Source: an uncultured Bacteroidota bacterium
Lineage (GTDB): Bacteria > Bacteroidota > Bacteroidia > Chitinophagales > Chitinophagaceae
Direction: 5' to 3'
NCBI GenBank assembly: GCA_903854725.1
Contig: CAINWZ010000144.1
Coordinates: forward strand, 1,212 to 65,211
Length of the DNA stretch: 64,000 nucleotides
Made by a program: the position numbers and the translations under genes. Positions 1 through 64,000 of this stretch are shown in pieces (positions within the stretch are counted from its first letter, which is position 1; every line of letters begins with the position of its first letter). Below the pieces are notes generated by a model. It was not told where the DNA came from. It ran no database searches and saw nothing but the letters and a program-made list of their open reading frames with translations.

Positions 1-1
1 C

Positions 2-1039
2 CACGATATTTCAGCAACAGATACCCTTATCGATTTAAATCGTGCGGGGACTCCCCTTGTTGAAATGGTCACCGAACCTTGTATTCATTCTGCAGAAGAT
101 GCCTTTTTATTTGTAACTGAAGTAAGAAAACTTGTTCGCTGGATAGGAATATGTGATGGCAATATGGAAGAAGGAAGTTTGAGATGTGATGCCAATATAT
201 CAATTCGATTAAAAGGAGTAACCACCTTAGGCACTAGGGTCGAAATTAAAAACTTAAACTCCATACGTAATATAAAAAAAGCAATAGAATTTGAAATTGA
301 AAGACTCATTCAAATTACAGAGACTGGCGAAAAGATAGTTCAACAAACAAGAAGTTTTGACGCTACCAATGATACTACTTTTTCTATTCGTGATAAAGAA
401 GACGCTAATGATTATAGATATTTCCCCGATCCAGATTTAGCCCCTTTTCACTTAACTACCGCCTATATTGATGCGATTCGAAGTAAATTGCCTGCTCTTC
501 CTGCAACATTAAAAAAGCAGTGGAAAATACAATATGATTTGTCGGCTTATGCTATTGAGCAATTAGTAGAAAATAAAGAGGAAGCCGATTTTTACATACA
601 ATGGGCTGCTGCATCAACGCATTATAAAGCAATTGCCAATTGGATGATTGGTCCTATTAGAGCCTATTTAAATGAAGGCGGTGGCAATTTCAAAGCGCTC
701 ATTACATTGATCCCTTATTTAGTGGAGTTAGTAGAATTGGTGGAGAGTAACCAGTTAAACTTTTCTGTAGCAAGCACTAAAATTTTAAAGGAGATCATCT
801 CCCATCCTCAATCACCCAAGGCATATGCGCTAAATAATAATCTATTGCAATCTAATTCAATGGAAGATTTGGAAAAATGGATAGATGAAGTTTTAAAGAA
901 TCACCCCGCCGAAGTGGAAGCCTATAAAAAAGGTAAAAAAGCAATCATAGGGGTTTTTGTAGGGGAAGTAAAAAAAATAAGTAAAGGCAAAGCTGATCCT
1001 AAAATGACAACTTCCTTGCTAGCACAAAAATTAGCTTAA
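2..1039 (+). CDS. gatB: Asp-tRNA(Asn)/Glu-tRNA(Gln) amidotransferase subunit B, 5' end outside window
   Basis: Frame is open from base 2 (HDISATDTLIDLNRAGTPLVEMVTEP). GatB motifs GNMEEGSLRCDANIS, EIKNLNS and YRYFPDPDL, plus a C-terminal Yqey-like end (GKADPK). Confidence 0.97.
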   Translation, partial: HDISATDTLIDLNRAGTPLVEMVTEPCIHSAEDAFLFVTEVRKLVRWIGICDGNMEEGSLRCDANISIRLKGVTTLGTRVEIKNLNSIRNIKKAIEFEIERLIQITETGEKIVQQTRSFDATNDTTFSIRDKEDANDYRYFPDPDLAPFHLTTAYIDAIRSKLPALPATLKKQWKIQYDLSAYAIEQLVENKEEADFYIQWAAASTHYKAIANWMIGPIRAYLNEGGGNFKALITLIPYLVELVELVESNQLNFSVASTKILKEIISHPQSPKAYALNNNLLQSNSMEDLEKWIDEVLKNHPAEVEAYKKGKKAIIGVFVGEVKKISKGKADPKMTTSLLAQKLA

Positions 1040-1084
1040 AAAATAATAAAGTCATACCTATAAATAAAATAAATTTAATTAGTA

Positions 1085-2221
1085 ATGTATAATAAAATAA
1101 TAATTGCCCTTTTAGTGAGTATCACATTCACCACTATAGGTTGCAAAAACAATTCAAGTGAAAAAAACTATACTGTAGCAGGTACGATTCAGCATGCCGC
1201 CAAAATAAAACTTTTATTACAAGAAGTTCCTTATGGCGGATTGCCCATTATCACAATGGATTCTGTCACTTTAGGAGAAGATGGAAAATATTCTTTTGAA
1301 TTCATTGCAAAGCAAGAAGGCATTTATCGTATTGCCACTGATAAAGAAATGGAGATTATCTTTATCAACGATGAAGAAAATATTCAAATAAATGCTGATG
1401 CAAATAATTATCAAACCTATACCATCAAAGGCTCAAAAACAAGTCAAGCATTGATTGATTTTTTAATTCAATATCGTAAAAAAGATTCCTCTTTATTTTC
1501 TACTATTTATAATTTAGAGGCGCTTCAAAAGCAAAATGGGAAAGATAGCACTGTCTATTGGCTACAAAAACAACGTATAGATAAAATTAACGATATCAAT
1601 AAATTTGTAGAAAATGCAATCACTAGTGCTACTAGTCCTGCCTTCGCTTATTATACTTTAGGGCTTAGTTTAAGATCTATGGAATCTGCACAGGTATTAG
1701 CTTTAGCGAAAGCAACAGCCGAAAAATTAAAAGCAGATCCATTGATTCAATTTGCTAATTTATTAACCACGCAAGTACAAGCCAATACAAAAACAAACGC
1801 TATCTCAATTGGCATGATGGCTCCTGAAATTTCATTGCCAGATGCCAATGGTAAAATTATTTCATTAACTAGCTTAAGAGGCAAATATGTATTAGTTGAT
1901 TTTTGGGCAAGTTGGTGCGGACCTTGCAGAGGAGAAAATCCGAATGTAGTTGTAGCCTTTGAAAAATACAAACAAAAAAACTTTACTGTACTCGGCGTTT
2001 CTCTTGATGATGATAAGGCCAACTGGCAAGAAGCCATTAAGGACGATAAACTCAATTGGCAACATATTAGCGACTTAAAAAAATGGGAAAGCATAGTAGT
2101 GAGTGCCTATCAAATAGAAGGCATTCCTTTTAATATATTATTAGACCCTACGGGGAAAGTAATAGCTACAGACTTAAGAGGCCCAGCTTTGCAGGATACC
2201 CTTGCTTCTATTCTACATTAA
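1085..2221 (+). CDS. TlpA-family thiol:disulfide oxidoreductase lipoprotein (DUF4369-like N-terminus plus AhpC/TSA domain)
   Basis: Lipobox TTIGC and thioredoxin motif VDFWASWCGPCRGENP. Confidence 0.9.
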   Translation: MYNKIIIALLVSITFTTIGCKNNSSEKNYTVAGTIQHAAKIKLLLQEVPYGGLPIITMDSVTLGEDGKYSFEFIAKQEGIYRIATDKEMEIIFINDEENIQINADANNYQTYTIKGSKTSQALIDFLIQYRKKDSSLFSTIYNLEALQKQNGKDSTVYWLQKQRIDKINDINKFVENAITSATSPAFAYYTLGLSLRSMESAQVLALAKATAEKLKADPLIQFANLLTTQVQANTKTNAISIGMMAPEISLPDANGKIISLTSLRGKYVLVDFWASWCGPCRGENPNVVVAFEKYKQKNFTVLGVSLDDDKANWQEAIKDDKLNWQHISDLKKWESIVVSAYQIEGIPFNILLDPTGKVIATDLRGPALQDTLASILH

Positions 2222-2251
2222 TAAACAATCTAGCTGCAAGTATAAAGCCAA

Positions 2252-4576
2252 TTAAACTTGTTTGATAAAAGTTTTTATTAAAGCAGGTAATAAAATTAAA
2301 TTCGTAAAAGTACTTACTACTAGCGTGAGTGAAGTAAGCCAACCTAATGCTTTAGTTCCGCCAAAATCGCTAAAGCAAAAAATTACAAAGCCTGCCACCA
2401 ATACCAAGGAAGTATAAATTATACTTATACCTGTGTGCTTTATGGTTTGAACCAGTGTTATATGCACTTGGTTGTTTAAGCGAGGAAGTTCCTGTTTATA
2501 ATTTACTAAAAAGCGAATGGTAACATCTATCGCAATGCCCAGGGCTACACTAAAAACTAAGACAGTAGATGGCTTTAATGAAACCCCTACCCATCCCATC
2601 AAACCTGCTGTAATTAATAAGGGTACGATATTAGGAACCAAAGAGCACATTAAGATGGGGAAAGATCGAAATAAGAAAATCATACAAATAGCAATTAATA
2701 AAAATGCCCAAAGGATAGATTCCCCTAATCCTTTTATAATAAAATTACTTCCTTCTAAAAAAGTAACACTACTTCCTGTAATCTCCACTTTATATTTACT
2801 CGTATCAAAAATAGCTTTCGTAGCACTATCAATTCTTTGCAAAAAGATTGGAAGCGCTGCACTACCAATGTCTTTCATATTCACACTCACCCTGGTTTCA
2901 CTTTTATCCTTATCTATAAATTTTGATAATAATTGTGTGGGGCTAGTACCAGCAGCCGGTGTATTTTTTTGGTCTATTGCTAAATAGGGTGCCATAAAAG
3001 CCATTTCTGTTCCAGAAGGAATAGTGTATGCATTGGAATCTCCATCATAGTAGGCTTGTTTTGCAAATTTAATGCCTTCAATTAATCCAAGTGGTTTTCC
3101 TAATTCGGGCTGTTGGACTAAAAATTCATGCAATTGATCAATCGCTTCCAAAGGTTTGATACTTCTCGTTAAACCATTTTTCTTCTTAGTGTCTATCACT
3201 ATCTCTAATGGCATAACCCCTCCCGCTTCTTTTTCAAACCATTTTAAATCGGTATATAATGTATCTTTCTTAGGCAAATCATCTACAATAAAAGCTTCTT
3301 TTTTGATACGCATCAACCCCATCATAGAAATGACTACAAGGACTGTTGTGATGGTAAAAACCCATTTAGTATGATGAAAGGTCCAACGTTCTATTTTAAC
3401 CAAAACTTTTTCTAAAAATTTATTCTCTAAATATTTTACATGTTTAGTGGCAGGGGGTTGCAAATAAATAAGTACTGGAGGGATAAACAAAAGACTAATA
3501 AAAAATAAAGCCATAATATTTAACCCAGATACCCAGCCAAACTCTTTTAACAAAGGGCTTTTAGTAAAGGCAAATACAAAAAATCCTATGGCAGCAGTTA
3601 TATTACAAAATAGTGTGACCACTCCCATTCTGCCAACCATTTGTTCAATAGCTTCTTGTTTATTATTGGTTTCCTTATAAGAGGTATGATATTTATTTAA
3701 AAAATAAATACAATTAGGAATGCCTATCACAACAATCAATGGTGGTATAAGTGCTGTTAATAAAGTAATTTTTTGCCCCAATAAAACCATCGTGCCAAAA
3801 CTCCAAATCACTCCCATCATTACCACCGTTAAACTTAATAAAGTGGCGGAAATAGATCTAAAAAATAAAAGTAAAGTAATAGCAGATAATAAAAGTGAAC
3901 CAATCAAGAACCAAAGCATTTCTTTTTTAATTCTTTCAGCAAGTATCGTGCGAATATAAGGCAAGCCACTAATATGAATAGCCAGCTGGCTTTTTACAGC
4001 AAAGGCATCCAGCTTAGATTTTAATTTGTTAATGATGCCCGATCTCGCACCACTATTAATTGAATCTGGTAAAAAACTAATAGCCATGATATAGGAATGA
4101 CTAATAGGATTATACATTAAATTTTTATAAAAAGGAAGCTGTTCTAATATAGCCTTATCTGCAAGTAAAGCGCTGTCAGAAGTATAAGAAGCATTAAAAA
4201 CTTTATGTGCTACAAACTTATTAGCTACTGTGTCTTTGATAATTGTAAATGCATTGGGCACACTTACCACTTCGGTCACACCAGGAATGGTTTTAATATC
4301 TTTTTGTAATTCAGCTACTTGATTAAAAATAGTGGTAGTAAAAAATTGGTCTGTTTGAAAACCAACTACCATCGTAGTGCCATCTACTCCAAACTTTTTA
4401 ACAAAATTCTTATACATTACAAATTTTGCATTGTCTTCCGGTATGGCTTTTGTAAACTCATAACTTAATTTTACTTGCGCTGCAAAATAACCCATAAACA
4501 AAGTGCTTATAGCTAAAAATGTCAATGCAGCTACTTTGTATTTTACGATGAGCTTCCCTAGTTGATACCAAGTCAT
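2252..4576 (-). CDS. MMPL/RND-family membrane transporter
   Basis: 774 aa with two repeats of TM, large periplasmic loop and 5 TM. HISGLPY and ITGSSV hinge motifs; GIAID in the second repeat. Confidence 0.9.
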   Translation of the reverse strand: MTWYQLGKLIVKYKVAALTFLAISTLFMGYFAAQVKLSYEFTKAIPEDNAKFVMYKNFVKKFGVDGTTMVVGFQTDQFFTTTIFNQVAELQKDIKTIPGVTEVVSVPNAFTIIKDTVANKFVAHKVFNASYTSDSALLADKAILEQLPFYKNLMYNPISHSYIMAISFLPDSINSGARSGIINKLKSKLDAFAVKSQLAIHISGLPYIRTILAERIKKEMLWFLIGSLLLSAITLLLFFRSISATLLSLTVVMMGVIWSFGTMVLLGQKITLLTALIPPLIVVIGIPNCIYFLNKYHTSYKETNNKQEAIEQMVGRMGVVTLFCNITAAIGFFVFAFTKSPLLKEFGWVSGLNIMALFFISLLFIPPVLIYLQPPATKHVKYLENKFLEKVLVKIERWTFHHTKWVFTITTVLVVISMMGLMRIKKEAFIVDDLPKKDTLYTDLKWFEKEAGGVMPLEIVIDTKKKNGLTRSIKPLEAIDQLHEFLVQQPELGKPLGLIEGIKFAKQAYYDGDSNAYTIPSGTEMAFMAPYLAIDQKNTPAAGTSPTQLLSKFIDKDKSETRVSVNMKDIGSAALPIFLQRIDSATKAIFDTSKYKVEITGSSVTFLEGSNFIIKGLGESILWAFLLIAICMIFLFRSFPILMCSLVPNIVPLLITAGLMGWVGVSLKPSTVLVFSVALGIAIDVTIRFLVNYKQELPRLNNQVHITLVQTIKHTGISIIYTSLVLVAGFVIFCFSDFGGTKALGWLTSLTLVVSTFTNLILLPALIKTFIKQV

Positions 4577-4590
4577 AGTTTACATTTAAA

Positions 4591-5229
4591 TTAAATCACC
4601 CAAAAAAATGCTGCCAATTGTGTACTAATCCCTATTGCAAATCCAACCACCAATTCTTTATTTGTATGATCGCTTACAATCATTCTTGCACTCACCACTA
4701 TTGCTGCTATCATTATTGATAACAATACCCAAATCAAATTATTTATTGGATAATAAAAGCTAACCAATGCCACAGCCATCATTAACCCACTCACCCCCAT
4801 GGCATGTAAACTTACTTTCATAAAATTATTTACGGTAAGTCCAATAGCACTTGCTATAAAAATGCCAAAATAAAAATATTTCAATGCTAAAGGCTGGTCG
4901 GTGAAGTTTCTGCTTAAATAATACATCCACCAATAAAAAAACATGACGATGACATAAGGAATAATTCTTTCCTTTTGTGTTTTTAAAAAAATGTTATCGC
5001 TAAATTTTAACCTCCATAATAAAAAAACTGCAAAAGCAGGAAAAAAGGCCGTCAACCAAAAAACACTAAATAATTTCATCTTTAATTGCCAATCGGTAAT
5101 ACTCGCAAATTCAAAAGGCATTACTTGCATTAAATATAGAAAAAAATAAGTGGGGATGAATAAAGGATGTAATACATAAGACACAAAATGAGCTATCATT
5201 TTTAAAAACTTCGGGGATTGATTTTCCAT
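4591..5229 (-). CDS. Conserved polytopic membrane protein (PAP2-like, Bacteroidota)
   Basis: About 6 hydrophobic segments; SYVLHPLF, KERIIPY, KVSLHAMG and SARMIVSDHT resemble a PAP2-like membrane family. Confidence 0.6.
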   Translation of the reverse strand: MENQSPKFLKMIAHFVSYVLHPLFIPTYFFLYLMQVMPFEFASITDWQLKMKLFSVFWLTAFFPAFAVFLLWRLKFSDNIFLKTQKERIIPYVIVMFFYWWMYYLSRNFTDQPLALKYFYFGIFIASAIGLTVNNFMKVSLHAMGVSGLMMAVALVSFYYPINNLIWVLLSIMIAAIVVSARMIVSDHTNKELVVGFAIGISTQLAAFFWVI

Positions 5230-5249
5230 GTGTCGATTTAAAATTTTAA

Positions 5250-6785
5250 CTAGAGTTCTTTGCGAAGCCTAGCAACAGGTACATTTAATTGTTCTCTATA
5301 TTTAGCTACAGTTCTTCTAGCAATATTATACCCTTTTTGTTGCAACTGCTCTGTTAACTCATCGTCACTAAAGGGCTTATGCTTATCTTCAGATTCCAAG
5401 AGTTCTTCTAATATAGCTTTTACTTCCTTTGTACTTACTTCTTCTCCAGAATCGGTTGTTAAAGATTCACTAAAAAAATATTTCAATAAAAAAGTACCAA
5501 ATTCAGTTTGAACATACTTGCTATTGGCTACCCTACTCACCGTCGAAACATCTAAGGCTGTTTTTTCTGCGATATCTTTTAAAATCATAGGTTTTAACTT
5601 AGTCGTATCGCCTGTCATAAAAAAAGCTTCTTGATGCATCAATATCGACTTCATCGTATGCAACAATGTCTGCTGTCTTTGCTGTATCATCTCTATAAAC
5701 CACTTGGCTGAATCTATTTTTTGTTTGATAAAAAATACAGCTTCCTTTTGTGATTTATCTTGCTTATTACTATGTTCATACTCCCGAAGCATTAACTTAT
5801 AATCATCGCTGATAACCAATGGAGGTGCATTACGGCTGTTTAAGGTTAATTCTAAATTTCCATTGTTAAGAAGTACTGTAAAATCAGGTATGATATATTT
5901 ATCCGCCTCACTCATATGCCCCGTCTCTGCGCCTGGCTTAGGATTTAAAGAAATAATTTGATGCAATACTTCTTTCATTTGCACTTCGTCTAAATGTAAA
6001 CTCTTTTGTATTTTATCGTAGTGCTTGCGGGTAAATTCTTCAAAATGCTTTTCAATAACGACGATTGCAAGTCTTCTTATCTCCTCTGTAGTGGGCTCTT
6101 GCAAAGCCTGCTCATTCATTTCAGCTTGTTTCCTTTTTAACTGAATCAATAAACATTCTTGCAAATTTCTAGCACCTATACCCGGGGGATCGAATTGTTG
6201 TACTTTTAATAACAAGGCTTCGATTTCTTTTTCTTCCACCCACATGCTTTGTTTAAATGCCAAATCATCAGCGATAGATTGTAAGGCTCTTCTTAAGTAA
6301 CCATCATCATCCAAACTACCTACAATTTGTTCTGCGATTTTATAGTCCTTGTCGGCCAATGCCAACATACTCAATTGATCCATCAATAATTCATGTAAAC
6401 TTTGTTCCGCTTTAATGGGAATGACCTTGTCATTGTCTAACTCAGGATAATAATCATCTTTCGTTTTATAATCTGCCACATCTCCTTCATCGTCAAAACT
6501 ATATTCGCTTAATTCTTCATTACTCATTTCAAATTCATCCACAGGAATGGCCTCTTCTTCCTCCAAAGCGCTTTGTAATAAATCATCTGGCATTTCTTCA
6601 ACCGATTTCTCCATATCTCCTTCCAACAAATCGGCATTCATTTCTAAAGCGGGATTTTCTTCTAATTCTTCTTTAACTCTTTGTTCAATTTGAGCAGTAG
6701 GAACTTGCAACAACTTCATGAGTTGTATTTGCTGAGGCGACAATCGTTGTAATTGTCTTTGTTGCAGAGATTGACCTAATGACAT
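5250..6785 (-). CDS. rpoN: RNA polymerase sigma-54 factor
   Basis: Q-rich region I (QQRQLQRLSPQQIQ), DPPGIGARNLQECL, HTH (DVSTVSRVANSKY) and RpoN box ARRTVAKYRE. Confidence 0.97.
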   Translation of the reverse strand: MSLGQSLQQRQLQRLSPQQIQLMKLLQVPTAQIEQRVKEELEENPALEMNADLLEGDMEKSVEEMPDDLLQSALEEEEAIPVDEFEMSNEELSEYSFDDEGDVADYKTKDDYYPELDNDKVIPIKAEQSLHELLMDQLSMLALADKDYKIAEQIVGSLDDDGYLRRALQSIADDLAFKQSMWVEEKEIEALLLKVQQFDPPGIGARNLQECLLIQLKRKQAEMNEQALQEPTTEEIRRLAIVVIEKHFEEFTRKHYDKIQKSLHLDEVQMKEVLHQIISLNPKPGAETGHMSEADKYIIPDFTVLLNNGNLELTLNSRNAPPLVISDDYKLMLREYEHSNKQDKSQKEAVFFIKQKIDSAKWFIEMIQQRQQTLLHTMKSILMHQEAFFMTGDTTKLKPMILKDIAEKTALDVSTVSRVANSKYVQTEFGTFLLKYFFSESLTTDSGEEVSTKEVKAILEELLESEDKHKPFSDDELTEQLQQKGYNIARRTVAKYREQLNVPVARLRKEL

Positions 6786-6795
6786 AATCGCTTCT

Positions 6796-7995
6796 TTAAG
6801 AAAGTGCTTTTGCTATCACATTTAAAAATGCAGTTCCTTTCTCATGTAGCTGCGACTCGGTCCAAGTTAAACTTATAGCAGTAGAAATACACCTGCTCAT
6901 AATGGCATCACTTTGATCAAAAGATTTTGTATTCAATGCTTGCAACGCTTTTTGTTGTGCCTCATTTAAGTGAGATAGGCTTTGCACTTTTTTAAGATGT
7001 TCCCATTTTTTTATATAATGCCAATTATTTGCATACCAATAAAAGTTACCCGCTAATATACCTGCTGCTTTCATTGCCTCAATTACTTTTATTGTTGCAG
7101 CTTCTGTAGGCAAAAACCATGTTAAGAAGCTAGCGCTATCTCCTTCTGGATCTGGAACAGTCCTAAAACTAATGCCAGGTACTTTTTCTAAATAAGATTT
7201 TAAAATATGATTGTTCTTTTTTTGTATCGCTAAAAATTGATCTAATTTTCTTATTTGTGCAAGACCAACCGCAGCATGTAATTCACTTATTCTAAAATTA
7301 TATCCTAAGAATGGATGTAAATCTGCTCCTCTATCAACTCCTAAATGATCGTGTCCATGATCGGTATACGCATCTGCTTTTGTATACACTGATTCGTCAT
7401 TCGTCATCACCACACCTCCTTCTCCACAAGTAATTGTTTTTACAAAATCAAAGGAAAATGTTCCTGCATGTCCAATGGTACCCAATTTTTTTCCTTTATA
7501 CGTTCCGCCAATGCTTTGGCAAGCATCTTCCAATAAGAGTAAATTATGTTTATCACAAATAGCCTTTAATGCATCTAGGTCGGCCATACTCCCACACATA
7601 TGCACTGGCATGATACATTTTGTTTTTGGGGTAATGGCTGCCTCTACCGCCGCTGGCGCTAAAGTTAGAGAGCTATCAATGTCCACTAAAATGGGCACTG
7701 CACCTACACTTAAAACTGCTTCAAAGCTTGCAACAAAGGTAAAAGCAGGCATGATAACCTCATCTCCAGCACCAATACCTAAGGATGCCATAGCTGTAGT
7801 TAATGCGGCTGTGCCGCTTGAAGTTAATTGAGCGTATTTGGTGCCAAAACGGCTACAAATGGCCTGTTCTAGCTCTTTTGATTTCCAGATACCCTTTCTA
7901 GGGCCATCAAAACCATAACGCATTAAAATACCGGTCTCAAGGACCTCATTTACTTCTTTTTTTTCTTCTTCTCCAAAGAATTCAAAACCTGGCAT
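6796..7995 (-). CDS. kdnA: DegT/DnrJ-family PLP aminotransferase, closely KdnA-like (Kdo8N transaminase)
   Basis: SSGTAAL, EDACQ and SFDFVKTITCGEGG (PLP Lys). N-terminus MPGFEFFGEEEK, DHGHDHLGVDRGA and FYWYANNWHY match Shewanella KdnA as I recall it. Confidence 0.75.
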   Translation of the reverse strand: MPGFEFFGEEEKKEVNEVLETGILMRYGFDGPRKGIWKSKELEQAICSRFGTKYAQLTSSGTAALTTAMASLGIGAGDEVIMPAFTFVASFEAVLSVGAVPILVDIDSSLTLAPAAVEAAITPKTKCIMPVHMCGSMADLDALKAICDKHNLLLLEDACQSIGGTYKGKKLGTIGHAGTFSFDFVKTITCGEGGVVMTNDESVYTKADAYTDHGHDHLGVDRGADLHPFLGYNFRISELHAAVGLAQIRKLDQFLAIQKKNNHILKSYLEKVPGISFRTVPDPEGDSASFLTWFLPTEAATIKVIEAMKAAGILAGNFYWYANNWHYIKKWEHLKKVQSLSHLNEAQQKALQALNTKSFDQSDAIMSRCISTAISLTWTESQLHEKGTAFLNVIAKALS

Positions 7996-8017
7996 ACCCT
8001 TTAGTTTTAATGATAAA

Positions 8018-8025
8018 CAAAGGTA
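8018..8025 (-). promoter_or_regulatory. Bacteroidota sigma-A -7 box TACCTTTG for the kdnA-rpoN operon
   Basis: CAAAGGTA on the + strand, 22 nt upstream of the ATG; fits TAnnTTTG. Confidence 0.7.
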
Positions 8026-8090
8026 GTTTAAAAAACGAAAATTGGGTGTTTTTCAGTAATTTGCGCCCGTAAAAAAACTACACCGAATTT

Positions 8091-8504
8091 ATGGAATACA
8101 GCAAATTGATAGCCGTGTCTGGCATGTCAGGTTTATTTGAATTATTGACTAGCAAAAGTGATGGCGCGATAGCTAAATCATTAGAAAATGATACTACTCA
8201 ATTCATTAGCTCAAGAGCACACCAATTCTCTCATTTGGAGAGTATTGAGGTATTTACTACCCGTGAGAACGTTTTTCTGGCTGAGGTATTTATAGCTATG
8301 GGTAAATCAAAAGAAGCTTTACCGAATGAAAAAGATCCAAAATTAGTACAAGCATACTTTAAAAAAACCTTCCCTAATATGGACTTTACCAGAGTCTATC
8401 CAAGTGATATGAAGAAAATGGTAAAGTGGTTTGCACAATTACAAAAACATCAAGTAGAGCCTACCCTTCCAGAGGAAGAAGAAGAAGAAGAATCAAAGGC
8501 ATAG
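8091..8504 (+). CDS. DUF5606-family protein with poly-Glu tail
   Basis: LIAVSGMSGLFEL N-terminus and RVYPSDMKKMVKW are typical of this Bacteroidota family; ends PEEEEEEESKA. Confidence 0.75.
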   Translation: MEYSKLIAVSGMSGLFELLTSKSDGAIAKSLENDTTQFISSRAHQFSHLESIEVFTTRENVFLAEVFIAMGKSKEALPNEKDPKLVQAYFKKTFPNMDFTRVYPSDMKKMVKWFAQLQKHQVEPTLPEEEEEEESKA

Positions 8505-8551
8505 GCCTTTGATGATGCAGGCTGAAAACTTCTGCCTTTTCTGATGCAGGC
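8505..8551. repeat. Two near-identical 18-bp units, each a GCCT...AGGC hairpin
   Basis: GCCTTTGATGATGCAGGC (8505-8522) and GCCTTTTCTGATGCAGGC (8534-8551), 16/18 identical. Confidence 0.6.
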
Positions 8552-8563
8552 AGATAACATTAT

Positions 8564-8599
8564 AAAAAAGCTTACCTAACCTAGGGTAAGTTTTTTTTT
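8564..8599 (+). terminator. Intrinsic terminator
   Basis: AAAAAAGCTTACC-TAACCTAG-GGTAAG followed by T9. Confidence 0.8.
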
Positions 8600-8659
8600 A
8601 TCCTTAAATTGCAATACGGTCAATAACTACAAAATAATATTGCCCAAAATTAACTACGA

Positions 8660-11527
8660 ATGAAAAAAATATTACTTGTCATTACCCTTGCCCTATTTTT
8701 TGTACCGCAAAGTTTTTCACAAAGCAAAGCAGAAAAAAAATGGGTCAAGCACCAATTTAAAAAATTGTCATTAGACGAGAAGATTGCCCAATTAATGATT
8801 ATAAGAGCACACAGCAATTGGGATGTAAAAAAATTAGATACCCTAACCGAAATTATAAAAAAATACAATGTTGGTGGCCTATGCTTTTTTCAAGGAGGGC
8901 CTATAAGAGAAGCGCTTCAAACAAATTATTATCAATCTATTGCAAAAACACCTTTGTTAATTACGATGGACGCCGAATGGGGCGTTGGTATGAGATTAGA
9001 TAGTGTTGAAATGTTTCCTAGACAACTTTCATTAGGCGCCATTGCATCAGATAATTTAGTCTATCAAATGGGTGCTGCAGTAGCGGCACAATGTAAAAGA
9101 TTAGGTATTCAGGTAAACTATGCACCAGATGTAGATATCAATAACAATCCAAGTAACCCTGTTATTAACGACCGAAGTTTTGGACAAAATAAACAAAGAG
9201 TAATTCAACACGGCATCGCCTATATGAAAGGATTACAGGACAACGGCGTAATGGCAACCGCTAAACATTTTCCTGGACATGGTGATGTTGCTGTCGATTC
9301 TCACAATGATATACCAGTCATCAATAAAACAAAAGAACAACTAGCCGCAATGGAATTGGCTCCTTTTAAAGCATTGATTGACGCAGGTATTGAATCAGTT
9401 ATGGTAGGGCACTTATCTGTACCCGCTATTGACAACAGACCCAAGTATGCCACTTCCTTATCGGAAAAAGCAATTAACGAATTACTAAAAAAAGAAATGG
9501 GATTTAAAGGTATTACGGTTACTGACGCCTTAGATATGAAAGCCATTAGCAATTATTTCCCTAAAGGAGAAGCAAATGTGCAAGCTATATTAGCAGGCAA
9601 TGATATGCTTTGTTTACCTGGAGATATTGGAGAGTCGATTGAAAAAATAAAATTAGCTATTAAAGAAAAACGCTTGTCAAAAAAAGACATTGATGATAGA
9701 GTAAAAAAAATATTAGCTGCTAAATATAAATATGGCTTAAGCCAACCAACATTTATAGACACCACTAATTTAGTGGCTGATTTAAATAAGTCTGTCGCTG
9801 CTCTTAAATCGCAAATGGCGGCTCAGTCCTTAACCTTTGTAAAGGCAAATGCACAAGCAAGTATCTCACTTCAAAAAAAGACAGCCTACATTGCGCTTAA
9901 TTTGGCACAACCCAATGTGATCACTAAGGCGCTATCTCAACAATACGGTTTCCAAATATTTTATATCAATCCTAAAGATAGTGCGGGACTAGAAACCGCA
10001 AAAAAATCTTTAGCGAGTTTCGATCAAGTAATTGTTGGCTTGCATAATTACAATCGTCGCCCTGCTAATCATTTTGAAATTCCTGCGAATATGATTCAAT
10101 TTTTAAAGGATGCACATCCTCAAAATTGGTTTCATCTAATTTTCGGCAATCCTTATGCAGTAGGTGAATTTAATGGAATTGAAAATATCTTATTTGCGTA
10201 TGAGGATAACGCTTATTCACAGGAAGCTGCGCTTCATTGGATTGAAGGGAAGCTGCAGGCCACTGGAGAACTTCCGGTAACTGTGAGTAATGATTTACCC
10301 TATGGTACACCTAGTCATAATATTGAATCGGGCGCCAATACTAATATACAAACCACATCGCCGAATTTATCTTTTATTGACGCCTTGGTGCAAGAAGCAA
10401 TTGACAAAAAAGCTATCCCGGGTTGTCAAATACTAGTGGCAAAAAATAATAAAATAATTTTTAACAAGGGGTTTGGTAATATTGCTGGTGAAGGATCTGC
10501 TCCAGTTACAATAGACACTTATTATGATTTAGCCTCTGTTACCAAAGTAAGCGCTACCACTGTGTCTATAATGAAATTAGTAGAGCAAGGAAAAGTAGAT
10601 ATTAATAAAACGATTGGCGACTACCTTCCTTGGGTAGTAGGTAATGCAAAATCACAAATCACCTTAAAGGATTTATTATTACACCAAGCAGGTTTATACC
10701 CTTATATAAAATTTTATGAAGCTTTATTAACCCCTACAGGTTCATTTATAGATGGACTTGTTACGCAAGTACCCGACAACGCACATCATAAAATGATGAC
10801 ACCTTCAAAATATTTATTAGATAGCTGGGCTGATACCATTAAAAATAAAATTTTAAGAAGTCCTGTTACAACGCCTGGTAAATATGTCTATAGCGATAAT
10901 GATTTTATTTTTTTAGGTCAAATTGTAGAACAAGTAACAGGAATGACATTGAATGAATATGCTACTCAACAATTCTATGCTCCATTAGGCATGGAGTCTA
11001 CAGGGTTTTTACCTTTACAAAAAACCACTTTAAATAATATTGCAGCATCCGAAGTTGATAACTATTACAGGCATGAATTAATTCAAGGAGCTGTGCATGA
11101 CGAAGGCGCTTCAGTGATGGGTGGGATTGCTGGACACGCTGGCTTATTTAGCAATGCTACAGATTTAGCTAAACTGTATCTTATGCTATTAAATAAAGGT
11201 ACTTGGAATGGCAGTTCCTTCTTAAATCCCAGTACGGTTGAATTATTTACTGCTTATAATACCGATAACAGTCGACGCGGCTTAGGCTTTGATAAACCTG
11301 AAAAAAATAATGATACTGCGAAGGATCCTTACCCTTGCTTGAGCGCTTCTCCAAGCACTTTTGGCCATACTGGATTTACAGGAACATGTGTATGGGCAGA
11401 TCCAGAAAAACAATTATTATTTATTTTTCTTTCCAATAGAGTATATCCCACTAGAGACAATAAAGTTTTTAGCGAGTTAAACCTTAGGTCTAAGATTCAA
11501 GAAGGCCTTTATACTTCTCTTAATTAG
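8660..11527 (+). CDS. GH3 beta-N-acetylglucosaminidase fused to a beta-lactamase-family serine hydrolase
   Basis: Signal peptide; GH3 motifs KHFPGHG and TDALDM; C-terminal SxxK (ASVTK), YSD and GHTGFTG. Confidence 0.92.
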   Translation: MKKILLVITLALFFVPQSFSQSKAEKKWVKHQFKKLSLDEKIAQLMIIRAHSNWDVKKLDTLTEIIKKYNVGGLCFFQGGPIREALQTNYYQSIAKTPLLITMDAEWGVGMRLDSVEMFPRQLSLGAIASDNLVYQMGAAVAAQCKRLGIQVNYAPDVDINNNPSNPVINDRSFGQNKQRVIQHGIAYMKGLQDNGVMATAKHFPGHGDVAVDSHNDIPVINKTKEQLAAMELAPFKALIDAGIESVMVGHLSVPAIDNRPKYATSLSEKAINELLKKEMGFKGITVTDALDMKAISNYFPKGEANVQAILAGNDMLCLPGDIGESIEKIKLAIKEKRLSKKDIDDRVKKILAAKYKYGLSQPTFIDTTNLVADLNKSVAALKSQMAAQSLTFVKANAQASISLQKKTAYIALNLAQPNVITKALSQQYGFQIFYINPKDSAGLETAKKSLASFDQVIVGLHNYNRRPANHFEIPANMIQFLKDAHPQNWFHLIFGNPYAVGEFNGIENILFAYEDNAYSQEAALHWIEGKLQATGELPVTVSNDLPYGTPSHNIESGANTNIQTTSPNLSFIDALVQEAIDKKAIPGCQILVAKNNKIIFNKGFGNIAGEGSAPVTIDTYYDLASVTKVSATTVSIMKLVEQGKVDINKTIGDYLPWVVGNAKSQITLKDLLLHQAGLYPYIKFYEALLTPTGSFIDGLVTQVPDNAHHKMMTPSKYLLDSWADTIKNKILRSPVTTPGKYVYSDNDFIFLGQIVEQVTGMTLNEYATQQFYAPLGMESTGFLPLQKTTLNNIAASEVDNYYRHELIQGAVHDEGASVMGGIAGHAGLFSNATDLAKLYLMLLNKGTWNGSSFLNPSTVELFTAYNTDNSRRGLGFDKPEKNNDTAKDPYPCLSASPSTFGHTGFTGTCVWADPEKQLLFIFLSNRVYPTRDNKVFSELNLRSKIQEGLYTSLN

Positions 11528-11531
11528 AAGC

Positions 11532-13721
11532 ATGCTTAGAAAATGTTTTTTATCAATTTTATGTATACAACTGTACTTTAATGCAGAAGCGCAAAGCATA
11601 AAAGGACCACTTGGTCAATGGAGAGAACATTACAATAATAAAAGTGTGCAGCATCTTACAAAAGGCGACTTACTATATGGCGCCACAGCGAATCAGATTT
11701 TTAGTATTGATGCAAAAAATAATATTACATTATTAGGAAAGTCAAATGGATTGCATGAAATAGAGATAGCATCCATCGCCTGGGACAAAGAACAATTACA
11801 ATTAATAATTGCCTATGCCAATAGCAATATTGATATTGTTAAAGGGGATGCTATTTTTTCGATAAACGATATCTATCTTTCTAACCTTTACCCCAATAAA
11901 AAAATAAATAATATACATGTTATAGGACCTTGGGCATTGGTGTCGACCAACTTTGGTATAGTAGTGATAGATTTAATCAAACACGAAATAAAAGATACTT
12001 GGTTCGCGAATAATGCAAGACAAGCGCTTGTTACCATTCAAACTGTTAATACTGCAGATAGCTTATACGCTTTAACAGAAGAAGGTTTATTTAGTACGGC
12101 CTTAAAAAATAATTGGATAACCACCAATCAATGGAAAAAATTAAATACAAGTACAGCTATCAAAAAAATAGCTGCCTATAATAATCTTATATATATGATT
12201 GGTAACAAAAACCTTTATCAACTACCACAGCCATTACCTATATATAAGCAATCTATTGGCAATATCAATAATGCCTTTGTAAATAAAGAGGGCATATACA
12301 TTATTAGCACTGATGGCACAAACGGAAATTTACTTTCTTTAAATACAAGCAATACGCTATCAGGTATTATTGATACAAGTTTACTAGCTGTACCTGTAGC
12401 TATTGAAGTAGATCAAAATAATATATGGATAGCGGATAGTGTCAATGGTTTATTATTAAAAAATACAGAAGCGCGTTTTATACCTTTAGGCGGACCTGCT
12501 GAAAAAATTACAGGAACTGGTTTTATCAATGGTAATTATTTATTAGCGCCTTTTGGGAGCCAGGCTGCTGGATTTAGTACTTATAGCGAATCAGGTTGGA
12601 AAAATTATACAAAACTTGGAACAATAACCTTACCCCCGCTCTTTTCGGCCACTATAGATCCAATGGACGATAGTTGGTGGTTTGCTTCTGCCAAAGGGCT
12701 GCTTCATTTCAATAATAATAGCAATACTATAGAAACCCTTACGCCCAATACATTTTCTGGCAGCTATATACAAACCCAATTTACAAAAGACGGTATCTTC
12801 TGGGCACTGCAAGATGAACAGGGGCTTGTCATAAAACAAGATGCGAAGTGGTCTTCTATTCCATTACCATTAACTTATTCAAAAAATGGTTTAAGAAAAA
12901 TGGTAGTCAATAATCAGGGACAAGCATGGATACCTGGGCCTGCCAATCAAGGCCTTTATCTGTATCAACATAATAAATATTTTAATACTGCCACTTGGAA
13001 ACAATTAACCACTGCTAAGTCTAATGGAAATTTACCCAGCAACAATGTACTAAGTGTGGCAGTAGATAATACAGGATCTGTTTGGGTAGGTACCAATAAT
13101 GGTATTGGTATTTTTAATTGTGGAGATATCACGAAAGAAGTTTGTGATGCATACCTGCCTACGATAAAAAATACAAATGGCTTTGTTGGTTTGCTCTTGC
13201 AAAGAGAGTCTGTCAATTGTATTGCTGTAGATGGTGCGAATAGAAAATGGGTGGGTACACAAAATGGGGTGTGGTTGTTAAGCGCGGATGGAAGTGCTAT
13301 CATAGAACATTTTACAAAAAATAATAGTCCTTTACCAAACGATACCATTCAACAAATTTTAATAGACCCAACTTATGGTGAAGTGTTCTTTAATACTGCC
13401 AACCAAATGGTAAGTTATAGAGGCTTTGCAACAGAAGGAGCTTCGACACAAAATGAAATTAAAATATTCCCTAATCCAGTCCCTCCTAACTATAATGGCC
13501 CCATCGCCTTTAGAGGACTGGTTGAAAATGCATTGGTTAAAATAACAGATTTAGCTGGTAGATTGATGTTTGAAACAAGGGCCTTAGGAGGTCAAGCCAT
13601 TTGGAATGGAAAATCCTTAGAAGGTAATAAAGTAGCAACCGGCATTTACCTTGTATTTGTAAGAGATGATTTGGGTAATGAAAAAGCAGTTGGAAAAGTA
13701 GTCATTACAAAAGGGCAATAA
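11532..13721 (+). CDS. porZ: Type IX secretion system component PorZ-like beta-propeller protein
   Basis: GQWREH N-terminus, propeller repeats (AVDNTGSVWVGT, AVDGANRKWVGT) and T9SS CTD (KIFPNPV...GIYLV...GKVVI). Confidence 0.85.
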   Translation: MLRKCFLSILCIQLYFNAEAQSIKGPLGQWREHYNNKSVQHLTKGDLLYGATANQIFSIDAKNNITLLGKSNGLHEIEIASIAWDKEQLQLIIAYANSNIDIVKGDAIFSINDIYLSNLYPNKKINNIHVIGPWALVSTNFGIVVIDLIKHEIKDTWFANNARQALVTIQTVNTADSLYALTEEGLFSTALKNNWITTNQWKKLNTSTAIKKIAAYNNLIYMIGNKNLYQLPQPLPIYKQSIGNINNAFVNKEGIYIISTDGTNGNLLSLNTSNTLSGIIDTSLLAVPVAIEVDQNNIWIADSVNGLLLKNTEARFIPLGGPAEKITGTGFINGNYLLAPFGSQAAGFSTYSESGWKNYTKLGTITLPPLFSATIDPMDDSWWFASAKGLLHFNNNSNTIETLTPNTFSGSYIQTQFTKDGIFWALQDEQGLVIKQDAKWSSIPLPLTYSKNGLRKMVVNNQGQAWIPGPANQGLYLYQHNKYFNTATWKQLTTAKSNGNLPSNNVLSVAVDNTGSVWVGTNNGIGIFNCGDITKEVCDAYLPTIKNTNGFVGLLLQRESVNCIAVDGANRKWVGTQNGVWLLSADGSAIIEHFTKNNSPLPNDTIQQILIDPTYGEVFFNTANQMVSYRGFATEGASTQNEIKIFPNPVPPNYNGPIAFRGLVENALVKITDLAGRLMFETRALGGQAIWNGKSLEGNKVATGIYLVFVRDDLGNEKAVGKVVITKGQ

Positions 13722-14294
13722 CTAGTCTGCTAACATTTCAAAACTTTTGAAAGATTTGAATTTCCAAGATCCCTGCTCAGCAGGCACAACGCGATACATT
13801 ATTTGTCGCACTTTATTTGTGGGCGTTTTATTGGTTGTGTCTGATTCAAAAATGGGAAATTTTCTAAACAATACCCCTTCCACTAATTTATATTCATCCT
13901 TCCCTCGATATCCTTTACTTAGTTGTGAATCATTGGTGATGTCTGGAAAATAAATAGGCGCCAACCCTTCGTTGTCTCTTGAAGCAATACTAAAAAGGCT
14001 TATTTTATTTTTTTCATCTAAGACAAATATGATAATATCTGGAAATCCATCATTATTTAAATCATCAATTTCAGTGGAGAGCACTTTTCCTTTTAATTCA
14101 AGATTAACCTCCCTTACTTCAGCTTTAAATCCTATGGGCCTAATATTTAAAGTATTGCGATCCAAATTTCTATTCATACAAGTGATACGATAGCCTGCCT
14201 TTCCAATTTTAAGCGTACTATCATATTTATTAGCCTTTTGCCCAAAACCATGTAAGGCGATAAATAAAAAAGCGAAAAATAAATTTTTATACAT
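13722..14294 (-). CDS. Secreted PliI-like (I-type lysozyme inhibitor fold) protein
   Basis: Signal peptide; EIDDLNNDGFPDI, PIYFPDI...LSKGYRGKDEYKLVEGVLFRKFPI follow the PliI-family pattern as recalled. Confidence 0.55.
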   Translation of the reverse strand: MYKNLFFAFLFIALHGFGQKANKYDSTLKIGKAGYRITCMNRNLDRNTLNIRPIGFKAEVREVNLELKGKVLSTEIDDLNNDGFPDIIIFVLDEKNKISLFSIASRDNEGLAPIYFPDITNDSQLSKGYRGKDEYKLVEGVLFRKFPIFESDTTNKTPTNKVRQIMYRVVPAEQGSWKFKSFKSFEMLAD

Positions 14295-14313
14295 ATTTTA
14301 TTTTATTACTATC

Positions 14314-14321
14314 CAAAGTTA
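14314..14321 (-). promoter_or_regulatory. -7 box TAACTTTG for the PliI-like gene
   Basis: CAAAGTTA on the + strand, 19 nt upstream of the ATG. Confidence 0.6.
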
Positions 14322-14357
14322 ATAGAATAGTTTTAATTTTCCATTCAAACTAGTGCC

Positions 14358-15296
14358 ATGTCTTTTCAAATTCAAATAGCCCCTCTTAGCCATTTTGAAG
14401 TAATTCGATTAATAGATACTAGCAATAAGGCAGTGGTGGAGATATGTACCAAAGGAGCATTACTCAATAGCTGGCAGGCAGTAGCTCATCACAAGACCCT
14501 GCAATTAATAGAAGGGAATGATTTTTCTAAAGGCTGGGGGAATTTTGAACACAATGGATTCAGGGGTGGCAAAATGAGCCCTTTTTCATGTCGTCTTGAA
14601 AATGGTGAATATTCAATGCAAGAAACGACTTACAAAATTGAAAAGTTTTACCATGAAAAGCATGCTTTACATGGTATCCTCTATGATGCAGTTTTTACCA
14701 TTCAATCCACTGAAACAGATGCAAATGGTGCTTCTGTAAATTTAAAATTCCACTACGAAGGCAATGACAAAGGATTCCCCTTCCCCTATAGCTTACTTAT
14801 TAAGTGGCAATTACATAAAAATAATATCATAACCGTAGAAACTATTATCACCAACTTAAGCAATTCAGACATTCCCATGATGGATGGATGGCATCCTTAT
14901 TTTAAAATAGGAGAAACTATTAACGATTGCTTTGTAACACTTAATAGTATGGGGAAAGTTGAGTATAATGAAATGCTTATTCCGACTGGAGAGATGTTGC
15001 AAGAAAATGAATTTGAAACAAGTAAAAAAATAGGCAGCGCTCATTTAGACAATTGCTATTGTATTGCCCAAAAAAGTAATGCCTGTATAGTTGAAAACGA
15101 ATGGTATCAATTAGTTGTTCAGCCCCTTCTTAACTACCCTTATTTACAATTGTACACACCTGCAGATCGAAAAAGTATCGCTATAGAAAATTTAAGCGGG
15201 ATTCCAAATTGTTTCAATAATAAAATAGGGCTTCAAATAATGAAGCCCCATCAAAACTTAGTACTAAAAACTAGTTACCAATTTATTATAAAGTAA
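14358..15296 (+). CDS. Aldose 1-epimerase family protein
   Basis: HALHG, GWHPYF, LDNCY and IAIENLSG catalytic-type motifs. Confidence 0.85.
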   Translation: MSFQIQIAPLSHFEVIRLIDTSNKAVVEICTKGALLNSWQAVAHHKTLQLIEGNDFSKGWGNFEHNGFRGGKMSPFSCRLENGEYSMQETTYKIEKFYHEKHALHGILYDAVFTIQSTETDANGASVNLKFHYEGNDKGFPFPYSLLIKWQLHKNNIITVETIITNLSNSDIPMMDGWHPYFKIGETINDCFVTLNSMGKVEYNEMLIPTGEMLQENEFETSKKIGSAHLDNCYCIAQKSNACIVENEWYQLVVQPLLNYPYLQLYTPADRKSIAIENLSGIPNCFNNKIGLQIMKPHQNLVLKTSYQFIIK

Positions 15297-15300
15297 AATA

Positions 15301-15687
15301 TTACAAATCAACAACAGCAGTAATACTTACTTCGATATTTACATTACGTGGCAATGTTTTTACCGCAACGGTTTCACGTGCAGGAAAATTTGCAGAAAAA
15401 TAACTACCATACACTTCATTTACTTGCGCAAACAGCTGCATATCGCTTAAAAATATGGTTGTTTTAACTACGTGGGCAAAACTTAATTTTGCTTCTTCCA
15501 AAATGGCCTTAATGTTTTCCATTACTTGCCTTGTTTCCGCTTGAATATCGGTTAATACCAACTCGCCCGTAGCAGGATTAAAAGCTACCTGACCACTAGC
15601 GAATAAAAAACCGTTTGCAATAACTGCTTGGCTATAAGGACCAATAGGAGTAGGTACTTTACTTGATTGAATGATTTGTTTTGACAT
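15301..15687 (-). CDS. ridA: RidA-family reactive intermediate deaminase
   Basis: PIGPYSQAV, VVKTTIFL, FPARETVAVKTLP. Confidence 0.92.
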   Translation of the reverse strand: MSKQIIQSSKVPTPIGPYSQAVIANGFLFASGQVAFNPATGELVLTDIQAETRQVMENIKAILEEAKLSFAHVVKTTIFLSDMQLFAQVNEVYGSYFSANFPARETVAVKTLPRNVNIEVSITAVVDL

Positions 15688-15736
15688 AATATTGAATTAA
15701 GATTGCAATTTCTTGTTTTTCTAGCAATTCACCACC

Positions 15737-15744
15737 TATTTTTG
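15737..15744 (+). promoter_or_regulatory. -7 box TATTTTTG for tsaB
   Basis: TAnnTTTG match 18 nt upstream of the TTG start. Confidence 0.55.
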
Positions 15745-15762
15745 TAAAACATTTTAAAGAAC

Positions 15763-16443
15763 TTGGCAATCCTATTACATATTGATACTGCTGGCGAAAA
15801 AGCCATGGTGGCATTTAGTCAAAACGGAGCATTGGTTGCTTTAAAAGAAAATGATGTATTTCAAACCCATGCTTCCTTTTTACAAGTTGCTATACAAGAA
15901 TTAGTTACCGAAACGCATATAAAGCTAGCCTCTATTGATGCCATTGCTGTAACCATGGGCCCAGGAAGTTATACTGGCTTAAGAGTTGGCTTATCAAGTG
16001 CCAAAGGAATTGCCTACGCCTTACATAAACCTCTTATTGGGCTATCTACTTTAGGTCTTTTAGCAAATACTGCAAAAAACCACCCATGGTTTATGAGCCA
16101 AAAAGAAAAAGTACAAATATTTGCAATGATTGATGCCAAAAGAATGGAGGTTTTCGGGGCAGTGTATAATAGTAGGTTGCAATGTATTCAAAACGAGCAA
16201 GCTATTATTATTGACACACCCTATCTTGCTGCCCTTCTTGAAAAAAATCCAACCCTTTGTATTGGATCGGCTGCCACCAAGGCCAAGGAATTATTACAAG
16301 ACCCTTCTTTGTTATTTATAGAAAATACATATAATATATTGGATAACATTCAGTTAGGAGAAGCCGCTTTTGTTCTTGGTAAATTTGAAGACACTGCCTA
16401 CTGCAGCCCTGCTTATTTAAAAGATTTTTTCTTTAAAAAATAG
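15763..16443 (+). CDS. tsaB: tRNA threonylcarbamoyladenosine biosynthesis protein TsaB (TTG start)
   Basis: LHIDTA, GPGSYTGLRVG, MIDAKRMEV. Confidence 0.95.
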   Translation: MAILLHIDTAGEKAMVAFSQNGALVALKENDVFQTHASFLQVAIQELVTETHIKLASIDAIAVTMGPGSYTGLRVGLSSAKGIAYALHKPLIGLSTLGLLANTAKNHPWFMSQKEKVQIFAMIDAKRMEVFGAVYNSRLQCIQNEQAIIIDTPYLAALLEKNPTLCIGSAATKAKELLQDPSLLFIENTYNILDNIQLGEAAFVLGKFEDTAYCSPAYLKDFFFKK

Positions 16444-16588
16444 CCCTTTTTGAGTTAAAAAAAGGATGAGCGGTTTAAACCAGGTATGTAGAACTATATC
16501 TAAGCTAATGTGTAGCTAGCATGCACAAAAGACAAATTATTAACAAATTACATATTAAAATATAAATAATATTTTTAAATATAATTTG

Positions 16589-16596
16589 TAATTTTG
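16589..16596 (+). promoter_or_regulatory. -7 box TAATTTTG for the arsR-rhodanese operon
   Basis: TAnnTTTG match 30 nt upstream of the ATG. Confidence 0.55.
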
Positions 16597-16626
16597 TTGT
16601 AGAACAACCCCCAAAAATAAAACAGT

Positions 16627-16962
16627 ATGAATCAGTCATTACCACAACTACAATTAGCTAATGGAGCAACCCCATTAAAAGTAGATTTGTTACACAGTAA
16701 AAAAGCAGCGATGATTTTGCGTGCTTTAAATCATAAGCTACGTCAACAAATAGTAAAATTAATTGACGAACAAAAAAAAGTAACTGTTACAGAAATTTAT
16801 GTAAAATTAAGATTAGAACAATCTGTTGCTTCGCAACACTTAGCTATCTTAAGAAGAGCAAGCATTGTGTCGACAATTCGTGAAGGAAAATTTATTTTTT
16901 ATACAGTTGATTATAATAGAATCGACCAAATAAATAAATTTGTAGAACAACTTGTTGGATAA
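16627..16962 (+). CDS. ArsR/SmtB-family transcriptional regulator (no cysteines)
   Basis: LRALNHKLRQQI and EQSVASQHLAILRRA winged HTH. Confidence 0.9.
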   Translation: MNQSLPQLQLANGATPLKVDLLHSKKAAMILRALNHKLRQQIVKLIDEQKKVTVTEIYVKLRLEQSVASQHLAILRRASIVSTIREGKFIFYTVDYNRIDQINKFVEQLVG

Positions 16963-16964
16963 TT

Positions 16965-17639
16965 ATGTCTTTATCCTTAGCCACATTTATTGAAGTTATA
17001 GAAGATGAATCGGTTATTATAGTTGATGCAAGGCCTATTGCACAATTTATGGAAGGCTATATACCCAATGCATTACACATTACGCCTGCAACAGCCAAGT
17101 ATGCCATTGCCATGGATATCATTAGAAAAGATAGCCCACTTGTTTTTATACTAGAAGATGCTATTGCGGCAGAAACCATGGCCTATTTTACCAAAGCAGC
17201 ATTTACGAATATAAAAGGATATTTAGAAGGTGGCTATGCCTCATGGTTAGCAGCTTCTAAAAGGAATGACTTAGTGATAGATGTTGAAATTGATGAATTA
17301 GCTATGGATCTTCCTTTTGATGAATACTTAATGGTTTTAGATTGTCGTACCGAAGCCGATTTTGATAAAGGACATATTAAAGACTCCGTATCACTTCCGT
17401 TAGCTGATATGGGCGACCCAGGGAGTATGTCTGAATTAGACGAACATTTTAATATTTATATACTTACAGAAAATGGAGACAATAGTAGTTTAGCTGCTAG
17501 TTTGTTGAAAAAACAAGGCATTCATAATATTAGAGTGGTGGTAGGAGGCTGGGAAGCAGTTCAAACAATAAAAGATAAGTTTAAAATAGAAGTCACTAAA
17601 GCAAAGCCCGCTTCAGATGATCTGGCTCTATTGAACTAG
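16965..17639 (+). CDS. Tandem rhodanese-like domain protein, catalytic Cys absent
   Basis: VDARP...GYIPNA and LDCRT...GHIKDS repeats; active-site loops read ILEDAIAA and LTENGDNS. Confidence 0.8.
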   Translation: MSLSLATFIEVIEDESVIIVDARPIAQFMEGYIPNALHITPATAKYAIAMDIIRKDSPLVFILEDAIAAETMAYFTKAAFTNIKGYLEGGYASWLAASKRNDLVIDVEIDELAMDLPFDEYLMVLDCRTEADFDKGHIKDSVSLPLADMGDPGSMSELDEHFNIYILTENGDNSSLAASLLKKQGIHNIRVVVGGWEAVQTIKDKFKIEVTKAKPASDDLALLN

Positions 17640-18515
17640 TAATTTTTCATGCTGTTTTGGATCATATTCATATCTCCATCTTCTATGACTCCATAAATAA
17701 TTAGCAGGCTTTAATTTAATTTTCTCTTCCAACACTTTTACATACAAGGCTGTTAACTGACCATCCTTGAAGTAATTTGGAGAAGTAGTCATTACTTCAT
17801 ATTCAGAATGATAATAACCTCTTTTAACACGATAAAAATGTACAAAAACCTGTGCTGTATTATTTAATAAAGCCCCCTTCTCTGGCCCTTTTACAAAAGG
17901 AGTGAGTCTGCCAAAAAATGGTAACCAATAAGCTGACAAAGGATTTCCTGGATTTTGATCTGCAGCCAATGCCATCGCATAACTACCTTCTGTAGCATAT
18001 TTATGAAACTGCGTTTTAAAACTAGTTGCCGGAATCATAATGCTGCCATAACGCATTCTTAATTTTAAAATGATTTTATTAAAATAAGGATTACTCAATG
18101 GCATATATACTCCAATAAAAGGATATTTCCCATATTTGGCTGCGCCCCAATTGGCAAACTCCCAATTAAAAAAATGGCCTGCCATAATTTGCACTGACTG
18201 CTTACTAGCATACAAATTATTTAATACTTCGACATTAGAAGTAAATCTTTTGTCAAAATTTTTATCCGAAATGGAAAGTAATTTAAAAGTTTCTATAAAA
18301 GAATCTGTGAACTGCTGGTAAAACTCATTGGCAATTTCTTGTCGCTCCTTTTCTGTTTTTTTAGGAAAAGCAATGGCTAAATTTTGTTGCACAATGGCAA
18401 GTCTATACTTGAAAACCCTTTGTAGTAAAAAGGCAACAAAATCACTTATAATATACATTACACGCCAAGGAAGTAAAGAAAATAAATAAACAATTATATA
18501 AATGAATAGGTACAT
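17628..18515 (-). CDS. Lipid A biosynthesis late acyltransferase (LpxL/HtrB family)
   Basis: GHFFNWE (HxxxxE), ADQNP, GPEKGA, YLWSHRRWR. Confidence 0.88.
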   Translation of the reverse strand: MYLFIYIIVYLFSLLPWRVMYIISDFVAFLLQRVFKYRLAIVQQNLAIAFPKKTEKERQEIANEFYQQFTDSFIETFKLLSISDKNFDKRFTSNVEVLNNLYASKQSVQIMAGHFFNWEFANWGAAKYGKYPFIGVYMPLSNPYFNKIILKLRMRYGSIMIPATSFKTQFHKYATEGSYAMALAADQNPGNPLSAYWLPFFGRLTPFVKGPEKGALLNNTAQVFVHFYRVKRGYYHSEYEVMTTSPNYFKDGQLTALYVKVLEEKIKLKPANYLWSHRRWRYEYDPKQHEKLLVQ

Positions 18516-18537
18516 GGGTATAGGTTAAATATAAACA

Positions 18538-20571
18538 TTAGGCTGGGTCTACCCAAGCATCATGTTCTTTTAAAAGCAGAATTAATTCATCTACAGCAAT
18601 AGCACTATCTATATTTCGCTTCATCACTTCTTTCCCCTTGTACAAAGTAATTTTTCCTACACCACTTCCTACATACCCAAAATCGGCATCGGCCATTTCT
18701 CCAGGCCCATTTACGATGCATCCCATGATGGCAATTTTTAAACCTTTCAAATGACTGGTTACACTTCTAATTTTAGCAGTAGTTTCTTGTAATTCAAATA
18801 AAGTTCTGCCGCAACTTGGACAAGATATATATTCTGTTTTAGAGATTCTTGTTCGAGTAGCTTGCAAGATGCCAAAAGCAGTAGCATTTAAAAATTGTTC
18901 TACCGAATTATTGCTAAAATAGTTTCTGCCTGAAACTTTTCCTACTTCTTGTTCATTATCCGATTCAATGACACTATCCGATGCCTCTGCCATTTTTCCC
19001 TTCACCCCAATACAAATGCCGTCTCCAAATCCATCTAATAAAAGCGCACCTGTTTCGGTTGCAAAATGTATTAAGTGCTCGTCTGTACTAGCCCAAGCGC
19101 TATCGGTCATTAAAATAACAGGGGATTGAATTTTTAATTCCATCATGCGAACCATCATTCTTCTAACAGCAGGCATCGCATGAGATAAAGTACTACTTAA
19201 GCAAAAAACTACTGTTTTATCTTTTGCAATGGCAAGTAATTGATCATCTCTAACACCATTTTTACTTCCATAGCAATCTACAGTTACGAAATTAATAATA
19301 TCGCTTTTGCGGGCTGCTTGAAAATAAGTTTTAAAATCAAATAAAGGCAAATACTTGTTGGTATCTGTTGCAGTTTCCCAAAGGGGAAGTGTTGTTATCA
19401 CACGTAAAGTACCCGGTAAATCAAAAGATAATAATTCATTCGGGCTATAAATAAAATCAGCAGCTGCATCCGTAATTGTCCACTTATCAGTTACCTCATC
19501 ATATATATATCCAATAGCTGTTAATTGAGCAGGCAAGATTTCTTTCTTAAATTTAAAATTGGCTATCACCACAGGAACCGACTTGCTTCCTATCGTTGTT
19601 ACTTGTAAAGTTTCTCTTCTTTTATATTCAAAAGGACTATACGTTAGGTTTGTATTGAAAGGAATTAAATCAGCCCCTTTCATTCTATTGGCTGGATAAC
19701 GTTTTACTAAATCCTTACAAACGGGTATTTCTAATTCGGGATCTTCTGTTAAACTTACTCTAATGGTATCTCCAATGCCATCTTCTAATAAGGTACCAAT
19801 ACCAATAGCACTCTTAATACGGCCGTCTTCTCCATCACCTGCTTCTGTTACGCCTAAATGCAATGGATAACATTCGTTAAATTCATTTTGCATTTGTTGT
19901 ATGAGTAATCGATACGCTTGCACCATCACTTGCGGATTACTTGATTTCATGCTTAATATAATCTGATGGTAGTCCAAGCTCCTAGCTATACGCAAAAACT
20001 CCATTGCACTTTCTACCATACCAATGGCTGTATCACCATATCTGCTCATGATACGATCGCTTAAGGATCCATGATTAGTGCCAATACGCATAGCAGTACC
20101 ATGCTCTTTGCAAATAAGTACTAAGGGTGTAAATCTTTCACGTATACGTTCTATTTCTTCAAGGTATTCTTGATCTGTATATTCAATTTGTTCAAACTTT
20201 TTTTTGTCCACATAATTACCTGGATTCACTCTTACTTTTTCTACAATCGTTGCTGCAATTTCTGCAGCATTGGGGGTAAAATGTATATCTGCTACTAATG
20301 GCGTTTCATATCCTTGTGCCCTTAATGCTTTTTTGATAGCTGCTAAGTTTTCAGCTTCTGTTTTACTAGGTGCGGTAATTCTAACTAATTCTGCACCTGC
20401 TTTGATACAAAGTATTACTTGATCTACCGTTTTTTCAGTAGCTAAAGTATCGGTAGTGGTCATGGTTTGCACCCTAATAGGATGGCCTCCTCCAATGATG
20501 AGATTTCCCACTTTTACTTCACGTGTAATTAAACGATTGTAAGATGTTAGAGAATTGCAATACTGTTCCAT
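18538..20571 (-). CDS. ispG: (E)-4-hydroxy-3-methylbut-2-enyl-diphosphate synthase, long (three-domain) form
   Basis: VQTMTT, ADIHF, RVNPGN, RIGTNHGSLS, ISCPSCGRT, MGCIVNGPGE. Confidence 0.97.
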   Translation of the reverse strand: MEQYCNSLTSYNRLITREVKVGNLIIGGGHPIRVQTMTTTDTLATEKTVDQVILCIKAGAELVRITAPSKTEAENLAAIKKALRAQGYETPLVADIHFTPNAAEIAATIVEKVRVNPGNYVDKKKFEQIEYTDQEYLEEIERIRERFTPLVLICKEHGTAMRIGTNHGSLSDRIMSRYGDTAIGMVESAMEFLRIARSLDYHQIILSMKSSNPQVMVQAYRLLIQQMQNEFNECYPLHLGVTEAGDGEDGRIKSAIGIGTLLEDGIGDTIRVSLTEDPELEIPVCKDLVKRYPANRMKGADLIPFNTNLTYSPFEYKRRETLQVTTIGSKSVPVVIANFKFKKEILPAQLTAIGYIYDEVTDKWTITDAAADFIYSPNELLSFDLPGTLRVITTLPLWETATDTNKYLPLFDFKTYFQAARKSDIINFVTVDCYGSKNGVRDDQLLAIAKDKTVVFCLSSTLSHAMPAVRRMMVRMMELKIQSPVILMTDSAWASTDEHLIHFATETGALLLDGFGDGICIGVKGKMAEASDSVIESDNEQEVGKVSGRNYFSNNSVEQFLNATAFGILQATRTRISKTEYISCPSCGRTLFELQETTAKIRSVTSHLKGLKIAIMGCIVNGPGEMADADFGYVGSGVGKITLYKGKEVMKRNIDSAIAVDELILLLKEHDAWVDPA

Positions 20572-20666
20572 AATTAACTTTGGTAAAGATAATTATTTAA
20601 TTGAAGTAATGCCAAATTTAAGCTGAAAGGGCTAATTAGGGGAAGCTGGTCGCTATTCTAATACGC

Positions 20667-21398
20667 TTATCTAAGTCCTTTTAAGAACCCCTGTTGTAGT
20701 AGTATCCTTTTTGCCAATGAGACTGGGTCATTATTAGCTACGGCAGTTTTCGCAGTAGTATGTAATACAAAAAAGTAAATATGCGTATTTTCTTCCTCAT
20801 AACCTATTACCCATGCGTTATGGGTGGCTGAATCGGTGGCAGTTATATAAGATAATTTGTAATTGCTATTTTCTTCTTTTAAAAGCATCTTATTGAAAAT
20901 ATCCTGAGATCTTTTTTGATAGGGTAAATCTTTAAAGAATGCTTTTTTAATAAGCCCCAGTTGTTCGTCTGCAGTAATTTGTAAAGAATTATCTTTCCAA
21001 AATTGATCCAAATTAGCACTCACAACTCCTTTGCCATAATGGAGGGAATCAATACTTTTTAAAATTTCCTGTCTACCAATTTGATTTAATATGTTTTGAT
21101 AATAGGCAGTGGAATCCATGGAAACCCAAGTGGCTTGATGATGATTAATGATACCCTTATCTAAAGCAATTAAAGTGGGGATAATAAAAAAAGTACTTAA
21201 AGGCGATGAAGCCGTGTCTTTATAGTGAGATAAATTAGCAATTGTAAATTTACCAGAACCATTTTCCAATAAAGCAAAACTACCCACTACGCCAGCACTA
21301 TCCATAATTTTAACAATAGAATTGTCAATGGTTACATTGTTAGGAGAACAAGCAAATAAGGTGGCCAACAAAAGTATAGCAACTAAATATTTTTTCAT
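20667..21398 (-). CDS. Class D beta-lactamase (OXA)-like lipoprotein, catalytically degenerate
   Basis: Lipobox LFAC; OXA-like scaffold (FWKDNSLQITADEQL, WVIGYEEEN, YFFVL), but STFK reads STFF, SxV reads DST and KTG reads ITA. Start placed at MKKYL (21398). Confidence 0.75.
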   Translation of the reverse strand: MKKYLVAILLLATLFACSPNNVTIDNSIVKIMDSAGVVGSFALLENGSGKFTIANLSHYKDTASSPLSTFFIIPTLIALDKGIINHHQATWVSMDSTAYYQNILNQIGRQEILKSIDSLHYGKGVVSANLDQFWKDNSLQITADEQLGLIKKAFFKDLPYQKRSQDIFNKMLLKEENSNYKLSYITATDSATHNAWVIGYEEENTHIYFFVLHTTAKTAVANNDPVSLAKRILLQQGFLKGLR

Positions 21399-21482
21399 AG
21401 GATGCATATTAATCTTAAAAAGAAGAAAACCCTTTTATTCATCTAAACATTTTACACTTCAACAAATCACCATTAAATTATA

Positions 21483-21525
21483 AATAGGGACTTCGGTAGT
21501 ATAAAATTACGACCTAGTCCCTATT
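21483..21525. terminator. Long stem-loop downstream of the FKBP gene
   Basis: AATAGGGACT (21483-92) pairs with AGTCCCTATT (21516-25), with a partly paired interior; weak U-tail. Confidence 0.55.
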
Positions 21526-21543
21526 ATAAAAAATGTGAAAAGC

Positions 21544-22290
21544 TTATTCTATTCCTAACAACTCTACTTCAAATATCAAAGTACTTCCAGGTCCAATAGC
21601 TGGTCCCGCTTGACGATCGCCATAACCTAATTCAGCTGGGATAAACAATCTCCATTTACTACCCACTGTCATTAATTGTAAAGCTTCTTGCCAACCCTTA
21701 ATAACACCATTTAATGGGAATGTGATAGGCTCTCCTCTTTGAACAGAACTGTCAAAAACAGTACCATCCACTAAAGTGCCATGATAATGACATTTCACTT
21801 TATTACTTAAAGTTGGTTTAGTGGTTTCTTTGCCAGCCACTAAAATTTCATACTGCAACCCATTAGGTAGGGTTACGATTCCTGGTTTTTTAGCATTATT
21901 TGCTAAAAATTGTTGGCCTGCTAATTTGTTAGCGGCTGATTTTTCTGCACTCATTGTTTCTTGATATGTTTTAATACAATTATCTAATATACTATCTATT
22001 ATGATAGACTTCCCTTCGAATCCTGCCAATAATCCTTTATTGAATACGGCAAGGTTAATTTTTTGTAGCCCTTGTCCATTAAGACTTTGAGCGATTCTAT
22101 ACCCTAAAGCATAAGAAGCACTGTCTTTGCTATTTTTAATAGTTAAAGGAGGCGTAACGCTCATGGTTAATTTAGCATTGCCCACTTTCACTGGTTTTGT
22201 GGCTGTTGCAGGCTTTGTAGTTGTTTGTGCTTGCGCCATCGCAAAAGAGCTTGCTAAAACTACATTCAAAATAAATAATGTTTTTTTCAT
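21544..22290 (-). CDS. FKBP-type peptidyl-prolyl isomerase with FKBP_N domain
   Basis: Signal peptide, DSASYALG, LPNGLQYE, CHYHGTLVDGTVFDSS, VIKGWQEAL, LIFEVELL. Confidence 0.95.
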   Translation of the reverse strand: MKKTLFILNVVLASSFAMAQAQTTTKPATATKPVKVGNAKLTMSVTPPLTIKNSKDSASYALGYRIAQSLNGQGLQKINLAVFNKGLLAGFEGKSIIIDSILDNCIKTYQETMSAEKSAANKLAGQQFLANNAKKPGIVTLPNGLQYEILVAGKETTKPTLSNKVKCHYHGTLVDGTVFDSSVQRGEPITFPLNGVIKGWQEALQLMTVGSKWRLFIPAELGYGDRQAGPAIGPGSTLIFEVELLGIE

Positions 22291-22317
22291 AGTATGTATT
22301 TTTCTTCTTTAGAGGTT

Positions 22318-22325
22318 CAAAAGTA
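22318..22325 (-). promoter_or_regulatory. -7 box TACTTTTG for the FKBP gene
   Basis: CAAAAGTA on the + strand, 27 nt upstream of the ATG. Confidence 0.6.
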
Positions 22326-22348
22326 CAGTTAGGATTTCAATTTTTAGC

Positions 22349-23686
22349 TTAAAGTTTCAATAATTGTTTAATTTGTTGCTCTACTTTAACAATTTCCATA
22401 GAAGCCATCACTTTTTGCATACTTGCCGCTATTTGAGTGGTGCAAAGATTACCAATACTGCCCTCATGTGTATGCTTGATTTGAGTAGAATAGGTGAATT
22501 TACCCGCTTCGATATCCAAACCTACTTGTTTATAAGCATCTCTAAATGGCATTCCCCCAGCAACTAATTTATTTACTTCCTCCACACTAAACAAATATTG
22601 GTATTTAGGATCTTCCAATAAATCTTTTTTCACTTCCATATGCTGTATCATTAAAGAAGCCATTTCGATGCAATTTTTTAATTGTGTGAAAGCGGGAAAT
22701 AAATGCTCTTTCAATAATTGTAAATCACGATGATAGCCTGAAGGCAAATTAGTGGTCATCATCATTATTTCATTCGGCAAGGCTTTAATTCTATTGCAAT
22801 AAGATCTTATTAATTCAAAAACATCTGGATTTTTTTTATGTGGCATGATGCTCGAACCCGTAGTTAATTCATCAGGGAATTGAATGAAGGCAAAGTTTTG
22901 ATTCATAAATAAGCAAGCGTCCATACTTAATTTTGATAGCGTATCTGCAATATTGGCTAATGCCATAGCAGTCACACGCTCCGCTTTACCACGACCCATT
23001 TGTGCATACACCACATTATAATTTAATGCATCAAAGCCTAAAAGTTCGGTAGTTCTTTTTCTATTAATAGGAAAAGAAGATCCATAACCAGCTGCCGACC
23101 CTAAAGGGTTTTTATTAACAATAGTATAAGCAGCTTGTACCATCGTCATATCATCTACCAAACTTTCTGCATAAGCGCCCAACCACAAGCCAAAAGAAGA
23201 AGGCATGGCTAATTGCAAATGCGTATAGCCAGGGAGCAAATCATTTTTATGTGCCTCACTTTTTTCTTGTAACAAAGTAAAAAATGTTTGTATTGCATTA
23301 CTCATGCTAATTAATTCAGCACGTAGAAATAATTTTATGTCCACTAAAACCTGATCGTTTCTGCTTCTTGCACTATGAATTTTTTTGCCAATATCTCCTA
23401 GGCTTTCCGTTAACATCATTTCTACTTGCGAATGAATGTCTTCCACACCAGAATCTAATGTAAAAGCTCCTGCCTGTATTTTTTGATAGATGTCAACTAA
23501 TGCTTTTTTTAGTTTTGTTTGCTCGATGGCCGTTAATAAGCCAACCTCCGATAACATAGTAGTATGCGCGATAGAACCCAATACATCATAGGCCGCCAAA
23601 TATTGATCCATGGCTTGATCATTTCCAATGGTAAATTTCTCCACCAGTGCTGATACTTTATTATTTTTTTGCCAGAGCTTGTTCAT
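22349..23686 (-). CDS. argH: Argininosuccinate lyase
   Basis: HSARSRNDQ, PGYTHLQ, GSSIMPHKKNPD. Confidence 0.97.
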   Translation of the reverse strand: MNKLWQKNNKVSALVEKFTIGNDQAMDQYLAAYDVLGSIAHTTMLSEVGLLTAIEQTKLKKALVDIYQKIQAGAFTLDSGVEDIHSQVEMMLTESLGDIGKKIHSARSRNDQVLVDIKLFLRAELISMSNAIQTFFTLLQEKSEAHKNDLLPGYTHLQLAMPSSFGLWLGAYAESLVDDMTMVQAAYTIVNKNPLGSAAGYGSSFPINRKRTTELLGFDALNYNVVYAQMGRGKAERVTAMALANIADTLSKLSMDACLFMNQNFAFIQFPDELTTGSSIMPHKKNPDVFELIRSYCNRIKALPNEIMMMTTNLPSGYHRDLQLLKEHLFPAFTQLKNCIEMASLMIQHMEVKKDLLEDPKYQYLFSVEEVNKLVAGGMPFRDAYKQVGLDIEAGKFTYSTQIKHTHEGSIGNLCTTQIAASMQKVMASMEIVKVEQQIKQLLKL

Positions 23687-23688
23687 AA

Positions 23689-24783
23689 TTACACTATTTT
23701 TTCAAGTAATTGTATATAAGTTACTATTCCTTCTTCTATTTCTTTACTATATATAAACTCATCTGCAGTATGGCTTCTAGCAGAGTCGCCAGGCCCCATT
23801 TTCAAAGTAGGAAATGGCATTAATGCTTTGTCTGAAGTGGTAACCGACCCATAATAGCCTTTACCCAAATCAGTGCCTGCTTTCACTAATACGTGGTCGA
23901 GTTCAATACTTGTCGAACGCAATCTAAGGCTTCTTGGGGTTACTGTTGATTGCACATTTTCTTTGATGGTAGTTAATACTTCTTCAAAACTATACAATTC
24001 ATTTACCCTAACATCTACAACCATTTTGCAAGTAGAGGGAACTACATTGTGTTGTTTATTATCTGTCTCTATGACGGTGGCCGTCATTTTTACCTTTCCT
24101 AATAAGTTGGATACTTTTTCAAATTGATGGTTTTGAAACCAATGTAAGTCAGGTAATATTTTATATAAAGCATTCTCGCCTTCTTCTCTGGCAGCGTGCC
24201 CTGCTTTACCAGTACTAACTACATCTAAAACTAATAAACCTCTTTCCGCAATGGCCATTTCCATTTTAGTAGGCTCTCCTACGATTCCAAAATTAATTAC
24301 AGGTAATTCAGGTAAGACTAATTCTATACCATCATGGCCAGAAATTTCTTCTTCGGCAGAAGCCACAAATACAATATTGTGAGCTAGAGTAGGGATTGCA
24401 TAAAAGTGTAAAAAGCAAGCCAATAAGCTTACTAAACATCCGCCTGCATCATTACTACCCAATCCATAAACTTTACCCTCTTGTTCAATTGGATTAAACG
24501 GATCTACTGTATATCCTTTATTAGGTCTTACTGTATCATGATGCGAATTCAATAAGATAGTAGGTTTAGTAGTGTCAAAATGTAAATTGGTTGCCCAAAT
24601 ATTATTTTTTACTTTTTTAGTAGCAATATTTCTGTCGGTAAAAAATTGCACTAGCACTTGTGCAGTTTTATCTTCTTCTTTACTAAAAGAAGGAATAGCG
24701 ATTAATGTTTTTAATAAATCAAGCGCGTCTTTTTGTAAGACACTTATAGTATTATTGTTTTGTATATTATTTGTTTGTGACAT
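23689..24783 (-). CDS. argE: M20 family N-acyl-ornithine/citrulline deacylase (ArgE-like)
   Basis: NSHHDTV, GSNDAGG, AEEE, GEPT, HTADE zinc ligands; located in the arg operon. Confidence 0.85.
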   Translation of the reverse strand: MSQTNNIQNNNTISVLQKDALDLLKTLIAIPSFSKEEDKTAQVLVQFFTDRNIATKKVKNNIWATNLHFDTTKPTILLNSHHDTVRPNKGYTVDPFNPIEQEGKVYGLGSNDAGGCLVSLLACFLHFYAIPTLAHNIVFVASAEEEISGHDGIELVLPELPVINFGIVGEPTKMEMAIAERGLLVLDVVSTGKAGHAAREEGENALYKILPDLHWFQNHQFEKVSNLLGKVKMTATVIETDNKQHNVVPSTCKMVVDVRVNELYSFEEVLTTIKENVQSTVTPRSLRLRSTSIELDHVLVKAGTDLGKGYYGSVTTSDKALMPFPTLKMGPGDSARSHTADEFIYSKEIEEGIVTYIQLLEKIV

Positions 24784-25565
24784 TAGTGGGTGATTGTGGT
24801 ACCTGCAGTACCATTAATTAATTCATTCATTTTTTCGGCCTTCCCAATGATGACTGATTGTACACCATTGTCAAGCGCCAAATACGCGTTGTCAATTTTA
24901 GGAATCATACCTTCAAATATGACTTTTTGATTTTTTAGTGTACCGTATAACGGTCGATCTAAACGCAAAATAACTGAACTAGGATCATTCACATCCTTCA
25001 GTACGCCTTCTTTTTCAAAACCATAAATTAAATGCACAGCATACTTTGCAGACAATGCAGTGGCCAAACTTTGTGCAATAGTGTCTGCATTGGTATTCAA
25101 CAATTGCCCTTTCCCGTCATGGGTAATGGGCGCCACTACTAATTTTGTATTAGCAGAAAGCAATTGTATCAGCAAATCGGTATTCACAGAATCAATATCC
25201 CCTACCCATCCATAATCAATGGCGGTATTCGTTCTTTTATGTGCTTGAATTAAATTACCATCTACCCCAGATAAACCCATCGCATTAACTCCTAATGCAT
25301 GTAACTGTGCAACTATATTTTTATTGATATAGCCCGCATATACCATGGTTACAATTTTTAAAGTAGCCTCATCTGTTACACGCCTTCCTTCTATCATGGT
25401 TTGTGGAACACCCATTGAATCTGCCATATTGGTGGCCAATTTTCCGCCACCATGCACTAAAATAGCATGGCCCTTTACTTTCGCAAAAGATTGCAAGCAA
25501 GTTGATAACAATGCTGGATTGTCTACAATATTGCCTCCTATTTTAATAATATACAATGATTCCAT
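24783..25565 (-). CDS. argB: Acetylglutamate (N-acyl-glutamate) kinase
   Basis: IKIGGN, VHGGG, GRRVTD, LLNTNADT, GMIPKIDNA; TAATG coupling to argE. Confidence 0.95.
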   Translation of the reverse strand: MESLYIIKIGGNIVDNPALLSTCLQSFAKVKGHAILVHGGGKLATNMADSMGVPQTMIEGRRVTDEATLKIVTMVYAGYINKNIVAQLHALGVNAMGLSGVDGNLIQAHKRTNTAIDYGWVGDIDSVNTDLLIQLLSANTKLVVAPITHDGKGQLLNTNADTIAQSLATALSAKYAVHLIYGFEKEGVLKDVNDPSSVILRLDRPLYGTLKNQKVIFEGMIPKIDNAYLALDNGVQSVIIGKAEKMNELINGTAGTTITH

Positions 25566-25596
25566 GACTTATTGAATGAACTCTTTTTATTTTTAA

Positions 25597-26571
25597 TTAA
25601 ATATTTATTGCTTTTAATATTTCTGCTAAAACAGCTTGTGCTGCCCATACTCTATTAGAAGCTTCTTTGGTCACTAAACTATTAGGGCCATCCAAAATTT
25701 CGTCACTTAATTCAACATTTCTTCTAACAGGCAAGCAGTGCATGAGTTTTGCATTATTAGTAAGCGCTAATTTTTGATTGTTCATCATCCAATGCGCATC
25801 GCTGCATAACACTTTCCCATATTGCTCATAACTACTCCAATTTTTTACATACACAAAGTCGGCGTCTTTCAAAGCAGCTTCTTGATTATGTGTAATAGTT
25901 GCCCCCTTGGTGTAGTCAGTAGCAAGTTCATACCCCGCTGGGTGTGTAATAACAAAATCTGCTTCTCCCCAAGCACCCATCCATTCACTAAAACTATTTG
26001 CAACACATTGAGGAATAGGTTTTATATGTGGCGCCCAGGTTAAAACAATTTTTGGTTTTTTATTTTTGAAAATGTCATTAACAGCCATTGACTCTTGGAT
26101 GGTTATGATATCTGTTAATGATTGTAGCGGATGCAGGGTTGCGCTCTCTAAGCTTACTACCGGAATGCCTGCATATTGTATAAATTGTGAAATAATTTTT
26201 TCACTATAATCCGCTTCTTTATCTAGTAAACTAGGAAAAGTACGAATACATAAAATGTCAAAATAATTACCAAATACAGGGGCTGCATCTTTAATATGTT
26301 CTACCGTACTTCCATTCATGATGGCCCCTTCGGCAAATTCTAAGGCCCAGCCTTCTTTATCTATATTGAAAACAATGGGCTCCATGCCTAAATTTTGAGC
26401 TGCCACTTGTGTACTTAATCTTGTTCTTAAGCTTGGATTTAAAAAAAGTAAACCAATACGTTTGTCTGCACCTAATTTTTTATCACTAAAAGGTAATTTT
26501 TTATACACCAAGGCTTTGGCTACTAAAGCATTAATATCATGCACATCTTTAACAGAAATAAATTGCTTCAT
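25597..26571 (-). CDS. argF: N-acyl-ornithine carbamoyltransferase (ArgF'), predicted N-succinylornithine-specific
   Basis: FLNPSLRTR, HPLQ, TWAPH, KNWS and HCLPVRRN of the AOTCase/SOTCase family; Val at the specificity position (NGSTVEH). Confidence 0.88.
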   Translation of the reverse strand: MKQFISVKDVHDINALVAKALVYKKLPFSDKKLGADKRIGLLFLNPSLRTRLSTQVAAQNLGMEPIVFNIDKEGWALEFAEGAIMNGSTVEHIKDAAPVFGNYFDILCIRTFPSLLDKEADYSEKIISQFIQYAGIPVVSLESATLHPLQSLTDIITIQESMAVNDIFKNKKPKIVLTWAPHIKPIPQCVANSFSEWMGAWGEADFVITHPAGYELATDYTKGATITHNQEAALKDADFVYVKNWSSYEQYGKVLCSDAHWMMNNQKLALTNNAKLMHCLPVRRNVELSDEILDGPNSLVTKEASNRVWAAQAVLAEILKAINI

Positions 26572-26580
26572 AGTAAAACT

Positions 26581-27732
26581 TTAAGTTGTCTTATTTGAAA
26601 TGAGGTGAATGGCATCTGATAAGCCCTTTAAAAATAAATCAATATCTGATGAAGTAATAGTTAAAGCCGGTAACAAACGTATCACATTAGGCTTTGCTTC
26701 ACCTGTAAATATTTTAAAATTTTCTAGTAACACTTTTCTTAGGTCTGCAAATGCAGGTTCCATTTCAAAACCAATCATTAACCCTTTTCCTCTTACTGCC
26801 TTCACTCCTTTTATATTTTGCAAAGCTTCCATTAATGTTTTCCCTTTTTGAGCGGCAGCCTCCATTAAATTTTCTTTTTCCATTACTTCAATTACGGCCA
26901 ATGCTGCTGCACAAGCCAATGGATTACCACCGAATGTGGTACCTAATAAACCAAATTTTGCTTTAATATGCGGTGCAATTAAAATGCCGCCAATAGGAAA
27001 TCCATTGCCCATTCCTTTTGCCATTGAATAAATATCGGCATGCACGCCTGCAAAATCATGTGAGAAAAATTTACCCGAACGGCCATAACCGCATTGAACA
27101 CTATCTGCAATATAGACTGCCCCGTATTGATCACATTGTTGACGAATGGCTTGTAAAAAAACATTGCTTGCCTCATAAATACCAGCAACACCTTGAATGC
27201 CCTCAATAATGACAGCTGCAATTGTATTTGCATTTTCAGCAAAACATTTTTCTAAAGCTGCTACATCATTGAAAGGTAAAAAAATAATATTATCTGTTTC
27301 ATTCACAGGTGCCACAATACTTGCATTGTCTGTTGCAGCCACTGCTAATGAAGTACGCCCATGAAAAGATTTTGAAAAAGCAATGATTTTTTTTCTGCCT
27401 GTATGAAAAGAAGCTAATTTTAAAGCATTCTCGTTTGCCTCGGCACCGCTATTACATAAAAATAATTCGTAGTCTGTTTTTCCACTTATTTTATTTAAAG
27501 CGGTGGCCAATTGTTCCTGAATGGGCATGATCACAGAATTGCTATAAAAGGCAATGGCATGCAATTGATCTTCGATGCGGTTTACCCAATGTGGATGCGT
27601 ATGACCAATGCTTATAACTGCATGACCGCCATACATATCTAAATACTCCATTCCTTTTTCGTCCCACACATGACTTCCCAATGCCTTTGTAATGGAAATG
27701 GGTTGTAATGGATATACTTTAAATAAAGACAT
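26581..27732 (-). CDS. argD: Acetylornithine/succinylornithine aminotransferase
   Basis: NSGAEANE, FHGRT, DSVQCGYGRSG, MAKGMGNG, TTFGGNP. Confidence 0.93.
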   Translation of the reverse strand: MSLFKVYPLQPISITKALGSHVWDEKGMEYLDMYGGHAVISIGHTHPHWVNRIEDQLHAIAFYSNSVIMPIQEQLATALNKISGKTDYELFLCNSGAEANENALKLASFHTGRKKIIAFSKSFHGRTSLAVAATDNASIVAPVNETDNIIFLPFNDVAALEKCFAENANTIAAVIIEGIQGVAGIYEASNVFLQAIRQQCDQYGAVYIADSVQCGYGRSGKFFSHDFAGVHADIYSMAKGMGNGFPIGGILIAPHIKAKFGLLGTTFGGNPLACAAALAVIEVMEKENLMEAAAQKGKTLMEALQNIKGVKAVRGKGLMIGFEMEPAFADLRKVLLENFKIFTGEAKPNVIRLLPALTITSSDIDLFLKGLSDAIHLISNKTT

Positions 27733-27742
27733 GTTGACTATT

Positions 27743-28726
27743 TTAAAAATTACTTGCTTTTAATTGAAGCCCTGCTATTTCAGGCAAGCCCATCATTAAA
27801 TTCATATTTTGTACCGCCTGACCTACTGCACCTTTTAATAAATTATCAATGGCAGTATGCACTACCATTTTATTGTCTTGTTGTTCAATATGAATTAAAC
27901 ACTTATTCGTATTCACTACTTGTTTTAAATCAATTGCATTTTTAGAAACATGCGTGAAAGGATGCCAATCATAATAATGCGTATACATTTCATATAACGC
28001 TTCCAATGTCAACTTCGTTTCAATAATAGAGCTTGCAAAAATACCTCTCGTAAAATCACCTCTCCATGGCACAAAATGTACTGCTGCTTTTTTATTGCCT
28101 TGTAATTGATGTAAACTTTGTGTTATTTCAAATAAATGTTGATGTTGTAATGTTTTGTAGGGTTGGATATTATTGGCTCTCCAACTAAAATGACTCGTAG
28201 AAGATAAACCTTGTCCCGCACCAGTAGATCCAGTGATACCAGTAGTGTAAACAGATTCCAATAATCCCTTCTCCGCCAAAGGCAATAAGCCTAATTGAAT
28301 GGCTGTTGCAAAACAACCCGGATTGGCAATATTTTGAGCAGACTGTATAGCCGCTTTGTTTAATTCTGGGAGTCCATAGATAAAATGTCTATCCCCTTGC
28401 GCTGCTGCAGCAGTCAATCTAAAATCTTGTGATAAATCTATCATTTTTATACTTGGCGCTATGGTATTTGTTTGTAAGAATTTAATAGCTTCTCCGTGTC
28501 CCACACATAAAAATAAAATATCAATATTTTGATCGATAGTATTTGTAAAAATCAATTCAGTATCTCCCACTAAATCAGTATGCACCGAACTCACTAAATT
28601 CCCTGCATTGCTAGTACTATGCACAAATGATATAGCGCTATTGGGATGGTGCAATAATACACGCAGTAATTCACCGCCTGTATAACCCGCTCCTCCTATT
28701 ATGCCAACTTTAATGAATGGTATCAT
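27743..28726 (-). CDS. argC: N-acetyl-gamma-glutamyl-phosphate reductase
   Basis: GGAGYTGGEL, ANPGCFAT, DNLLKGAVGQAVQN. Confidence 0.96.
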   Translation of the reverse strand: MIPFIKVGIIGGAGYTGGELLRVLLHHPNSAISFVHSTSNAGNLVSSVHTDLVGDTELIFTNTIDQNIDILFLCVGHGEAIKFLQTNTIAPSIKMIDLSQDFRLTAAAAQGDRHFIYGLPELNKAAIQSAQNIANPGCFATAIQLGLLPLAEKGLLESVYTTGITGSTGAGQGLSSTSHFSWRANNIQPYKTLQHQHLFEITQSLHQLQGNKKAAVHFVPWRGDFTRGIFASSIIETKLTLEALYEMYTHYYDWHPFTHVSKNAIDLKQVVNTNKCLIHIEQQDNKMVVHTAIDNLLKGAVGQAVQNMNLMMGLPEIAGLQLKASNF

Positions 28727-28741
28727 CTTTGTAGTTTAAAA

Positions 28742-29941
28742 TTATTTTTTATTCGATTCTTTTATTTGATGAAAGATGCTAGTTTGATTACCAAATATTT
28801 TAGTGAATCCTCTCACATCCGCACCCGTCCAACCGGTATTCATCTCACCATATTTTCCAAATTTTGCACTCATTAAATCATTTTCAGATTCAATGCCAAT
28901 AATTTGAAAACGATATGGATACAATTGTATAGAAACTGTTCCAGATACCTGTTCTTGTGAACTAGTTAAATACGCTTCTATATCGCGCATCACTGGATCT
29001 AAAATTTGTCCTTCATGCAACCAGTTGCCATAGAATTGTGCCAATTGATCTTTCCAAGACAATTGCCATTTGGTTAAAACATGTTTTTCCAAAGCATGAT
29101 GTGCTTTTAAAATAACCATTGGCGCAGCCGCTTCAAAACCAACACGGCCTTTAATTCCTATGATAGTATCCCCCACATGAATGTCCCTTCCAATACCATA
29201 AGCACCTGCTATAGATTGTATATATTGAATGGCTTCAGTTGGATGAGTAAATGTTTTTTTATTGACCGTTTTAATTTCTCCTTTCTCAAAACCAATCACC
29301 ATTTCTTCTTCTTGACCTTCTTTGGTCATAGGTGTTGGCCATGCAGTTTCGGGTAACATACCCTTGGATTGTAAGGTTTCTTTTCCCCCTACACTGGTTC
29401 CCCACAAACCTTTATTAATAGAATAGGCAGCTTTTTCAAAATTCATTGCTACCCCTTTTTCTTTTAAGTACGTAATTTCTGCTTCTCTACTTAATTGCAA
29501 ATCACGAATGGGTGTTAAAATTTCAACCCCTGGAATCATAACTTGAAAAATCATGTCAAAACGAACTTGATCATTACCTGCTCCTGTACTTCCATGTGCT
29601 ACTTTTTGAGCACCTAATTTTTTTACATGCGCTGCAATATGAAGCGCTTGGCTTAAACGTTCTGCACTTACACTTAAAGGATAGGTATTGTTTTTTAGCA
29701 CATTACCGTATATTAAATATTTAATAATGCTATCATAATAACCCTCCACCGCATCCACTGTTGTGTGCGATTTTACACCTAATGCATAAGCGTGTGCTTC
29801 TATTTTTTTTAGCTCTTCTTGCGTAAACCCACCTGTATTCACTACCACACTGTGCACTGCCAATCCCTTATCTTCTGTTAAATACTTAACACAATAAGTG
29901 GTATCTAATCCGCCGCTAAAACCTAAAATTACTTTTTCCAT
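28742..29941 (-). CDS. argG: Argininosuccinate synthase
   Basis: GFSGGLDT, HGSTGAGNDQVRF, KGRVGFEA. Confidence 0.97.
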   Translation of the reverse strand: MEKVILGFSGGLDTTYCVKYLTEDKGLAVHSVVVNTGGFTQEELKKIEAHAYALGVKSHTTVDAVEGYYDSIIKYLIYGNVLKNNTYPLSVSAERLSQALHIAAHVKKLGAQKVAHGSTGAGNDQVRFDMIFQVMIPGVEILTPIRDLQLSREAEITYLKEKGVAMNFEKAAYSINKGLWGTSVGGKETLQSKGMLPETAWPTPMTKEGQEEEMVIGFEKGEIKTVNKKTFTHPTEAIQYIQSIAGAYGIGRDIHVGDTIIGIKGRVGFEAAAPMVILKAHHALEKHVLTKWQLSWKDQLAQFYGNWLHEGQILDPVMRDIEAYLTSSQEQVSGTVSIQLYPYRFQIIGIESENDLMSAKFGKYGEMNTGWTGADVRGFTKIFGNQTSIFHQIKESNKK

Positions 29942-29948
29942 TTGTTTA

Positions 29949-30593
29949 TTATTTTCTAAACCAGTTTAATAATTTACTTTGTTTTATTTTCATAAAGCGT
30001 TCATACAACTTTGAATTATTTGAAAACTCAGTGACCACTTCATGAATGTCATGAGGCTGCTTTGGTTCAAATAACATTGCTGTACACATACAATTTTTAC
30101 GCTCCTTACTCATTAATATATCATAATTCACACAACTTTTACAGCCTGCCCAAAACTCTTCATCATCCGTTAGTTCACTATACGTGACAGGCTCGTAACC
30201 TAATTCACTATTTATTTTCATTACTGCTAAGCCAGTTGTTAATCCAAATATTTTAGCAGTAGGATATTTTTCTCTTGACAATTGGAAAATAGTTTGCTTA
30301 ATTTTTTTAGCGATCCCTGTTTTTCTAAAAGCAGGTGCTACAATTAAACCACTATTGGCCACAAACTGTCCATGTTGCCATGCTTCGATATAACAAAACC
30401 CAACCCAGGTTCCATCTTCAGTATGTGCAATAACCGATTTTCCTTCGTTTATTTTTTTAGCGACATAGTCTGGACTACGTTTAGCAATACCAGTGCCACG
30501 TGCTTTAGCCGAAGAAGCCATTTCATCTGTAATGGCATTTGCAAAAGAAGCGTCACCACTATGGGCAACACGTACTATTATTTTCTGTTCCAA
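29949..30593 (-). CDS. GNAT-family acyltransferase heading the arg operon (ArgA role candidate), TTG start
   Basis: GTGIAKRS, FVANSGLIVAPAFRKTGIA, CKSC...CMC. Start placed at TTG 30593 (LEQKIIVR) after an A-rich leader; the tracked 28-aa extension lies in the leader RNA. Confidence 0.8.
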   Translation of the reverse strand: MEQKIIVRVAHSGDASFANAITDEMASSAKARGTGIAKRSPDYVAKKINEGKSVIAHTEDGTWVGFCYIEAWQHGQFVANSGLIVAPAFRKTGIAKKIKQTIFQLSREKYPTAKIFGLTTGLAVMKINSELGYEPVTYSELTDDEEFWAGCKSCVNYDILMSKERKNCMCTAMLFEPKQPHDIHEVVTEFSNNSKLYERFMKIKQSKLLNWFRK

Positions 30594-30657
30594 TGAGCTT
30601 TTAAATTTAGGAAAGTACAATTCTGGCGAAAGAGAGGTTCTTTTGGGGCTTTTTCCA

Positions 30658-30742
30658 CTGATAGGGGCAAGTGCCAATTGCTCGTCCTATCAGAATCCAC
30701 GTCGGTAGAAATAACCTACGATTCGTGGCATGCAAATAGGAC
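30658..30742 (-). promoter_or_regulatory. Alternative hairpins in the arg operon leader (candidate attenuator)
   Basis: On the mRNA, CUGAUAGG (overlapping the leader stop codon) pairs with downstream CCUAUCAG, while AUAGGAC can instead pair with upstream GUCCUAU inside the leader ORF. Confidence 0.5.
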
Positions 30743-30815
30743 TCGGGCCATTCAAAACAGGAACGGGTGCATTATAAGCACTAGTCAATAAAATATGTAA
30801 TTGTTCCTGTTTCAT
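30690..30815 (-). CDS. Putative arginine leader peptide (41 aa; or 13 aa from the ATG at 30731)
   Basis: MKQEQLHILLTSAYNAPVPVLNGPSPICMPRIVGYFYRRGF*. Arg codons CGA, CGA, CGT cluster at the C-terminus, directly upstream of the arg operon. Confidence 0.5.
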   Translation of the reverse strand: MKQEQLHILLTSAYNAPVPVLNGPSPICMPRIVGYFYRRGF

Positions 30816-31026
30816 TAATAATTTCCTTTTGTATAGGAATGAGAGCGTAAAAATAGTTAATAAAATAGACAAAATGCCTTGAATTGGGCTATAATTTGCA
30901 GTTTAAAGCCTTGCGGGACGCTAATTTCCTTCGAAATGAATGAGTGTTAGTTTTTTCTTGGCCTATTTGATTCGTAATTTTGATCTAAATAGAATTAAAT
31001 TTCAGCAACAACAAAATATAAAAATT

Positions 31027-31353
31027 ATGAAAATAATCATTTCAAGTAGCCTTCTTCTTGCTTCCCTATTGGTTGTATCATGTGGTGAAAATAAAGAGAA
31101 AGCAAATAGCTCTGCAGCCGATACAACGCAAATAGCCACGACAGATACTGCAACTGAAAAAACTTTTGCTATAAGCTTAGTGAACAATAAAAAAGACCCT
31201 ACTTGTGGCATGCCTGTAACAGCAGGTATAAGCGATACCGCACATTATGAAAATTTAGTACTAGGATTTTGTTCTACAGAATGCAAGAATGAATTTCTAA
31301 AAAATCCTAAAGCTAGTTTAGCCGCTGCAGAAATTACAAAGCCGACTAACTAA
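31027..31353 (+). CDS. YHS-domain lipoprotein
   Basis: Lipobox VVSC, Thr/Ala linker, KDPTCGMPV...GFCSTECKNEF. Start placed at MKIII (31027). Confidence 0.8.
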   Translation: MKIIISSSLLLASLLVVSCGENKEKANSSAADTTQIATTDTATEKTFAISLVNNKKDPTCGMPVTAGISDTAHYENLVLGFCSTECKNEFLKNPKASLAAAEITKPTN

Positions 31354-34300
31354 ATAAATAAGCTATATCATCTTTGGTTAAAGATTTTACAAATCCGACT
31401 TCATCGGAAATTAATTCTTTAGCCAAAGATCTTTTTCTTTCTTGTAGTTTTAATATTTTATCTTCTACGGTATCATTACAAATCATACGATACGCAAAAA
31501 TATTTTTTGTTTGTCCAATACGATGTGTTCTATCAATGGCTTGTTGTTCTACTGCCGGATTCCACCATGGATCTACTATATAAACATAATCTGCTGCCGT
31601 TAAATTTAAACCGACACCTCCCGCTTTCAAAGAAATTAAAAATACTCTACAATTGTCATCATTTTGGAAACGCTCTATAGCACGTTCTCTTTCTTGAATG
31701 GTACTACTACCATCAAAATATTCATGATCAATTCCTAGTTTTGTTAATTGTTCTTTAATCAAAGCCAACATGCCTAAGAATTGTGAAAAGACCAAAGCTT
31801 TGTGACCACCAATGTTTTCAGCTATTTCACGTGTTAACTCTGTAAGTTTAACAGAATCATTTGGATAAGATTCATCTTTTAAAATTGCAGGACTATCACA
31901 AATTTGTCTCAATTTCATTAAGCCTTGTAAAATTGAAAGTTGCGACTTTTGTATGCCTTTCTCTTCCACCATGCCTATTAATTTATCGCGATAATCATTA
32001 CGATACGCTTCATAAATTTTTCTTTGTCCTTCTGCCATTTCACAATACAAAACCATCTCTTGTTTTTCAGGCAAGTCTTTTGCTACTTGTTCTTTGGTTC
32101 TTCTTAATATAAAAGGGAATACAAATTTTCTTAAATGTTCTTTTTGCTCTTGCTCATCAAATTTATCAATAGGCATAGAGAAATTATGCTTAAAATATTC
32201 AACAGTTCCAAGCATGCCAGGATTCAAGAAATTCATCTGCGCATATATATCAAAAGTATTATTTTGTAATGGAGTACCACTTAAGCATAATTTATTGGCA
32301 GCCTTTAATAAACAAGCTGCTTTTGTTACTTTACTAGCAGGGTTCTTAATAGCCTGGCTTTCATCTAAAATAACATAATCGAAATTCACTTCCACAAACA
32401 TTTTAATATCACTTCTTAAAGTTCCATAAGTAGTTATAATCACTTCAATTTCTTGACTCAGCAACAATTGTTTATTTCTAGAGCCTCCGTGATGTATATG
32501 ATAGGTTAAAGTTGGAGTGAATTTTTTTAATTCATTCTGCCAGTTAAATAATAGTGTGGTAGGACAAACCACCAAGGCCACTAATTTGCCATTCTTTTCT
32601 TTTAAATGTTGTAAGAAAGAAAGTGTTTGAATGGTTTTACCCAATCCCATATCATCTGCTAAGATGCCACCCCATTGTACATCATGTAAATAGTTTAACC
32701 ATTGGAACCCACTCACTTGATAAGGACGTAATATAGGCATCAAGTGCGCTGGTGGTATAACATCTGCTATCGCGTAACGTTCTCTTATTTTTTCATACTT
32801 GCCTTCTAACTGAAAAATTAATTCTTCCTCATCTCTTTGTTGGTATAATTCATCTAATATAGAAAAATGATACTTGCTTAGTTTAAGCGTATCTGTTTTT
32901 CCTTCTCCCACTTTAAATAATAAAGAATATTTATTGAGCCATTTTTCTGGAAGTACTCCTAAGCTACCATCTTTCAAAGGCACAAATTGTTGCTTATTAG
33001 ATAGCATTGTTTTAATATCCTGTATGGAAACTTTTTGTTCGCCAAACGAAATCTCTACTTTAGCATCAAACCAATCTGTATTGCTACTAATGTATAATCG
33101 AGTAGCAGGCTTTGCAGTATTATATTTAAATTGTTTTAAATATTCAGTTCCAAATAAAGGAATTTGTTTTTCTCTCAATGTATCTATAAACAAGAAGAAC
33201 CAATTGTTCTTTAATACTTCTGCGCCTTTCAAGGCTAATACATTGCCTTCGTTAGGACGAATAAAGCCAGAATGTAATTGTTCAATTAAGTTCATCAATT
33301 GCCTTTCTGCGGCAAGATCTCTTTCCAGAATTATTATTTTATCGCCCAGTTGTTGAATGACAGAAGGACCATCATCCTTAGTGACAACAATATCTTTATA
33401 TGCAAACATGGGTTCAAAAAACAAATAGTCTCCGTTTTCTTTTAATAGAATTTGAAGTTGTGGCTTTACCCCTTTTACTTTTTCCTGTGTTACATTGTCT
33501 AATGAAACATGGTATTGTTTAGATAAGGGCAGCAATGTTTTTTGAAGATAATCAGGCCATTTATCTAAACTAATTTCATGAAACCCAGTTGGCATAAATT
33601 TTTCTACCCACAATAAATCGGCACGATTCTTCCAAACAAAAAATTGGTGGTGATATTGAAAAATATAATTCGACTTCGCATGATTGTCTTCTAAAGGAAT
33701 TTTTCCTTCGGGTAAGCTGACTACTGCATAAACAATATAGCTATTCTCTTCTTTTTCTACTCTAAAGCTTGGCTGAATGGTATTAAAAACCAATTCTGCT
33801 TTTTGCATATTAGCAGTAGTAAAAGGCTTATTGTGCGGTAAATAAAAACTAAAAGGGTGTTCTGATAAATCTCTCCAAACTTTCTCTATTTTAGGATGCA
33901 AATATTCTTGCATCAATTCTTTTGTTTCATCAGGCAAACTCTCTTCATCGGTATGAACAATATTATCCCACAACCCTTGGAAAGGTGAATTTTTATTCAA
34001 AAATTTAGACAATTCAGCAGGTTGCAATTTCTTGACCAACTGTAATAATATTTTATCTTCTTCTTTAATTAAGTTAGGAGTAATAAATTTTACAAGATCT
34101 ATCTTTTCCACTTTCCCTAAAAAGGAAGTGCCCTCTTCATTTACTTCCCCTTTCACTACATTAAAAGAAATATAAGGATAGATAGTAGGCTGGTGCTGCA
34201 TGACAATACCAAAACGCTCTTTAATAACCGCCTCTTCATTGGATGCAGGATCCTCTTCCTCTATATCCCAATCATTAGAAGAAGGTCTTTTTATCGTAAT

Positions 34301-35107
34301 TGATTTGGCGCCATTTACTTTTTGAATTTTTTCATCCAATACTTTCAAAAAGGGCTTACCATCGTGATATATAAATTCAAACTTATCTTCTATATAATCA
34401 TCTAAAGTAAAACCATACAATGCCAATAGTTTGTTTTTCTCTCTATCCCAGTTACGAATGGTTTCAAAATAATCAGCACCCTTTAATAAAAACAATTGAA
34501 GCAGTAGCATGGCTTTATGCACGCACAGCGGATACTCCGTCTCAGACAAGCAATCGCAAGAAGTGTCAAAAAAACGTTCTTCATTTTTTTGAATAATAAC
34601 ATGAAAGGTTTTGCCCTTTTCGTCTATTTCAGCGACAACTTTTTCATTTTCACTTTCAATAATATGGGGTCTAACTGATTTTAAGGTTTGTTCTGCTTTT
34701 TCGAATATTGCTTTTGAACAAAGCATTCGAATCATTTTTAAATCTAAGGTCTTTGTTCTTAACTGCGTATGCGTTGTCTTATAAGATGCAGGTTTGTAGT
34801 CTAATAAATTTTTATCTAATAAATCTTGGATATAAAAAAGTGCAGCAGCTTTATGTCTACATACTTCTGATAAATTATAAGGACAGCCACAACGCAATGA
34901 CAAAGTAGCAGCGCTCTTAAAATTTTCTATGGTGACTTTGTAATAGGTACTATACCCATCATCTTTTACACGGCAATGAATACTTCCTATTAAAGGATCG
35001 AACTTTGCTAACTCAATATTTTTTAATGCAAATATTTTCTTGCCTCTACGAATCACCTCTTCGGTGCCGTAGCTATAAATGTGTTTTACTAAATAGGGTA
35101 ATGCCAT
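31346..35107 (-). CDS. SWIM zinc-finger SNF2/DEAD-box helicase
   Basis: CGCPYNLSEVCRH (SWIM), LADDMGLGKT, DESQ, SGTPLQN, LKAGGVGLNLT, QAIDRTHRIGQ. Confidence 0.93.
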   Translation of the reverse strand: MALPYLVKHIYSYGTEEVIRRGKKIFALKNIELAKFDPLIGSIHCRVKDDGYSTYYKVTIENFKSAATLSLRCGCPYNLSEVCRHKAAALFYIQDLLDKNLLDYKPASYKTTHTQLRTKTLDLKMIRMLCSKAIFEKAEQTLKSVRPHIIESENEKVVAEIDEKGKTFHVIIQKNEERFFDTSCDCLSETEYPLCVHKAMLLLQLFLLKGADYFETIRNWDREKNKLLALYGFTLDDYIEDKFEFIYHDGKPFLKVLDEKIQKVNGAKSITIKRPSSNDWDIEEEDPASNEEAVIKERFGIVMQHQPTIYPYISFNVVKGEVNEEGTSFLGKVEKIDLVKFITPNLIKEEDKILLQLVKKLQPAELSKFLNKNSPFQGLWDNIVHTDEESLPDETKELMQEYLHPKIEKVWRDLSEHPFSFYLPHNKPFTTANMQKAELVFNTIQPSFRVEKEENSYIVYAVVSLPEGKIPLEDNHAKSNYIFQYHHQFFVWKNRADLLWVEKFMPTGFHEISLDKWPDYLQKTLLPLSKQYHVSLDNVTQEKVKGVKPQLQILLKENGDYLFFEPMFAYKDIVVTKDDGPSVIQQLGDKIIILERDLAAERQLMNLIEQLHSGFIRPNEGNVLALKGAEVLKNNWFFLFIDTLREKQIPLFGTEYLKQFKYNTAKPATRLYISSNTDWFDAKVEISFGEQKVSIQDIKTMLSNKQQFVPLKDGSLGVLPEKWLNKYSLLFKVGEGKTDTLKLSKYHFSILDELYQQRDEEELIFQLEGKYEKIRERYAIADVIPPAHLMPILRPYQVSGFQWLNYLHDVQWGGILADDMGLGKTIQTLSFLQHLKEKNGKLVALVVCPTTLLFNWQNELKKFTPTLTYHIHHGGSRNKQLLLSQEIEVIITTYGTLRSDIKMFVEVNFDYVILDESQAIKNPASKVTKAACLLKAANKLCLSGTPLQNNTFDIYAQMNFLNPGMLGTVEYFKHNFSMPIDKFDEQEQKEHLRKFVFPFILRRTKEQVAKDLPEKQEMVLYCEMAEGQRKIYEAYRNDYRDKLIGMVEEKGIQKSQLSILQGLMKLRQICDSPAILKDESYPNDSVKLTELTREIAENIGGHKALVFSQFLGMLALIKEQLTKLGIDHEYFDGSSTIQERERAIERFQNDDNCRVFLISLKAGGVGLNLTAADYVYIVDPWWNPAVEQQAIDRTHRIGQTKNIFAYRMICNDTVEDKILKLQERKRSLAKELISDEVGFVKSLTKDDIAYLFS

Positions 35108-35115
35108 AATGGTAC

Positions 35116-35136
35116 AAAAAGCCCTTAAAAAAGGGC
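35116..35136 (-). terminator. Terminator-like hairpin between comB and the SNF2 gene
   Basis: Minus strand reads GCCCTT-TTTT-AAGGGC-TTTTTG. Confidence 0.65.
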
Positions 35137-35142
35137 AATTTG

Positions 35143-35150
35143 CAAATGTA
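35143..35150 (-). promoter_or_regulatory. -7 box TACATTTG for the SNF2 gene
   Basis: CAAATGTA on the + strand. Confidence 0.55.
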
Positions 35151-35205
35151 AGGCTTTGCTAGCTAATATGGTAGCCTATTTAAAATGAATGTGAAAATAA
35201 TGTGA

Positions 35206-35943
35206 TTATACCCTATTTACAAGGGCTCCTTCCTTAAATATGGGCAAAGAAGGCGCTGTATCTATTGAAATACAATATAACATGTCTTCTTCAAGGCCAT
35301 AAGCTGCCAATCGGTGCCAATGCGTAACTGTTTTTATATAACTGGGTAAATCATTTTTATGTTGATTATATAATTGATTGGCCATAAAGCTACTATCGCA
35401 ATGAATCGCAAAGGAATCTTTTATTTGATCAATAACCGCTCCCGCAAACAAAACATCTTCAATATTAAATCTATTCTTCCAACCGGAACAGCCTAAGATA
35501 ACGGGTGCATTTTGTTCTTTTAGATATGCTACAACTTTCGTCAAATTAGGAAAGGACCCAGTGATAATATCTTTCGCCCCCTGCTTTAAGGCAAGGTGCA
35601 ATAATTTTGTACCATTGGTGGTCGTAATGACTAATATCTTATTTTCTATAAAATCTCTTGGATATTCAGAAGGTGAATTACCATAGGCCAAGCCTGGGAT
35701 AATTTTTCCATCTCTTTCCCCCGCAGTGACACCTCCAGTTTGCTTTCCTACTTCTATACAAACCTCGGGTGAGTCTACAGGAATAATTTTACTGGCACCA
35801 TTGTACAATGCAGTAGCCATCGTGGAAGTAGCTCTGAATACATCAATAATCACAACAATGCTATCTTTTACATCATATAAATCTAAGAGCTGAGGTGTTA
35901 AAACGGTATGTAAAGAAGGTTTTGTCTTTGCGGCACTTGTCAT
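35206..35943 (-). CDS. comB: 2-phosphosulfolactate phosphatase family protein
   Basis: VIIDVFRATS, GERDG, GNSP, TTTNGT, IEDVLFAG. Confidence 0.9.
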   Translation of the reverse strand: MTSAAKTKPSLHTVLTPQLLDLYDVKDSIVVIIDVFRATSTMATALYNGASKIIPVDSPEVCIEVGKQTGGVTAGERDGKIIPGLAYGNSPSEYPRDFIENKILVITTTNGTKLLHLALKQGAKDIITGSFPNLTKVVAYLKEQNAPVILGCSGWKNRFNIEDVLFAGAVIDQIKDSFAIHCDSSFMANQLYNQHKNDLPSYIKTVTHWHRLAAYGLEEDMLYCISIDTAPSLPIFKEGALVNRV

Positions 35944-35971
35944 AATGCACAAATATACAAAACCTTCATTT

Positions 35972-36331
35972 TTAAACTAATTCTTTTGCAACAGCCGCTT
36001 TTTTGGACAATATCAAAATTTCAGAAACGATGATATCAGTACTAATTCTTTTGACTGCATTCTTATCGGTAAATGTTTTATTGACGAGCCTCCCTTCTAT
36101 AGCTACTTCCACTCCCTTTAATAAATATTTTTCAGCATACTCTGCAAGCTTTGTCCATGCCACCAAAGAGAACCATTGGGTTTCATCGATCCACTCGCCG
36201 TTGGCATTTTTGTAACGATCATTCACTGCCAAACGCATATTGGCAAGCTTGTTGTTTTCTTTAAAAATTTTGATTGCTGGATCGGCACCTAAATGGCCAA
36301 TCAATTGCACTTTGTTTTTAATCGCTTTCAT
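35972..36331 (-). CDS. ssb: Single-stranded DNA-binding protein, short form without acidic tail
   Basis: NKVQLIGHLGADP, TQWF..VAW, KGVEVAIEGRL OB fold; ends AAVAKELV. Confidence 0.88.
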   Translation of the reverse strand: MKAIKNKVQLIGHLGADPAIKIFKENNKLANMRLAVNDRYKNANGEWIDETQWFSLVAWTKLAEYAEKYLLKGVEVAIEGRLVNKTFTDKNAVKRISTDIIVSEILILSKKAAVAKELV

Positions 36332-36420
36332 AATAATGTTTTTGTTAAGCAACAAAATTGCAATTACTATGCATGCTAAAACGCAGTATTTATCTAACTA
36401 AAAATAGGTACAAATAAAGC

Positions 36421-37515
36421 CTACTTAAAAGGAAACTTAACCACTTGTGCTTTTACCAAGGTATTTCTAATATCAATATAAATTTCAGTGCCCGCTTTGG
36501 CAAACTCAGCAGCAACATATCCAATACCAATCGCTTTGCCTAAACTTGGCGCTTGTGTTCCAGAGGTGACAGCACCAATTAGTTTACCAGCAGCATCTTT
36601 TATTTCATAATAATGTCTTGGTATACCGCGATCAATCATTTCAAAACCCACTAATTTCTTGGCCACGCCATTTGTTTTTTGAGCAAGCAAGGCTTCTTTA
36701 TTGGTAAACTCTTTGGTAAACTTTGTGATCCATCCTAAACCTGCTTCAATAGGACTTGTAGTATCATCAATATCATTTCCGTATAAACAAAAGCCCATTT
36801 CTAATCGTAAGGTATCACGTGCGCCTAATCCAATTGGCTGAATGCCATCGGCAGCACCTGCTTCAAATATAGCATCCCAAATTTTAGTAGCATTATCATT
36901 AATATCTTCAAAATAAATTTCCACCCCTCCAGCACCAGTATAACCAGTTGCACTAATAAGTACATTATCAATCCCTAACATCTCACCTTTCGCAAAACTA
37001 TAATAGGGCATATTTAAAACATCCATTTTTGTTAAAGTCTGAATTATTTTAGCAGCTTTTGGACCTTGAACGGCAAGTAAAGCTGTCTTTGCACTTATAT
37101 TATGCATCTCTACTCCTTTCGTATTATAACTCACTATCCAATTCCAATCTTTCTCAATATTAGAAGCATTTACGACTAACATGTATACTTTATTCTTTTC
37201 TACACAGTACACTAATAAATCATCAACAATACCACCCGTTGTATTTGGCAAACAACTATACTGCGCTTTGCCATCTTCTAAAACAGAGGCGTCATTGGTA
37301 GTAACACGTTGTATCAAATCCAGTGCATCAGGGCCTCTTAAAATAAATTCACCCATATGACTTACATCAAAAACACCTGCATGGTTTCTAACAGCAGCAT
37401 GTTCAACGTTAATGCCTGCATAACTGATAGGCATATTATAACCAGCAAAAGGTGCCATTTTAGCACCTAAAGCAATATGTTTTTGGGTAAAGGGGGTATT
37501 TAAGGCTTCGCTCAT
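36421..37515 (-). CDS. gcvT: Glycine cleavage system aminomethyltransferase T
   Basis: [18 protein letters not shown]-like [22 protein letters not shown]. Confidence 0.97.
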
Positions 37516-37531
37516 TTCGATTTAATTTTCT

Positions 37532-37539
37532 CAAATATA
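37532..37539 (-). promoter_or_regulatory. -7 box TATATTTG for gcvT
   Basis: CAAATATA on the + strand, 16 nt upstream of the ATG. Confidence 0.65.
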
Positions 37540-37565
37540 ATCAAAAAAGAAACCGGAAGGGAACC

Positions 37566-39866
37566 CTAATGCGTGAATCTATCCAATATCCATTGCAAGT
37601 CGGATAATTTACCGGCCGCCTTGCCTATTTTATTGATATTATCAAGATTGGAATTGCCAACATTGTCTTTTCGAGAAATAGTAATTTTTTCCGTTTTGAT
37701 TTTATCTTTTTGTAATTCCTCTTCTTTCAATTTCTTGATATCATTTTTGATAGCTTCTCTTTCTTCTTTCAATTTTTGCAATTCTCGTTCTTTATCAGAC
37801 ATACCCTCCACTTTTCTATCCTGATTAGTATTTTCTTCCAAAGAGTTAACATCTTTTTCTCTTTTAGTTTCCTCTAATCCATTCTTAGTCATGATATACT
37901 CAACCCCTCTTTCAAATTGATAAGTTTCATTGTCCCAAGATTCATTCCATTCATCATACCAGTTGTCATCAGAAGTAATACGATCAATGGTACCCATCCT
38001 CATACCCCTTCCATTGATATTCACATTAGTTTGAGACCAACCTTTATTTGATATTTTAATACGCTTTCCTATAGGTACCGCAATGGTCATAATAATGTGC
38101 TGATTTCTAAATTTATCTATTTTATTAATACCAATGCCTTTATCTAAATACAACAAACTATCTTGCTGTGTGAGTTCAAAATTTATTTTATTCGCAAGTT
38201 CATTGGCATTTTGTATGGACTTTCCATTACTTAGCTTCACCACTTTCACTTGAAAACTATCATTTAAAGATTGTACAATTCTAATGCGTAAATTTCTTAC
38301 AAAAACAGTGTCTGCGTCATAGTAACCTTCAAAAGGTGTGATTTCGAACCAATGATTTTCATAATACTTCATTTTGGGTGCTGCTGTAATTTCTATAAAG
38401 TCAATGGCAGGGTTAGTCAAAGCAATACTTTGCTCTGTAGGAACATTATGTCTTGAAAAGCTATTTCCTAAGCTACTACCAAAATAAAATAACATGACCC
38501 AACCCGCTATCCATAAAGCCCAAAAACTTGACCTTACCCATACATTTGCTTTTTTAAATCCAGCAATTTTTCTGATTACCGCCGTTACAATACCAATAAT
38601 AGGCACCCAGATAAAAAGTAAAATGGCTCCAATCACAGACCAAGTTTGTGCACCCTCTTCCAATAAGAATCTTTTTAAGGGCAATAAAGCAGTGGCTGCT
38701 GCACCTATTCCAAATAAAGCAGCTAATAAGGAGATGCCTACTGTCGCCAAGATAAAATAAACGAATCCCTTAATGCATAAAGTAATGATTCTTCCTATAT
38801 AGTAAATAAATCCTTTTCTTTTTTCACTGGGTGGAGGAGCAGCAGCATCATTTGATGTTGTTTGTTTGCCTTCATTATTAGCCTCAGCATTGTCCTTATT
38901 TTTATTATATAAATTACTTCCCCAAGATTGGGCTCTCTTGCTAAAACCCTCCATATCATTTTGAATGGTGTTCTTAATGCTATTAATATCCACTTTCTCG
39001 CCTACCATTTCTAATTTATCCGCACTGGTTTTTGCCTCAGGCAATACCAACCATAAAACGATGTATACAAAAACGGCTCCAGGGCTAAAAGTAATATCTA
39101 AAAAATTAGGAAAATCAGGAAATTCCCAAAATTGCCAAAGATGTAAATGTCTAAAATTAAAAATAAATCTGATGAATGGAATTAAAAATAAAATTCTAAT
39201 AATCCATACTTGAATACCAAAATATTTTGATAAGCCTCCACAAACACCGCCTAATATTTTATTGTCTAAATCTCTAAACAATCTTTTACGAACACCGCCA
39301 ACTTCTTTAACAGAAGTGCTTGGTACTGCAATCCATAATATTAAATAGCCCAGTATATTGACACCGATTAAAAAGAACCAAAGGATGCGCACTACCAATG
39401 GCTCTATTCCAAAGTAGTTAGCGATACCGCTACAAACTCCACCTAACACTTTGTTTTGTTCGTCGCGATATAATCTTTTGGGTCTATTGCTTGACGAATC
39501 AAAATTTGAGTAAGTATTTCCACTCGCATTATTATAATTATTCTGATAATTATTTTGATTTGTACTTTGCCCAGATTGACTTGTACTCGCTTCAAATCCA
39601 TCCTGCGCTTCGAAATCTGCAGGGCGACCAATACTAGTAATAATTAAATTCATATCCTGCGCTGCAATACATACCGTTCCTTTTTTCAAACGTTCTTCAC
39701 ATAATTCAGCAATGCGACATTCAATGTCATTAATAATTTCATCGCGTCCTTCTTCGTTGGCGAAATAAGTACGAAGTGACTCTATATATTGTTTCAATGC
39801 TTCATACGCCATTTCTTCAATAGGAAGAATACGACCTTGAAAATTGATATTAATTACTTTGTTCAT
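37566..39866 (-). CDS. PspC-domain membrane protein (two PspC repeats, TM bundle, extracytoplasmic domain, coiled-coil tail)
   Basis: MNKVININFQG start; RLYRDEQNKVLGGVCSGIANYFG and RLFRDLDNKILGGVCGGLSKYFG; EAKTSADKLEMVGE. Residues 1-60 of the tracked ORF overlap padR and are not real. Confidence 0.88.
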   Translation of the reverse strand: MNKVININFQGRILPIEEMAYEALKQYIESLRTYFANEEGRDEIINDIECRIAELCEERLKKGTVCIAAQDMNLIITSIGRPADFEAQDGFEASTSQSGQSTNQNNYQNNYNNASGNTYSNFDSSSNRPKRLYRDEQNKVLGGVCSGIANYFGIEPLVVRILWFFLIGVNILGYLILWIAVPSTSVKEVGGVRKRLFRDLDNKILGGVCGGLSKYFGIQVWIIRILFLIPFIRFIFNFRHLHLWQFWEFPDFPNFLDITFSPGAVFVYIVLWLVLPEAKTSADKLEMVGEKVDINSIKNTIQNDMEGFSKRAQSWGSNLYNKNKDNAEANNEGKQTTSNDAAAPPPSEKRKGFIYYIGRIITLCIKGFVYFILATVGISLLAALFGIGAAATALLPLKRFLLEEGAQTWSVIGAILLFIWVPIIGIVTAVIRKIAGFKKANVWVRSSFWALWIAGWVMLFYFGSSLGNSFSRHNVPTEQSIALTNPAIDFIEITAAPKMKYYENHWFEITPFEGYYDADTVFVRNLRIRIVQSLNDSFQVKVVKLSNGKSIQNANELANKINFELTQQDSLLYLDKGIGINKIDKFRNQHIIMTIAVPIGKRIKISNKGWSQTNVNINGRGMRMGTIDRITSDDNWYDEWNESWDNETYQFERGVEYIMTKNGLEETKREKDVNSLEENTNQDRKVEGMSDKERELQKLKEEREAIKNDIKKLKEEELQKDKIKTEKITISRKDNVGNSNLDNINKIGKAAGKLSDLQWILDRFTH

Positions 39867-39877
39867 AAAATTTATAT

Positions 39878-40240
39878 TTAAGAAGCTGTTGCTTCTGATG
39901 TAGAAATAGGGTTGGTAACTTGAGTTAACTGATTTACAGCGGAAGTCATCTCGTTCCAAGTTTTTAATAAAACTTCGAAAGCAGCTTTTCCTTCTTCGGT
40001 CATCACAAAATATTTTCTTGGCGGACCACTGATACTTTCTACCCAACGATAATTTAATAGCCCCGCATTTTTTAAACGTGTTAACAAAGGATACAAGGTT
40101 CCTTCTAGTATATGCAAATTTGCCAACTTCATTTTCTCAACAATATCACTTGGATAAACCTCGCCTTGTTGAATGATGGACAATATGCAAAACTCTAGTA
40201 CGCCCTTGCGCATTTGACTTTGTGTGTTTTGAATATCCAT
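39878..40240 (-). CDS. padR: PadR-family transcriptional regulator
   Basis: MRKGVLEFCIL, EGTLYPLLTRL, GPPRKY. Confidence 0.93.
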   Translation of the reverse strand: MDIQNTQSQMRKGVLEFCILSIIQQGEVYPSDIVEKMKLANLHILEGTLYPLLTRLKNAGLLNYRWVESISGPPRKYFVMTEEGKAAFEVLLKTWNEMTSAVNQLTQVTNPISTSEATAS

Positions 40241-40258
40241 AACAATTGATTTGAAACA

Positions 40259-40266
40259 CAAAGCTA
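40259..40266 (-). promoter_or_regulatory. -7 box TAGCTTTG for padR-pspC
   Basis: CAAAGCTA on the + strand, 18 nt upstream of the ATG. Confidence 0.7.
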
Positions 40267-40272
40267 GGGATT

Positions 40273-40305
40273 ATTATAGTACTATGTGATACATAGTACT
40301 ATAAT
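40273..40305. promoter_or_regulatory. Perfect palindrome, probable PadR operator
   Basis: ATTATAGTACTATGT-GAT-ACATAGTACTATAAT (15-bp arms), lying immediately upstream of the -7 box. Confidence 0.75.
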
Positions 40306-40407
40306 TTTAGAAATAAAAAACACAATACATTGATTTACAATATATTATATAAATAATATTTTTATGAGCGATATTAATAAGGGATAAATGGTAGTCTAAA
40401 AGAAGGC

Positions 40408-41691
40408 TTAATACACTACCAATTCGAAGAAATCTTCCTCTTTTAAGTACTTTTCTGCCAATACCTGTAGTTCTTCAGAAGTGACAGAACGAACCACTTT
40501 GATGGTATTATAAAAATAATCTTCAGTTAAATCATTTAGTAAATAAGTTTTCCAACGACTTATAATTTGAAAGGGCCCATCTAAATCACCTAAGAGTGCT
40601 CCTAGCATATAATTTTTGACCAATTTCAACTCTTCCTCTTTCACTAAAGTTTCTCTTAAAATTTTCATTTCCTTATACACTTCTTCAATAGTGGCTTTAC
40701 AAACATCTTTCCCTGCATCGGTGCTTACCATCCACGCTCCTGCATGCATATAATTTTGTAAATAACTATGTATGCCATACGTATATCCTTTGTCTTCTCT
40801 AATATTACTCATCAATCGAGATCCAAAAAATCCACCAAAAATATTATTCAATACTTGTGTCGCTGGAAAATCAGGATGATGTCTATTCGGAAAATGTCTA
40901 GCTAAACGAATAGAGCCTTGCACAGACGCTGTATCATTTACAATACTATATTTTTTTTGTGTCGCAGAAACAATAGGATGCACCTGCTCTTTTATTTCTT
41001 TTTTATTTAAGGGGAGTTGCCCGATATACTTATTCAGTAAGGGTTCCATCGTAGCTGGAAACTTACCTGCAATAAAAATGACACATTTACCTTGCTTATA
41101 ATATTGTTCGTAAAAAGTAACTAAGTCTTCTCTATTAATGTTTTTATAATCCTGCTCCACTGAGTATTTTCCATATGGATGGTCAAAGCCAAATAAATAC
41201 TCATCAATTAATCTATTGGCTATAAAATCTCCTTTTTTCAAATTCAGCAATAACCTTTGAATTTGATTTTGTTTTAAAATAGCAATTTCTTTTTCTGGGA
41301 AAGTAGCTTCAGCAATAATTTCTCCCATCAATGGTATCACTTCTTGATAGTGCTTCGACAAACAATGCAAAGTAACTGTTGCCGTTTCATTGGTACAAGA
41401 CCTGTTTAAATGTGCTCCATAAAATTCAAAAGCATCTGTTATTTCAAAAGAAGTCTTAGTGCTTGTCCCATTTTTTAACAAGAAATTGGTAGCGGCTGCC
41501 ACCCAATTTTTTTGTTCAAAGCTATTACCTGCATAAAACACTAAATCTACTAATACCACCTCTTGTGCGCCCCCCTCATAGGCATACACTTCTACCCCAT
41601 TATCTAAAGTAAACTTATGATAAGGCTTCAATTGAATATTAAAATCAATAGCGTCTTTTATTATAGGTGCTGCTATTCTATCTACTGCCAT
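40408..41691 (-). CDS. M16 peptidase, non-catalytic subunit
   Basis: M16 fold motifs (FGGFFGSRLMSNIREDKGYTYG), but HxxEH is replaced by ATNFL. Confidence 0.88.
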   Translation of the reverse strand: MAVDRIAAPIIKDAIDFNIQLKPYHKFTLDNGVEVYAYEGGAQEVVLVDLVFYAGNSFEQKNWVAAATNFLLKNGTSTKTSFEITDAFEFYGAHLNRSCTNETATVTLHCLSKHYQEVIPLMGEIIAEATFPEKEIAILKQNQIQRLLLNLKKGDFIANRLIDEYLFGFDHPYGKYSVEQDYKNINREDLVTFYEQYYKQGKCVIFIAGKFPATMEPLLNKYIGQLPLNKKEIKEQVHPIVSATQKKYSIVNDTASVQGSIRLARHFPNRHHPDFPATQVLNNIFGGFFGSRLMSNIREDKGYTYGIHSYLQNYMHAGAWMVSTDAGKDVCKATIEEVYKEMKILRETLVKEEELKLVKNYMLGALLGDLDGPFQIISRWKTYLLNDLTEDYFYNTIKVVRSVTSEELQVLAEKYLKEEDFFELVVY

Positions 41692-41694
41692 GAT

Positions 41695-42933
41695 TTATGA
41701 TTTACTATAATAATATAATGTGTTGCGATTGTTGTCTTGGAATATTTTTTGAGCAGTAGACTGAATCATTGCCGGGGTTACTTTCTGATACATTCCCAAT
41801 TCCTTATTCATTAGATCTGCATCTCCCAATAATTCATAAAACGCTAAGCTATGAGCTCTATTCATAATACTGATGTCTTCGAAACAAATCACACTCTCTG
41901 TTTTATTAATTACTTTTTGCACTTCTTTGGCATCTAGTATTTCATTTTTTATTTTCTCAACTTCTTCTAACACCGCTTTTTCTGCAACGGTCATGCTAAT
42001 GCCTTTTACTAACTTTCCTTCAATCACTAATAATCCTGGATCAATTGTGCCAAAATGATAACAGTCTATAGAAGAAAATATTTGTTTCACTTTTATAAGT
42101 TGCTCATATAATCTAGCAGAAGCGCCGCCTCCTAAAACTTCTGTAATTAAATCTGTAGCATGATAGCCTTCGTCGAAGCGGCCTCCCATATGCCAAGTCA
42201 TCATCAACATATCCAATGGCACATCGGCTCTCACATCCATGGTTCTACTTTTCTCTTGTACTGGCTCCTTTGGTAAATTACGCACATAGGGAACGCCTGC
42301 GGGAATAGGACCAAACCATTTTTCTGCCAATTGCTTTACCTGTTCTGTTTGCACATTTCCCGTCACCACTAGTATGGCATTATTAGGTCGATAAAATTGA
42401 AAGAAAAAATCTTTTACATCTTGCATTGTAGCTTCCTCCACATGGGAAAGTGAAGCACCAATAGTCATCCATTTATAAGGATGTTTGGTATACGCCAAGC
42501 TGCGCATTTTATGCCATGCATCTCCGTATGGTTTATTGATATAATGTTCTTTAAATTCTTCACACACCACTTTGCGTTGCACTTCGAGGCTCTTCTCACT
42601 AAATGCCAAAGACAACATTCGATCACTTTCTAACCAAAAAGCAGTTTCAATATTTTCGGCCGGAATCTGACAATAATAATTGGTTAAGTCGTTGGTGGTA
42701 TATGCATTATTCTCACCACCCGCTCTTTGCAAAGGCTCATCATACACTGGAATATTAATACTACCCCCAAACATAAGATGTTCGAATAAATGCGCGAAGC
42801 CTGTTTTGCCAGGATCCTCATCTTTTGCCCCTACATTGTACAACACATTCACTACCGCCATAGGGGTACTGGTATCTTGGTGTACCAAAACTTTTAAGCC
42901 GTTGTCTAGTTGAAATTTTTCGAATTGTATCAT
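41695..42933 (-). CDS. M16 zinc peptidase, catalytic subunit
   Basis: TGFAHLFEHLMFGGS, NAYTT, ESDRM, EEFKE. Confidence 0.92.
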   Translation of the reverse strand: MIQFEKFQLDNGLKVLVHQDTSTPMAVVNVLYNVGAKDEDPGKTGFAHLFEHLMFGGSINIPVYDEPLQRAGGENNAYTTNDLTNYYCQIPAENIETAFWLESDRMLSLAFSEKSLEVQRKVVCEEFKEHYINKPYGDAWHKMRSLAYTKHPYKWMTIGASLSHVEEATMQDVKDFFFQFYRPNNAILVVTGNVQTEQVKQLAEKWFGPIPAGVPYVRNLPKEPVQEKSRTMDVRADVPLDMLMMTWHMGGRFDEGYHATDLITEVLGGGASARLYEQLIKVKQIFSSIDCYHFGTIDPGLLVIEGKLVKGISMTVAEKAVLEEVEKIKNEILDAKEVQKVINKTESVICFEDISIMNRAHSLAFYELLGDADLMNKELGMYQKVTPAMIQSTAQKIFQDNNRNTLYYYSKS

Positions 42934-43024
42934 AAAGACTGCGAAAATACTTAATAAGTACTATAGTTCCTTTTCTAATGAGTAGAACTCATTTTTAAGC
43001 CTTTCAAAACCCGATAAATTCAAG

Positions 43025-43032
43025 TAACTTTG
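43025..43032 (+). promoter_or_regulatory. -7 box TAACTTTG for mqnC
   Basis: TAnnTTTG match 21 nt upstream of the ATG. Confidence 0.7.
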
Positions 43033-43053
43033 TGGCCATTAAATACCTAAGCT

Positions 43054-44178
43054 ATGCAGCTGGAAGCCTTATACCAACGCGCCCTTAATTTTGAACACTT
43101 AAGCAAAGAAGAAGGAATGTTTTTGTTTGAAAACGCGCCTTTAACTGAATTAAGTTATATAGCCAATGAGTTAAGAAAAAAACAAGTGCCCCATGGTAAA
43201 GTAACTTGGCAAATTGATAGGAATTTAAATACCACTAATGTATGTATTGCCAATTGCAAGTTTTGTAATTTTTACAGAGTGCCTGGTCATCCTGAAGCCT
43301 ATATTACAGACATGGATACCTACCGTAAAAAAATTAAGGAAACTATTGAATGGGGTGGAGATCAATTATTATTACAAGGAGGTCATCATCCGGAATTAGG
43401 CTTAGCATTTTATACCGATATATTTAGTCAGATAAAAAAAGAATTTCCAACGATTAAGTTGCATACCCTAGGACCCCCAGAAATTGCACATATTGCGAAG
43501 TTGGAAAAAATGAGTCATACCGATGTATTAAAAGCATTGGTGGCTGCAGGAATGAATTCTTTGCCAGGTGCAGGTGCTGAAATTTTAGTAGACCGTGTAA
43601 GAAAATTGGTATCCAATGGTAAATGTGGGGCTGATGAATGGTTGGATGTAATGGCCGCAGCGCATCAATTAAATATTACCACCAGTGCTACTATGATGTT
43701 TGGTCATGTGGAAACCTTAGAAGAAAGATTTATTCACTTGGTGCGGATCAGAGAAGTACAAGATAGAAAACCAAAAGATGCCAAAGGTTTCTTAGCATTT
43801 ATTCCTTGGACCTTCCAAGACGTAGACACTTTGCTTACTAAAATTAGAGGGGTTCATAATTTAACCACTACGGAAGAATACATTAGAATGATCGCCATTA
43901 GTAGAATTATGCTGCCTAATATTAAAAATATTCAAGCAAGTTGGTTAACCGTTGGAAAAGCAACGGCACAGGTTTGTTTAGAAGCAGGTGCTAATGATTT
44001 TGGAAGTATTATGTTGGAAGAAAACGTGGTAAGTGCTGCTGGAGCGCCACACCGTTTTACTTATAAAACAATACAAGAAGCCATTAAGGAAGCAGGTTTT
44101 GAGCCTCAATTGAGAGACCAGCAATACGAATGGAGGACCTTGCCTACTGCCATCCAAGAACAAATTATAAACTACTAG
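43054..44178 (+). CDS. mqnC: CofH/MqnC-family radical SAM protein, probable dehypoxanthine futalosine cyclase
   Basis: DRNLNTTNVCIANCKFCNF, LLQGG, SLPGAGAEIL, TMMFGH, NIQASW, GANDFGS.MLEENVV. Confidence 0.8.
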   Translation: MQLEALYQRALNFEHLSKEEGMFLFENAPLTELSYIANELRKKQVPHGKVTWQIDRNLNTTNVCIANCKFCNFYRVPGHPEAYITDMDTYRKKIKETIEWGGDQLLLQGGHHPELGLAFYTDIFSQIKKEFPTIKLHTLGPPEIAHIAKLEKMSHTDVLKALVAAGMNSLPGAGAEILVDRVRKLVSNGKCGADEWLDVMAAAHQLNITTSATMMFGHVETLEERFIHLVRIREVQDRKPKDAKGFLAFIPWTFQDVDTLLTKIRGVHNLTTTEEYIRMIAISRIMLPNIKNIQASWLTVGKATAQVCLEAGANDFGSIMLEENVVSAAGAPHRFTYKTIQEAIKEAGFEPQLRDQQYEWRTLPTAIQEQIINY

Positions 44179-44239
44179 TAGTCAATGGGATTGATCCCTA
44201 TTGAACTAGCCAGATTGTCTCATAAACTTATTAATTGAC

Positions 44240-44265
44240 TGTAACATTTGAGTCAAGTGTTCGTT
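44240..44265 (+). promoter_or_regulatory. ECF sigma promoter, probably autoregulatory
   Basis: TGTAAC-N16-CGTT, 27 nt upstream of the ECF sigma ATG; fits the general ECF -35 AAC / -10 CGT pattern. Confidence 0.7.
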
Positions 44266-44292
44266 TAATGCTAATAGAACCCCGTTTTATCC

Positions 44293-44781
44293 ATGACTGA
44301 TAAAGAATTTAATATATGTGTCGATGACTACTCTGATGGGGTGTACCGCTTTATTGTAAAAAATATAAGAAATAAAGAAGACGCAAGAGATATTGTACAA
44401 ACGGCCTTTGAAAAACTTTGGATCAATAGAGAAAAAGTAGAAATGCTAAAAGCTAAATCTTATTTATTTACAGTGGCTTATCATCAAATGATTGACCAAA
44501 TTAGAAAAGAGAAAAATGTAGTGATGACTGACACCTTTGATGAAAATGCAAATGCAAGTTCACAAGGAAATCAAGAACTAAAACAAATACTACTACATGC
44601 CATTAATAATTTAAATCCCACTCAGAAGTGTTTGATTCTTTTAAAAGATTATGAGGGGTATTCATACCAAGAAATTGGAGAAATTATGCAGCTATCTGAA
44701 AGTCAAGTAAAAGTGTATTTGCATAGAGCTAGATTAATTTTAAAAAATAGGTTAACTCAATTAGAAAAAATTAGCGCCTAA
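44293..44781 (+). CDS. ECF sigma-70 family factor
   Basis: DARDIVQTAFEKLW, KSYLFTVAY (region 2); LLKDYEGYSYQEIGEIM, VKVYLHRAR (region 4). Confidence 0.93.
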   Translation: MTDKEFNICVDDYSDGVYRFIVKNIRNKEDARDIVQTAFEKLWINREKVEMLKAKSYLFTVAYHQMIDQIRKEKNVVMTDTFDENANASSQGNQELKQILLHAINNLNPTQKCLILLKDYEGYSYQEIGEIMQLSESQVKVYLHRARLILKNRLTQLEKISA

Positions 44782-44785
44782 TAAA

Positions 44786-45670
44786 ATGATAAACGAAAAC
44801 AACTACGAACCTTTTTTCTTGTCTTATATAGACAATGAATTGAGTGCTGCCGAAAGAGCGGCAGTAGAAGCTTTTGTTTTGACCTACCCGCAATACGCTG
44901 CGGAATTGACTGTTTTTGAAAAAACTAAACTCGCCCCGACTAACATTGAAATGGAAGATAAAATATTCTTGTACCGATTTAGTGAAATGGAAGCTAGCCT
45001 AGATAGCGATTTTAAAGCATCTCTCTATAAAAAAGAAGCCATCCTACGTAAACCTTTTTTCTCCAGAAATACTTCTAGCATTGCGATATCTATTGCTGCA
45101 CTCTTTATTTTATTCTTTGGACTAAAATTTATGGTGCCAAGCGAATCTTCATCCATAAAAAGTGTAGCAACAACTTTACTTAAAGAAACTGAAATTAAGC
45201 CCGCAACAGACATTGTTAAAAATGAAAAAAGCAACCTTAGCCTTAACAATACTAGCAATGCGCTTCAAACTGTCTTTGCAAATAATAAAATACAAATAGC
45301 AAAAAACGCTGCCACCCCTACTGAAAATACAGACAACAAAAGTATTGGCACAGTATTAGATGCAAGCTCAATGGGGACAAATAATATAACAGCTACCAAC
45401 AACGAAAAAAGCATGGATATCAATACCATTGCTACCACCACAGACTCCTACACTGAAACAACAAATATTCAAGCTACCCCTTTAGAACAAATAAATACGA
45501 CCCCTTTACTACCAACTGCTTATAAAGAAATTGATACGGACGAATCGGAAAGAGTCATCAATATTGGCATGCTAGAAATTGACGGTGCTAGTTTTAGAGG
45601 GATTACGAGAGGTATCACGAGCAGATTTTCGGCATTGTTAAAAAGAAATAAAACAGAAAAAGAAAAATAA
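44786..45670 (+). CDS. Membrane-anchored anti-sigma factor
   Basis: NYEPFFLSYIDNELSAAE anti-sigma N-domain, single TM, long Thr/Asn-rich linker, short conserved-looking C-terminus; 4 nt after the sigma gene. Confidence 0.7.
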   Translation: MINENNYEPFFLSYIDNELSAAERAAVEAFVLTYPQYAAELTVFEKTKLAPTNIEMEDKIFLYRFSEMEASLDSDFKASLYKKEAILRKPFFSRNTSSIAISIAALFILFFGLKFMVPSESSSIKSVATTLLKETEIKPATDIVKNEKSNLSLNNTSNALQTVFANNKIQIAKNAATPTENTDNKSIGTVLDASSMGTNNITATNNEKSMDINTIATTTDSYTETTNIQATPLEQINTTPLLPTAYKEIDTDESERVINIGMLEIDGASFRGITRGITSRFSALLKRNKTEKEK

Positions 45671-45672
45671 AT

Positions 45673-46725
45673 ATGAAAAAGAGATTACTCCCCCTATTAT
45701 TGTTATCTATAAGCCTTCAAGGTTTTTCGCAAAACGACAGTAGCAAAACAAATGTCCCTATAATAATCGAATCAGATACCATCGTCATTGGCAATATGAT
45801 CATTGTGAAAAAGGCAAGTGAACAAAATGAATATAATAATCGTCGCAATAGAAATAGATCCATGCCTTATGGCACTGTTATCAATATTAAGAATGGCAAA
45901 ATAGGAAAAGATACTTTCTTATCAGTGAATGACGATACTATTAAAGTGGGTCGAATAAATATTATTAAATCACAAGAGGGGGCCAACAAAAAAGATTGGG
46001 AAGCGATGGTAGAAAATGGAGATTTTGACAATACCCATATAACCATTGAACGCGCTCCTAAAAAATTAAAAAATGTAAACACCAATTGGTTCTCCTTTGA
46101 TTTAGGTTATGCGAATTATAGAGACGAGTCGGAGCAAATGGTTTATTTAATGATTTATCCTGGCCTACCTTACAATAAGTACTGGGTGAATTCAAATAGC
46201 TTAAAATTAGATAATAGAAAGTCAAGCAATTTTAATATTTGGATTGTACAACAAAAATTAAATGTATACCAACATAAAATAAATTTAAAATACGGCGTGG
46301 GTTTTGAAATGTTCAATTTCAGATTTGAACAACCCGTAAGTTTTAGAAATGAACCGGGTAAAACAGTGTACATGGACGATGTTAATTTTACAAAAAATAA
46401 ATTATTCGTCAAATACTTAACAGTACCTGTTCAATTAAACTTTCAACCAAACCCTAATAGCCGTAAAGGTTTTTATGCAAGTATTGGTTTAAGTGCAGGT
46501 TATTTAGTAGACTCAAGAAATAAACAAATAAGTGCCGAAAGAGGTAAACAAAAATATGATGGCAATTTTGAATTGAATAACTGGCGATTTGCCACTATTG
46601 GTGAATTAGGAATAGGTGGCATTAGACTCTATGGCTCTTATGGCTCCATTAATTTATTTGATAAAAACCAAAGCCATTTTTCTTTATTCCCTTATTCACT
46701 TGGTTTAAGATTTAGTAATTTTTAA
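45673..46725 (+). CDS. Outer membrane beta-barrel protein (porin-family-like) with N-terminal extension
   Basis: Signal peptide, amphipathic beta-strands (YLTVPVQLNF, GLSAGYL) and C-terminal aromatic residue (GLRFSNF). Confidence 0.75.
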   Translation: MKKRLLPLLLLSISLQGFSQNDSSKTNVPIIIESDTIVIGNMIIVKKASEQNEYNNRRNRNRSMPYGTVINIKNGKIGKDTFLSVNDDTIKVGRINIIKSQEGANKKDWEAMVENGDFDNTHITIERAPKKLKNVNTNWFSFDLGYANYRDESEQMVYLMIYPGLPYNKYWVNSNSLKLDNRKSSNFNIWIVQQKLNVYQHKINLKYGVGFEMFNFRFEQPVSFRNEPGKTVYMDDVNFTKNKLFVKYLTVPVQLNFQPNPNSRKGFYASIGLSAGYLVDSRNKQISAERGKQKYDGNFELNNWRFATIGELGIGGIRLYGSYGSINLFDKNQSHFSLFPYSLGLRFSNF

Positions 46726-46773
46726 TAAACTACTTTATTTGATAAGTTGATTTAGTTTTGGTGAACATGGTTT

Positions 46774-46808
46774 AAAAAAAGCCCTCCCGATATTTCGAGA
46801 GGGCTTTT
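46774..46808. terminator. Bidirectional intrinsic terminator
   Basis: A7-GCCCTC-CCGATATTTCGA-GAGGGC-TTTT between convergent genes. Confidence 0.85.
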
Positions 46809-46830
46809 GCATTATACAATTTATATATTT

Positions 46831-48102
46831 TTAAATTAAATTTTCAGCCCCAAAATAAGACTGCAAGACCTTTGGAAGTGCAATACCCGCTTCTGTTTGA
46901 TAATTTTCTACAATAGCTGCAAAAATTCTAGGCAATGCTAAAGAACTTCCATTTAAAGAGTGTGCAAATTGAATTTTACCAGCAGCATCTTTAAAACGAC
47001 ATTTCATTCTATAAGTTTGGTAAGCTTCGAAATTAGAAACGCTACTTACTTCTAACCATCTTTCTTGCGCTGCACTGTATACTTCAAAATCATAGGTAAT
47101 AGCAGATGCAAATCCCATATCTCCACCGCATAATCTTAAAATACGATATTGTAAACCTAAACTCACTAATAATTTTTCGACATGTGCTACCATTTCTTGT
47201 AACACTTCATCACTTTTATCGGGATGTACAATTTGTATAATTTCTATTTTTTCAAATTGATGCACTCTATTTAATCCTCGTACTTCTTTACCAAAACTTC
47301 CCGCCTCTCTTCTAAAGCAAGGAGAATAAGCTGTCATTTGAAGTGGCAAGTCCGCTTCTTTTAAAACCACATCTCTATAAATATTGGTAACAGGTACTTC
47401 TGCTGTTGGAATTAAATAAAAATTATCTGCAGTGGCATGGTACATCTGCCCTTCTTTATCGGGCAATTGACCAGTGGCAAAAGCAGAAGCTTCATTCACC
47501 ATAAATGGAGGTAAATATTCGGTATAACCTGCTGTTATATTAAAATCTAAAAAATATTGTACTAGCGCTCTTTGAAATTTAGCGCCCTTTCCAATGTATA
47601 AAGGAAAACCACTTCCTGTTATTTTAGCACCTGTTTCAAAATCGACTAAATTGTATTTGCTTATTAAATCCCAATGTGCTTGCGCACCAGCATGTAATTT
47701 GGGTGTCTCCCCTCCTTGTTTCACCACTTCATTTTCTTCGGGTGTTTTACCAATAGGTACTAAATCATGTGGTAAATTAGGCAATTGAACAAGGGTATTG
47801 TGTAATTGAACTTCTACTTCTGCCATCTTAACCTTTAATGGCTCTAATTGTATTTTCAACCCTGCTACTTCATTCTTTAAGTCCTCTGCCTTGTCTTTCT
47901 CCCCCTTAGCCATTAAACCGCCAATTTCTTTAGAGGCCGAATTCACCTTCGCTTGAATTTCATCAAATGCAGCTTGCAATTGCTTTCTTTCATCATCAAA
48001 AGCTATAATAGTATCCACCAAATCAAGGTTTGAGAAATGCTTAATAGCCAATTTCTTTTTAGCTATTTCTTTATTTTGGCGTAAAAAACTCACTTGTAAC
48101 AT
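46831..48102 (-). CDS. serS: Serine--tRNA ligase
   Basis: LIPTAEVP, FRREAGS, GLNRVHQFEK, EVSSVSN, SLNGSSLALPR. Start placed at MLQVSF (48102). Confidence 0.97.
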   Translation of the reverse strand: MLQVSFLRQNKEIAKKKLAIKHFSNLDLVDTIIAFDDERKQLQAAFDEIQAKVNSASKEIGGLMAKGEKDKAEDLKNEVAGLKIQLEPLKVKMAEVEVQLHNTLVQLPNLPHDLVPIGKTPEENEVVKQGGETPKLHAGAQAHWDLISKYNLVDFETGAKITGSGFPLYIGKGAKFQRALVQYFLDFNITAGYTEYLPPFMVNEASAFATGQLPDKEGQMYHATADNFYLIPTAEVPVTNIYRDVVLKEADLPLQMTAYSPCFRREAGSFGKEVRGLNRVHQFEKIEIIQIVHPDKSDEVLQEMVAHVEKLLVSLGLQYRILRLCGGDMGFASAITYDFEVYSAAQERWLEVSSVSNFEAYQTYRMKCRFKDAAGKIQFAHSLNGSSLALPRIFAAIVENYQTEAGIALPKVLQSYFGAENLI

Positions 48103-48117
48103 CGGGTCAAATTTTAG

Positions 48118-48165
48118 CAAAGATAATCAAAGCATTGTACTACGCCTAGATATCCCCTACCTTTG
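48118..48165. promoter_or_regulatory. Divergent -7 boxes: TATCTTTG (minus, 48118-25, serS) and TACCTTTG (plus, 48158-65)
   Basis: Both match TAnnTTTG, 15 and 23 nt from their start codons. Confidence 0.65.
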
Positions 48166-48188
48166 CCTCATAAATTGAAAAAGGAACT

Positions 48189-48536
48189 ATGGCATCTATA
48201 AAAGACGACTTTCAAACCAGGTGGTGGGACTTAGAGAAAAAGCTAATGGACCGATTCGGCAAAAAACCCGATGTAGAGTCTATTTTATTCCTCATTGGAC
48301 TACAAGAAACCGGTTTTTTAATAGAAAAAATTAGCAAAGAGCAAAAACAGGACCTAATGCACGTGGCTATCTGTAAGATCCTTTCTAGCAGTGGTTATTA
48401 TATATTAGAAGGCCTGGATGAAGAAGGTTGGCCTCACTTTAAACAACTAAAAGGGCTACCTACAATGGACTTAATTGAACAAGAAGGCTTTTTAAAAGAC
48501 CATATTTTACTCTATTTTGAGAACAATAGCTTCTAG
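48189..48536 (+). CDS. Conserved Bacteroidota hypothetical protein
   Basis: FLIGLQE.G, KQDLMHVAIC and EEGWPHF resemble a small conserved family; good promoter and start context. Confidence 0.6.
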   Translation: MASIKDDFQTRWWDLEKKLMDRFGKKPDVESILFLIGLQETGFLIEKISKEQKQDLMHVAICKILSSSGYYILEGLDEEGWPHFKQLKGLPTMDLIEQEGFLKDHILLYFENNSF

Positions 48537-48590
48537 CTCATTGTTTTTTTAGTCTTTTTTATGAATCTTTGCACCAATAAAAAATAAACT

Positions 48591-48968
48591 ATGCAATTCC
48601 CAGCAGACTTACGCTACACTAAAGACCACGAATGGATTAAATTAGAAGGCAACACCGCCACTATTGGCATTACCGATTTCGCGCAAGGCGAACTGGGTGA
48701 TATTGTATACATTGATATCAATACAGTAGGAAAAAGTTTATCAGCGGAAGCCATTTTTGGAACCGTGGAAGCGGTGAAAACGGTGAGCGATTTATTTTTA
48801 CCAGTAGCAGGCACAATACTTGAAGTGAATGCTGCTTTAACTGCACAACCAGAGTTAGTGAATACCGACCCTTATGGTGCAGGATGGATGGTGAAGGTAA
48901 CCGTTGTAAATGCAGCAGATGTAGCAGCTTTATTAACGAGTGAAGCTTATGCACAGTTGGTACACTAA
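48591..48968 (+). CDS. gcvH: Glycine cleavage system H protein
   Basis: [30 protein letters not shown] (lipoyl Lys), NTDPYGAGW. Confidence 0.97.
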
Positions 48969-48980
48969 TCCAACACGATA

Positions 48981-49373
48981 ATGAAAAGTATAATTTGGGT
49001 CATCAGTGAAATAATACTTGTCTTTGTTTTATTAAGTATGCCAGGTAGTGAATTTTCAGATCCGACAAGCTGGATTGCTATGATCATGTCACTTCCCTTT
49101 GCTGACAAAATGATACATGTAGCCCTTTTTGGAAGCTTAGCGTTTTCTATATTTTTACATTTTGAGCTTTCTTTACAACCGTCGTTCAAAACCATTAGGG
49201 CTAAAGCATTGGCATTACTATTTTGTGTTTTATACGGCATTGGGATGGAGTATTATCAAAAATATTACGTTCCTTCAAGAGGATTCGAAGTAAAAGATAT
49301 GTTAGCAGATGCAATAGGAGCATTACTTGCACTACCTTTATTTAATAGCATCAAATATAAATTGATAAAGTAA
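48981..49373 (+). CDS. VanZ-family membrane protein
   Basis: DKMIHVALFG, GIGMEYYQ, RGFEVKDMLADAIG. Confidence 0.85.
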   Translation: MKSIIWVISEIILVFVLLSMPGSEFSDPTSWIAMIMSLPFADKMIHVALFGSLAFSIFLHFELSLQPSFKTIRAKALALLFCVLYGIGMEYYQKYYVPSRGFEVKDMLADAIGALLALPLFNSIKYKLIK

Positions 49374-49381
49374 GTATACAA

Positions 49382-49843
49382 ATGGGTATTGAAAAAGATA
49401 TACAACAACCGAACTTCAGGAATGAATTTCAAAAAATGGGCATCAACCTCATTTATACCGCCAATTGGTTAAATGAAAAAATAGGCCAATTATTATCGCA
49501 AGAAGATATTACCCAACAACAATATAATATTTTAAGAATTTTACGAGGTAGTGAATGCCCACTGAGCACACTTAAAATAAGAGAGCGTATGCTGGATAAA
49601 ATGAGCGACACCAGCAGAATTGTAGATCGTTTAATTGCAAAAGGATTAGTAGAAAAATCGGCCTGCATAAAAGATAAAAGATTAGTAGACATTGTCCTAT
49701 CCAAAAAAGGATTTCAATTACTAGAAAAATTAGACCACCTAAATGATCAAATAGATTCAATTTTAAAAGGAGTAAATGAAAAAGAAGCTATTGCAGTGAA
49801 TCAAATTTTAGATAAAATTAGAGAAGAAACAGAGCGTAAATAA
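49382..49843 (+). CDS. MarR-family transcriptional regulator
   Basis: QQYNILRILRG, SDTSRIVDRL..KGLV, DKRLVDI. Confidence 0.92.
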   Translation: MGIEKDIQQPNFRNEFQKMGINLIYTANWLNEKIGQLLSQEDITQQQYNILRILRGSECPLSTLKIRERMLDKMSDTSRIVDRLIAKGLVEKSACIKDKRLVDIVLSKKGFQLLEKLDHLNDQIDSILKGVNEKEAIAVNQILDKIREETERK

Positions 49844-49858
49844 ATTAAATTATAACAG

Positions 49859-51325
49859 ATGCGTTTTTTATTAACTGTCCTATTTATAGGATTTTTTATT
49901 TTTACCAATGGACAACCCACTTTAAACGATAAAAGTGTTTTTGAGTTTAGAGGTGTTTGGGTAGCAACCGTCGAAAATATAGATTGGCCAAGTAAAAGAG
50001 GATTATCAAATCAACAACAAAAAGAAGAATATATAGCACTACTCGATAGGCATCAAAGAAATGGCATGAATACAATTATCATGCAAGTTCGCCCTTCAGG
50101 CGATGCTTTATATCCATCCACTTTAGAACCATGGAGCGAGTACCTAATGGGCACTCAGGGTTTGCCTCCTAGCCCTTTTTATGATCCATTAGAATTCATG
50201 ATTCAAGAAACACATAAAAGAGGAATGGAATTCCACGCATGGATCAATCCTTACAGAGCAGTCTTTAATATAAAAAAATCTAGTATCGCGCCTAGTCACT
50301 TATCCAAATTACATCCAGAATGGTTTTTAACTTACGGCGATAAAAAATATTTTAACCCTGGTTTGCCACAAGTTTGGCAACATACCAATCGTATTGTAAG
50401 AGACTTGGTAAGCAGGTATGATATCGACGCCATTCATATGGATGATTATTTTTATCCTTATCGTATTGCAGGTAAAGAGTTCCCAGATGAGGTGACCTAC
50501 CAAAAATATAATAGAGGCTTGTCTAAAGAAGATTGGAGAAGAAGCAATTGCGATACCATCGTAAAACAATTGTATGCTACAATACATCAAACAAAGCCCG
50601 ATGTTCAATTTGGCATAAGTCCTTTTGGCGTATGGAGAAACAAATCAAAAGATCCAAGAGGAAGTGAGACTAAAGCAGGTCAAACAAATTTTGACGATTT
50701 ATATGCTGACATATTATTGTGGTTAGAAAAAGGATGGGTAGATTATGTAACCCCTCAAATTTATTGGGAGCACGGTCATCCTCTAGCGAATTATGATACT
50801 ATCCTTAATTGGTGGAATGAACACAGTTTTGGAAAAAATTTATACATAGGCCATGGTATGTATAAGGCAGGGACCAATACGCCTTGGAAAGATAAAAATG
50901 AACTGCCTTATCAAATTAAAAAGATGCGAGGTTTGAATAATACCAACGGCAGCGCCTACTTTAGTAGCAGTAGCTTTAACAATAACCCGAATAATTGGAA
51001 CGATAGTTTACAACAAAATTATTATCAAAAGCCTGCACTTCTGCCAGCAATTCCTTGGCTGGTACAATATGAAGTAACTGCTCCAACTGTACTGAAAAAA
51101 TCTGAAAATACTTATCAGATAAATCAAAATCAAGGAAGCAAAGTGAAGCAATTGGCCATATTACAAGGAAGTGAAAAACATTTTACAATCACTGCATTAT
51201 TATCTGGTGATACTAAAATCGTAAATCTAAATCAACTGGGGATTGATAAAAAAAATCCAGCGCCTTATTGGATTATAGCTGTTGGGAAACAAAATCAAAT
51301 AAGCAAATTAGTAGCATTGCCTTGA
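49859..51325 (+). CDS. GHL10/DUF187 (YddW/DigH-like) glycoside hydrolase
   Basis: EFRGVWVATV.NIDWP, EFHAWINPYR, IHMDDYFYP, FGISPFG, DYVTPQIYW. Confidence 0.88.
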   Translation: MRFLLTVLFIGFFIFTNGQPTLNDKSVFEFRGVWVATVENIDWPSKRGLSNQQQKEEYIALLDRHQRNGMNTIIMQVRPSGDALYPSTLEPWSEYLMGTQGLPPSPFYDPLEFMIQETHKRGMEFHAWINPYRAVFNIKKSSIAPSHLSKLHPEWFLTYGDKKYFNPGLPQVWQHTNRIVRDLVSRYDIDAIHMDDYFYPYRIAGKEFPDEVTYQKYNRGLSKEDWRRSNCDTIVKQLYATIHQTKPDVQFGISPFGVWRNKSKDPRGSETKAGQTNFDDLYADILLWLEKGWVDYVTPQIYWEHGHPLANYDTILNWWNEHSFGKNLYIGHGMYKAGTNTPWKDKNELPYQIKKMRGLNNTNGSAYFSSSSFNNNPNNWNDSLQQNYYQKPALLPAIPWLVQYEVTAPTVLKKSENTYQINQNQGSKVKQLAILQGSEKHFTITALLSGDTKIVNLNQLGIDKKNPAPYWIIAVGKQNQISKLVALP

Positions 51326-51333
51326 TAGGTAAG

Positions 51334-53307
51334 CTAATCGTATACTCTTTTTAATAGCGATTGCTCATTGGCTTTAATGATTAAAGGAACGTGTTCAACC
51401 ACGGTCATATCATTATCCAATCCAAAGGCTTTTTGATCGCTTTGAGATAAGTGTTTAATATTAAAGTACACATCCATAATGAAATCCTCTTTTACGGATA
51501 ATTCATTTTCTATAGAGAAGAAGCTTTCAATAATTACATAGGTAATATCAGTATGAAAATCCTTGCTCTTTAATGATTCATACTTACTGTAAATTCCTAG
51601 TTCTTGAGATTCATTTAATTCCTGCATTACTTTTTTAAAGCATAAATTAACACGAGGTTGAATTCTGAAGCCTAATTTAAAATCAACACGCATTACTTTA
51701 TCATCTACTAATTCGCGAATAGAATATTCCATTCCATAAGGAGAATCGGTACGATCAATGTGTAAGAACCAATAAATATCAGCACGTTTTGGTTTTCTAT
51801 TCAAAATAGAATCAATAATACGATGTTCTATTTCACGATAATTATTTGCTTTAGTCAAATATACCAAGTGGGTTGCATATTTAGGCACATCCTTATCCGC
51901 ACTCAATTCAGCCAATGGGTCAAGATAATCTTTCAACTTTACAAAATCTAAATAACGATTGGTAATTTTTCTAGCTCTATGCCAAATCATCATCACAAAT
52001 ATCATACTGAATGAAAAGATAAATGTTATAAGTGCTTCATGGATTTTTACTATGTTAGCAACAAAAAACGAAATCTCAACAATACTAAAAATAGTAATAA
52101 TAAGCGTAACCAACCACTGACTCCACCTTTTAACATTTAACATGTAAAAATTAATTAAAATAGTTGTCATGATCATTGTAACGATAATAGAAAATCCATA
52201 AGCAGCAAGCATGTGTTCACTCTTTCTAAAATAAAGCAGCATAGTCACACAGCCCACCCATAAAATTAGATTTAAACTAGGAATATAAATTTGACCTTTT
52301 TGATCTGTTGGAAATTTAACGGTTACACGTGGCCAAAAGTTTAAACTAATTGCTTCATTGATCAACGTAAAAGATCCACTAATCAAAGCCTGACTGGCAA
52401 TAATGGTTGCAATAGTTGCAATACCAATACCAATTAACAAAAACCAATGCGGCATTATTTCAAAAAAAGGATTAATGCCATTGGAGACAGTTCCCACATG
52501 ATTTAACAACCAAGCGCCTTGTCCCATATAGCTCATGACTAAAGCTAATTTTACAAACATCCAGCTTACCTGAATATTTTTACGGCCGCAGTGACCTAAA
52601 TCACTATATAAAGCCTCAGCTCCAGTAGTACATAAAAATACAGCGCCCAGTAACCAAAATCCTTTCGGATAGTTTACTAATAAATCAAGGCCATAGTAAG
52701 GATTCAAAGATTTAAGAATAGATATATTGCCAAATACTTGAATCAATCCTAAAATTAAAATCATGGAGAACCATATCAACATAATGGGTCCAAATGCAAA
52801 TCCTATAATTTTTGTACCAAAACGTTGAAAGAAAAAAAGCAAAGAAATAATTGTCAAAACAATACCTACTGTTAAGTTATTTCCAGGTACGATAATTTTT
52901 TCCAACCCTTCAATCCCCGCCAAACCTTCAATAGCGGAAGATACAGAAACGGGTGGCGTAATCATGCCATCTGCTAATAACATTGCAGCGCCAATAATAG
53001 CGGGTACATAAATCCATTTTACATAACGTCGAATTAAAGCAAACAATGAAAAGATTCCACCCTCACCTCTATTGTCTGCTCTAAGTGTTAAAATAACATA
53101 TTTAAAAGTAGTTTGTAAAGTAAGTGTCCAAAAAACACAGGAGATGGCTCCGTAGATTAATTGTTCTGTAATTATTTTGTGATTAATAATGGTACTAAAT
53201 ACATACAAGGGAGAAGTTCCAATATCACCATAAATAATGCCGAGCGTTACAATTAAACCAGCAACAGAAAGTTTGTGTGCATGTAGCCCGCCAGATGTTT
53301 GTGCCAT
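51334..53307 (-). CDS. kup: KUP/HAK/KT potassium transporter
   Basis: GIIYGDIGTSPLY, NRGEGGIFSL, TGAEALYSDLGHCG, SQALISG. Confidence 0.96.
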   Translation of the reverse strand: MAQTSGGLHAHKLSVAGLIVTLGIIYGDIGTSPLYVFSTIINHKIITEQLIYGAISCVFWTLTLQTTFKYVILTLRADNRGEGGIFSLFALIRRYVKWIYVPAIIGAAMLLADGMITPPVSVSSAIEGLAGIEGLEKIIVPGNNLTVGIVLTIISLLFFFQRFGTKIIGFAFGPIMLIWFSMILILGLIQVFGNISILKSLNPYYGLDLLVNYPKGFWLLGAVFLCTTGAEALYSDLGHCGRKNIQVSWMFVKLALVMSYMGQGAWLLNHVGTVSNGINPFFEIMPHWFLLIGIGIATIATIIASQALISGSFTLINEAISLNFWPRVTVKFPTDQKGQIYIPSLNLILWVGCVTMLLYFRKSEHMLAAYGFSIIVTMIMTTILINFYMLNVKRWSQWLVTLIITIFSIVEISFFVANIVKIHEALITFIFSFSMIFVMMIWHRARKITNRYLDFVKLKDYLDPLAELSADKDVPKYATHLVYLTKANNYREIEHRIIDSILNRKPKRADIYWFLHIDRTDSPYGMEYSIRELVDDKVMRVDFKLGFRIQPRVNLCFKKVMQELNESQELGIYSKYESLKSKDFHTDITYVIIESFFSIENELSVKEDFIMDVYFNIKHLSQSDQKAFGLDNDMTVVEHVPLIIKANEQSLLKRVYD

Positions 53308-53398
53308 GGTTCAGTGTAAATTGAGGACAAAGTTTATAAAAATAATAATTAGAAACAGCTTATTAGTGTAACTATTTTACAAATACTGCCATTTATTT

Positions 53399-53875
53399 TT
53401 ACGAAGGCTTGTAAATACCCCATTTTTGCTCGACAGCCTGAAATCTAAAATCAAAAATGCCTTGTAATTGCTTTTTGACCAAAACTACTTGCGCTATATC
53501 CCCCAAAAATCCCAATGGAATTTTATAATGTACAATGTCTTCCATTTTCACACCCCCTTGCACTGCAGTAAAATGATGTTGGTGATGCCACATCGTATAA
53601 GGCCCAAAGCGTTGTTCGTCTATAAAATAGGCCCCTTCCTTCACATGCGTAATTTCGGTCATCCAGTATAATGGAATTCCTAAAAGTGGTTTTACCGTGT
53701 ATTCAATGATTTGACCTGGATACATTTTTGAACCATGGTGTTTACTAATAATGTTAAAACCCATTTTGGCTGGGGTAATTTTGGCCAAATTGGCTGGACT
53801 ACTAAAAAAATCCCAGGCTTCTTCCAGGGAAATAGGAATAAACTGCTCTGTGTGGATGGAATATACTTTTGACAT
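53399..53875 (-). CDS. SRPBCC/cyclase-family protein
   Basis: EAWDFFSSPANL.KITP, FIDEQRFGPY..WHH.H. Start placed at MSKVY (53875). Confidence 0.85.
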   Translation of the reverse strand: MSKVYSIHTEQFIPISLEEAWDFFSSPANLAKITPAKMGFNIISKHHGSKMYPGQIIEYTVKPLLGIPLYWMTEITHVKEGAYFIDEQRFGPYTMWHHQHHFTAVQGGVKMEDIVHYKIPLGFLGDIAQVVLVKKQLQGIFDFRFQAVEQKWGIYKPS

Positions 53876-53941
53876 ACTATAACAACAAGCAAGTCTTGTT
53901 TTTGTTGCAATAATTCCCACTAAAGCCATTAATTTTATCCT

Positions 53942-56900
53942 ATGATAAGTAAGGCTGACCAATTAAAGGCATTTGAGCTCATTTATAAGGACCTCAATAC
54001 GCAACAAAAAGTAGCGGTAGACACTATTGAAGGTCCTGTGATGGTCATTGCAGGCCCCGGTACAGGCAAAACGCAGATATTGGGTGCACGTATTGGAAAA
54101 ATATTATTAGAAACGGATACGGCACCTGAGAACATATTATGTTTAACTTATACAGATGCAGGTGCCATTGCCATGCGAAAAAGGTTGGTTGGATTTATTG
54201 GTGCGAGTGCGTACAAAGTAAATATTTCTACTTTTCATTCTTTTTGTAACGATATCATTCAAGATAATTTATACTTGTTTGAAAAACCTAGTTTAGATCC
54301 CATTTCTGAATTAGAAAAAATTGAGCTACTCAAAAAATTGATAGACCAATTTGAAAAAACAAATCCATTAAAAAGATATCGTGGCGATGTATATTATGAA
54401 ATGAATAATCTAAGTAGATTATTTAGTACTATGAAAAAAGAAGGTTGGACTACTACTTATTTAGTGCAACAAATTGAACGCTATATTACCGATATTCCTA
54501 CCAGAGATGAATTTGTATATAAGAAAAAATACAAACAATTTGAAGCAGGTGCGCTCAAACAAGGATTGGTTGATGCTGCCATAGAAAAAATGGAGAAATT
54601 AAAAGCAGCAGTGCTCGCATTTGATACCTATCAAGAACTCATGAAAAGTCATAGCAGGTATGACTTCGACGATATGATAAATTGGGTCATCACTGCCTTT
54701 AAAGAAAATAAAAACCTGCTATCCCAATACCAAGAAAAATATTTATATATTTTAGTAGATGAATACCAAGATACCAGCGGCACCCAAAATGAATTAGTGC
54801 AATTGCTTGTTAATTATTGGGATCAGCCTAATTTATTTGTGGTGGGCGATGACGATCAGAGTATTTTCAGATTTCAAGGTGCTAATGTGGAGAATATGTT
54901 GCATTACCAAAAGCAGTACCAGCATGATATAGCTACCATTGTGCTTGAAAATAATTATAGGTCTACGCAGCCTATTTTAAACGCATCTACTTTATTAATT
55001 AATAATAATCAAGAAAGGCTCATCAATAAAATTGATGGGTTGTCAAAAAATTTAATTGCCTCTTTACCTGAAAATAAAAATATCAATATACTTCCTTCCA
55101 TTCATTGCTACAATGATCCGCAAGAAGAGATGATAGGGATTGCAGAAAAAATAAACCAACTCATTCAAACTGGAACGGCTCCCAAGGATATTGCAGTTTT
55201 GTATAAAGAAAATAAATATGGAGAGGAGATTGCCCATTTTTTACAACAAAAAAATATTCCTTTATTTACCAAGAGAACCGCGAATTTATTTGATCAAGTA
55301 CTCATTCAACAAATAATCAGCATATTAGACTACTTGGCTTGCGAATGGGATCAACCTAATGAAGGCGCTAATTTATTATTTGAAATTTTACATTTCTCTT
55401 GGTGGAAAATATCGCCCATCACCATCGCGATGCTGACAGTGGAAGCCAATCAATTGAAATACGCACACCCCGAAAATACTTTTCGAAAAGTTTTAATTGA
55501 TAAAACAAAAGACGCACAAACACAATTATTTAATGAAGGGGGTATTAGCCAAGTAGCCAATGCCATGCAAGTCTTAGAAGATTTAATGGGTAAAGTAGCC
55601 AATGTAACCCTGCTTAATTTGGTAGAACAAGTATTACAAAAAACAGGCATTATTCAAAATGTACTATCAGGTAATAATAAAAGCTACGAATTGAGCTTAG
55701 TGAGTACATTCTTTGATTTTATAAAAGAAGAAACGCATCGACATCCAAGTTTACATTTAACTTCTTTAGTGCAGATGTTGAAACTAATGCGCAAAGAAGA
55801 TATTAGACTTCCCCTACCCATTACAACAGGCAATGAAGCAGGTGTTAACTTGTTAACCACCCATGGAAGCAAGGGACTAGAGTTTCAATATGTTTTTGTA
55901 GCGGGCACCAATGCTCATTATTGGGAAAAGAAAAGAAGAACAGCTAGTGCAGGATATACGCTGCCCGATACAGTGCTTAATAGTTTAGAACATGCCGATG
56001 ACAAAGAAGAATTAAGAAGATTATTTTATGTAGCTATTACCAGAGCAAAACAATTCTTAACGATTTCCTATAGTCAATATAAAGCAGATGGAAAAGAAGC
56101 AGAGCCTAGTCAATTTATAATTGAAGTGCTAGAAGGCAAAGAGGCAGCCATTCAAAAAATTGAATTGCCAGAAACTATTAAAACTACTTATAAATTATTG
56201 CGACTGCAAACGGCACCTATGCCAGAGATTCAACAGTTAGAAGAAGATTTTATCAACCCTAAATTGGAAAAATTTTCAATGAATGTAACGGCCTTAAATA
56301 ATTATTTAAAATGTCCTTTATATTTTTATTACAATAGTTTAATAAGAGTACCAGCGGGTAAATCCGAGGCTACCACCTTTGGATCTGCTATACACGATGC
56401 ATTGCATAAGTTGTTTAAGAAAATGCAAGATGCCGGAAATAATACATTTCCTGATACGCAAACGCTTATACAAGATTTTAACTATTACATGAATCGACAT
56501 AGAGAAGCATTCACACAACAAGAGTTTAAGGATAAATTAGAATTAGGGGAAACAGTGCTCATAAAATATTATGATCGCTATGCAAGTGAATGGAATAAAG
56601 TGGTCTCTACAGAATATCGCATCAACAACGTTGTGGTCAAAGACATTCCTTTAAAAGGAGCGATTGATAAAATTGAGTTCAATGGTAAGCAAGTGGTGGT
56701 GGTAGATTATAAAACGGGTAATATTGAAAATGCACGTGAAAAAATGCAAGGGCCTAATGAAAAACATCCGCTAGGAGGTGATTATTGGAGACAGGCTGTT
56801 TTCTATAAGATTCTTTTAAACAATCATCCCAAAAATTGGGAGGTCAGCAATGCCGAATTTGATTTCATAGAACCCAATAAGAAAAAAGAGTTTGAAAAAA

Positions 56901-57097
56901 TTGCAGTGCCTATAACCGATGCCGATATAACAACGGTAAGCCAGCAAATACAGATGGTCTGGGGTAAAATTCAACAGAAAGATTTTTACACAGGCTGTGG
57001 CAAAGAGGATTGTCATTGGTGTAATTTTGTAAAAACAAACGAATTGGCAGTGGCACTTCATGAAATAAAGGCTGCCGACGAAACAGACGAAGAATAA
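53942..57097 (+). CDS. UvrD/REP-family helicase fused to a C-terminal PD-(D/E)XK nuclease with four Cys
   Basis: AGPGTGKT, VDEYQD, GDDDQSIFRFQGA, THGSKGLEF, RRLFYVAITRA; KGAIDKIE...VDYKTG; KCP...CGKEDCHWC. Confidence 0.92.
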   Translation: MISKADQLKAFELIYKDLNTQQKVAVDTIEGPVMVIAGPGTGKTQILGARIGKILLETDTAPENILCLTYTDAGAIAMRKRLVGFIGASAYKVNISTFHSFCNDIIQDNLYLFEKPSLDPISELEKIELLKKLIDQFEKTNPLKRYRGDVYYEMNNLSRLFSTMKKEGWTTTYLVQQIERYITDIPTRDEFVYKKKYKQFEAGALKQGLVDAAIEKMEKLKAAVLAFDTYQELMKSHSRYDFDDMINWVITAFKENKNLLSQYQEKYLYILVDEYQDTSGTQNELVQLLVNYWDQPNLFVVGDDDQSIFRFQGANVENMLHYQKQYQHDIATIVLENNYRSTQPILNASTLLINNNQERLINKIDGLSKNLIASLPENKNINILPSIHCYNDPQEEMIGIAEKINQLIQTGTAPKDIAVLYKENKYGEEIAHFLQQKNIPLFTKRTANLFDQVLIQQIISILDYLACEWDQPNEGANLLFEILHFSWWKISPITIAMLTVEANQLKYAHPENTFRKVLIDKTKDAQTQLFNEGGISQVANAMQVLEDLMGKVANVTLLNLVEQVLQKTGIIQNVLSGNNKSYELSLVSTFFDFIKEETHRHPSLHLTSLVQMLKLMRKEDIRLPLPITTGNEAGVNLLTTHGSKGLEFQYVFVAGTNAHYWEKKRRTASAGYTLPDTVLNSLEHADDKEELRRLFYVAITRAKQFLTISYSQYKADGKEAEPSQFIIEVLEGKEAAIQKIELPETIKTTYKLLRLQTAPMPEIQQLEEDFINPKLEKFSMNVTALNNYLKCPLYFYYNSLIRVPAGKSEATTFGSAIHDALHKLFKKMQDAGNNTFPDTQTLIQDFNYYMNRHREAFTQQEFKDKLELGETVLIKYYDRYASEWNKVVSTEYRINNVVVKDIPLKGAIDKIEFNGKQVVVVDYKTGNIENAREKMQGPNEKHPLGGDYWRQAVFYKILLNNHPKNWEVSNAEFDFIEPNKKKEFEKIAVPITDADITTVSQQIQMVWGKIQQKDFYTGCGKEDCHWCNFVKTNELAVALHEIKAADETDEE

Positions 57098-57117
57098 ATC
57101 AATTAAGTTTGCAGTCT

Positions 57118-58533
57118 ATGAGGAAATTTTCTTTATTGAAATATATGGCCATTGTCATTTGGGCTAGCTCCGCTTTATTACAATTAGAAGGCTGTGCGAA
57201 TATTGTACCTCCAAGTGGTGGACCTAGAGATAGTTTACCTCCTTACTTAATCGCAGCCAGGCCAATTGATTCAGCCTTAAATGTTCATCCTAAAGAAATA
57301 CTAGTTGGCTTTAATGAATACATCACAACAAGCTCCATACAAGAAAATTTAATTGTATCTCCCACTTTAAAAAACATACCCCTCATAGATGCACGTTTAA
57401 ATAGTATACGCATTAGAATATCCGACACCTTACTGGATAATACCACTTATAGTTTACAATTTGGGAATGCCATCAAAGATGTAAACGAAGGCAATATTAT
57501 TAAAAATTTCACCTACGTTTTTAGTACAGGAGGTCAACTAGATACTGGAAAATTAACGGGCAAAGTTTTATTGGCTGAAAATGGTAGAATAGATAGCACC
57601 TTAATTGTGGTACTACATCCTTCCCAAAAAGATTCTGCCATTTTTAAAGAACGTCCCAACTATTATACAAAGCTCAATGGAAAAGGAGTATTTAGTTTTA
57701 ATTTCCTACCTAAAGAGCAATACAATTTATTTGTACTACCTAACGACTATACAAAAAAGTATGACGATAGCACCAAACTATTTGCTTTTTTAGATAGTAG
57801 TATTTTAATTGGAAAAAGTAAGGATTCTATTCAATTATTCGCCTTTCAAGGAGCCAAAAAAGCAGACAAAAGAAAATCGGTTACCACTAGTAAGCTACCG
57901 AAAAAAACAGGTGCCATTTTAAAATACACAAAAGATTTTGATGGAAGCGAACAAGACTTATTACATCCATTACATTTAACATTTGAAACGCCTATACATT
58001 TTAATGATAGCTTCCCCATAGCCTTAAGCGATACCTTTAATAACAAGTTAGCCGGCGCTAGCATTCAAATTGACAGCGTACACCCTGAAACCATTGTTGT
58101 GTCATATCCTTGGAAAGCTACTACTAAATTTCATTTAATTATTCCACAAGCATCAATCAAGGATTCTTTACAAAATTTTTTAATAAAATCTGATACCCTA
58201 AAATTTATTACGAAAACAGAATATGCTTATAATAGTTGCACCATTCGTATGAGTGGTTATGAAAATTTGACACATCCCATTTTACAATTAACACAAGACG
58301 ATAAAGTTAAATTTAGCTATCCTATTACTTCTAGCTTATTAAGTATTCCAAGACTGCCGCTAGGCGAGTATTCCCTTAAACTTTTATTGGACAATAATAA
58401 TAACGGCAAATGGGATACCGGATCTTTTTATGGCAAACAAAAACAACAACCTGAAATTGTAAAATGGCTACCTATTCCACTAAATATAAAGGCCAACTGG
58501 GAGAATGAACTTAATTTGATTTTAAATAAGTAA
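57118..58533 (+). CDS. Ig-like (Big_5) domain lipoprotein
   Basis: Lipobox LEGC then ANIVPPSGGPRD, TTYSLQFGNAIKD and DNNNNGKWDTG; typically adjacent to recR in Bacteroidota. Confidence 0.75.
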   Translation: MRKFSLLKYMAIVIWASSALLQLEGCANIVPPSGGPRDSLPPYLIAARPIDSALNVHPKEILVGFNEYITTSSIQENLIVSPTLKNIPLIDARLNSIRIRISDTLLDNTTYSLQFGNAIKDVNEGNIIKNFTYVFSTGGQLDTGKLTGKVLLAENGRIDSTLIVVLHPSQKDSAIFKERPNYYTKLNGKGVFSFNFLPKEQYNLFVLPNDYTKKYDDSTKLFAFLDSSILIGKSKDSIQLFAFQGAKKADKRKSVTTSKLPKKTGAILKYTKDFDGSEQDLLHPLHLTFETPIHFNDSFPIALSDTFNNKLAGASIQIDSVHPETIVVSYPWKATTKFHLIIPQASIKDSLQNFLIKSDTLKFITKTEYAYNSCTIRMSGYENLTHPILQLTQDDKVKFSYPITSSLLSIPRLPLGEYSLKLLLDNNNNGKWDTGSFYGKQKQQPEIVKWLPIPLNIKANWENELNLILNK

Positions 58534-58554
58534 TTTTACACCTACTTAATCGAC

Positions 58555-59169
58555 ATGCAATTACCTTCTACTTTATTAGAAAATGCGGTGGCAGAATTTG
58601 CCAAGCTTCCAGGCATTGGTAAAAAAACTGCTTTGCGATTGGTTTTACATTTATTAAAACAGGAGCAGGAGGTTACCAATCATTTTAGCGAGGCTTTAAA
58701 AAAAATGCGCAAGGAAATTCAATTCTGTCAAAAGTGTTATAATATTAGTGATGGCAGCATTTGTTCTATTTGCGCTAATTCAGGCAGACAGAAAAACACG
58801 ATTTGTGTAGTAGAGAATATTAGAGACGTTATTGCCATTGAAAATACACAACAGTTTAATGGTACATATCATGTATTAGGCGGCATCATCTCCCCATTGG
58901 ATGGAATTGGCCCAGAACAACTAACCATTGAACCCTTGATTGAAAGAGTTAAGAAAGATAAAGTAACAGAATTGGTCTTTGCCCTCAATCCAAATATTCA
59001 AGGCGATACCACCATTTATTATATTCAAAAAAAGCTGGGCCCAAGCAGCTGTATGATTACTACCATCGCAAGAGGTATTGCTTTTGGAGGCGAATTAGAA
59101 TATGCCGATGAAATGACCCTTGGCAAAAGTATTTCCAACAGACAACCTATTCAGCAGTACATAAAATAG
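58555..59169 (+). CDS. recR: Recombination mediator RecR
   Basis: LPGIGKKTALRL, C4 zinc finger CQKC...CSIC, YHVLGGIISP Toprim, GGELEYAD. Confidence 0.97.
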   Translation: MQLPSTLLENAVAEFAKLPGIGKKTALRLVLHLLKQEQEVTNHFSEALKKMRKEIQFCQKCYNISDGSICSICANSGRQKNTICVVENIRDVIAIENTQQFNGTYHVLGGIISPLDGIGPEQLTIEPLIERVKKDKVTELVFALNPNIQGDTTIYYIQKKLGPSSCMITTIARGIAFGGELEYADEMTLGKSISNRQPIQQYIK

Positions 59170-59215
59170 GATAAATACATCGAATGTAGTAGTTTTGATG
59201 TTTAAACATTGACAA

Positions 59216-59749
59216 ATGAATCGCCTTTTACTTTTATTATTACTATGTAGCCTAGGCAACAGCCTATGGGCACAAAAAAATTACAGTACTAAAAATGCAA
59301 TCGTACATTTTATTGCAGCTGATGATAAAGATATTGACGCCGTGAATAAAGAAGTAGTAAGTCGTCTACAATCCAATGGTGATTTGAGTTTCATTATGCT
59401 CATGAAAGATTTCACCTTTGATATGTCAGACATGCAAAAGCATTTTAATGAAGAATATGTAGAAAGTGAAAAATTTCCACGCGCCTTTTTTAATGGCCAA
59501 ATTGCCAATTTTAAAAGCGTCAATTTCGCAAAAGATGGCAGGTATCCTATTACCGTTTCAGGCACTATGCAAGTGCATGGGGTAAATAAAGCCATACAAA
59601 CTACAGGTATAATAGAGATTAAAGACGGGATACCTACCGCCTCAGCAACCTTTGTGGTGACCCTTAAAGATTTTAAAATTGGGGGTATCTTGATAAAACT
59701 TGTAGCTGATAAAATTAATATTGATATTAAGGCCGCCTACCTCCCTTAA
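59216..59749 (+). CDS. YceI-family protein
   Basis: Signal peptide, HFNEEYVESEKFP.A.F.G, GTMQVHGV. Confidence 0.85.
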   Translation: MNRLLLLLLLCSLGNSLWAQKNYSTKNAIVHFIAADDKDIDAVNKEVVSRLQSNGDLSFIMLMKDFTFDMSDMQKHFNEEYVESEKFPRAFFNGQIANFKSVNFAKDGRYPITVSGTMQVHGVNKAIQTTGIIEIKDGIPTASATFVVTLKDFKIGGILIKLVADKINIDIKAAYLP

Positions 59750-59799
59750 GAGGCTTCTTTATAAAAACTGCAATATTTGGCTACAAAGCAATAGTGTAT

Positions 59800-59807
59800 T
59801 ACCTTTG
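59800..59807 (+). promoter_or_regulatory. -7 box TACCTTTG for the metH leader
   Basis: TAnnTTTG match 9 nt before the riboswitch P1 stem. Confidence 0.75.
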
Positions 59808-59816
59808 CACCGCATT

Positions 59817-59877
59817 GCAGGCGGATTTGTTTATTGTTCAACCTGCCTTCCGAAAGGAAAAAAAAGAACTAATAAAC
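59817..59877 (+). ncRNA. Probable SAM-II-class riboswitch (long-loop variant)
   Basis: H-type pseudoknot: P1 GCAGG/CCUGC, L1 GAUUU, P2 GUUUAUU-GUUC pairing with GAAC-U-AAUAAAC around a bulged U, and a UUCC-GAAA-GGAA hairpin in L3; located in the metH 5' UTR. Confidence 0.75.
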
Positions 59878-59959
59878 GATACTATTACACCTCCCCCACT
59901 TACAAATAGTATTATTAGTTGCTCTATTTTCTTTTGGATACATGCATAAAAAAATATTT

Positions 59960-60973
59960 ATGTCAATTCAAGAGACACTCAAAAAAAGAATTTTGGTTAT
60001 TGATGGTGCCATGGGTACCATGATTCAGCGCCATAAATTAACGGAAGCAGATTATCGCGGAACCCGTTTTGCCAACTGGCCATCGGATCTTAAAGGGAAT
60101 AACGACTTATTGTGTATTACCCAACCTGCCATCATCAGTGGTATTCATTTACAATATTTAGAAGCGGGTGCAGATATTATTGAAACCAATACATTCAGTA
60201 GTACCTCTATTGCCATGGCCGATTACGACATGCAAGCGCTAGCCTATGAATTAAATGTTGCAGCTGCAAAATGTGTGCAAGAAGCTATTCGACAATACAA
60301 ATCAAAACATCCACGCGCCACTGAAAAATATATTGCAGGTTCTATCGGACCACTTAATAAAACATTAAGCTTATCGCCTGATGTAAACAATCCAGGTTTT
60401 CGTGCAGTAACTTTTGATGAAGTAGTAGTCGCATATACTGAACAAATTCGTGGCTTAGTGGATGGAGGTGTGGATGTTATCTTAATTGAAACCATTTTTG
60501 ATACTTTAAATGCGAAGGCTGCCATTTTTGCGGTGAAAGAATTTTTTAGAAAAGCAGGAAAGCCTGAATTACCCATGATGATAAGTGGTACTATTACCGA
60601 TGCATCAGGTCGTACATTAAGCGGTCAAACCTTAGAAGCATTTTATACTTCAATTGCACATGCCAAACCATTAAGTGTTGGTTTAAACTGTGCTTTAGGT
60701 GCGCAAGAAATGAGAAGTCATATCGAAGAATTATCACAAATAGCTACTTGTTATACATCGGCTTATCCCAATGCGGGCTTACCCAATGCAATGGGAGAAT
60801 ATGACGAAGAACCTCATCAAACAGCGCACTTTATTGAAGAGTGGGCTAACAATAAATTTGTAAATATTGTAGGTGGCTGTTGCGGAACCACTCCTGATCA
60901 CATTAAACATATGGCAGACAATGTAAAAAATATTACGCCAAGATCTCTTCCTATTCAAGACCCAACTATTTAA
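59960..60973 (+). CDS. metH: Methionine synthase, homocysteine-binding half (split metH)
   Basis: [44 protein letters not shown]. Start placed at MSIQ (59960). Confidence 0.95.
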
Positions 60974-60976
60974 CTT

Positions 60977-63688
60977 ATGAGCGAAGAAATAATACATATA
61001 AAACCTTTTTTAAGATTAGCAGGACTAGAACCATTAGTGATTCGTCCCGAAACTAATTTTGTAAACGTTGGTGAGAGAACAAACGTAACAGGTTCTAAAA
61101 AATTTGCAAGACTTATTAAGGAAAATAAATACGAAGAAGCTTTATCTGTAGCACGTAACCAAGTAGAAAGTGGTGCACAAATTATTGATGTGAATATGGA
61201 TGATGCCTTATTAGAAGGTGTTTTAGCAATGACTACTTTTTTAAATTTAATACAGAGCGAACCCGATATTGCCAAGATTCCTATCATGATTGATAGTTCT
61301 AAATTTGAAATTATTGAAGCGGGATTGAAATGTGTACAAGGAAAGTGTATCGTGAATTCCATTTCGATGAAAGAGGGAGAAGCTAAATTTATTGAACAAG
61401 CACATATATGTAAAGCCTACGGAGCAGCTGTCATTATAATGGCATTTGATGAAAAAGGTCAAGCCGACACCAAGGATCGTAAAATTGAAATTTGCGACCG
61501 TGCTTATAAAATTTTAGTAGACCAGGTAGGATTTGATCCACAAGATATTATTTTCGACCCCAATATTTTTGCAGTCGCTACCGGTATTGAAGAGCATAAT
61601 AATTACGCAGTAGATTTTATTGAAGCTACTCGTGTGATCAAACAAAAAATGCCTTTAGCAAAAGTAAGTGGTGGTGTCTCAAACGTTTCCTTCTCCTTTA
61701 GAGGAAATGATGCAGTGCGTGAAGCCATCCATGCAGTATTCTTGTTCCATGCAATTAAAGCTGGTATGGATATGGGTATTGTTAATGCAGGTCAGTTAGA
61801 GGTATATGATGAAATTGAACCTACATTAAGAAATTTATGTGAAGATGTTATTTTAAATAGAAACAACGATAACAATGAAGCTACAGAAGCTTTAATACAA
61901 TATGCAGATACCGTAAAAGCAAAAGGAAAAGTTGAAGTTAAAAGTGCAGCTTGGAGAGAAGGTACTGTAGAAGAAAGACTAGCACACTCTTTAATTAATG
62001 GTATTACCGATTTCATTGATGCCGATACAGAAGAAGCAAGATTAAAATACAGCGAACCCTTAGAAGTTATTGAAGGACCGCTGATGGCGGGCATGAATCA
62101 AGTGGGTGATTTATTTGGATCGGGTAAAATGTTTTTACCACAGGTGGTTAAAAGCGCACGTGTGATGAAAAAAAGCGTGGCTGTTTTGACGCCCTTTATT
62201 GAAGCAGAAAAAGAAAGAAAAAAATTAGCTTCCATTAATCCAAATAGTGCAAGCAAGGGTCCAGCAAAAATATTATTAGCTACCGTAAAAGGAGATGTAC
62301 ATGATATTGGAAAAAATATTGTAGGTGTAGTATTAGGATGTAATGGCTATGAAATTATTGATTTAGGGGTGATGGTTGCTGCAGATAAAATTTTAGCAGA
62401 AGCACAAAAACAAGAAGTGGACATTATTGGATTGAGTGGATTAATCACTCCTTCATTAGACGAGATGGTTTATATCGCCAAAGAAATGAAAAGAAGAGGA
62501 ATGAATATTCCTTTGATGATTGGCGGTGCCACTACATCACGTATGCACACGGCAGTAAAAATTGCACCCGAATATGGTGAGGGAGTTATACATGTACTAG
62601 ATGCCTCAAGAAGTGTAACGGTTGCAGGCTCCTTATTAAACAAAGATCAAAAAGCGCCCTTTTTATTAGAATTAGAAAAATCATACGTTTCACTTAAGTC
62701 AGATTTTGACAATAAAAAAACAACCAAACAATCGCTTTCTTATCCAGAAGCACTAAAAAATAAAGCAGTAATTGATTGGACAAATTTTTCAGTCACTGCC
62801 CCAAGTTTTACAGGCAACAAAGCCATTGAAATTACCAACTTAGCTGAACTTACACCATACATAGATTGGAAACCATTCTTCATTGCTTGGGAATTACATG
62901 GAAACTTTCCAGACATTTTAACGGATGAAAAAGTGGGAGAAGTAGCCACTAAATTATATGCAGATGCACAGAAGTTATTAGCGCAAATCATTAAAGAAAA
63001 ATGGCTAACCGCTAAAGGAGCTATCGGATTTTGGCCAGCAAGTGCCAACAATGATGATGTAATCGTTGACAATGAAAAAGAAAAAGTAAGGTTACATTTT
63101 TTAAGACAACAAGCTAAAAAAACAGCGGGTCAACCGAATTATTCTTTAGCTGATTTTATTTGCCCTGCTACAGAAAATAAAAAAGATTTTATCGGCGCCT
63201 TTGCAGTTACTATTCATGGTATTGAAAAACATATCAAAGCCTTTGAAGAAAATTTAGATGATTATAATAAAATTATCTTGCAAGCCTTAGCCGATAGATT
63301 AGCAGAGGCCTTCGCCGAATATTTGCATGCTAAAACTAGAAAAGAATTTTGGGGATATACCGCAGATGAAGCACTCAGCAATGAATCATTGATTAGTGAG
63401 CAGTACGTTGGCATTCGACCTGCTCCAGGTTATCCGGCTTGTCCAGACCATACCGAAAAATATACCTTGTTTAATTTATTAGACGCTGAAAAAAATACAG
63501 GCATTAGTTTAACAGAAAGCTTAGCAATGTATCCAGCCTCTAGTGTTTGTGGTTGGTATTTTGCAAACCCACAAAGTCAATACTTTGGATTAGGTAAGAT
63601 ACAGCAAGATCAAGTAATTGACTATGCAAATAGAAAAGACAAACCATTGGAATATATTACAAGATGGTTGCAGCCAGTGATTGACTAA
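60977..63688 (+). CDS. metH: Methionine synthase, pterin/cobalamin/activation half
   Basis: [43 protein letters not shown] (B12 His), [14 protein letters not shown]. Confidence 0.97.
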
Positions 63689-63727
63689 TGAAACTTTAAA
63701 GAATTATACTTTATTAAATATTGATCG

Positions 63728-63762
63728 AAAAAAAGGAACCTAGCAATAAGTTCCTTTTTTTT
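63728..63762. terminator. Bidirectional intrinsic terminator
   Basis: A8-GGAAC-CTAGCAATAA-GTTCC-T7 between convergent genes. Confidence 0.85.
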
Positions 63763-63764
63763 AT

Positions 63765-63998
63765 TTAATTTTTTTCAAACAACCACCACAAACGCTTGCG
63801 GGGTTTCACCACATAATTTTTACGAACATACTTACTAATATGCTCCATGGCTTCGTCCACGCTATCGGTGAATAACATGAATTTTTTATCTTCTGGCGAA
63901 ATCGTGCCTTGCTCAATCATATGATCCATCCAATGGTTAAAAGGTTCATAATATTCTTTACCCATGACTACAATAGGAAAATCATTAATGACTTTGGT
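63765..63998 (-). CDS. LOG-family (TIGR00730) protein, 3' end only
   Basis: Frame is open from the window edge: TKVINDFPIVVMGKEYY...GTISPED..FM.FTDSVDEA. Confidence 0.75.
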   Translation of the reverse strand, partial: TKVINDFPIVVMGKEYYEPFNHWMDHMIEQGTISPEDKKFMLFTDSVDEAMEHISKYVRKNYVVKPRKRLWWLFEKN

Positions 63999-64000
63999 TT

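What the first reader, a model, noticed from the sequence alone, without database searches (positions are those of the whole stretch)
30594..30860. Candidate undescribed arginine-sensing leader-peptide attenuator ahead of the arg operon
Seen: the untranslated-looking region upstream of the GNAT start holds a uORF ending ...MPRIVGYFYRRGF* with Arg codons CGA, CGA-CGT. Its stop codon lies in the 5' arm of an 8-bp stem (CUGAUAGG/CCUAUCAG, 30658-30693). That arm can instead pair with GUCCUAU inside the uORF (30736-30742), so the two structures are mutually exclusive. Downstream, GGAAA can pair with UUUCC next to the TTG start region. No argR is in the cluster. Established: ribosome-stalling attenuators are known for many amino acids, but bacterial arg operons are usually controlled by ArgR. 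Inference: ribosome position at the Arg codons picks the fold. There is no classic U-tract, so control may be translational or Rho-dependent.
Basis: partly seen in the sequence, partly recalled or inferred. Interest (0 to 1): 0.75.

Follow-up and report, generated by a model that had tools for sequence, protein, structure and literature searches.

The report
Arginine-codon leader peptide before arg operon
In front of the arginine-synthesis operon of this freshwater Sediminibacterium there is a small, strongly conserved upstream reading frame that ends in two rare arginine codons and stops inside a conserved RNA hairpin; it most likely lets ribosomes report arginine supply in a bacterial family that lacks the usual arginine repressor, a control I could not find described for arginine synthesis.

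Summary
On the minus strand, a 41-codon uORF (30815-30690) ends ...Y-R(CGA)-R(CGT)-G-F-UGA. Its stop codon lies in the 5' arm of hairpin P2 (30693-30658), 64 nt ahead of the TTG start of GNAT-argGCDF'BEH.

Comparative data support a function:
- In 115 distinct Sediminibacterium-type leaders the frame is always open. The tail is P-R-P-R-R-G-[F/C]-UGA, with synonymous variation at Pro and Gly but CGA in 114 of 115. CGA is only 6% of Arg codons in this genome.
- Across 30 other Chitinophagaceae genera, 27 carry an upstream frame ending in Arg-Arg.
- ArgR is absent from 45 of 46 genomes checked.
- P2 shows compensatory changes. Its apical loop covaries with a downstream loop, giving a kissing or pseudoknot contact.
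- In five metatranscriptomes a close relative's RNA starts just upstream of the uORF. There the leader is several-fold deeper than the operon body.

Folding gives no sign that the GNAT start is masked.

Best reading: an Arg-tRNA-sensing leader peptide controlling premature termination. In this lineage that is probably Rho-assisted, since there is no U-tract and the spacer is C-rich and unstructured. The output step is inferred, not shown.

The parts
30848..30873 (-). Promoter-like elements of Bacteroidota type: TTTG (30873-30870) and TATTTTTA (30855-30848, matching TAnnTTTG in 7 of 8 positions). The predicted transcript start lies about 30841-30828.
   Evidence: The motif TAnnTTT[A/G]C is conserved at the same place in relatives. 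In relative L042 the homologous box is at 1825-1832. RNA contigs begin at 1852-1863, with no RNA between the upstream gene and that point. That this is the consensus is established knowledge of Bacteroidota promoters, not tested here.
30823..30839 (-). P0: small hairpin UUCC(30839-30836)/GGAA(30826-23) between promoter and uORF start. Its 3' arm is a Shine-Dalgarno-like AGGAA.
   Evidence: Predicted in the minimum-energy fold. UUCC/GGAA here becomes CUCC/GGAG in L042. Seen in the MKQ clade only (the leaders whose uORF peptide begins Met-Lys-Gln); not analysed further.
30690..30815 (-). Leader uORF, 41 codons plus UGA: MKQEQLHILLTSAYNAPVPVLNGPSPICMPRIVGYFYRRGF*
   Evidence: The frame is open for at least 20 codons in 115 of 115 distinct leaders. 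In the other two frames the median open length is 14-18 codons, and 64-72 of 115 are shorter than 20. The start RTG-AAR-CAG is conserved.
30755..30812 (-). P1: long-range helix inside the uORF (AAACAGGAAC 30812-30803 with GUUCCUGUUU 30764-30755). It encloses the small hairpin P1b (30781-30778 / 30770-30767).
   Evidence: Alignment A3 of 22 MKQ-clade leaders: 86% of cells paired against 34-50% when the partner is slid, and 6 pairs show double changes.
30699..30704 (-). Regulatory Arg dicodon CGA-CGT (a further CGA lies at 30725-30723).
   Evidence: Position -4 is CGA in 114 of 115 leaders (1 AGA). Position -3 is CGT in 90 and CGC in 25. CGA is 6% of Arg codons (1.9 per 1000 codons) in 960 long ORFs of this genome. 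Family-wide the tail Arg codons are CGA 40, CGT 17, CGC 6, AGA 4, AGG 3.
30658..30693 (-). P2 hairpin. Outer stem CUGAUAGG/CCUAUCAG holds the UGA stop (30692-30690). Internal loop is ACGA (30685-30682) opposite C30666. Inner stem is GCAA/UUGC. Apical loop is UUGGCAC (30677-30671).
   Evidence: An exact copy occurs once per genome in 119+ genome records. Covariation in A1/A2: outer pair CG 34 / UA 31 / UG 2; inner pairs GC/AU and CG/AU. 93-96% of cells are paired against 29-43% when slid. The covariance model finds it in 96 of 301 family genomes and 49 of 151 genera.
30623..30627 (-). GCCAG, the likely pseudoknot partner of the P2 loop UUGGC (30677-30673).
   Evidence: GCCA is present in 39 of 49 spacers with a UUGGCA loop. 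In other genera the P2 loop and the loop of a small downstream hairpin (P4) change together: TAACCA:TGGTTA, TCACCA:TGGTGA, TTACCA:TGGTAA, GACCA:TGGTC, CACC:GGTG, TGCCG:CGGCA, TTGGCA:TGCCAA. The flanking position is Watson-Crick in 14 of 41 (permutation p 0.03).
30594..30657 (-). Spacer between P2 and the GNAT start: C-rich, G-poor, weakly structured, with no terminator.
   Evidence: C exceeds G in 112 of 112 leaders (C 0.24, G 0.13; control upstream regions 0.14/0.14). Mean MFE is -5.5 kcal/mol and mean z +0.35; the window's z is +1.56. No hairpin+U-tract is found in the window.
22349..30593 (-). Regulated operon: GNAT (TTG 30593-29949), argG, argC, argD, N-acylornithine carbamoyltransferase, argB, ArgE/DapE-family deacylase, argH.
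   Evidence: ORFs; NCBIfam matches. A weak TTG/GTG start of GNAT is conserved in relatives.

Best explanation
This is a ribosome-mediated, arginine-responsive leader of the arg operon. Transcription starts about 15-25 nt upstream of a 41-codon uORF.

The uORF ends with the rare dicodon CGA-CGU. Both codons are read by the single tRNA-Arg(ACG/ICG). Two further codons follow, then a UGA that sits at the 5' base of hairpin P2.

When charged tRNA-Arg is scarce, the lead ribosome parks on CGA-CGU. Its front edge then just reaches the base of P2, so P2 folds and its apical loop pairs with GCCAG about 45 nt downstream. This compact fold is the ON state.

When arginine is plentiful, the ribosome runs on to UGA and melts the 5' arm of P2. 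The C-rich 3' arm and the C-rich, unstructured spacer are then naked while RNA polymerase crosses the spacer, and transcription ends prematurely (OFF state).

In this lineage there is no U-tract, so termination is probably Rho-dependent. In relatives that have a small hairpin plus a U-run at the same place, that hairpin may act as a weak intrinsic terminator which the P2 loop-loop contact disarms.

Shown: conservation of the uORF, the codon choice, P2 and the loop contact; absence of ArgR; transcription of the leader and its excess over the operon body in relatives.

Inferred: translation of the uORF, stalling, the sign of the response and the termination step.
For: - Anatomy is as stated.
- The frame is open in 115 of 115 leaders. 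Pro at -5 uses all four codons (22/20/19/14). Gly at -2 is GGT 61 / GGA 49 / GGG 2. Arg at -6 is CGA 44 / AGG 10 / AGA 9. CGA at -4 is fixed in 114 of 115.
- CGA is 6% of Arg codons, and one tRNA-Arg(ACG) gene is found.
- An unbiased family sample found through GNAT gives 27 of 30 genera with a frame of at least 20 codons ending in RR. Controls are 6 of 30 on the reverse complement and 2.5 of 30 in shuffles. The stop is TGA in 24 of 27.
- ArgR_C is absent in the own genome and in 45 of 46 relatives, while the control genomes score.
- P2 covaries and is single-copy in 96 of 301 family genomes.
- The loop-loop partner covaries.
- Constrained folding of 112 leaders gives P2 probability 0.91 with a ribosome on the first Arg codon, 0.29 on the second and 0.00 at the stop. 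In the window the values are 0.98 (first Arg codon) and 0.00 (stop), against 0.04 for free RNA.
- The spacer is C-rich, G-poor and unstructured. Rho is present.
- Metatranscriptome contigs on relative L042 start at 1852-1863 (uORF ATG at 1861). Leader depth is 72 against 27, then 10, then 3-8 downstream in one run. The leader also exceeds the operon body in four further runs, with scattered 3' extents of 2056-2229.
- A classical RRRR* leader with a terminator stands before the same operon in another family of the order.
Against: - No experiment or Ribo-seq shows that the uORF is translated or that arginine changes anything.
- Only two or three Arg codons are present.
- In most leaders free RNA folds P2 anyway (probability 0.79). 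The ON/OFF difference must therefore be kinetic, set while the ribosome sits at the stop, which folding energies cannot test.
- The 1:2 alternative that would make a thermodynamic switch is not conserved.
- The window has no terminator. Only 13% (strict) to 50% (lenient) of Sediminibacterium spacers have one.
- The largest Sediminibacterium clade (loop CUGGCAC) keeps the loop invariant but has no complementary partner downstream (5 of 63). Something else constrains that loop.
- RNA depth comes from assembled contigs of a relative, not reads of this organism. A stable leader fragment would look the same.
- Conservation of Pro and Gly in the tail hints that the peptide itself may matter.
Confidence: 0.6

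Rival explanations
1. Free-arginine-sensing arrest peptide. The nascent Pro/Arg-rich tail (P-R-P-R-R-G-F), together with L-arginine in the exit tunnel, blocks RF2-mediated release at UGA. The ribosome stays on the stop codon when arginine is high and holds P2 open, giving OFF. The logic is that of fungal AAP, TnaC or SpeFL rather than codon starvation.
For: Selection acts at the amino-acid level in the tail: Pro at -5 uses all four codons and Gly at -2 uses three. UGA is the stop in 24 of 27 family leaders. The stop codon always sits at the base of a stem. The sign of regulation would be correct.
Against: The residues after the Arg pair differ between leader types: RRGF/C, RRRP[E/V][C/F], VRR-stop, RRPRI. 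No common arrest motif exists apart from the Arg codons. The fixed rare CGA (114 of 115), against abundant AGA elsewhere, points to a codon or tRNA effect, because an arrest peptide would accept any Arg codon. The third base of the last codon and the UGA are also constrained by the stem.
Confidence: 0.12
2. Translational control. The leader fold chosen by the uORF ribosome masks or exposes the weak TTG start of GNAT, for example through GGAAA/UUUCC. There would be no effect on transcription.
For: GNAT starts with a conserved weak TTG/GTG. The window has no terminator. GGAAA/UUUCC can pair.
Against: The unpaired probability of the GNAT start region is 0.53-0.54 in all four modelled states across 112 leaders. 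The spacer is less structured than shuffles. Translational control alone does not predict the leader RNA excess over the operon body seen in five runs.
Confidence: 0.1
3. P2, with its partner loop, is the binding site of a trans factor: a protein, a small ligand or an RNA. That factor is the real sensor, and the uORF only positions ribosomes or is secondary.
For: The P2 loop and the ACGA internal loop are conserved far beyond what base pairing needs. In the CUGGCAC clade the loop has no cis partner. The element is single-copy and specific to the arg operon.
Against: The stop codon is tied to the stem base in every type A and type C leader. The Arg dicodon sits at a fixed 2-3 codon distance from it, which points to ribosome-hairpin interplay. 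No candidate regulator is encoded beside the operon. Rfam has no match. A T-box-like reading fails: the tRNA-Arg discriminator is A, whereas the loop reads UGGC.
Confidence: 0.08
4. The conserved block is not regulatory for arginine. It could instead be, for example, a 5' stabiliser or processing element, with the uORF a by-product.
For: There is no functional data, and the leader RNA is abundant in metatranscriptomes.
Against: The element is specifically associated with the arg operon. Arg-Arg tails recur in three structurally different leader types and in another family. Reading-frame conservation and the rare-codon choice also argue against it.
Confidence: 0.05

Closest known systems
Classical leader-peptide transcription attenuators (trpL, hisL, pheL, leuL, thrL, ilvL of Proteobacteria; the Bacteroid-trp leader of Bacteroidota)
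   Same: A short translated leader ORF sits ahead of a biosynthetic operon. It carries tandem codons of the pathway's own amino acid near its end. The ribosome position decides which RNA structure exists while polymerase crosses the leader. The leader transcript exceeds the operon body.
   Different: The amino acid is arginine, for which I found no described attenuator of arg biosynthesis genes. The window has no intrinsic terminator and no conserved 1:2 / 2:3 / 3:4 set. The stop codon is built into the conserved hairpin. That hairpin makes a covarying loop-loop contact with a downstream element. No Rfam family matches.
Rho-dependent leader-peptide systems: tnaC-tnaAB of E. coli, mgtL/mgtA and mgtP/mgtCBR of Salmonella, orf34/SpeFL-speF
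   Same: A leader ORF whose ribosome position or stalling controls access of Rho to an untranslated C-rich stretch before the first gene. For orf34, arginine codons are involved (PMC6386406).
   Different: Rho dependence is only inferred here, from composition and the lack of a terminator. The sensed signal is most likely charged tRNA-Arg rather than free Trp, Pro or ornithine. The target is the arginine biosynthetic operon.
rbfL leader peptide of Staphylococcus aureus (PMC13009471)
   Same: A small uORF senses arginine limitation through rare Arg codons read by a scarce tRNA.
   Different: rbfL uses AGA/AGG, and the paused ribosome blocks the ribosome-binding site of a biofilm regulator, giving repression under starvation. 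Here the codons are CGA/CGU, the target is arg biosynthesis, stalling should activate, and the uORF stop is 100 nt from the next start.
Fungal arginine attenuator peptide (uORF of arg-2 / CPA1)
   Same: An upstream ORF controls an arginine-biosynthesis gene in response to arginine, with events at the uORF stop codon.
   Different: AAP senses free arginine through the nascent peptide in a eukaryotic scanning system, and it shows no sequence similarity to this peptide. Here codon identity, not peptide identity, is the universal feature.
ArgR/ARG-box repression and Arg T-boxes
   Same: They regulate the same set of genes in other bacteria.
   Different: ArgR is absent from this genome and from 45 of 46 relatives. 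T-box features are not met.

Membership tests
Classical leader-peptide transcription attenuator | Short translated ORF in the 5' leader of an amino-acid biosynthetic operon | tested here: met
   A 41-codon uORF sits 100 nt upstream of GNAT-argG.... The frame is kept open in 115 of 115 leaders against medians of 14-18 codons in the other frames, and its tail codons vary synonymously. RNA contigs of a relative include the uORF. Translation itself is not shown.
Classical leader-peptide transcription attenuator | Tandem codons for the regulating amino acid | tested here: met
   CGA-CGY is present in 115 of 115 leaders, often with a third Arg codon at -6. An RR tail is found in 27 of 30 genera, against 2.5 of 30 in shuffles.
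Classical leader-peptide transcription attenuator | Mutually exclusive antiterminator and terminator hairpins sharing a segment | tested here: not met
   No 3:4 partner of the P2 3' arm was found. The 1:2 pairing is not conserved (mean z -0.16). P2 and the downstream hairpin are separate elements joined by a loop-loop contact.
Classical leader-peptide transcription attenuator | Intrinsic terminator (hairpin plus U-tract) before the first structural gene | tested here: not met
   There is none in the window. A terminator-like site is present in 13% (strict) or 50% (lenient) of Sediminibacterium leaders, against 2% or 16% of shuffles.
Classical leader-peptide transcription attenuator | Premature leader transcripts in excess over the operon mRNA | tested here: inconclusive
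   On relative L042 the leader contig depth exceeds the operon body in 5 of 5 metatranscriptomes. These are assembled contigs of a relative, and exact 3' ends are unknown.
Rho-dependent leader attenuation (tna, mgtA type) | C-rich, G-poor, unstructured untranslated stretch (rut-like) after the leader ORF, and Rho present | tested here: met
   C is 0.24 and G 0.13, with C above G in 112 of 112 leaders against 0.14/0.14 in controls. Mean z of folding is +0.35. The Rho RNA-binding domain is found in the genome.
Rho-dependent leader attenuation (tna, mgtA type) | Termination abolished by Rho inhibition or mutation | not testable with these tools
   This needs bicyclomycin or rho mutants in a cultured strain.
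Effector-sensing arrest peptides (TnaC, SpeFL, fungal AAP) | Conserved peptide motif needed for stalling at the stop codon with the free ligand | tested here: inconclusive
   The tail P-R-P-R-R-G-[F/C] is conserved within type A with synonymous codons. Other leader types end VRR*, RRPRI* or RRRPEC*. Stalling was not tested.
T-box riboswitch (Arg) | UGGN element complementary to the NCCA end of the cognate uncharged tRNA, plus a specifier codon | tested here: not met
   tRNA-Arg(ACG) ends A-CCA, whereas the window's P2 loop reads UGGC. The UGGN/NCCA-like elements pair with each other in cis and swap sides between genera. Rfam T-box gave no hit.
ArgR regulon | ArgR repressor encoded in the genome | tested here: not met
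   PF02863 is absent in the own genome and in 45 of 46 relatives, while controls are positive.

The most novel reading that the evidence does not exclude
The P2 hairpin and its kissing partner may form a small sensor RNA in its own right. The near-invariant ACGA internal loop (it contains an Arg codon and resembles the ACGR loops of guanidine-II riboswitches) and the loop-loop contact would bind arginine/guanidinium or another arginine-linked factor. The leader would then combine a ribosome-based tRNA-Arg sensor with a direct RNA sensor. This could also explain why the P2 loop is invariant in the clade that has no cis partner.
Probability: 0.05. Interest if true: 0.92.

Novelty: new variant of a known kind. 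Interest (0 to 1): 0.72.

Why it matters
Textbook accounts say bacterial arginine synthesis is controlled by the ArgR repressor. They list leader-peptide attenuation for Trp, His, Phe, Leu, Thr and Ile/Val but not for Arg.

Here a whole family (Chitinophagaceae) lacks ArgR. It carries instead, once per genome, a conserved Arg-codon leader before the arg operon.

The type found in this window is present in about a third of the genera. Its expression platform differs from the classical terminator/antiterminator set: the stop codon is built into a conserved hairpin, and the hairpin's loop contacts a downstream loop.

If confirmed, this would:
- extend attenuation to arginine;
- explain how abundant freshwater and soil Bacteroidota regulate the pathway;
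- give a compact, testable example of how ribosome position can be read out through a tertiary RNA contact, or through Rho, in a phylum that does not use Shine-Dalgarno initiation.

The fixed use of the slow CGA codon also offers a handle on tRNA-Arg(ICG) decoding as a physiological sensor.

Tried and rejected
- Rfam scan of the leader at E up to 10 gave only noise.
- Sigma-70 and terminator scan found no terminator in the leader. The one terminator-like site lies inside GNAT (30571-30550). It is kept in only 6 of 112 relatives, so it is chance.
Mean z is -0.16 over all leaders and -0.96 in the MKQ clade, and the pairing is absent in the nearest relative.
- Masking of the GNAT start: accessibility does not change between modelled ribosome positions.
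- A 3:4 pairing of the P2 3' arm with the 5' half of the downstream hairpin (CAGGAC) was checked by eye only. It did not change together with the variable P2 pair, so I dropped it.
- A pseudoknot partner in the CUGGCAC clade: GCCA is present in only 5 of 63.
- A T-box-like reading of UGGN/NCCA fails because the discriminator base does not fit.
- RNA of the window's own strain: public RNA runs hold only relatives at about 89% identity. I therefore used the close match to relative L042.
- Four full-text literature searches for an arginine leader or attenuator of arg genes found no such description. They returned only rbfL, orf34/speF and eukaryotic AAP-type cases.
Full report
**Setting.** The finding lies on the minus strand. 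The ORFs downstream are a GNAT acetyltransferase (TTG 30593 to 29949), argG, argC, argD, an N-acylornithine carbamoyltransferase, argB, an ArgE/DapE-family deacylase and argH, ending at 22349. Record titles of near-identical loci place the organism in Sediminibacterium, family Chitinophagaceae. The assembly is 2.29 Mb in 176 contigs and 93% complete.

**Check of the observation.**
- The reading frame ends ...ATG CCA CGA ATC GTA GGT TAT TTC TAC CGA CGT GGA TTC TGA, with the stop at 30692-30690.
- The longest listed version starts at TTG 30872. A conserved promoter-like motif (TTTG 30873-30870; TATTTTTA 30855-30848) places that TTG upstream of the transcript. ATG 30815 is therefore the likely start, giving 41 aa that begin MKQ.
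- The stop lies in CUGAUAGG (30693-30686), which pairs with CCUAUCAG (30665-30658).
- GUCCUAU (30742-30736) can pair with the same arm, and the minimum-energy fold of the whole leader uses that pairing.
- There is no hairpin+U-tract in the leader.
- Rfam has no match.
- No ArgR C-terminal domain is found in the genome, while the control genomes score.

**The block is conserved far beyond its surroundings.** I found the GNAT gene in 24 of 40 relatives and read the upstream regions. Of the 22 other genomes of the genus with a GNAT match, 20 have the upstream region on the contig. All but one of those carry the block CGACGYGGWTKCTGATAGGACGAGCARYTGGCAMTTGCCCCTATCAGTGRAAA. This holds even where GNAT is only 72-79% identical and the flanks cannot be aligned. 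The hairpin pattern occurs once per genome and in at least 119 public genome records.

**The uORF behaves like a translated frame.** These counts come from 115 distinct leaders.
- The frame that ends at the UGA is open for at least 20 codons in all 115. In the other two frames the median open length is 14-18 codons, and 64-72 leaders fall below 20.
- uORF length and sequence vary, but the tail is P-R-P-R-R-G-[F/C]-stop.
- Pro at -5 is encoded by CCT/CCA/CCC/CCG 22/20/19/14 times.
- Arg at -6 is CGA 44, AGG 10, AGA 9.
- Gly at -2 is GGT 61, GGA 49, GGG 2.
- Arg at -4 is CGA in 114 of 115. Arg at -3 is CGT 90 / CGC 25.

In 960 long ORFs of this genome CGA is 6% of Arg codons and AGA is 53%. One tRNA-Arg(ACG) gene reads CGA/CGU/CGC. 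So some positions are selected as amino acids, while the Arg pair is selected as particular slow codons of one tRNA.

**The device is family-wide and takes several forms.** In 30 other genera, found through GNAT and therefore not biased by the hairpin pattern, 27 have a frame of at least 20 codons that ends with Arg-Arg within its last six residues, 30-260 nt upstream of GNAT. The controls give 6 of 30 on the reverse complement and 2.5 of 30 in shuffles. The Arg codons in those tails are CGA 40, CGT 17, CGC 6, AGA 4, AGG 3, and the stop is TGA in 24 of 27.

Three designs appear:
- Type A, as here: ...RRG[F/C]* or ...RRRP[E/V][C/F]*, with the stop in CUGAYAGG...CCURUCAG.
- Type B: ...VRR*.
- Type C: ...VRRPRI*, with the stop in CUGAUAUUCC...GGAAUAUCAG.

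A genome of another family in the same order has MKIASNIFFHTSRSYRRRR* followed by a textbook terminator. ArgR is missing in 45 of 46 genomes of the family and order. The earlier notes of this scan report similar Arg-codon leaders in other Bacteroidota. I treat them as leads only.

**Hairpin P2 is an RNA structure.** In alignments of 26 and 69 type A leaders, 93-96% of cells pair, against 29-43% when the partner is slid.
- The fifth outer pair is C-G in 34, U-A in 31 and U-G in 2.
- The inner stem switches GC/AU and CG/AU and uses G-U pairs.
- The four-base internal loop ACGA opposite a single C is nearly invariant.

A covariance model built from the alignment finds one copy in 96 of 301 family genomes, covering 49 of 151 genera.

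In most non-Sediminibacterium genera a small hairpin (GGAYUGGUNAUCC, here called P4) lies about 30 nt after P2. Its loop is complementary to the P2 apical loop, and the two change together: TAACCA:TGGTTA, TCACCA:TGGTGA, TTACCA:TGGTAA, GACCA:TGGTC, CACC:GGTG, TGCCG:CGGCA, TTGGCA:TGCCAA. The position flanking the ACC:GGU core is Watson-Crick in 14 of 41 (permutation p 0.03, not corrected for phylogeny).

In the window the P2 loop UUGGC (30677-30673) can pair with GCCAG (30627-30623). GCCA is present in 39 of 49 spacers whose loop is UUGGCA, but in only 5 of 63 whose loop is CUGGCA. The contact is therefore not universal, and the invariant loop of that second clade remains unexplained.

**What the ribosome would do.** I folded 112 leaders with a 26-nt stretch held unpaired to mimic a ribosome.

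| Modelled state | P2 probability (112 leaders) | P2 probability (window) |
|---|---|---|
| Ribosome with first Arg codon in the A site | 0.91 | 0.98 |
| Ribosome with second Arg codon in the A site | 0.29 | 0.007 |
| Ribosome at the stop codon | 0.00 | 0.00 |
| Free RNA | 0.79 | 0.04 |

It is not conserved, however. Pairing of the upstream region to the P2 arm is no better than in shuffles over all leaders (mean z -0.16) and only mildly better in the MKQ clade (-0.96). The nearest relative lacks the segment. The conserved geometry is different: the Arg codons sit 2-3 codons before a stop that is the first paired triplet of P2. A ribosome starved at the Arg codons therefore abuts an intact P2, and a terminating ribosome melts it.

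**Output.** The unpaired probability of the GNAT start region is 0.53-0.54 in every state, so I see no support for masking of the start.

The stretch from the P2 3' arm to the start codon is C-rich and G-poor in 112 of 112 leaders (C 0.24, G 0.13, against 0.14/0.14 upstream of other genes). It also folds slightly worse than dinucleotide shuffles, with mean z +0.35 and +1.56 for the window. Rho is encoded in the genome.

Hairpin+U-run motifs in the spacer are enriched but weak and not universal: 13% strict and 50% lenient, against 2% and 16% in shuffles. There is none in the window.

**RNA evidence from relatives.** Public RNA runs do not hold this strain. Many freshwater metatranscriptomes do hold the conserved block with varied flanks.

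One relative, L042, matches a run at about 99%. Its landmarks are uORF ATG 1861, P2 1965-2000, small hairpin 2022-2039, U7 2043-2049 and GNAT TTG 2065.
- In that run there is no RNA from 1500 to 1856.
- A 194-nt contig of word depth 72 covers 1863-2056.
- Depth then falls to 27, 10 and 3-8 along the operon.
- Four further runs from other studies give contigs that start at 1852-1899 and are separated from the upstream gene by a gap.
- In those runs the leader is deeper than the operon body (12.9 against 0-4; 6.8 against 0-3.6; 2.3 against 0; 2.6 against about 2), and 3' extents scatter from 2086 to 2229.

It fits premature termination with scattered ends. The data are assembled contigs, though, so depth and ends are rough, and a stable leader fragment would look the same.

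**Mechanism I commit to (confidence about 0.6).** This is a leader peptide that senses charged tRNA-Arg at CGA-CGU.
- Starved ribosome: P2 and its loop contact form while polymerase crosses the spacer, and transcription reads through.
- Ribosome at the UGA: P2 is open, the C-rich RNA is naked, and transcription ends prematurely.

In the window, termination is most likely Rho-dependent. In relatives such as L042, the small hairpin plus U-run may be a weak intrinsic terminator that the P2 loop disarms.

The rivals are a free-arginine arrest peptide at the UGA (0.12), translational control (0.10), a trans factor that binds P2 (0.08) and no arginine regulation at all (0.05). A T-box-like reading was tested and fails.

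**Comparison and novelty.** It works like the classical leader-peptide attenuators and like the Rho-dependent tna/mgt leaders. It fails two defining tests of the classical family: shared-segment antiterminator/terminator hairpins, and an intrinsic terminator. Arginine-codon sensing by a uORF has been shown for rbfL of S. aureus (PMC13009471) and proposed for orf34-speF of Salmonella (PMC6386406). Neither controls arginine synthesis. Four full-text searches found no description of an Arg leader before arg genes. I rate it a new variant of a known kind, with an unusual expression platform.

Noticed in passing
L170, L173, L174, L176 (other Chitinophagaceae genera), about 150-205 nt upstream of GNAT: Type B leaders (...VRR*) carry a clean terminator-like hairpin plus a U5-U7 run (for example CUGUACAGCUCCGUACAG UUUUUUU) inside the uORF coding region, upstream of the final Arg pair. 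This is a different design, in which translation itself would have to disrupt the terminator.
   Followed up: partly
L024:1380-1450 (another family of the same order): Classical Arg leader before the same GNAT-arg operon: MKIASNIFFHTSRSYRRRR*, followed by an 8-bp hairpin and UUUUU.
   Followed up: partly
L009 (genome G008, same genus): This leader has the usual uORF up to ...FFFR. It lacks P2 and most of the spacer, as if about 100 nt were deleted between CCGAC and TGTTCATTC. This is either a natural constitutive variant or an assembly error in a 78%-complete genome.
   Followed up: no
window 30823-30839 (-): A small hairpin UUCC/GGAA lies between promoter and uORF start. Its 3' arm is a Shine-Dalgarno-like AGGAA about 8 nt before the ATG. 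It becomes CUCC/GGAG in L042. This is odd for a phylum that rarely uses Shine-Dalgarno sites.
   Followed up: no
window 30755-30812 (-): A helix that starts at codon 2 of the uORF and closes 48 nt later, with covariation, would hide the region just downstream of the start codon once it is transcribed. It may limit loading to the first, polymerase-coupled ribosome.
   Followed up: partly
window 30671-30677 (-) and 63 relatives: In the largest Sediminibacterium clade the P2 apical loop (CUGGCAC) is invariant, yet no complementary partner is present downstream (5 of 63). The 7-nt loop has the outline of an anticodon loop (Y-U-GGC-A-N). What constrains it is unexplained.
   Followed up: partly
window 30550-30571 (-): A terminator-like hairpin plus UUCUUUUG lies 22 nt inside the GNAT coding region. 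It is kept only in the closest relatives (6 of 112), so it is probably chance.
   Followed up: yes
window 30591-30593 (-) and relatives: The first gene of the operon starts with TTG or GTG in nearly all type A leaders. A conserved weak start codon is unusual.
   Followed up: no
window 30940-31353 (+): A divergent 137-aa ORF has a lipoprotein-like signal (…LLVVSCGENK) and a CGMPV motif. It has no NCBIfam match.
   Followed up: no
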